Below, piece by piece: positions 1-20,154 of a stretch of 20,154 bases of DNA. The notes under the pieces were generated by a model. That model did not search any database. It was given only the letters and a program-made list of their open reading frames with translations, and was not told the DNA's origin. How positions within the stretch are numbered: the first letter of the stretch is position 1; each line of letters starts with the position of its first letter. The position numbers and the translations under genes are program-made. This DNA comes from Candidatus Fraserbacteria bacterium (lineage in GTDB: Bacteria > Bipolaricaulota > Bipolaricaulia > RBG-16-55-9): assembly GCA_037442925.1 (NCBI GenBank), contig JBBIPG010000041.1, positions 1 through 20,154 on the forward strand, written 5' to 3'.

Positions 1-2
1 GC

Positions 3-617
3 TACGTGATTGTCTCCCTGGAAGATTTGTATGATCTAGTGATAGACGACCACGAGCGGACGATCACCAAACAAGAGCTACAGAAGATTGCTGAGTTCTA
101 TGTGAAGCAAGTGGAGAGTTCGTCCCCGCACTACCCGCCCGACTACATTGATCTGGGCAATGATTACTTCTCGCTAGCCGATGCCTGGCAGGCCTTGATC
201 CAAGCGCTGGCGCACTATCAACAGACAGGTTCCCTACCTGATCAAGTCGTCGCCAAAGACGTTCTCGGCCCAACGACGCTAGTGAACTTGGTGACGACAC
301 CCATGACGGTTCCTGCGGGCGACATTCTGGAAAGTGCTAGCGTTGCGCTAGCAAGTGCGTTAGATCGCGTGCCCTCGTCGGTGAGACTGGAGCAAGCCGG
401 AATCGAGATCAATGCCAGCGAGCATTTGTATCTCATAGCGAAGGAGTTCTTGAACCTGTGGAGCGGAAGCCCTGTACCCATCGATCTTTTCAAGATCAGC
501 ATGATTTCAAGGAACGCGGAAGCCATTGCCCCTGACCCGAATGACCCGCGAAATGGTCAAGCTGACGCACTTACTAAGCAGCAGTTCTGGACGTTTAAGC
601 CAGCAAGATGGAAGTGA
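3..617 (+). CDS. 5'-truncated hypothetical protein (C-terminal part; possibly the tail of a secreted deacetylase/hydrolase-like protein)
   Basis: Frame is open from the window edge (TAC GTG ATT...) to TGA at 615-617. The sequence is protein-like and lies 21 nt upstream of the next gene. No diagnostic motif in the visible part. Confidence 0.7.
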   Translation, partial: YVIVSLEDLYDLVIDDHERTITKQELQKIAEFYVKQVESSSPHYPPDYIDLGNDYFSLADAWQALIQALAHYQQTGSLPDQVVAKDVLGPTTLVNLVTTPMTVPAGDILESASVALASALDRVPSSVRLEQAGIEINASEHLYLIAKEFLNLWSGSPVPIDLFKISMISRNAEAIAPDPNDPRNGQADALTKQQFWTFKPARWK

Positions 618-638
618 ATCAAAGTGGAGGTGGAACCA

Positions 639-2150
639 ATGACGCAACCATTGAAGGTTGTCGGTCTCGGTTTGGTGTTACTTGCTATTGCCTTGAGCGG
701 CAGCGACGGCACGTTGAACGGAGCCGTGTCACAGAGCAGCGGTGAGAACCCCATTTACGTCACGTTTGTCATTCACTTCGACCCGTTACCCACCGCCAAT
801 GGACAGGTGCTCAGAGAGGGTTACGAGCGAGAGCGCGATGCCCTAGCCTGGCTGGCCGACTATTTCGATCAAATAGAACGCGAGAAGGGACCTGACTTCG
901 TACCGAAGTTAACGTTGGAGATCGCTGGGGATCACGCCGAATACTACAGCGAAGACCCCGTGGGTCTGGCGTTGCTCAAGAGTCTCTACACCAAGGGGCA
1001 TACGTTGGGCGTTCACTTTCACAGCAACTACAAGGCCGGGCCACACCTTTGGCCTGATGGCCGCTCTCAAAATACGCCCGAGATGCATCGGCGCGTCGCG
1101 GCTGACCACATCAACGAAGTAGATGCACTCGTAGCTGCCGTCATTGGCACGTCTGATCCCGCAGCGATTCGTAAGGCCAATCACACCATCACGGGGCACT
1201 TTCTTGACGAACAATTAGCGCAGCAGATGGGCTTCGATCTCCTAACGGGCGGACGCAACGAAGCCCTCAATCTCTTCTTCGACCATGATGTTTATAATCC
1301 TTGGCGGCCAGCGATGGGGCCAGGAGCTTGGTCACTCAGCGAAGACTTAAATAGCCCTTGGATTCTGGTGCCGCAGGCACCCGTGTTGGGCGCTATTGGA
1401 GAGCATGCCCCACTGCCAACCGGAGTTTCACCTGAATACACCCAAGGGATGCGCTCCATGATCTGGCAGGACCTTTCTATCCCAGCGATGCAACGCAAGT
1501 TTCTGCATCTGTATCTGGAATGGCGAGCCCAGCTTGCCAGCCAGAAAGTCTGGGTCTTCGGCTGGCACGAGCACACGAACAATCTCTTGGCCGACGATGG
1601 CACGTACGGCAATACCCGCAACTTACGAGATGAAGTTCGAGAGTACGTGACATGGCTCAACGAGAATTTCATCAGCAAGCGTACTCCAGTCGGAAAGCTG
1701 ATCGCCCAATACGCCACTACTGAAGATGTCGCTCAAAAGTTTCAGGCTTGGGAGGCAGCTCATCCTGGGCAATCTTCTTTTAACTATCCCGTGCGCGTGC
1801 GCGACTTTGATGTGTACCCGTACCAGCTCAAGGGCTTGACGCGGGAGCTGATGTACGCACACTACGAAGTCGAGATTACAGCATTTCGAGATCAGGGTAT
1901 CAATGCTCACAAGCTTCTCAAGACCGACGGGCGTAATTGGGTCTATCAAGGCGAGAGAATCGTGAGCACAAAGCCAACTTGGAATATCTATCTGCTCTGG
2001 AGTGATGCAGGTGAGAAGGCGATTGACTTCTCAAGCGTTCTTGCCGGAACAGTAGAGTGTGTAGCCGGTCGCAGTGGTTCCGAGACAGTTCAACCGTCTG
2101 TCTCCCTACGCGTCGGCGAGGAGCCGATGATCTGTGTCGCTGCGCAATGA
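639..2150 (+). CDS. Secreted protein with a NodB/polysaccharide-deacetylase-like (beta/alpha) barrel and a C-terminal beta-sandwich
   Basis: SD GGAGGTG (626-632) precedes ATG 639. N-terminal signal peptide (KVVGLGLVLLAIALS). Motifs VTFVIHFDP, KLTLEI, GHTLGVHFH and FGWHEH resemble divergent CE4-like barrels. Confidence 0.6.
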   Translation: MTQPLKVVGLGLVLLAIALSGSDGTLNGAVSQSSGENPIYVTFVIHFDPLPTANGQVLREGYERERDALAWLADYFDQIEREKGPDFVPKLTLEIAGDHAEYYSEDPVGLALLKSLYTKGHTLGVHFHSNYKAGPHLWPDGRSQNTPEMHRRVAADHINEVDALVAAVIGTSDPAAIRKANHTITGHFLDEQLAQQMGFDLLTGGRNEALNLFFDHDVYNPWRPAMGPGAWSLSEDLNSPWILVPQAPVLGAIGEHAPLPTGVSPEYTQGMRSMIWQDLSIPAMQRKFLHLYLEWRAQLASQKVWVFGWHEHTNNLLADDGTYGNTRNLRDEVREYVTWLNENFISKRTPVGKLIAQYATTEDVAQKFQAWEAAHPGQSSFNYPVRVRDFDVYPYQLKGLTRELMYAHYEVEITAFRDQGINAHKLLKTDGRNWVYQGERIVSTKPTWNIYLLWSDAGEKAIDFSSVLAGTVECVAGRSGSETVQPSVSLRVGEEPMICVAAQ

Positions 2151-2174
2151 ACTGCTCGAGTCGGACAAATAGAG

Positions 2175-3011
2175 CTACTCAGGCGGCACAACGCCGCTCG
2201 CGCGCGTCACCCTCAGACCCCGTTTCTCCAGCTCCGCAATGAATGAATTGATCCCGAGTGAATCGCTCGCGATGTGGCCGGTCACGATCAAGTTCTTGTT
2301 CTTCGCTTGGAACTCCTGCTGAAGTCTTCTCGAGTCCGGCCCCGCACAGTGAATGTAGATCACCGTGTCCATGCCATGCTCAAAGTAGGCTTTGGCCACG
2401 GGGTAGCCACCGTTGGTCCCGCAGGCGTGAGAGACGGCCACGCGGCCAATCTGGTTCTCAGGCTTGCCTACGCGAACTTCTATCTGTGTCTGTGCGTTCT
2501 TAAATTCGCTCATGTCACTCTGAAATCTCGCGATCAACTCGCGAACGGTGTTTTCCGGGCGCAGCTTCTCGACGGATGTCAGCATGAGCTTGCGACCAAT
2601 CTCATCCAGAGGCAAGTGAACGTTCATGTATGCCAAGTTTAGCATTCGGGCGAACGAAGGCGCGTGGTCATAGTTGGCGATATGGGCTTGACAGCGCGCA
2701 TCGTAGATTCGCTCCGCCATCGCTTGTTCTGCTACGTCTTCGGGAACCCCATGCGCGATCATCATCTCGACGTGGCGGTGTAAGACTTCCGGAAAGTGGA
2801 GCGTGGAAGAGCCTCCTTTGGGATGGTGCGAGATGACCAGATCAAAGCCCAGTTGTTTGGCAATCAATAACTCCGCAGCGTCTAAGTCAATCCCGATGAG
2901 CGCATTCTTGAGATTCTTGCCGGACGTGTAGATGGCACTATCGGCGGGTACCTCATGAAAACCGGACATCTCGATGGCCAGCTGCATGATCTCTTCTGTG
3001 CTTAAGCTCAT
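2175..3011 (-). CDS. NIF3-like dinuclear metal-centre protein
   Basis: Motifs GIDLDAAELLIAKQLGFDLVISHHP, NVHLPLDE, GGY, YIH and GHIASDSLGIN are typical of the NIF3/YbgI-related family. Confidence 0.75.
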   Translation of the reverse strand: MSLSTEEIMQLAIEMSGFHEVPADSAIYTSGKNLKNALIGIDLDAAELLIAKQLGFDLVISHHPKGGSSTLHFPEVLHRHVEMMIAHGVPEDVAEQAMAERIYDARCQAHIANYDHAPSFARMLNLAYMNVHLPLDEIGRKLMLTSVEKLRPENTVRELIARFQSDMSEFKNAQTQIEVRVGKPENQIGRVAVSHACGTNGGYPVAKAYFEHGMDTVIYIHCAGPDSRRLQQEFQAKNKNLIVTGHIASDSLGINSFIAELEKRGLRVTRASGVVPPE

Positions 3012-3017
3012 AGACTC

Positions 3018-3473
3018 TCACCTACAGGTGCCCGAAGTGCCCATCCCATCGACTTGGTGCGTGAGCGCATCGCCGATGAAATCAAAGGTGGAGGAGATCC
3101 CAAACCACCCCGACGTCCCATCCGGATTGATGACCACCTTGATCATCCCTCTTTGGCTACGGATCTCGCCATCATCGACGATGACGATCCATCGTCTGCC
3201 CGTCCAGTGGACCCCGCAGATGCGGAAGTTGACGGTACTGGCAGTCCCCGCCAGCCCGATTCTACTTTCGACCAGGGTATTGCCGTCATCATCCAGAATG
3301 CTATAATACAGCCGCTCATCTCCCGCTACCTCCGCAACCCACGTCACCAAGATCTTCGGCGGATTGCCCTGAGCCGACCCCAAAACCCGCTGAGCGAAAG
3401 CCCATCCCCCCAACACCACACCGGTCACAAGCAACATCAACGCCACAAGCTTCACTAGACTGTTTTGCCCCAT
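3018..3473 (-). CDS. Hypothetical exported/membrane-anchored protein
   Basis: SD AAAGGAG lies 10 nt upstream of ATG 3473 (alternative GTG 3482). N-terminal hydrophobic segment. Packed between wecB and the NIF3-like gene with a 6-nt gap to the latter. Confidence 0.65.
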   Translation of the reverse strand: MGQNSLVKLVALMLLVTGVVLGGWAFAQRVLGSAQGNPPKILVTWVAEVAGDERLYYSILDDDGNTLVESRIGLAGTASTVNFRICGVHWTGRRWIVIVDDGEIRSQRGMIKVVINPDGTSGWFGISSTFDFIGDALTHQVDGMGTSGTCR

Positions 3474-3502
3474 ATGACCCACGCTCCTTTCATCTTGATG
3501 AT

Positions 3503-4603
3503 TTATACCCTTCCCCTCAGGATCTGGACAATGCGCTCTGCCGCCCGGCCATCGCCATAGGGATTACCCGGACCTGCCATCTTCGCATAGGCTATTGGGT
3601 CTTCCAGAAGCGTGCACGTCTCTCGTACGATGCGCTCTGTAGCTGTGCCGACGAGCTTAGCCACCCCCCGTTCGACGCCCTCCGGTCGCTCTGTGGTCTC
3701 ACGCAACACCAAAAGAGGCTTGCCGAACGAAGGAGCTTCCTCTTGCACTCCTCCAGAGTCCGTCAAGATGAGATACGCTTGCTCCATCAACTTGAGAAAT
3801 GGCAGATACTCCAGGGGTTCCAGTAAATGGACACGCTCGATTCCATCTAGAATGCGATGGACCGGCTCACGCACCGGAGGGCTTAAATGAACGGGATAGA
3901 CGATCTCCACCTCGGGTCGGTGCTCCACGATCTCTTTTAATGCGTGACAGATCGCTTCCAATCGATCCCCAAAGCTCTCCCGCCGATGGGCCGTCACCAG
4001 AAGCAAGCGATGGTCTTGCGGTATCGTGATCGGGGAATCCACATCGTGAAACCTCTTTTCCTGCAAGATGATGTGTAGGGCGTCCACTATCGTATTGCCC
4101 GTGAGGTGGATCTTCTTGGGGGGAATGCCCTCGGCGAGGAGGCTCTGCCGGGCACGCACTGTAGGAGCGAAGAGCCAATCGGCCAGGTGATCCGTCAGCC
4201 GTCTATTCATCTCCTCTGGGAAGGGGTGGTGCTTGTCATACGTTCTAAGACCCGCCTCTACATGAGCGATGGGAATGTGCTCGTAAAAAGCAGCCAGGGT
4301 TGCAGCAAAGGTTGTTGTGGTGTCCCCTTGGACGATGAGGGCCTTGGGGCGCTCTCTGCGCAAGACTTCCCTCAACCCGACGAGCACTTCGGTTGTGATA
4401 TGATATAGATCCTGGGAAGCTCTCATGATCGCCAGGTTATAATCAACACGGATATCAAAGAACTCGATGAAGGGATCGAGCATTTCGCGATGCTGCCCCG
4501 TGATGCAGACCTTGTACTTAATCCCTTGGCGCTCAAGCTCTCTGACGACCGGAGCCAACTTGATGGCCTCCGGCCGAGTTCCAAAGACCATTAGGATCGC
4601 CAA
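3503..4603 (-). CDS. wecB: UDP-N-acetylglucosamine 2-epimerase (non-hydrolysing)
   Basis: GTRPEAIKLAP, TGQHREML, VQGDTTT, HVEAGLRT, PFPEEMNR, TDSGGVQEEAP, TERPEG, NPYGDG. TTG start. Confidence 0.96.
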   Translation of the reverse strand: MAILMVFGTRPEAIKLAPVVRELERQGIKYKVCITGQHREMLDPFIEFFDIRVDYNLAIMRASQDLYHITTEVLVGLREVLRRERPKALIVQGDTTTTFAATLAAFYEHIPIAHVEAGLRTYDKHHPFPEEMNRRLTDHLADWLFAPTVRARQSLLAEGIPPKKIHLTGNTIVDALHIILQEKRFHDVDSPITIPQDHRLLLVTAHRRESFGDRLEAICHALKEIVEHRPEVEIVYPVHLSPPVREPVHRILDGIERVHLLEPLEYLPFLKLMEQAYLILTDSGGVQEEAPSFGKPLLVLRETTERPEGVERGVAKLVGTATERIVRETCTLLEDPIAYAKMAGPGNPYGDGRAAERIVQILRGRV

Positions 4604-4670
4604 AGAGGCCCCCTTCCCTTTTCACAGGTTTTATACAGCCACCGGTACGCCTCCGCCAAGCGCATCCAAC

Positions 4671-4699
4671 TTGACAGAACACCCGCAAGATCATACGCT
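4671..4699 (+). promoter_or_regulatory. sigma70-type promoter for the first GH113 gene
   Basis: TTGACA (4671-4676), 17-nt spacer, TACGCT (4694-4699). ATG at 4711 has no SD. Confidence 0.65.
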
Positions 4700-4710
4700 C
4701 ACAAGCCATC

Positions 4711-5748
4711 ATGAGTAATCTCGAGCGTTGGCTGGCGTTTCTTCTGGTGCTGCTCCTAGGGATACTGTTAGGGCAAAGGCATCAAGGTCCGGAACCGCTG
4801 AAGACCACGAACCTACAGCGAGGGATCAACTTCGTCGCATACGAACCAGAGCAATATCGTCTCCCCTCCATTGAGGAGGACCTAAAGCACCTGAAATCTC
4901 TCGGGGTTAACTGGGTTGCAGTCGTAGTCACCTGGTATCAGTCTGAACTCTCGTCCACGGTGATTGCACCAGTTCCAGAGCGCTCAGCTGAGGATGAGGA
5001 TGTCGTGAAATTGCTCCGCTATCTGCACAAACTGGACATGAACGCCTTCCTGCGACCGATGGTGGATGTAAGCGATGGCCATTGGCGCGGCGAGATCGAG
5101 TTCTCTTCTGAAGCCGACTGGGCTGCGTGGTTTCAGAGCTATGAGGCGTTTCTCATGCGTTATGCGGAGCGGGCGACCCGTGAGGGAGTGGATCTCTTCT
5201 CCGTGGGCGTGGAACTGGAGGGGACGGTGCAACGGGAACGCGAGTGGCGCCAGCTGATCGGGCGCGTGCGCCGTGTGTTTGCAGGCCCACTGCTCTACTC
5301 CGCCAACTGGGATGGCTATCAGAATGTCCCCTTTTGGGATGCGCTCGATTACGTGGGGATTGATGCCTACTTCGAGTTGAATACAGATCCGGATTCGAAG
5401 CTCACTCCCGATGTTCTGGCCGCGGCTTGGAGCCCGTGGGTGGAGCAATTGGACGCGTTCGCAGCGGGGGTGAGCCAGCCGATCGTGTTCACGGAGATCG
5501 GCGCGCGTAGCGTGCAGGGCACATCCCGTCGCCCCTGGGACTGGCTTAGGGAAGCTCCCATTTCTCTCGAAGAACAGGCAAACTACTATGAAGCGGCATT
5601 TCAGGTCTTCTGGGGACGCCCTTGGCTGGCCGGTCTCTACTGGTGGACTTGGCTGCCCGATCCAAAACGGGGTGGAGCAGACGACGATGGGTACTCGCCC
5701 CGAGGCAAGCCCGCCGAAGAGATCCTCAAATCTTGGTATTCTGGGTGA
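4711..5748 (+). CDS. Glycoside hydrolase family 113 (beta-mannanase-like TIM barrel), N-terminally anchored/secreted
   Basis: LGVNWVAV, LRPMVD..DGHWRGEI, WFQSY, GVEL (acid/base Glu), YSANWD, FWDALDYVGIDAYF, FTEIG (nucleophile Glu). N-terminal hydrophobic helix. Confidence 0.88.
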   Translation: MSNLERWLAFLLVLLLGILLGQRHQGPEPLKTTNLQRGINFVAYEPEQYRLPSIEEDLKHLKSLGVNWVAVVVTWYQSELSSTVIAPVPERSAEDEDVVKLLRYLHKLDMNAFLRPMVDVSDGHWRGEIEFSSEADWAAWFQSYEAFLMRYAERATREGVDLFSVGVELEGTVQREREWRQLIGRVRRVFAGPLLYSANWDGYQNVPFWDALDYVGIDAYFELNTDPDSKLTPDVLAAAWSPWVEQLDAFAAGVSQPIVFTEIGARSVQGTSRRPWDWLREAPISLEEQANYYEAAFQVFWGRPWLAGLYWWTWLPDPKRGGADDDGYSPRGKPAEEILKSWYSG

Positions 5749-5753
5749 TTCCC

Positions 5754-5782
5754 TTGAGAGAGTGGGGCATTTCGGTTATCTT
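5754..5782 (+). promoter_or_regulatory. Possible sigma70-type promoter for the second GH113 gene
   Basis: TTGAGA (5754-5759), 17-nt spacer, TATCTT (5777-5782). Confidence 0.4.
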
Positions 5783-5848
5783 TCCCTCAGCGAAAAATCA
5801 CTGCGCTTGAGTGTCTCGATGACAGGCAAAAATAAAAAAGGAGGGCCT

Positions 5849-6928
5849 ATGTGTAAGGAACGGGTGAACCTCGCACGTTTGACCTTAGCCATCACGCTTC
5901 TTATGGCAAGCACCTTAGGGGGAGCAGCGGTCGCTACTAGTCAAGCAACGTCTTCCGCGAACCCACCCTTCGTGCGAGCCGTCTGGTACACGACGGATGA
6001 CCCCAGTCGCTACTCTTCCCGGATCGTAGCCGACGATCTTGCCTTTCTGAAGGAGAAACTTTGCCCAACTCACATCTTGATCAAGGCCTTCGTCTATCAA
6101 GAGGGCAAAGATTCTGTCGATCCTAAGATCGATCCTCAGCGTACCCTCTCAGACGACGCCCTGCGTCAAATCGTCGCTCAAATTCATCAGGTAGGAATGG
6201 GTGTGGTCTTCTTGCCCGTCCTCTTTGTGGACGATGGAACGTGGGAAGGAGCCATCACGCCGTCGGATGTGGATGCGTGGTTCTCCCATTGGCTGGATAT
6301 AGTGGCTCATTATGCGGATCTTGCCGAGGAGACCAGCATAGAGATCTTGCTCATTGGCTCTGAGATGGTCACCCTCCGAGACTACCACGACCACTGGCTT
6401 AGGGTGATCGAGGCCGCGCGACAACGCTATCAAGGCTTACTCGGTTACTCGGAGAACTGGTGGTTTGATGAGGCCTTCTACCAAAGTGTCTTAGCCATGC
6501 AGCAGTGGGCCGAGCTCGACTATATCGGTGTTACAAACTATTTCGAGCTGACCGACAAAACAGATCCCAGTCTATCGGAGTTGGAGTCCGCCTGGCGCCG
6601 CAACCGAAATGGTCGCAACGTGCTCGACGACTTAGATAGGCTGAGTAGCCGATACGGCAATAAGCCCATTGTCTTCTGGGAGTTTGGCTACCAGAGCAAG
6701 GATGGCACCAACATCGAACCCTGGAATTTCCTGCGGGAAGCCGATCCCGATCCCCAAGAGCAAGCAGATGCCTACCAAGCCTACTTCAATGTCTTTTCGT
6801 CCTTTCCCTGGTGGAGTGGACAAGGCATCTTCGCAGAGCAGGTAGGGCTGCCCATGGATGCCTTCGGGTATGGTGTGCTCGGCAAGCCATCAGAGTTGGT
6901 GATCGCACAACAGGCGTGCAGCCCGTGA
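5849..6928 (+). CDS. Second, divergent glycoside hydrolase family 113 protein, secreted
   Basis: SD AAGGAGG precedes ATG 5849. Signal peptide. Motifs DDGTWEGAI, IGSEM, YSENWW, LDYIGVTNYFEL, FWEFGYQS and QEQADAYQA. Confidence 0.82.
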   Translation: MCKERVNLARLTLAITLLMASTLGGAAVATSQATSSANPPFVRAVWYTTDDPSRYSSRIVADDLAFLKEKLCPTHILIKAFVYQEGKDSVDPKIDPQRTLSDDALRQIVAQIHQVGMGVVFLPVLFVDDGTWEGAITPSDVDAWFSHWLDIVAHYADLAEETSIEILLIGSEMVTLRDYHDHWLRVIEAARQRYQGLLGYSENWWFDEAFYQSVLAMQQWAELDYIGVTNYFELTDKTDPSLSELESAWRRNRNGRNVLDDLDRLSSRYGNKPIVFWEFGYQSKDGTNIEPWNFLREADPDPQEQADAYQAYFNVFSSFPWWSGQGIFAEQVGLPMDAFGYGVLGKPSELVIAQQACSP

Positions 6929-6934
6929 TTGAGC

Positions 6935-8545
6935 TTAGCCCATCCGTCCTTCCTGGAGGGCCATCTGCATTAATCGCTGGGCATCTGCGAAACTGACGAG
7001 ACCATCGCCGTCAAAGTCGTAATAGCGACTGAACTTCTGCACCGGCTCTGAGTCATAATGAAACGCAAGTAGGATCGCATCATCTAGGGTGAGCTGCCCA
7101 TTGCCATCGACGTCTTCGAACAACCCATCCCCATCGAGGTCTTGGGGCGAGCGCAACGCATCGCCCAGCAGAGGAAGCACGATAGCCAAAGTGAACCCTT
7201 GAAGGGCTGCTTGGATAGGTCGACCTGCATCGTCAGTGAGGACTTTGACTTCCATGCTGAACTCGACATGCCCTGGCTGGAGTGTGGTCAAGGCCATCTG
7301 TGCCAGAATGATAGACTCCGCTCCAGGTCGAATCCCGTTGCGGAAATCCACAGCCCGAATCTCCATTACTCCCTCCGAATGCTGCATCACTCGGACAAAA
7401 CGGGGATCGAGCCCCGGGACCGTTGCACCGTCGAGCTGGACAAGCGCGGGGTCTGAAACGCGCACAATCACGGCGTAGCGTTGTAGTCCTTGAGGAGCCT
7501 TGGTTAGGATGAGATCTACAATTCCTTCCGCTTGCGGCATCAAGCTGGGAGGACCTGCGAGAAGAAGGGTCGTCTCGGAGGAGGGCTGGGGCAGCGGTGG
7601 CTCTGGCGTCTTTGATCCTGCGACTGCAATTTGTCCCGCGATGATGACGGGGGTCACGCTGTTTCCTGAATCGTCGATGTAGGCGACGACCTCAATGAGG
7701 AGCTGGGTGCGGCCTGCTTGCAGCCCTTCTAGGGTTAGCTGGGCCAGGATTTGATCGCGCGCGCCCGCCTCCAGTTGATGCGTCAGTAAGTCAAGCAGTC
7801 GTATTCGAATCTTGTCCGCGCCCTGCTCGAGAATCATAAACGCGTCTCCCGAAAGCACGCCCGGCGCGATCGCGGTAAATCGAGCAACAGCGGGATCCTG
7901 CATGGAAAAGACGATGTCAGCACTCTGCAGGCCCTGAGGAGCCTGGCCCAGGATGATGGCACCCTGCGTTTGCTCCCCCACTTTGAGCGTTACATCTCCT
8001 GCGCGCAAGATCGTGGGTTCTTCTTGGGCCATCTTTCCCGCAAAGACAAGCACGGTGGCAACGGATGGGATCGACACCTCTTGGCCATAGTCATCCTGGA
8101 GCCGTGCAATTCGTAAAGACGCGGTCGTCCGCGCTTCGACCATGGCTTTGACTCTGATGCGCACAAGCGGGATCTGATGAACACCTGGGCGCAGGAGATT
8201 GAAGAGATCCACGATGCGTAACCCAACGGACTTGTCTGTCTGTTTTGTCACGCGGGTCGGCCAAGCCCCCAATGGCTCCAGCTGAAAAATCTGGACAAGG
8301 CCTGTGGTATCGAAGTTGATCTCCAAGTCGACGGTTCTTAAGCCATTGGAGGCATCCTGTAGAACTACAATCAACATCACTGTGGTGGAATCCTCTGGCA
8401 GTGGAGTGGCTTCTAAGAGAAAAGAGGTTCCTTGGTCCGTAGAGGTCTGAAGCGCTAGAGCGGGCACATGGATGCTCAGAAGAAGCATGAGCCAACTGAG
8501 GGCCACCCCGAGTCCCTGCCGAGTCCACGACGCCTTCATGTTCAC
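6935..8545 (-). CDS. Secreted protein with three cohesin-like repeats and a C-terminal dockerin (archaeal-type mini-scaffoldin)
   Basis: Signal peptide, then three ~125-aa repeats sharing A(S/P)xGL...(V/L)D(L/F)...G...DDxG. Pro-rich linker KTPEPPLPQP. C-terminal paired Ca-binding loops PQDLDGDGLFEDVDGNGQLTLDD...YDFDGDGLVSFAD. Start is GTG 8545 or ATG 8539. Confidence 0.8.
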   Translation of the reverse strand: MNMKASWTRQGLGVALSWLMLLLSIHVPALALQTSTDQGTSFLLEATPLPEDSTTVMLIVVLQDASNGLRTVDLEINFDTTGLVQIFQLEPLGAWPTRVTKQTDKSVGLRIVDLFNLLRPGVHQIPLVRIRVKAMVEARTTASLRIARLQDDYGQEVSIPSVATVLVFAGKMAQEEPTILRAGDVTLKVGEQTQGAIILGQAPQGLQSADIVFSMQDPAVARFTAIAPGVLSGDAFMILEQGADKIRIRLLDLLTHQLEAGARDQILAQLTLEGLQAGRTQLLIEVVAYIDDSGNSVTPVIIAGQIAVAGSKTPEPPLPQPSSETTLLLAGPPSLMPQAEGIVDLILTKAPQGLQRYAVIVRVSDPALVQLDGATVPGLDPRFVRVMQHSEGVMEIRAVDFRNGIRPGAESIILAQMALTTLQPGHVEFSMEVKVLTDDAGRPIQAALQGFTLAIVLPLLGDALRSPQDLDGDGLFEDVDGNGQLTLDDAILLAFHYDSEPVQKFSRYYDFDGDGLVSFADAQRLMQMALQEGRMG

Positions 8546-8635
8546 ACTCTAGAAGATGAATGCACAAGGGGCAGATTGGCAATCCTGGTCGTCCATGATC
8601 GAAGCGAACCTTGTCACCCAGCAAAGAACGATCCG

Positions 8636-9910
8636 CTAGCTGTACTGACGTGCCGTCTTCGCCCATTGTGGCCTTCGCTGAAAGAGGATGTTCGTCCAGG
8701 CCAGCAGCAGCAAGGGAACCCAGTGATATGTGTACAGGGTCACCAGTATGATGGCCAGAGGCATTTGATACCAGGGTGTCTTGATCTCCCGAAGTCCCAG
8801 AAAGATCAAAGGAAAGAAACTGAAGGAATTGGCAATCAGCAGGGGGAGTGGAAAGCTATTTTGTACACCGAGTACTCCCCACTGGGCTAGGGCAAAGAGA
8901 CCGAAGGTGAATAAGACAGCGACGGGGACGATCCAGAAACTCAAATAATAGTGAAGATCGAACTTCCTCAGCCAGGGGATGTTCGCTCGCAGCAGACGTC
9001 TGCTCATGATGTAGTTCATAAAAACCTGTAAAGTCCCCCAGGCCCAGCGGTGGCGCTGGCGCAAGAGGGCTCTTAAGGATTCCACACCCTCTTGTTCGAC
9101 CTGGCGATCGAGAAAGCGAATCACTCCGCCCGTCTCATGGATGCGTATGCTCAGTTCCAGATCCTCCGTAAGACTCCCCGGAGTCCAGATGTGCCCATAC
9201 TCCCTTGCCAGAGCCATCAAGGTGCTGGCGCGCACGAATTGTCCGTTGCCTCCCAGAGCAACGGCACCGGTTGTCCCATCCCGAACCCATTGCGCGATGT
9301 AACAGAAAGTTGCAAACTCGATGTCTTGCATGCGCGCTAGCCAATGGTGTCGATTGGCGATACGGACTCCACACTGCACTGCAGCAACCTTGGAATCCAA
9401 GAACAACTCTGCCACACGCTGGACCAGGTCGATCTCTACAGGGCGGCCATCCGCATCGAAGACGCCGATGACCCAGCGCTTAGAGTTCCGCTCGGGAAAA
9501 CGATCCAAGAGATGGTAGATGCCGCTGTTGAGCGCCTCCGCCTTGCCCAGCCGAGCGTGAGGGAGTTCGCGTGCCAGTAGATAGATGCGTTCATCGGCCT
9601 GACAGAGTTCAGATGCGATCTGGCGGGTGTCATCTTGGCTGGCATCGTCGATGATCAGGATCTCCAGACGACCTACATAGGGTTGCCTGAGGAGCGCTTG
9701 CACGGTGTTCTGGAGCACCTGGCCTTCATTGAGCGCCGGGATCATGATGGTGATGACGGGAAGGTTTTCATTCGGGGAGTCATGGCCACCATTACTGCCA
9801 GATGCCAAGTTGCTGGAACGGCGTAAAAGCAGCGTGGAGATCGTGAGGAACAAGTTATAAACCAAGCAGTAGATGATGAAGAACCAAGTGAAGATATCCG
9901 TAGTGACCAC
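8636..9910 (-). CDS. Processive GT2 glycosyltransferase (PgaC/IcaA/cellulose-synthase-like polysaccharide synthase)
   Basis: IPALNE, DDASQD, GKAEALN, VFDADG, GGNG, TEDLE and QRHRW (D,D,D,QxxRW). One N-terminal and about three C-terminal TM helices. SD GGAGGAGG precedes GTG. Confidence 0.92.
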   Translation of the reverse strand: MVTTDIFTWFFIIYCLVYNLFLTISTLLLRRSSNLASGSNGGHDSPNENLPVITIMIPALNEGQVLQNTVQALLRQPYVGRLEILIIDDASQDDTRQIASELCQADERIYLLARELPHARLGKAEALNSGIYHLLDRFPERNSKRWVIGVFDADGRPVEIDLVQRVAELFLDSKVAAVQCGVRIANRHHWLARMQDIEFATFCYIAQWVRDGTTGAVALGGNGQFVRASTLMALAREYGHIWTPGSLTEDLELSIRIHETGGVIRFLDRQVEQEGVESLRALLRQRHRWAWGTLQVFMNYIMSRRLLRANIPWLRKFDLHYYLSFWIVPVAVLFTFGLFALAQWGVLGVQNSFPLPLLIANSFSFFPLIFLGLREIKTPWYQMPLAIILVTLYTYHWVPLLLLAWTNILFQRRPQWAKTARQYS

Positions 9911-9966
9911 CGAGTGCCCTCCTCCCTCTTAGGGCCGGTGAGGCACACCTGCCCTGTACCTGCCTA

Positions 9967-11850
9967 TTACTGTTGTTTGATGAACGTCTTGGGGGCAAGC
10001 CCCAAACGACTCAAGTACGCAGAAAGATTCATGAAACTCCACCCTTGCCCCTTCAAGCCCTCGATGAGTTGACCGAGTCGATCCACTCCCAAAACGGGAT
10101 GATAGAAAAAAGAGGCCAAGGCACCGTACTTCAATCCCGCCAGTAGGCGCGCTCTTGCTAGTATACGCTGGATATCCTCATCAGCGGATTCGGCCTGCAC
10201 GAAGCCCAAATCGGTGGGAACATATAGGTTGTTCTTTAATTCGACCACGAAGGGCACGATTTCTAAATCCAACCCCCAGCGTGTGGGGTCCTCATAGATG
10301 ACAGCGAAAAATTGCTCAAAGACCTGATATGCCTCGTCGCCCGCGGCATAGTGAGGGGTCTCCCAAGCCACGACCGATTGAGCTAATCCTGCCAGTGAGA
10401 TCTCGGTCAACGCCTCCAGCACACGGCGCCTGGCGTACTCCGCATCGCCGATGGGCATACCCCTCTGTGGGTCCCAAAACTCGAAATCGACCGCGGTTTC
10501 CCCTCGATTCTGATGCGTCAAACCGTGAACGACGACCTCACCACCCTTGAGCAACGCCTGCTTGACCATGAGGCGGAAGTCTGAGTCCGTGCTGAGCCTC
10601 GCCCGCACCCCGCCAGCGTCCGCGAAGACTGGGATGACTGCCAAGCTGAAGGGAACCTGGGCGTCTCCCAAATAGCCCACCACGGACAGGAGATCACTGC
10701 GCTGGGTCTTCGCATGGATGTCCTCGAGGCGTATGAGCGCGATCTGACCCCGATCGATACCGTAGACCTCATTCAAAACGTCCAGGAAGACCAGATGAGC
10801 ACCGAAGGGCGAGAGGAATGCCGTGGGGTGGAAGCCAACAAAGTAGAAGTACTCACCATCGTCCGGATGGTCCGCATGCTTAGCGCTGACAACAAGGGGC
10901 ACCGGCTGGCCGTCTTCCGTGATGACAGCGCGTGCACGAGCCAATTGAGGATTGCTGATCTTGGCCAGCATGAGTGCATTGTTTTGCAGGGTATACGCCG
11001 TGTCTGAATAGAGGTATATAAGCTCCCGAAGTTGCGAAGGAATTGTGCGATCCAGCGCTACACCGACTGCCTGCTCGGCTTCCGTCTGGGCTCGTTCCAA
11101 TTGGTACCCGATCCAGACGACCTTCTTCTTGGTGATCCCCTCTCCGTGGAAGACGTCGTCGATGAAGGACTGGGGAGGGGATTGGTTAGGGTCTAAGCCA
11201 TAATAGAGGATTACATCGTAGCCTTGATACATGTCTGCCCGATATTCCTGAAAGAGCCCTTGCTGGTGGATGACTCGTACCGTCGTCTGGTAGTAGGCCT
11301 CAAGCCAGGTGGCGAGCTTGACGACAAAGGGTTCCGTGAACTCTTGGCGTGGTGAGGTCACGAGGAGTGTCTTGGTGCGCGGGTTCTGACCCCACAGGCT
11401 GCGCACAACAAAACCGGTTGTGCCCTCACACAAGATCGTGCCGTCTGGCCCTTGGAGTTGCGCATACACACGATATGACCCTGTGACGCCGAAGATGTCC
11501 TGAGAGATGTCGAGCGTGTAGATCACGCCTTGCCACTGGAAGCTGCCTTCTAGGTTGATGGTGGGCTGGCTTTGCACACTCAGGTTGGTCCCATCTTGCT
11601 GGTCGATCTGGACGATGAGTTTCGCATTCTGGATGGCGACGGTCTCCGCGACTTGTAGGAACATCTGGATCTTCACCGGGGGGCCGGGTGCCACATACTC
11701 TTGGCTGTCGGTAAACACATCCAGCGCACAGAGGGGAGCCCCTCCTTGCAGGTCGAGTGGCCCCATCCACATCAGCGCGAACAGCAAGACGGAAAGAATA
11801 GCCTTGCGATCGCTAGATGTCAGAATCACCTTTATATGTAGACACTGCAC
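9967..11850 (-). CDS. DUF2334-family secreted polysaccharide deacetylase with N-terminal Ig-like and central alpha/beta domains
   Basis: IRLEDIH, SLAVIP, VVHGLTH, DFEFWD, WETPHY and SFFYHP. N-terminal hydrophobic signal segment. Confidence 0.82.
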   Translation of the reverse strand: MQCLHIKVILTSSDRKAILSVLLFALMWMGPLDLQGGAPLCALDVFTDSQEYVAPGPPVKIQMFLQVAETVAIQNAKLIVQIDQQDGTNLSVQSQPTINLEGSFQWQGVIYTLDISQDIFGVTGSYRVYAQLQGPDGTILCEGTTGFVVRSLWGQNPRTKTLLVTSPRQEFTEPFVVKLATWLEAYYQTTVRVIHQQGLFQEYRADMYQGYDVILYYGLDPNQSPPQSFIDDVFHGEGITKKKVVWIGYQLERAQTEAEQAVGVALDRTIPSQLRELIYLYSDTAYTLQNNALMLAKISNPQLARARAVITEDGQPVPLVVSAKHADHPDDGEYFYFVGFHPTAFLSPFGAHLVFLDVLNEVYGIDRGQIALIRLEDIHAKTQRSDLLSVVGYLGDAQVPFSLAVIPVFADAGGVRARLSTDSDFRLMVKQALLKGGEVVVHGLTHQNRGETAVDFEFWDPQRGMPIGDAEYARRRVLEALTEISLAGLAQSVVAWETPHYAAGDEAYQVFEQFFAVIYEDPTRWGLDLEIVPFVVELKNNLYVPTDLGFVQAESADEDIQRILARARLLAGLKYGALASFFYHPVLGVDRLGQLIEGLKGQGWSFMNLSAYLSRLGLAPKTFIKQQ

Positions 11851-11870
11851 GCACCCGCCACCCTCTATTC

Positions 11871-11956
11871 GGGTGCACCGGCAGCCCGGCTACCTTGGTG
11901 AAAGGTCCGTAGCTTTGCGTCCCACCCTTGCGAGTGGTTTGCCCTTATCAGCGCCC
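11871..11956 (-). ncRNA. c-di-GMP-I (GEMM-I) riboswitch aptamer
   Basis: Minus strand reads GGGCGCUGAUAA-GGGCAAA-CCACUC-GCAA-GGGUGG-GACGCAAAGCUACGGACCUUUCACCAAGGUAGCCGGGCUGCCGGUGCACCC. This gives the GGCAAA, P2 with GNRA loop, GACGCAAAGC and P3 ...AGCCGGGCUGCC elements of the GEMM-I consensus. It lies between a promoter and the first gene of the run. Confidence 0.93.
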
Positions 11957-11964
11957 TCCAGTTT

Positions 11965-11983
11965 TTTGACTACAGTAGTCAAA
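11965..11983. promoter_or_regulatory. Perfect palindrome overlapping the predicted +1 (candidate repressor operator)
   Basis: TTTGACTAC-A-GTAGTCAAA: 9-bp arms, 1-nt centre, 4 nt downstream of the -10 box. Confidence 0.6.
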
Positions 11984-11987
11984 TGCA

Positions 11988-12016
11988 ATTTTAGCCTAGG
12001 AAGAGGTCTCTGTCAA
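11988..12016 (-). promoter_or_regulatory. sigma70-type promoter for the riboswitch/DUF2334-GT2 transcript
   Basis: Minus strand TTGACA (12016-12011), 17-nt spacer, TAAAAT (11993-11988). Confidence 0.8.
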
Positions 12017-12044
12017 CTCCAGCAGTGCAGGGCTAAATGATCAC

Positions 12045-12092
12045 CCAGCTAGCTAGACAATCAATTAGCTGATTGGACAATTATCTAGCTAA
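12045..12092. repeat. Phased YYRR tetramer array upstream of parA (candidate centromere/operator)
   Basis: CCAG CTAG CTAG ACAA TCAA TTAG CTGA TTGG ACAA TTAT CTAG CTAA. There is also a 20-bp period: AGCT at 12047/12067/12087 and GACAAT at 12056/12076. Confidence 0.65.
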
Positions 12093-12143
12093 CAGGGGAC
12101 CGTTGTCCTTCCTTGACCCGTCGTCCGTGTGTAAGAGTGTCTC

Positions 12144-12917
12144 ATGCGCGTGATTGCCATTGCCAATCAAAAAGGCGGAACAGGCAAGACGACCACGGCC
12201 GTCAACCTGGCCGCCGGTCTGGCCTTGCTCAAACGAAAAGTGCTCCTCATCGATGCCGATCCCCAGGCACATAGCTCCAAACACTTCGGGATTGAAAACC
12301 CAGAGGTGACGATCGAGCACGTGATGTCCGGGAAAGTTCCTGCTCCCAAGGCCACATACGAAACGGACATCGAGAGGCTCTTCCTCATTCCTAGTTCTCT
12401 GGAACTGAGCCACTACGAGGCACGGCTCGTCACGGAGGTGGGACGCGAGACCCTGCTGAGAAACGCACTTGACCCCCTGAAGGGCCACGTGGAGTTCATC
12501 TTGATCGACTGTCCGCCGAGCTTGGATGTGATGACCATCAATGCGCTTTCTGCGGCCAAGGAGGTCTTCATCGTCTCCCAGAGCGAGTATCTATCGCTCG
12601 ATGGGGTAAGGCAGCTGAGCGATACCATAGAGATCGTCAAGAGGAGAATCAATCCGGCGCTCCAGATCGGGGGCATCATTCTTACCATGCATAACGACCG
12701 GATTATTCTCAGCCAAGAAGTGTCTCAGTTGCTCGAAACGTCTTTCCCTGGGAAAGTGTTCCAGACGAAGATCCATCGCAATGTTCGGTTGGCAGAAGCC
12801 CCCAGCCGAAGGCAGCCCATACAACGATATGCCCCCAATTCCCGTGGCGCACGGGATTATAATGCGCTAGCCAAGGAGGTCTTAAGCCGATGGCGACGAA
12901 ACGGAAGAGCATCGTAG
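12144..12917 (+). CDS. parA: ParA/Soj-family Walker-A ATPase
   Basis: NQKGGTGKTTT (deviant Walker A), IDADPQ, LIDCPP, IHRNVRLAEAPS. No N-terminal HTH. Confidence 0.95.
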   Translation: MRVIAIANQKGGTGKTTTAVNLAAGLALLKRKVLLIDADPQAHSSKHFGIENPEVTIEHVMSGKVPAPKATYETDIERLFLIPSSLELSHYEARLVTEVGRETLLRNALDPLKGHVEFILIDCPPSLDVMTINALSAAKEVFIVSQSEYLSLDGVRQLSDTIEIVKRRINPALQIGGIILTMHNDRIILSQEVSQLLETSFPGKVFQTKIHRNVRLAEAPSRRQPIQRYAPNSRGARDYNALAKEVLSRWRRNGRAS

Positions 12918-13162
12918 AAGAGAACCCTCTGGAGAGGCCGATGCAGCGCACGCAAGAATTGCCAGGGGATCAAGTGGTGATCCATAGTTCGAGCGCTGTA
13001 GAAGCTAGAAAAAGAAAACTCTTTGCATATAAGCTTCCGATGTCCTTGGGGATCAAGTTCAAGCTCTACTGCCACGCAAGAGGCAAGACGGCGGAAGAGA
13101 CGCTTCAAGAGTTGCTCACAGAATTCCTGAAAGACAAGACAATCGATCCCTTTGCGGGTTAG
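12890..13162 (+). CDS. Small ParA partner, probable ribbon-helix-helix (ParG-like) DNA-binding protein
   Basis: SD AAGGAGG (12873-12879). Overlaps the parA 3' end. Basic, disordered-looking N-terminal tail (MATKRKS), then strand KLFAYKL-P, helix MSLGIKFKLYCHARG and helix TAEETLQELLTEFL. Confidence 0.72.
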   Translation: MATKRKSIVEENPLERPMQRTQELPGDQVVIHSSSAVEARKRKLFAYKLPMSLGIKFKLYCHARGKTAEETLQELLTEFLKDKTIDPFAG

Positions 13163-13170
13163 ACAGGACG

Positions 13171-13213
13171 GCCCCTTTCATGTAGCAATACTTACCAAGA
13201 GGGGCATTCTTTT
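13171..13213 (+). terminator. Putative intrinsic terminator after parA-RHH
   Basis: GCCCCTTT...GTA-GCAA-TAC...AGAGGGGC interrupted hairpin followed by ATTCTTTT. Confidence 0.5.
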
Positions 13214-13227
13214 GGCACAAGAGTGCT

Positions 13228-13256
13228 TGGACGACTCCTCTCCTTCGCGGTATAGT
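13228..13256 (+). promoter_or_regulatory. sigma70-type promoter for the methyltransferase-endonuclease pair
   Basis: TGGACG, 17-nt spacer, TATAGT (13251-13256). Confidence 0.55.
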
Positions 13257-13311
13257 TGAACTAGCTGAGCTTTTTGCCACTCACTATTTTTGTGTTGTAG
13301 TCTACACGCCC

Positions 13312-14676
13312 ATGGCGGCAGTCAAAGTGGGGGATACGGTGATTATGGCAAAGGCTGTCTACGGAACCATCCGGGAGAAGAACAAGCTTCGCGTGGCGGA
13401 CCGTCCTGTCCACGACTGGTATCGGTTCGTGCAGTCTTTCCCACCCCATCTTGTACGTGGCTATCTCGAACGGTTCGGCATCACGCGAGGTCATTGCGTC
13501 TTAGATCCATTCTGCGGCAGCGGTACTACGTTGGTTGAGTGCAAGAAGCTCGGCATTGCGAGCATTGGGATTGAAGCCAACCCCATGGCTCACTTTGCCA
13601 GCCACGTGAAGGTGGATTGGAGTGTCGATCCTGATGGTCTACTTGATCATGCTTCAGAGATTGCCAAGCGTGCTTCACAAAGGCTCTCCATGGATGGCAT
13701 CGAGGATGGGGAAGCCCTACCGTTGTTTTACAACCATCAAAAGAAAACCGCTACTCTTCGGACGCTGCCACCTGAAACTCAAAAGCTCATTCTAAAGAAC
13801 TCAATCAGCCCCTTGCCCCTGCATAAGGTGCTCGTAGTACTAGAGACTTTGGAGGAGCACAGCGATAGTCGGTTCGATCCCCATGAGCGGCTGGCCCTGG
13901 CAAAAACGATCGTTTTTAGCGCTAGCAATTTGAACTTTGGGCCGGAAGTCGGTGTTGGCTCAGCTAAGTCGGACGCCCCGGTGATCGCAACGTGGTTGAA
14001 GAACATTCAGGCAATGGTAGCTGATCTACGTGAGCTACACTCGAAAAACAACACCAAAGCCGTCATCCACCAAGCCGACTCGCGCTATCTCACCAATGTC
14101 CTAGAGCCGTACTCAGTGGATGCGGTGATCACATCACCGCCGTACCCCAATGAAAAGGACTACACCAGGACAACTCGCCTTGAATCGGTTTTGCTCGGGT
14201 TTATCCGCAACAAGCAAGATCTACGATCGCTCAAGCAAGCTTTGGTGCGATCCAACACTCGCGGCGTCTATAAGAACGACTCAGATGACGTCCTCGTTGC
14301 TAGCCATAGGGAGATTCAACATATCGCGGACACCATCGAAAAACGACGGGTCGAGCTGGGCAAGACCTCCGGATTCGAACGACTCTACGCCAGAGTAACA
14401 AAGCTTTATTTCGGAGGCATGGCAAGGCATCTCTCGGAGCTTCGCACCATACTTCGCCCCGGTGCCCAGCTCGCCTACGTTGTGGGGGACCAAGCATCAT
14501 ACTTGCGTGTAATGATCCGCACCGGACACCTGCTGGCCGACATCGCCCGATCTTTGGGCTACGAAGTCTCCGGAGTCGACCTATTCCGCACGCGACTGGC
14601 AACAGCGACGAAAGAGCAGCTTCGAGAGGAGGTTGTTCTCCTCCGCTGGCCGGGAAGCGCACCGGGTCACGCCTGA
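13312..14676 (+). CDS. Site-specific DNA methyltransferase, probably N4-cytosine, alpha-type motif order
   Basis: Motif I LDPFCGSGTT precedes motif IV ITSPPY. Also HDWYRF..SFPP and YVVGD. Start may be ATG 13345. Confidence 0.9.
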   Translation: MAAVKVGDTVIMAKAVYGTIREKNKLRVADRPVHDWYRFVQSFPPHLVRGYLERFGITRGHCVLDPFCGSGTTLVECKKLGIASIGIEANPMAHFASHVKVDWSVDPDGLLDHASEIAKRASQRLSMDGIEDGEALPLFYNHQKKTATLRTLPPETQKLILKNSISPLPLHKVLVVLETLEEHSDSRFDPHERLALAKTIVFSASNLNFGPEVGVGSAKSDAPVIATWLKNIQAMVADLRELHSKNNTKAVIHQADSRYLTNVLEPYSVDAVITSPPYPNEKDYTRTTRLESVLLGFIRNKQDLRSLKQALVRSNTRGVYKNDSDDVLVASHREIQHIADTIEKRRVELGKTSGFERLYARVTKLYFGGMARHLSELRTILRPGAQLAYVVGDQASYLRVMIRTGHLLADIARSLGYEVSGVDLFRTRLATATKEQLREEVVLLRWPGSAPGHA

Positions 14677-14680
14677 GATC

Positions 14681-15478
14681 ATGAAAAGGAAGAGCATATA
14701 CTCGACAATTATTGAAAAAATCTTCCGCTCGAAATTTAAGCCTGGAATGCAGGAGTTTGAGTTCGCGCGCGCAGATATTGAGAAATTCAGCAAACAGCTC
14801 AGAATCGATTTACCGAAGAATCTCGGCGATCTGGTTTACAGCTTTCGTTATCGCAAATCTCTTCCCGACAGCATTCAAGCAACAGCTGGCGAAGGTAAAG
14901 CGTGGATCATTCGTGGAGCCGGTCGTTCTAGATACCGCTTTGTTTTGGTCCCCAACAGACCCCTTGTTCCAAATGAAGACTTAGCGACTACGAAAGTGCC
15001 AGATGCAACGCCTGGTATCGTTGCCAAGTATGCCTTCAACGATGAGCAGGCGCTGCTTGCTAAGGTGCGGTACAACCGCCTTGTGGACATCTTCACTGGC
15101 GTCACCTGCTACTCCCTTCAGAATCACCTCCGCACTACTGTACCCAACATTGGGCAAGTCGAGACGGATGAAATTTATGTTGGTGTTGATAAGAAGGGTG
15201 TCCACTACGTATTCCCAGTTCAAGCGAAAGGCGGCACTGACAAATTGAGCGCTGTGCAGATCGAACAAGATTTCGCCGTCTGTGCTCACAAGTTTCCGGC
15301 GTTGATTTGCCGCCCTATTGGCGCTCAGTTTATACAACATGATTTGATCGCGCTGTTTGAGTTTGAGGAAACTGAAGACGGTGTCAAGATTGCTTCGGAA
15401 AAACACTACGAATTCGTATCACCCGAAGAAGTGACTGAAGCCGACTTAGCCCTCTACCGTAAGCGTACATCTCCGTGA
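14681..15478 (+). CDS. Putative type II restriction endonuclease (PD-(D/E)xK superfamily)
   Basis: ATG lies 4 nt after the MTase stop. Catalytic-like DEQALL...QVETDEIYVG...PVQAK...VQIEQD. Confidence 0.72.
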   Translation: MKRKSIYSTIIEKIFRSKFKPGMQEFEFARADIEKFSKQLRIDLPKNLGDLVYSFRYRKSLPDSIQATAGEGKAWIIRGAGRSRYRFVLVPNRPLVPNEDLATTKVPDATPGIVAKYAFNDEQALLAKVRYNRLVDIFTGVTCYSLQNHLRTTVPNIGQVETDEIYVGVDKKGVHYVFPVQAKGGTDKLSAVQIEQDFAVCAHKFPALICRPIGAQFIQHDLIALFEFEETEDGVKIASEKHYEFVSPEEVTEADLALYRKRTSP

Positions 15479-15512
15479 GAATCTGGAGCTAAGCACCCAA
15501 TCAGAGCGCTGC

Positions 15513-15536
15513 ATAGCTAGTTAACCAGCTAACTAA
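15513..15536. repeat. Second YYRR tetramer array
   Basis: ATAG CTAG TTAA CCAG CTAA CTAA, with in-register CTAA (15489), CCAA (15497) and TCAG (15501) upstream. Confidence 0.55.
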
Positions 15537-15545
15537 TCTCACATC

Positions 15546-15575
15546 TTGACTCCTTGTGGGCCTCTAGCCTAGGAT
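15546..15575 (+). promoter_or_regulatory. sigma70-type promoter for the membrane protein / Zn-hydrolase pair
   Basis: TTGACT (15546-15551), 18-nt spacer, TAGGAT (15570-15575). Confidence 0.5.
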
Positions 15576-15610
15576 CTTTTCATTAGACCTTCACACGGGG
15601 GTGCGGGAAC

Positions 15611-16387
15611 ATGCAGTCAAAGTGGACGGGGTGGCATACGGCTGGTCTGCTGTTCATCCTTGTGGCCATAGTGTTACTCGGGCTTCTTACTCCTTCACAG
15701 AGCCGGCTTTGGACGTGGGTGGGTACATTGATCCTGCTTGCCTCTTTCGCTGTTGTCGCCGGTCACGGGGTCAACGGCCTATGGCACGGCCTGCTCATCG
15801 ACGAACGCAACAGGATCAGCCTCTCCCGATTGCAGATGACCCTCTGGACGATCGTTGTTCTCTCCGGATTCTTGGCGGCAGCGTTTTCGAACCTCGCCGC
15901 TGGTCAAATCAGTCCTCTCTCAATCGGCATCCCGAGTGAACTATGGCTCCTCATGGGAATCAGCACCACATCCCTTGTGGGTTCGCCGCTCATCCTACGC
16001 ACCAAAATGGCGAAAGAACCTGACGAATCAGAAAGAAAGCGAACGTTTGCCCTCACGGAGAAGCAAGGTCGAGATGTATCCACGCTGGATAACGTCGGCC
16101 TCATTGTGATCAATAAACACCCGCAAGAGGCAAGCGTCTCGGATCTATTCGCGGGCGAGGAGACAGGCAACGGAGCCCACCTCGATCTGGGTAAGATTCA
16201 GATGCTCTACTTCACACTGATTCTTGTGCTCACGTACGCCGTAACTTTGGGGTCTACGCTGGCCAGCAACATCGTGAGGATCAGCGAACTGCCGGCTCTC
16301 GATCCGGGCATGGTCGCTCTTTTGGGCATCAGTCACGCGGGGTATCTCGTCAACAAAGCCATCCCGCATAGCGAGATCGAACGGTAG
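15611..16387 (+). CDS. Multi-pass membrane protein with an internal duplicated two-helix motif; function unknown
   Basis: About six hydrophobic segments. Repeat 1: SLSRLQMTLWT...IPSELWLLMGIS. Repeat 2: DLGKIQMLYFT...LDPGMVALLGIS. Confidence 0.85.
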   Translation: MQSKWTGWHTAGLLFILVAIVLLGLLTPSQSRLWTWVGTLILLASFAVVAGHGVNGLWHGLLIDERNRISLSRLQMTLWTIVVLSGFLAAAFSNLAAGQISPLSIGIPSELWLLMGISTTSLVGSPLILRTKMAKEPDESERKRTFALTEKQGRDVSTLDNVGLIVINKHPQEASVSDLFAGEETGNGAHLDLGKIQMLYFTLILVLTYAVTLGSTLASNIVRISELPALDPGMVALLGISHAGYLVNKAIPHSEIER

Positions 16388-16396
16388 GCCCCGATC

Positions 16397-17434
16397 GTGC
16401 GCTTTAAGCATCTCTCGGCCCTGGTGCCATTCGTTCTCACCGTACCTCTGCTGGTTTTCAGTGTGAGTGCGCTTGGCTACGATCAAGACACGCATTACTA
16501 TCTCACCTTCTATCTTGCTCTGGAGACTGGCTGCTGGGACTGGTGGGAGTCTTGGGTTATAGCGAGCGCGGACTGGTCGCAGGACCTCAATAACACCACC
16601 GTGTCTGAGAAGAGCGTCTTACAAGTGATGAAGAGCCTTCTGGGGAAGAGACCCGACGTTCCCAACCAGCGAAACTGGCATGCGTTTGTGGAAAGAGGAA
16701 GAGAAGAAGAGAGATCGAACCGCCAACAAGAGCTTTGGGAGCGGGTTGAGCGAGAGAGCGATCAGAGCAAACAGCTTGTGCATCTAGGCCAGTTGCTTCA
16801 TTTCGCACAAGACTCCTTTGCACATAGTAACTATGAACCTGGTTTGGGACATGGACTGGCAACCATACTCGGAAACGATCCCGATGCTCTTCATAACAAG
16901 CAACGGGAGATGCGGATGGTCAGAACAACCACGGAGTTTCTCCTCCAGACATGTGACCAGCTTGGAAGGACGCATGAGATGGTGGCGAGTATCGAGAGAC
17001 GAGCAGAGCCTCTTATGGATAGACTCATCCGCCCCAGTTCTTGGGGTTGGAGGTTTTCCAGTCGAGAGGCAGATTCGGCCATCGTGAGAGAAAACATTCA
17101 GACGTTGGGCCAAGCCGTAGAAGAGCATTCTATCCCGCCGTGCTGGGTAACCATAGTTGGGGGTTGGGACAACGAGTTGGCGAGGCACCAGGGTCTGATT
17201 CCAAGCCCCATCCGGATCGAGTACGACGGAAATGGGGAACCAGCGAATCTCGAAGCAGTCAGGGACTACATCGATGATGTGAGAAGCTCTGTGCAAAACT
17301 GCAATGAAGAAGGGTTGGAGCGTCTGTACCGGAGAACTGCAAGAGTCTATCAGCCAATTTTGTTAGACAAGACCACGGATTGGCGTGTCCCTCTTGGCAT
17401 TCTGATTTGGATTATAGCCCTCGTAGCTTTCTAA
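16397..17434 (+). CDS. Surface-anchored Zn-dependent phospholipase C/P1-nuclease-fold (HET-C/DUF6765-like) protein
   Basis: Signal peptide. Mature N-terminus YDQDTHYYLT, then ASADWSQD, NWHAF and LGQLLHFAQDSFAH metal-ligand motifs. C-terminal hydrophobic anchor VPLGILIWIIALVAF. Confidence 0.68.
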   Translation: MRFKHLSALVPFVLTVPLLVFSVSALGYDQDTHYYLTFYLALETGCWDWWESWVIASADWSQDLNNTTVSEKSVLQVMKSLLGKRPDVPNQRNWHAFVERGREEERSNRQQELWERVERESDQSKQLVHLGQLLHFAQDSFAHSNYEPGLGHGLATILGNDPDALHNKQREMRMVRTTTEFLLQTCDQLGRTHEMVASIERRAEPLMDRLIRPSSWGWRFSSREADSAIVRENIQTLGQAVEEHSIPPCWVTIVGGWDNELARHQGLIPSPIRIEYDGNGEPANLEAVRDYIDDVRSSVQNCNEEGLERLYRRTARVYQPILLDKTTDWRVPLGILIWIIALVAF

Positions 17435-17460
17435 GCAGATGTGAACACGGGGTATTCGGC

Positions 17461-17489
17461 TTGACGACGGTGAGGCCGTAAGCTAAGCT
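17461..17489 (+). promoter_or_regulatory. sigma70-type promoter of the tRNA pair
   Basis: TTGACG, 17-nt spacer, TAAGCT (17484-17489), 11 nt upstream of the tRNA. Confidence 0.7.
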
Positions 17490-17500
17490 AGTTCTGCTGA

Positions 17501-17578
17501 GGCGGCGTAGCTCATCCGGTCTAGAGCGTCCGTCTCATAAGCGGAAGGTAGTGGGTTCGAGTCCCACCGCCGCCACCA
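17501..17578 (+). tRNA. tRNA-Met(CAT), probably elongator
   Basis: Acceptor GGCGGCG/CGCCGCC plus ACCA. Anticodon arm TCCGT-CTCATAA-GCGGA (CAT 17536-17538). T arm GTGGG-TTCGAGT-CCCAC. G1:C72 is paired. Confidence 0.93.
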
Positions 17579-17603
17579 GCAAGCTTCGCTTGACGTCCAG
17601 ATT

Positions 17604-17679
17604 GGGGACGTAGCTCAGTTGGGAGAGCGCTGCGTTCGCAACGCAGAGGTCGCCGGTTCGAATCCGGTCGTCTCCACCA
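17604..17679 (+). tRNA. tRNA-Ala(CGC)
   Basis: Acceptor GGGGACG/CGTCTCC with G3:U70, plus ACCA. Anticodon arm CTGCG-TTCGCAA-CGCAG (CGC 17637-17639). 76 nt. Confidence 0.97.
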
Positions 17680-17682
17680 GCA

Positions 17683-17877
17683 TCAATCCCCGCACCCTTC
17701 CATATAGCCACAAGAACAGATCTTATGGCACCCCACCACCAGATCAAACGGCCTACCACACTGAGGACATACATTGGGATCAGAATGAATCAGTCGTTCC
17801 CACTCTTCCCGGCTCAAACCGGAAGATATTCCCTTCCGGCGGCGTTTCTTCTGAGGCTTCGACCTCCGTGGTTCCAT
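17683..17877 (-). CDS. Small CPxCG-type zinc-finger protein
   Basis: CPQCG...GCHKICSCGYMEGCGD, with a basic N-terminus. Upstream AGGGAG, and TATAAT on the minus strand (17895-17890). Fills the gap between tRNA-Ala and the fur-like gene. Confidence 0.65.
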   Translation of the reverse strand: MEPRRSKPQKKRRRKGISSGLSREEWERLIHSDPNVCPQCGRPFDLVVGCHKICSCGYMEGCGD

Positions 17878-17941
17878 GACTCCCTTTGCATTATAAACAC
17901 AGCGGAGCGCGATTTGCCCATATGCTGGGAGGACGACTAGA

Positions 17942-18427
17942 ATGCCTGTGATTATGCAGCAAGAGGAATTCGTACAGCTTTTCCGTAAATACCTCAGAAG
18001 CCGAGGGTTTCACATCACGCACGTCCGAGAGCGGATCGCCCAAGAGGTCTTTCAGCTCTCAAGCCATTTCGATGTGTCGGATCTTTGGGCCAAGCTGCAG
18101 CCAGAGCGGATCGCTCCGGCGACCATCTACCGCACGCTGGAGCTTCTTAGAGAAGCGGGTTTGGTGAGAAGACTGCTTGTAAAAGAGCGTACTTGCTATG
18201 AGGAGAATCTAGGCCGTCCCCATCATGAGCATCTGGTTTGCAGTCAGTGTGGGCAGGTCGTCGAGTTCAGCGATAGAATACTCGAGGACCGCTTGGCAGA
18301 GATCGTCGAGGCCCACGGATTCCGGCATCAGGCCCATCAAGTGCTCATTTGTGGGCTGTGCCCCGCCTGTCAACAAAACTCAAACAGCGAGTCCTCCAGC
18401 CTAGGGGGACCGGAGGCTCGCTGCTAG
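17942..18427 (+). CDS. Fur-family transcriptional regulator (Fur/Zur/PerR clade not resolved)
   Basis: SD GGAGG. Motifs ATIYRTLELL, HHEHLVCSQCG, VEF and GLCPAC. Confidence 0.93.
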   Translation: MPVIMQQEEFVQLFRKYLRSRGFHITHVRERIAQEVFQLSSHFDVSDLWAKLQPERIAPATIYRTLELLREAGLVRRLLVKERTCYEENLGRPHHEHLVCSQCGQVVEFSDRILEDRLAEIVEAHGFRHQAHQVLICGLCPACQQNSNSESSSLGGPEARC

Positions 18428-18483
18428 GTGTACCTGTAAGGAGGTGGTTCTGGCCTCTCCTGCAGCTCTAAGGAGGTCTCTGA

Positions 18484-18573
18484 ATGTCTAGCAAGCATCG
18501 CCATTCTACCTCGCCCCCGGTGGAAAGAGAATGGAAGTCCGGTGAAAATTCGGTGGAAACGCTTTTCATCTAA
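18484..18573 (+). CDS. Candidate 29-aa small ORF (MSSKHRHSTSPPVEREWKSGENSVETLFI)
   Basis: Full SD TAAGGAGGT (18469-18477) lies 6 nt before ATG 18484. Stop TAA 18571-18573 overlaps the convergent gene's stop. Confidence 0.4.
   Translation: MSSKHRHSTSPPVEREWKSGENSVETLFI
18518..18561. repeat. Four 11-bp-phased direct repeats
   Basis: CGGTGGAAAGA / GAATGGAAGTC / CGGTGAAAATT / CGGTGGAAACG starting at 18518, 18529, 18540 and 18551. Confidence 0.6.
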
Positions 18574-19877
18574 AACCGAAGGGTCAAGCCCAGGACCCAA
18601 CCCCGCCGATTGTGGTAACCCAAGCTCAACCAGTGCTCCCCCACACGCAGAGCCGCTCCGCCAAAGACCGTAAGATACGTGGCCGTTTCGCGATAGCCGT
18701 TCGGCATGATTTCAACCAAAGGCCTCATGCCCAAGGCGCTCACAACAATAATAGAATCGCCAGGCGCAGCTACGTGAACGCGCTCTTGCACGGCCACACC
18801 ACCACCTATATGGAGCTGGAATGTCTCCAAGAGCGGCAGCGAAAGCTTTAAATAGGCTTCTGTCTCCGGCCCCTGATTGTAGATGCGCTCGCGGGGGAAC
18901 AGCTCTGGATGTCCTATGTCAAAATAGTTGGGGACTTCGTCCTCCGTGAAAGAAACCGACCCCCCTACGCCCAAGCTGGAAGAGAATCCCAGTTCCAGCC
19001 CTGCACTGAAGATGCTTTCTGCATTGAGCCCGGCGTTTAGCCCCAGTGTGAACGAAGGAACCTCTAGAACGTTCTCATCTGTCGATATCGGAGGAGGAAA
19101 GAGGGGAGGAGGTACGGGATCCAGCCGGATGCTCAACTCCTGGAGAGCACGGTTCTCTAGAGTGATAGTCTTCGACCAACGCTCGTAGCCCTCTTTCACC
19201 AGGGCAACCTGAACCTGGCCCGGTTCGATATCTAGACTTAGAGGGCTCTGGCCGCGCAGTTCCCCATTGACATAGACTTGAGCCCCAGTGGGTTCAGAGG
19301 CGATCCTCAGATACGCCACAGCCGGAGCAACCAGAAATTGGGTCCAGTCCGCAGCCCACTCGCCTGGTTCGACGGTGATCTCAATCAGTTTCTGTACTTG
19401 CGGTTTGAGGGCTTGGGGATCGCCACTCAACTGGGGAAACGGGTGCGCTTCCAGGTCGCCTTGGGCGCTCAATGCGAGAAGTGTGATGGGCTTCAGTAGG
19501 GCCAGAGCCTGAATGGACTCCACTCCCAACGGTTCGGTCACCACGAAACTGTAGCTATTCTTATCAGGTAGGGTGTATTTGCCCGCCTTCAAGAAGTTAT
19601 TTCGGGAGAATCCGTTGGGGAAGAGGAGAATCACTTTGCCCGCCGGGTTGATGTCGTAGATGTACACATACGCATCTTTGCTCAGCTCTACATCCAGCTT
19701 GAGAGCCTCTTTCGGGCTATAGATCTGATGATCCGTCTTGATCTGGATAGAGAGATGGCTTTGGGAGGGTGCGGTGATGATCCCTTGCGGGACAACTTTT
19801 TCTTCCACGGAGCTTCCCAACGTGCCCAACCCCATCAAGCCGAACAGCAATAACGGAATGAGGCGCTTGCGCATCAT
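18570..19877 (-). CDS. Exported DUF4384 + PEGA domain protein with a C-terminal outer-membrane beta-barrel-like region
   Basis: Signal peptide. DAYVYIYDINPAGKVILLFPN (DUF4384). IASEPTGAQVYVNGELRGQSP...KEGYERW (PEGA). Alternating beta-strands ending WVLGLTLRF. Confidence 0.85.
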   Translation of the reverse strand: MMRKRLIPLLLFGLMGLGTLGSSVEEKVVPQGIITAPSQSHLSIQIKTDHQIYSPKEALKLDVELSKDAYVYIYDINPAGKVILLFPNGFSRNNFLKAGKYTLPDKNSYSFVVTEPLGVESIQALALLKPITLLALSAQGDLEAHPFPQLSGDPQALKPQVQKLIEITVEPGEWAADWTQFLVAPAVAYLRIASEPTGAQVYVNGELRGQSPLSLDIEPGQVQVALVKEGYERWSKTITLENRALQELSIRLDPVPPPLFPPPISTDENVLEVPSFTLGLNAGLNAESIFSAGLELGFSSSLGVGGSVSFTEDEVPNYFDIGHPELFPRERIYNQGPETEAYLKLSLPLLETFQLHIGGGVAVQERVHVAAPGDSIIVVSALGMRPLVEIMPNGYRETATYLTVFGGAALRVGEHWLSLGYHNRRGWVLGLTLRF

Positions 19878-20154
19878 CCTCACCTTCTTGATTTCAGCTA
19901 CACGCTTCAGAGCTCAAGGGTTTCACCTGATCCATCATAGGAATCTAGAAAGGACAGTGCAAATCATCATCTCTTTTGACATCCACGATTTTGTCTATAC
20001 AAAGCCCGATGCATGAGCAGGTGAAAGTGCTGTGCTATTGGTCCTGAACACGATCGGAATACCCGCCTTCCCCTTGACAAAGACCTCCCCAGCTCTTTCC
20101 CTCTGGGAAAAGCCTCTCACCGGAGGGATGATCATGTCTGAGCTGGAGAGGTTC

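Follow-up and report, generated by a model that had tools for sequence, protein, structure and literature searches.

A locus of Clostridioides difficile 630 combining a GT2/BcsB pair with a GH113 enzyme, WecB, and a deacetylase distant from CE4 was described by Scott et al. (2020), who inferred, by bioinformatics only, an exopolysaccharide (EPS) that is rich in ManNAc and in part deacetylated (PMC7710045). In Listeria monocytogenes, the Pss system (pssA-E and pssZ) is of the c-di-GMP-dependent synthase type; PssC is its GT2 and PssB its deacetylase, a dedicated hydrolase is also present, and the system makes a chain of beta-1,4-ManNAc with alpha-1,6-Gal (PMC4125290, PMC6307706, PMC13492145), and PssB is listed as the deacetylase of this EPS (PMC6307706, Table 1). 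In Bacillus subtilis, YdaLMN are needed for a c-di-GMP-activated EPS, with YdaJ as the hydrolase (PMC13274460, PMC9800504), and the NfrB-type GT2 of Escherichia coli depends on c-di-GMP (PMC8669469).

Here, we analyze a locus of an uncultured Bipolaricaulota bacterium in which a riboswitch-headed operon, together with wecB and two GH113 genes, rather probably constitutes a synthase-dependent EPS system of the same kind as Pss of Listeria, Yda of Bacillus, and the ManNAc-EPS of Clostridioides. The window is the whole stretch of DNA analyzed, 20,154 nt in length.

Results

All elements that an earlier note on this DNA had named, i.e., WecB, two GH113 enzymes, a cohesin-dockerin protein, a GT2, a DUF2334 protein, a promoter, and an aptamer, were found at the positions given in Table 1. 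The riboswitch-led run comprises, in gene order, the DUF2334, GT2, and cohesin-dockerin genes, all on the minus strand. The GH113 pair on the plus strand is convergent with this operon, and wecB on the minus strand is divergent from GH113a. In this genome, only the DUF2334-GT2-cohesin run follows the riboswitch, and the GH113 pair and wecB belong to separate transcription units. A hydrophobicity scan detected N-terminal hydrophobic segments in all extracytoplasmic parts of the locus. In the Pfam scan of the window, neither a sugar transporter or mannose-catabolic gene nor a GGDEF domain was found; the only GGDEF gene of the genome encodes a GAF-GGDEF protein on contig C37. Genome-wide absences reported here rest on a genome completeness of 94%.

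Table 1. Features of the locus, with positions in the window
Feature	Position	Strand	Evidence or remark
WecB, non-hydrolysing UDP-GlcNAc 2-epimerase, 366 aa	3503..4603	-	Epimerase_2 8.4e-121
GH113a, 345 aa, signal-/anchor-like N-terminus	4711..5748	+	PF22612 8.3e-72
GH113b, 359 aa, signal-/anchor-like N-terminus	5849..6928	+	PF22612 1.6e-42
Secreted protein with three cohesin folds and C-terminal dockerin, 536 aa	6935..8545	-	Fold prediction, internal repeats
Membrane GT2, processive synthase type, 424 aa	8636..9910	-	Glyco_tranf_2_3 1.7e-22
YdaL-like extracytoplasmic protein (DUF2334), 627 aa	9967..11850	-	PF10096 4.9e-35, residues 371-598
Short expression platform with CACCC/GGGUG hairpin, Shine-Dalgarno-like GAGGGUGG, and GUG start	11851..11875	-	Sequence and folding
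c-di-GMP-I (GEMM-I) aptamer, canonical ligand-contact bases	11876..11952	-	Rfam covariance models
Perfect 8-1-8 palindrome TTGACTAC-T-GTAGTCAA	11966..11982		Between -10 hexamer and aptamer
Sigma-70-type promoter-like TTGACA-17 nt-TAAAAT	11988..12016	-	11/12 consensus matches

The DUF2334 protein contains an N-terminal hydrophobic anchor or signal (residues 16-35) and, beyond some 330 residues of unknown fold, the deacetylase-type domain. Among 82 homologues found, some are annotated as YdaL by JGI. D377, H442, H446, H500, and H584 are among the residues invariant across 22 homologues, and four of these (D377, H442, H446, and H584) are deacetylase-type residues. The C-terminal part of 7ax7_A gave a weak profile match (E 0.0012). 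In control searches, DUF2334 was also detected in B. subtilis and was absent from E. coli; the putative YdaL assignment rests on the JGI naming and this B. subtilis match.

One N-terminal and three C-terminal hydrophobic segments were predicted in the GT2 (4-30, 321-349, 353-373, and 384-405; TM scan), which also matched Glyco_trans_2_3 (3.7e-21). Its sequence shows DAD, TED, and QRHRW, and the set of D, DxD, TED, and QxxRW, which we take to be the defining motifs of processive synthase GT2s, is complete. Among NCBIfam models, it scored 192 bits against the XrtP-associated GT and 95 bits against PgaC_IcaA (E 4.6e-27), both under cut-off; with a cut-off of 422 bits for the latter, the protein is not a PgaC/IcaA orthologue. 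NodC scored 60 bits, and the match to a Ralstonia NfrB-like GT2 was marginal (E 0.024). That the best curated-family scores fell to the XrtP-associated GT and to PgaC/IcaA and NodC, which use GlcNAc, goes against a ManNAc model. A BcsB-like co-polymerase (PF03170) was matched neither in the 94% complete genome nor in the window, with B. subtilis as a positive control.

Both GH113 proteins scored far above the PF22612 cut-off of 27 bits (242 bits for GH113a, 146 bits for GH113b). For GH113b, the most likely start is not the ORF start at 5588 but an ATG at 5849 that is preceded by an AAGGAGG site. GH113a aligned with 4cd6_A/3civ_A (E 4e-43), its VGVE and FTEIG falling on VGCE and FMEVG of Alicyclobacillus ManA, and GH113b, aligned via GH113a, keeps both Glu, presumably the GH113 catalytic pair of acid/base and nucleophile. 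Every solved GH113 that was matched is annotated as an endo-beta-1,4-mannanase. In a genome search, this pair represented the only two clear GH113 genes, and GH130 was not found in the 94% complete genome.

The claim of three cohesins in one protein was borne out by the predicted fold and internal repeats, without a Pfam cohesin match. PF00963 did not match the 536-aa protein even at E 10, and its only Pfam matches were EF-hand_7 (8.5e-5) and Dockerin_1 (0.0012), so that the cohesin call needed the predicted fold. An AF2 model of residues 325-536, based on a 42-row alignment, reached a pLDDT of 97.4, and the 33 best rows listed by Foldseek against the PDB (ranks 1-44) were all cohesin modules with probability 1.00. 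The best match was 5nrm_A (E 7e-9, TM 0.78 on target); target TM values in the top ten were 0.72-0.78, and those of the longer 5lxv/6kg8 chains were 0.58-0.67. A profile of the protein matched 5lxv_A as well (E 2.5e-4). Residues 325-473 recur with 31% identity at 178-297 (E 4.5e-12) and with 27% identity at 40-157 (E 1.9e-7), giving cohesin-fold modules at about 40-157, 178-297, and 325-455 and a dockerin at about 470-530. In this C-terminal duplicated calcium-loop segment, Dockerin_1 is weak here and clear in homologues; PF00963 was detected in only two of 60 homologues scanned (of 150 listed and 210 found). Relatives of the protein are organized as (cohesin-dockerin) x2, and other dockerins are few in this genome. 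The fold of residues 325-455 matches cohesins of types I, II, and III. Compared with known cellulosomal and non-cellulosomal modules, those of this protein have no cellulase or CBM context and are too divergent for Pfam.

As the earlier note had it, a promoter (here, a promoter-like site) and a GEMM-I aptamer precede the DUF2334-GT2-cohesin run. A promoter scan of the region returned seven sites versus 4.3 in shuffles, so that the promoter-like site alone is weak evidence, supported by its position only. In the folding predictions, the palindrome downstream of it forms a hairpin with which the leader begins; it may serve as an operator or as a hairpin at the mRNA 5' terminus. The aptamer lies on the DUF2334 strand in the 5' leader, with 25 nt from its end to the GUG start. 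It scored 68.4 bits against RF01051 (gathering score 35, model positions 1-87) and 69.7 bits against RF03167, c-di-GMP-I-GGC (E 6e-15, gathering score 59), and in Rfam clan competition the RF03167 label wins here and at 14 of the 17 GEMM-I sites of the genome. Where the GGC-variant consensus is ACGCGAAgC, the aptamer reads ACGCAAAGC, with A and not G, and the alignment shows no match in this column. According to alignment and sequence, the ligand-contact bases are as in the canonical class (AAGGGCAAAC, ACGCAAAGC, and GCUGCCGG), the other two contacts being G and C. We take G20, A47, and C92 of Vc2 to be the ligand-contact positions and the three together to define the GGC variant. Around the mismatch position, all 17 genomic sites are of the GCAAAGC or GCAAAAC type, with GUAAAGC (C43) and ACAAAGC (C54) as single-base exceptions.

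The expression platform lacks a U-tract terminator. In the free fold (MFE -65.6 kcal/mol), the 5' strand of aptamer P2 is paired with the Shine-Dalgarno/start region, versus -59.3 kcal/mol for the aptamer-enforced fold. The ribosome site is paired in both predicted states, so thermodynamic folding did not tell ON and OFF apart; a translational ON switch by c-di-GMP is weakly favored.

WecB scored 490 bits against TIGR00236 wecB (NCBIfam; cut-off 210). Locus-linked WecB copies in relatives are 47-58% identical to it, the 47% value being a 95-residue partial match at the end of locus L013, and the second paralogue of this genome, adjoining aminotransferase, oxidoreductase, and pyruvyl-transferase genes, is 39% identical. 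With this second WecB and a WecG/TagA gene of the ManNAc-transferase type elsewhere in the genome, UDP-ManNAc has another likely use. WecB also occurs beside DUF2334 homologues outside the phylum. A Ralstonia wenshanensis plasmid carries an NfrB-like GT2+MshEN, NfrA_C, wecB, and DUF2334 together, its DUF2334 protein sharing 25% identity with that of the window over residues 183-610 (E 1e-36), and this DUF2334 match is held by 136 Ralstonia plasmid records. A Comamonadaceae plasmid carries wecB-GT-DUF2334-TPR-DUF4434. With this independent recurrence, the ManNAc reading is circumstantial but recurrent.

We compared 17 related loci, mostly from Acetothermia/Bipolaricaulota MAGs, with counts limited to fetched DNA. 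The GT2 gene is adjacent to the YdaL-like DUF2334 gene in 16 of the 17, and a GH113 gene is likewise present in 16/17, usually downstream on the same strand; the sole exception ends inside the GT2 gene. GH113b has an orthologue in 15 loci, and a GH113a-type copy occurs in five. Upstream of the operon and on its strand, GEMM-I was found at nine of the 11 loci with enough upstream DNA. WecB was found in 6/17 loci and not within the fetched DNA of the other 11. Proteins P0071-P0074 are DUF2334+GH113 fusions, and P0076-P0077 are GT2+DUF2334 fusions. Distribution in the phylum is patchy: the locus occurs in 17 of 184 genomes, with this one among the 17, and none of the eight other genomes of its own family carries it.

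Discussion

Synteny in 16/17 loci and the fusion proteins support the view that the gene set forms one conserved functional unit rather than a chance assembly. We propose that c-di-GMP from the sole GAF-GGDEF protein would bind the leader and change access to the ribosome-binding site. WecB would supply UDP-ManNAc. The GT2 would both polymerize and translocate a HexNAc chain with beta linkages, most likely one of beta-1,4-ManNAc. Anchored in the membrane, the DUF2334 domain would strip part of the N-acetyl groups extracellularly, and the two secreted GH113s would trim or release the mannan-like chain. Elsewhere, this role falls to PssZ, to BcsZ, or to a hydrolase domain within PgaB or PelA. 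Both the ManNAc monomer and partial de-N-acetylation are circumstantial. As for the cohesin-dockerin protein, it would be co-expressed and belong to the surface or the matrix; its role as a matrix scaffoldin is speculative, and its gene accompanies the locus in only 5/17 relatives.

The main alternative is a riboswitch-controlled EPS built of GlcNAc (PNAG-, chitin-, or chitosan-like), with WecB incidental and serving cell-wall glycopolymer synthesis. The characterized families matched by the GT2, PgaC/IcaA and NodC, use GlcNAc, WecB is missing from the fetched DNA of most relatives, and the WecG/TagA-type gene would be in keeping with such a use. However, the near-constant GH113, fused to DUF2334 in some proteins, fits poorly, solved GH113s being beta-1,4-mannanases and hence ill suited to beta-1,6-GlcNAc. 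Moreover, WecB recurs by DUF2334 homologues in two unrelated proteobacterial loci and is present in the C. difficile locus (PMC7710045), and the second WecB paralogue could serve the cell wall instead. We therefore regard a GlcNAc polymer as unlikely, and a ManNAc-type polymer is preferred.

Still less probable, in our estimation, are catabolic beta-mannanases for plant or algal mannan that adjoin the EPS operon by chance. The annotation of all solved matches and the retained catalytic Glu would suit such enzymes, as would the location of the pair on the opposite strand, outside the riboswitch-led operon in this genome. Against this, GH113 accompanies the YdaL-GT2 pair almost throughout, DUF2334+GH113 fusions exist, the 94% complete genome has no other clear GH113 and no GH130, and genes for sugar transport or mannose catabolism are missing from the window. 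The GH113s are more readily understood as enzymes for the polymer of their own locus than as catabolic mannanases, in line with the processing or dispersal role suggested in the earlier note. Very little credence is due to the idea that the aptamer is a true c-di-GMP-I-GGC member with another ligand, which would remove the locus from c-di-GMP control. RF03167 is kept over RF01051 in clan competition, but the mismatch falls exactly on the extra G of the consensus, where ACGCAAAGC is as in the canonical class, the remaining contacts are G and C, and RF01051 stands 33 bits over its threshold.

The preferred reading, a c-di-GMP-controlled ManNAc-type EPS system, is close to known ones. The earlier note was aware of no description of this gene combination, but the C. 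difficile 630 set, with an identical inference, had already been published (PMC7710045), and the Listeria Pss and B. subtilis YdaLMN systems are experimentally studied relatives. The C. difficile locus differs in its BcsB homologue, none having been found here; no cohesin-dockerin gene is reported for it, and it is not among the c-di-GMP riboswitch targets listed for that species in a table of PMC11477304. The likeness to Pss lies in gene content and predicted roles. Listeria senses c-di-GMP by the degenerate-GGDEF protein PssE, whereas RNA would do so here, and has a BcsB-like PssD, absent here, PssD/YdaN being required in Firmicute systems. The hydrolases PssZ and YdaJ are not GH113 enzymes like those of this locus; PssZ is of family GH8. 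B. subtilis ydaJKLMN resembles the locus in that YdaL names JGI homologues of its DUF2334 protein, and DUF2334 and BcsB were found in that species. The Yda operon nevertheless has a protein receptor, YdaK, and a SigB-dependent promoter, but no GH113, no WecB, and no riboswitch, and the composition of its EPS is still unknown. With the degenerate-GGDEF receptor (PssE/YdaK) missing from the present operon, the riboswitch would take the sensing role. In E. coli, the NfrB system requires WecB and produces a ManNAc polymer. The Nfr-type loci on Ralstonia and Comamonadaceae plasmids share wecB and DUF2334 with this locus. GH113 is absent from these systems; their c-di-GMP sensor is an MshEN domain that forms one protein with the GT2, and the outer-membrane protein NfrA serves in export. 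PNAG systems (PgaABCD/IcaADBC) follow a common logic of a small membrane GT2, an extracytoplasmic de-N-acetylase, and hydrolase activity, with a PgaB/IcaB-type CE4 there in place of DUF2334 and with GH113 hydrolases here.

Three features look new: a riboswitch where related systems use a protein receptor, the lack of BcsB, and a cohesin-dockerin protein as partner. Control of the locus by a c-di-GMP-I riboswitch is supported in this genome and in nine of 11 assessable relatives. From its sequence, the cluster is predicted to build, and likely to de-acetylate and trim, a ManNAc-type surface polymer.

Organization of the riboswitch-led locus

The 20,154-bp window is a complete contig (C41) of an assembly of 86 contigs with 56% G+C. 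All genes, the aptamer, and the promoter-like site listed in the earlier note were recovered. The GUG start of the DUF2334 protein, which is YdaL-like, lies 25 nt downstream of the aptamer, and the GT2 protein encoded next contains the motifs DAD, TED, and QRHRW in addition to four hydrophobic segments, one N-terminal and three C-terminal.

Features of the window
Feature	Position	Strand	Remarks
wecB	3503-4603		divergent from GH113a; TIGR00236, 490 bits (cut-off 210)
GH113a	4711-5748	plus	converges on riboswitch-led operon
GH113b	5849-6928	plus	converges on operon; start placed by AAGGAGG site
Secreted cohesin-dockerin protein	6935-8545	minus	536 aa; starts 90 nt after GT2
GT2	8636-9910	minus	424 aa; starts 56 nt past DUF2334 gene stop
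DUF2334 protein	9967-11850	minus	627 aa; DUF2334 domain, residues 371-598
GEMM-I aptamer	11952-11876	minus	77 nt; 3' of promoter-like site
Palindrome	11966-11982		perfect, 8-1-8
Promoter-like site	12016-11988	minus	TTGACA-17-TAAAAT; 11/12 matches
ParA/MinD-type ATPase	12144-12917	plus	CBP_BcsQ, 1.9e-14; divergent from riboswitch promoter
tRNA genes	17501-17575, 17604-17676		3' of locus
FUR-family regulator	17942-18427		
DUF4384-PEGA protein	18570-19883		

A palindrome, TTGACTAC-T-GTAGTCAA, follows the -10 hexamer and precedes the aptamer; it could be the operator of another regulator or form a 5'-terminal mRNA hairpin. The ParA/BcsQ-like gene was considered as a BcsQ-type localization factor and dropped from the system, because none of the 17 related loci described below has a homolog above 60 bits. 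The two tRNA genes, the FUR-family regulator, and the DUF4384-PEGA protein are, as far as seen, unrelated to the locus.

Conservation of the gene set

A sequence search with the DUF2334 protein identified 82 homologs, approximately 70 of them full-length, with 43 to 82% identity. Several came from Candidatus Bipolaricaulota records, and two carry the JGI name "YdaL". Fusions account for six of the homologs, four of the DUF2334+GH113 type and two of the GT2+DUF2334 type. Scanning species-representative genomes provided 17 related loci, mostly from Acetothermia/Bipolaricaulota metagenome-assembled genomes (MAGs), whose gene content was scored by tblastn with the window proteins. GT2 adjoins the DUF2334 gene in 16 of these loci, the exception being L023, where the DUF2334 gene is truncated and GT2 is missing, and a GH113 gene is likewise present in 16, the exception (L021) ending inside GT2. 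Together with the fusion proteins, these counts confirm a co-occurrence beyond chance of genes that the earlier note had combined into one system. A second, GH113a-type copy (5/17), WecB (6/17), and the cohesin-dockerin gene (5/17) were also detected.

A GEMM-I aptamer was found upstream, on the same strand, in nine of the 11 loci with at least 400 nt of upstream sequence; Rfam scans of these 11 loci did not find it upstream in L014 and L022. In a further locus, L024, GT2 comes first and the sequence stops 48 nt before it. GH113b lies downstream of GT2 on the same strand in most relatives, and therefore behind the riboswitch; in the Fraserbacteria genome, the cohesin gene occupies the place after GT2 and the GH113 pair is inverted. 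The GH113b ortholog in relatives (L010, 13236-15353) has an extra N-terminal region of ~390 residues, without a Pfam match, that is missing from the window copy.

Within the phylum, the DUF2334 gene is patchily distributed (17/184 genomes including this one; 8/71 high-quality genomes), and it was detected in none of the eight other genomes of the same family. Truncated DUF2334 genes, or genes split in two, were observed at L023 (6244-7425), L025 (10001-11723), and in genome G036 (C14:51446-53186), and may reflect frameshifts, decay, or assembly errors.

Aptamer class and switch direction

Rfam clan competition labeled the aptamer RF03167 (c-di-GMP-I-GGC, 69.7 bits), and RF01051 (c-di-GMP-I) matched the same aptamer with 68.4 bits (threshold, 35). 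The GGC variant was reportedly defined by Weinberg et al. in PNAS in 2017. It is not discussed in the NAR 2017 paper. In the printed Rfam alignment, the aptamer reads ACGCAAAGC where the consensus of the variant is ACGCGAAgC; the variant-distinguishing base in the window is therefore the canonical A, and the GGC reading was rejected. The remaining two ligand-contact positions are G and C, and the contact positions presumably correspond to 20/47/92 in Vc2 numbering. On the basis of these three bases, the aptamer is treated here as a predicted ordinary c-di-GMP sensor.

The leader sequence has no U-tract terminator behind the aptamer. In the free fold (-65.6 kcal/mol), the GAGGGUGG-GUG region is base paired with the aptamer, namely, with the 5' strand of its helix P2; with the aptamer enforced (-59.3 kcal/mol), this region is held only by a local 5-bp hairpin. 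Modeled leader folding weakly favors a translational ON switch, without being decisive. After the aptamers of nine relatives, a U-tract terminator was convincing only in L025 and possible in L018.

A genome-wide set of c-di-GMP riboswitches

With 17 GEMM-I aptamers in 2.07 Mb, the genome ranks first in a search of 61 high-quality genomes from the phylum, the others having 0 to 13. GEMM-I is nearly universal in this set (59/61 genomes). The 17 sites are distributed over contigs C8, C15, C18, C21, C26, C27, C33, C34, C36, C40, C41, C42, C43, C54, C58 (two sites), and C65. Only one GGDEF gene is present, encoding a GAF-GGDEF protein of 723 aa on C37, and neither EAL nor PilZ was detectable in the genome, which is 94% complete. 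The c-di-GMP output network of this bacterium looks almost purely RNA-based. Other riboswitch-led genes that were scanned encode a 1,465-aa Big_9/cadherin-repeat protein, an 847-aa S8 subtilase, and many secreted proteins without a family; such a gene set fits a surface or matrix regulon.

In an Acetothermia MAG (L010), three GEMM-I aptamers occur within 6 kb (3726-3802, 4235-4323, and 9527-9603); two of these form a tandem that precedes genes for secreted proteins without a known family, beside the exopolysaccharide (EPS) locus.

The cohesin-dockerin protein

Pfam detected only an EF-hand/dockerin-like signal in the 536-aa protein (residues 477-527), and neither Pfam nor PDB sequence searches called a cohesin; Dockerin_1 was found in three of its four full-length-type homologs. 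Single-sequence AF2 prediction gave a pLDDT of 36. Searching the whole library by phmmer with residues 325-473 retrieved 210 relatives (E ≤ 0.001), and among the 60 scanned, 18 have Dockerin_1 and two have Cohesin. A 42-sequence profile matched the ScaC cohesin 5lxv_A (E = 2.5e-4), AF2 with that alignment of relatives reached a pLDDT of 97.4, and the best 33 Foldseek matches listed (ranks 1 to 44) were all cohesin modules. The cohesin fold was resolved only because the alignment was built from the library-wide search. This cohesin-type module is present three times in the protein.

In relatives, the protein consists of two successive cohesin-dockerin units (L009, 2910-4382; L018, 7481-8878; L022, 5527-6951), an architecture that would allow head-to-tail chains. 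Elsewhere in the Fraserbacteria genome there are only two dockerin-like sites and one cohesin-like ORF. Among these is a separate cohesin-dockerin pair at C7:7435-9014, where the gene for a 356-aa secreted LTD-PKD-dockerin protein, with the dockerin-like segment at its C-terminal end, precedes one for a lipoprotein of 170 aa that contains a cohesin-like domain. Putative self-association of the cohesin-dockerin protein is therefore a reasonable idea; its role as a matrix scaffoldin is speculative.

Polymer, donor, and enzymes

The presence of wecB suggests UDP-ManNAc as the GT2 donor. Copies of wecB at related loci are 47 to 58% identical to that of the window, the lowest value stemming from a 95-residue partial match at the end of L013. 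A second WecB paralog in the same genome, only 39% identical, is encoded in a run on contig C17 (7015-14058; locus L041), adjoining genes for a DegT-type aminotransferase, a GFO/IDH/MocA oxidoreductase, and a polysaccharide pyruvyl transferase. As judged from its gene content, this run probably represents a cell wall glycopolymer pathway. Since a WecG/TagA gene is also found elsewhere in the genome, a separate cell wall use of ManNAc probably exists, and the wecB of the window looks like an extra copy.

DUF2334 is absent from E. coli. It recurs independently beside wecB in two proteobacterial plasmid loci of the Nfr type, which have an NfrA_C/TPR porin. On a Ralstonia wenshanensis plasmid (L030, 2916-11366), wecB and DUF2334 accompany NfrA_C and an NfrB-like GT2 that includes an MshEN c-di-GMP domain, and a Comamonadaceae plasmid (L045, 4725-13671) has the order wecB-GT-DUF2334-TPR-DUF4434. 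Both DUF2334 proteins are homologous to that of the window over residues 183-610, and a DUF2334 match is present in 136 Ralstonia plasmid records. Two observations on GT2 count against ManNAc as its substrate: it is barely similar to the Ralstonia NfrB-like GT2, and its curated-family matches (XrtP-associated GT, PgaC/IcaA, and NodC) are all below cut-off.

GH113a matches solved beta-1,4-mannanases (E = 4e-43) with both glutamates conserved, and GH113b, aligned with GH113a, keeps both as well. Chemically, beta-1,4-ManNAc chains correspond to mannan bearing an axial acetamido group and are, by this analogy, a plausible GH113 substrate. In the DUF2334 domain, D377, H442, H446, and H584, which we take to be CE4-type metal and acid residues, are invariant in 22/22 aligned homologs, and a profile of the domain weakly matches 7ax7_A in its C-terminal part. 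For the N-terminal 370 residues of the protein, there was no Pfam or PDB match, and the ESM Atlas returned nothing above chance. Taken as predictions, the ManNAc monomer, partial deacetylation, and the role of GH113 are each plausible, on independent but indirect support.

Relation to known systems and implications

The interpretation in the earlier note is supported in part. The proposal of an EPS system under riboswitch control is well supported, and the claim that its combination of genes was undescribed does not hold. According to PMC7710045, C. difficile 630 combines GH113, WecB, and a deacetylase distantly related to CE4 with a pair of proteins resembling BcsA/BcsB, and its authors propose a partially deacetylated ManNAc-rich EPS for this locus. 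In Listeria, PssB deacetylates the beta-1,4-ManNAc EPS (PMC6307706, Table 1), and PssC, PssD, and PssE are a GT2, a BcsB-like protein, and a GGDEF receptor (PMC4125290). In the Yda system, YdaJ is a hydrolase, YdaK is a receptor, and YdaLMN are required for an EPS that depends on c-di-GMP (PMC13274460, PMC9800504). Unlike these Firmicute systems, the Fraserbacteria genome lacks BcsB and its operon lacks a GGDEF receptor. The locus differs from known systems of this kind in regulation and architecture and does not represent a kind of its own.

In open-access full text, we found no c-di-GMP riboswitch ahead of such an EPS locus in print. The C. difficile riboswitch table (PMC11477304) lists none, and a review from 2021 on how c-di-GMP controls EPS names riboswitches once, generically (PMC8461298). 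Only the C. difficile paper (PMC7710045) was relevant in the open-access literature on GH113 with exopolysaccharide, N-acetylmannosamine, or biofilm, and Acetothermia/Bipolaricaulota were unnamed in the 20 papers listed out of 3,454 open-access matches on c-di-GMP, riboswitch, cohesin, and exopolysaccharide.

It is tempting, though rather unlikely to prove right in full, to read these observations jointly: c-di-GMP signaling in Bipolaricaulota would act almost wholly via RNA, and one switch would turn on a complete matrix module, composed of a BcsB-less ManNAc/ManN polymer synthase, a deacetylase, and a co-expressed protein with three cohesins and one dockerin that polymerizes head-to-tail into a protein mesh, with GH113 "mannanases" being a family of ManNAc/ManN-polymer-processing enzymes. 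If true, this would be the first physiological biofilm-matrix role for GH113, DUF2334/YdaL, and non-cellulosomal cohesin-dockerin pairs. Apart from this joint reading, one enzyme core appears under c-di-GMP control through three unrelated sensing devices: GT2 plus a deacetylase of the DUF2334/YdaL type, frequently accompanied by WecB and a hydrolase. The signal is sensed in Firmicutes by a degenerate GGDEF protein, in Ralstonia-type Nfr loci by an MshEN domain that forms part of the synthase, and in Bipolaricaulota, as predicted here, by an mRNA riboswitch, a clear example of a single output wired convergently to a single signal. With only four to six genes, and with neither BcsB nor a receptor, this compact form of the machinery could be expressed heterologously, which bears on YdaL/DUF2334 function, on Yda/Pss polymers outside Listeria, and on the action of GH113 on ManNAc/ManN chains. 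For an uncultured phylum represented by MAGs only, it provides a concrete prediction on surface attachment and its regulation.

Follow-up and report, generated by a model that had tools for sequence, protein, structure and literature searches.

Closest to the element described here is Vc2 of Vibrio cholerae, a c-di-GMP-I (GEMM-I) riboswitch that folds into a three-stem junction in which ligand roles have been assigned to G20, A47, C92 and the C44:G83 pair (PMC5888326, PMC6140456 and PMC11705072; these and all other papers are cited here from excerpts). The same junction, the same nucleotides and a P2 tetraloop are found in a 20,154-nt stretch of Candidatus Fraserbacteria DNA (Ca. Bipolaricaulota; contig JBBIPG010000041.1), referred to here as the window. 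Vc2 pairs a GAAA tetraloop with a receptor motif, whereas the window aptamer has GCAA and a plain helical receptor; Vc2, described in the excerpt of PMC9262584 as a translational OFF switch, acts on translation as the window riboswitch is predicted to do, but in the opposite direction. The GYRA subtype, also called ‘type II’ (PMC11218506), has the same GYRA tetraloop and likewise lacks the 11-nt receptor, and from it the window aptamer does not differ.

Bc2 and Bc3-5 of Bacillus thuringiensis and Vc1 (V. cholerae gbpA) are ON switches, as is predicted for the window riboswitch, each with an adhesion or surface gene. In Bc3-5 a competing helix claims the 3′ part of the aptamer when ligand is absent (PMC4759541), as predicted here. 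In the excerpted papers, these class I ON examples use terminators or have a mechanism that is not established: Bc2 and Bc3-5 act through terminators, whereas the platform in the window is a 24-nt segment predicted to occlude the Shine-Dalgarno (SD) sequence and start codon, and Vc1 shows no visible terminator or anti-SD element in the excerpt of PMC4744006, unlike the window platform. Validated c-di-GMP riboswitches are few, and the direction of switching is unreadable from the class (PMC6366702, in excerpt). The comparison also drew on PMC6274999, PMC10043782, PMC12452182 and PMC9481103.

The window riboswitch is a further example of this well-studied class, and the element itself will be unsurprising to a specialist. 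Its aptamer is c-di-GMP-I of the GYRA subtype on each feature open to computation, and folding models suggest that c-di-GMP binding probably switches translation of the first gene ON. The features are listed in Table 1.

Table 1 Features of the riboswitch and of the neighbouring genes in the window.
Feature	Position	Strand	Basis or remark
Sigma-70-type promoter TTGACA-17-TAAAAT, 11/12 matches	11988..12016	-	Promoter scan
Perfect 9-bp palindrome at predicted transcript 5′ end	11965..11983		5′ hairpin or operator
c-di-GMP-I aptamer, GYRA/helix subtype	11875..11954	-	Rfam, folding, alignment
G20 equivalent, c-di-GMP selectivity	11943	-	Rfam alignment; role per PMC6140456 (excerpt)
GCAA tetraloop	11928..11931	-	Sequence; predicted docking on C-G pairs 11905:11893 and 11904:11894
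A47 equivalent, canonical	11916	-	RF03167 alignment, whose consensus has G
Loop L3 (UCACC)	11897..11901	-	Complements SD GGUGG; in predicted long ligand-free helix
C92 equivalent	11881	-	Rfam alignment
5′ arm of 7-bp hairpin / anti-SD	11870..11876	-	Inverted-repeat search; 2 nt common to P1
Shine-Dalgarno region AGAGGGUGG	11858..11866	-	Duplex with own 16S 3′ tail
3′ arm of 7-bp hairpin = SD-to-start spacer	11851..11857	-	Inverted-repeat search
GUG start codon	11848..11850	-	ORF call; AUG there in X4
627-aa DUF2334 protein, signal-peptide-like N terminus	9967..11850	-	Profile search, structure model
GT2 glycosyltransferase, processive motifs DAD, TED, QRHRW	8636..9910	-	Profile search, motifs
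536-aa likely secreted protein; C-terminal EF-hand-like match below cut-off	6935..8545	-	Profile search
Two GH113 glycoside hydrolases, convergent	4711..6928	+	Profile search
wecB, UDP-GlcNAc 2-epimerase	3503..4603	-	Profile search

Aptamer architecture

Between the promoter and the gene, in the 5′ leader, lies the aptamer, which a first-pass annotation made from the letters alone had called c-di-GMP-I. The covariance model RF01051 bears this out, matching 11953-11877 of the minus strand with 68.4 bits (cut-off 35), and the window aptamer is almost certainly a real member of the class. Rfam detects no second aptamer in the window. P1 (11954-11949/11880-11875) comprises 6 bp including two wobbles, P2 (11942-11917) is closed by the tetraloop, and P3 (11914-11883) has 12 bp in total below its UCACC loop; C11919:G11890 is the equivalent of C44:G83. 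The annotation had correctly placed the G20 equivalent, the C at the C92 equivalent and the GCAA tetraloop, and had found P3 to be devoid of an 11-nt receptor, as it is. Its description of P3 as very short fits the distal part (ACCUU/UCACC/AAGGU), but the whole stem has a normal 12 bp.

The tetraloop is predicted to dock in the GYRA/helix mode (PMC7913685, in excerpt) onto two stacked C-G pairs in P3. The tandem C-G receptor proposed earlier is thus present here, but only its second pair is invariant among the aligned orthologues (13/13), the first being C-G in 5/13. As a rule, GYAA tetraloops go with C-G receptors and GYGA tetraloops with U-A; this covariation was not seen in alignment A2. 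Some folds extend P1 by pairing G11956/G11955 to C11873/C11872; this extension was set aside as a related contig from another study, X4, differs at 11956.

Aligning the leaders of orthologous genes, of which 13 of 17 were used and four with long insertions were left out, gave 93.4% of cells paired, a value reached by 0/500 shuffles and compared with 34–44% in slid controls, with the qualification that related sequences are not independent of one another and that the family consensus supplied the structure. Both sides change in 14 of the 27 aptamer pairs, and C44:G83 is kept in all 13 orthologues. This pattern indicates that the aptamer fold is under selection. X4, which is ~5% diverged (25 differing letters and 10 gaps over 11500-11993), converts three wobble pairs to Watson-Crick pairs (at 11877, 11879 and 11933), G.U to G-C and U.G to U-A in P1 and U.G to C-G in P2, and carries A at position 91.

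Ligand specificity and c-di-GMP supply

Rfam ranks a different model first: RF03167, the c-di-GMP-I-GGC variant, matches 11952-11876 of the minus strand with 69.7 bits (cut-off 59), 1.3 bits above RF01051. The consensus of this model has G, presumably the defining trait of the variant, at the A47 position, where the window aptamer has A11916. Since the canonical G20, A47 and C92 are all present, the top ‘GGC’ label is misleading, and that identity was rejected. The G20 equivalent, on which the first-pass annotation had based its call of c-di-GMP as ligand, supports that call, and in wild-type Vc2 binding of cGAMP is seen only at 10 µM (PMC6140456, in excerpt). In the same excerpt, G20A Vc2 retains c-di-GMP binding at 53 nM, so that G20A is not a clean null control. 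A G83C-type change leaves Vc2 with no binding (PMC11705072, in excerpt).

In the genome, which is 94% complete, there are 17 RF01051 matches, one GGDEF protein and two HD_5 proteins, and no match to EAL or PilZ; RF01051 matches were found in 39 of 41 related genomes. The site at which PleD has Lys332, presumably the catalytic lysine, aligns with Tyr in the sole GGDEF protein, and 19 of 27 domains have an aromatic residue there. This protein has the canonical Asp where Hypr cGAMP synthases have Ser (rule from PMC6456294, in excerpt), as have 27/27 parsed GGDEF domains (27 of 31 loci parsed), and its sequence points to a putative, atypical diguanylate cyclase. G rather than A at position 20 and Asp rather than Ser in the sole GGDEF protein speak against GEMM-Ib (3′3′-cGAMP) identity. 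The genome encodes a nucleotidyltransferase of the SMODS family, albeit one split between two ORFs, and this, with the RF03167 score, would speak for a different ligand, sensed as the GGC variant or as 3′3′-cGAMP; set against A47, G20 and the uniform Asp, such a ligand is scarcely credible.

Expression platform

The promoter would place the transcription start near 11982, and the palindrome at this end makes a hairpin in most leader folds. In X4 the −10 box is preserved; 17 nt upstream of it, beyond the aligned end at 11993 and across a changed spacer, stands TTGACT. With the 3′ tail of the genome’s own 16S rRNA, the 22 nt preceding 11850 form a duplex of −9.1 kcal/mol, an SD strength near the genomic average (equalled in 45% of 1303 long ORFs). 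This is the best SD duplex, and AUG replaces GUG at the same place in X4, both in support of the GUG start chosen in the first-pass annotation; starts at 11829, 11787 and 11772 were rejected, with SD duplexes of −3.2 kcal/mol or weaker and the X4 AUG lying at 11850. No U-tailed terminator had been seen earlier, in agreement with 0 terminator-like sites in 11700-12200. The 24 nt between P1 and the start codon are G-rich, not C-rich.

Within this segment, the two pairings proposed earlier both exist. The 7-bp pairing of 11876-11870 with 11857-11851 is a perfect inverted repeat (a stem of at least 7 bp arose by chance in 146/20000 and 39/20000 shuffles under two nulls, in a post hoc test), and CACCC:GGGUG is worth −7.2 kcal/mol alone. 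Their proposed overlap with the 3′ strand of P1 is real but narrow, at 2 nt (G11876 and C11875) for the hairpin and 1 nt for CACCC, and the hairpin said to occlude the SD covers with its 3′ arm the SD-to-start spacer, whereas the SD itself sits in the loop. Barely overlapping P1, both can partly coexist with it, and a 4-bp P1 together with the whole 7-bp hairpin makes up 8–22% of the bound ensemble. In the full ligand-free leader the probability of the 7-bp hairpin is 0.4–1% at 37 °C and 13–30% at 55–65 °C.

Three ligand-free folds are predicted: CACCC:GGGUG, the 7-bp hairpin and a long P3/L3:SD helix, the last of which dominates models of the full leader at 37 °C. In a growing-transcript series (37 °C, equilibrium at each length), P1 has a probability of ~0.6 with the 3′ end at 11870-11865 and ~0 from 11857 onward, CACCC:GGGUG reaches 0.96–0.98 at 11857-11854, and the 7-bp hairpin reaches 0.78 at 11851; afterwards the long helix forms, between J2/3, the 5′ strand of P3 and L3 on one side and the SD, spacer, GUG and first codons on the other. 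The mechanism put forward in the first-pass annotation, in which ligand stabilizes P1 and removes the hairpin, is borne out in that its two hairpins are the predicted first OFF folds, but is incomplete in that the equilibrium fold at 37 °C is the longer P3/L3 helix. Covariation of L3 with the SD, suggestive in three leaders (L022, L024 and L025), was rejected as a general rule; in their ligand-free folds the 17 leaders use differing aptamer segments.

X4 bears on these folds in three ways. Its 7-bp hairpin arms are identical to those of the window, which is weak evidence given the 5% divergence; two of its changes disrupt pairs of the long helix, as judged pair by pair; and a 9-nt duplication of 11873-11865 gives, by inspection, a second anti-SD copy outside P1. 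These findings suggest that the local hairpins may be the conserved part and that the switch may be leaky.

Energetics of switching

Opening the region from SD to start costs ~14 kcal/mol in the ligand-free leader and 5–10 kcal/mol in the binding-competent fold; with P3 held folded at 37 °C, the costs are 9.1–13.5 and 3.8–8.6 kcal/mol, respectively. The gap of 9 kcal/mol was matched in only 3/120 and 1/120 shuffles, whereas the gap for the SD alone lies within the null (31/120 and 24/120 shuffles as large). Shuffled sequences point ON as well in 106/120 and 86/120 cases, so that imposing the aptamer fold in itself tilts the outcome towards ON. A looser test of complementarity between the aptamer and 90 nt downstream, covering 12 of 17 loci, gave z = 0.3 with 27/100 shuffles as high, and did not set the window above shuffles; a later occlusion test took all 17. 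The translational ON switch that had been proposed from the letters thus draws support from the folding models through the SD-to-start gap, and is weakened by the direction of most shuffles and by the 90-nt result. The bound fold costs 8–10 kcal/mol at equilibrium and 5.5–7.2 kcal/mol with P3 held, a price of 5.5–10 kcal/mol that favours kinetic control.

Leaders of orthologous genes

A search of 184 genomes of the phylum turned up the first gene in 17, its relatives being detected by an alignment query (a genome scan with the single protein gave none). Upstream of it is an aptamer in 32 of 55 loci (redundant), amounting to 18 distinct sequences; 17 leaders including that of the window were used, L053 being nearly identical to L052 and dropped. 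At the remaining loci the upstream DNA is missing or the aptamer is lost (half kept in L023, none in L029). The G/A/C triplet (G20/A47/C92) is present in 17/17 leaders.

An SD-like element 6–35 nt after C92 stands above shuffles in 12 of 17 leaders, the window’s own element not being among them in that test (29/200), and a start codon follows the element in 16 of 17. In the 16 relatives these starts open short ORFs, mostly of 17–62 codons and with peptides that are not alike, and the main gene starts 150–650 nt downstream and has an SD to itself; no tight AUGA-type coupling to it was seen for the orthologous uORFs. The SD-like site is more occluded without ligand than in nulls (at most 3/30) in 9 of 17 leaders, the window included, where the site used lay 22 nt beyond C92 and thus a little 3′ of the preferred SD; the sign is reversed in 4/17 and uninformative in 4/17 (30 shuffles each). 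In several leaders, pyrimidine tracts come after an anti-aptamer helix. On these sequences, the platform appears variable, and the recurring feature appears to be a ribosome site behind the aptamer. A precedent for an SD and short ORF behind an aptamer is the Mycobacterium tuberculosis ppe2 B12 riboswitch (PMC11260477, in excerpt), which differs in its ligand and in switching OFF, the uORFs of the relatives here being predicted and their peptides not conserved.

Proposed mechanism and alternatives

Promoter, aptamer, SD and GUG follow one another in that order, without an intrinsic terminator. Once the polymerase has passed ~11870, the aptamer would fold with P1 (~0.6 even without ligand) and be able to bind c-di-GMP. 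If no ligand is caught, CACCC and then the 7-bp hairpin would capture the SD as it emerges, and the RNA could relax into a ~19-bp helix that joins J2/3, the 5′ strand of P3 and L3 to the SD and start codon; all three ligand-free ensembles are predicted to lack P1. Ligand would keep P1 and P3 in place, leaving a weak residual hairpin of 4–5 bp and allowing the 30S subunit to load. Control would be largely kinetic, and untranslated mRNA might also be shortened by Rho, which is encoded in the genome, extending the effect to the GT2 gene. As all three ligand-free folds are predicted to hide the initiation region more than does the bound fold, a translational ON switch is the best reading.

The main rival is a leaky switch: c-di-GMP would be bound by the aptamer, but with P1 and the downstream hairpin present side by side translation would stay roughly constant. 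The 2-nt overlap, the mixed folds and residual 4–5-bp hairpins of the bound ensemble, the SD-only gap and the P1-independent anti-SD copy of X4 all argue for it, and non-responsive members of class I are on record, namely Bc1 (PMC11218506) and 5 of 16 riboswitches of Clostridioides difficile (PMC6366702), both as excerpted. Little switching is nevertheless unlikely given how rarely nulls match the SD-to-start gap, the conservation of promoter, aptamer pairs and start in X4, and the recurrence of an SD behind the aptamer across the phylum.

Switching could also be ON but act mainly on transcript length or stability, through Rho termination or the access of RNases, ribosome loading then being of lesser weight. 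Rho is present, several orthologues combine an anti-aptamer helix and pyrimidine or U tracts with a distant main gene, and Vc1 and Vc2 lack simple platforms in the excerpt of PMC4744006. In the window, however, the short G-rich stretch from P1 to the start leaves little room for this, and every predicted competing helix covers the SD or start, which makes such a route improbable. For a switch in the OFF direction, bound P1 would stack on and stabilize the SD-proximal hairpin, or L3 would form a pseudoknot with the SD in the bound state. L3 is complementary to GGUGG, pseudoknots are beyond ViennaRNA’s models, the fold with P1 plus hairpin lies only 0.9–1.6 kcal/mol above the bound ensemble, and Vc2 provides the precedent. 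Against this, a 5-nt loop is probably too tight for a 5-bp pseudoknot, paralogous aptamers of the same genome share a similar L3, which therefore need not be selected for the SD, and the ligand-free folds are far more occluded; we regard an OFF switch as very improbable.

A likely exopolysaccharide operon

Under the predicted ON switch is the 627-residue DUF2334 protein, whose structure model (pLDDT 85.7) has a fold like those of the N-deacetylases NDST1, Agd3 and PelA (TM 0.42 with Agd3, 6nwz, and 0.35 with PelA, 9cgy, at ~10–12% identity); a sequence search of the PDB gave one weak CE4 match. Downstream of it is the GT2 protein, likely on its motifs to be a polysaccharide synthase, which has no PilZ match and reaches no family cut-off in NCBIfam (PgaC_IcaA, 95 bits against 422). 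The gene of the 536-residue protein is the probable third gene of the operon. GT2 and GH113 genes recur beside the first gene in most relative loci, and wecB adjoins the cluster in 4 of 35 (redundant records). The riboswitch-led operon is likely to be an exopolysaccharide operon, and its product may be a de-N-acetylated exopolysaccharide. Matrix polysaccharides are targets of c-di-GMP that fit an ON logic.

The synthase-dependent systems for de-N-acetylated exopolysaccharides (Pel, PNAG, Aspergillus GAG and Listeria Pss) resemble the cluster in the deacetylase fold, in a GT2 of processive type and in having glycoside hydrolases close by, the likeness to Pss presumably running through ManNAc and wecB. 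Pel, PNAG and Pss are marked by a synthase specific to the family and by a subunit that serves as c-di-GMP receptor, neither of which was found in the window cluster; no c-di-GMP receptor domain was found among 18 proteins scanned.

These observations could be joined into one scheme for Ca. Bipolaricaulota, in which the riboswitch gates a ribosome-binding site behind the aptamer, in most relatives that of a short leader ORF whose translation would let read-through reach a novel operon for a de-N-acetylated exopolysaccharide 150–650 nt on, with the first gene fused onto the site here. As no c-di-GMP receptor protein belongs to the operon, matrix control in this scheme would be by RNA only, within a 17-riboswitch regulon served by a single atypical diguanylate cyclase. 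Taken whole, the scheme is speculative and more doubtful than the translational ON switch itself. If true, a new polysaccharide cluster is controlled in an uncultured phylum by means of RNA and not of PilZ- or PelD-type proteins, and the compact 24-nt translational ON platform, if true, is a handy test case and biosensor part.

A literature search, with subscription papers and supplements outside its scope, found no paper joining Bipolaricaulota and riboswitch, and the name Acetothermia was absent among the matches listed. Rfam annotates such matches automatically, and riboswitch surveys may carry this element or related matches in their supplements.

Start codons were also seen inside other aptamers of this genome; these and the leader ORFs of the relatives are more unusual than the window riboswitch itself.

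c-di-GMP-I aptamers and c-di-GMP proteins of the genome

The 2.07-Mb Fraserbacteria genome carries 17 c-di-GMP-I aptamers, as against one GGDEF protein and two HD_5 proteins; a whole-genome search gave no match for EAL or PilZ. Directly downstream of a TTGACA-type promoter are the majority of these aptamers. A20, the cGAMP (GEMM-Ib) signature, is present in only one of the 17 (contig C21, 16391–16465), and no Hypr GGDEF to match it was found in this genome. In the GGDEF domains of the phylum (L018, the single locus of this genome, 1414–3432, and the relatives' loci L076–L105), the Lys that normally precedes the VND motif is replaced by Phe or Tyr in 19 of the 27 parsed domains, and the GGDEF motif and I-site are retained.

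Two aptamers (C8 and C36) lie upstream of proteins that appear Crp/Fnr-like by eye. Elsewhere, on contig C70, is a CBASS-like locus (L108) in which the SMODS nucleotidyltransferase is in two pieces (ORFs of 151 and 136 residues), adjoined by an ORF that is patatin-like by eye.

Aptamers with an internal start codon

Within the paralogous aptamers L002 (C40, 8240–8330) and L005 (C58, 880–971), loop L3 holds a Shine–Dalgarno (SD) sequence and the 3′ strand of P3 holds an AUG. This AUG opens ORFs of 44 codons in L002 and 37 codons in L005, and although these lengths differ, the ORF stop and the main-gene start overlap by 4 nt in both. The internally initiated ORF, together with the overlap shared by both, suggests an OFF switch acting via translational coupling. 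A similar arrangement is seen at C26:3447, with the ORF stop 12 nt upstream of the main start.

Five further aptamers have the same internal SD and AUG, here sharing the reading frame of the gene that follows, and the first residues of the protein would thus be encoded by the aptamer; these switches are predicted to be OFF. The aptamers on C18 and C27 are degenerate at their 3′ ends.

Features of the genome, the window and the relatives' leaders
Feature	Location
Internal SD and AUG, in frame with downstream gene	C65:1391 (L003); C8:594 (L004); C36:11731 (L010); C18:25946 (L015); C27:28469 (L017)
TGT(A/G)AT-N4-ATTACA palindrome	L022, L028, L032, L037, L038, L040, L046, L052, L056, L066, L069, L075
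Perfect 9-bp palindrome at predicted transcription start	window 11965–11983
Inverted-repeat cluster ahead of divergent parA and its 90-aa partner	window 12032–12097
parA, divergent	window 12144–12917
90-aa partner of parA	window 12890–13162
DNA methyltransferase and unannotated 281-aa partner (restriction-modification-like)	window 13312–15478
Two tRNA genes	window 17501–17676

Leaders of the operon in relatives and in the window

At the 12 tabulated loci of relatives, which carry an orthologue of the operon's first gene, a TGT(A/G)AT-N4-ATTACA palindrome is conserved upstream of the promoter, itself upstream of the aptamer; it is likely to be a transcription-factor site, and was not seen in the window. 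The riboswitch is lost in two relatives: at L023 (about 1460–1500) the 5′ half of the aptamer alone remains, fused to coding sequence, and at L029 (about 1300–1400) the promoter and gene are present and the aptamer is absent.

The window's own 9-bp palindrome and inverted-repeat cluster are possibly operator or partition sites. The match of the X4 contig, from a relative about 5% diverged, to the window ends at 11993.
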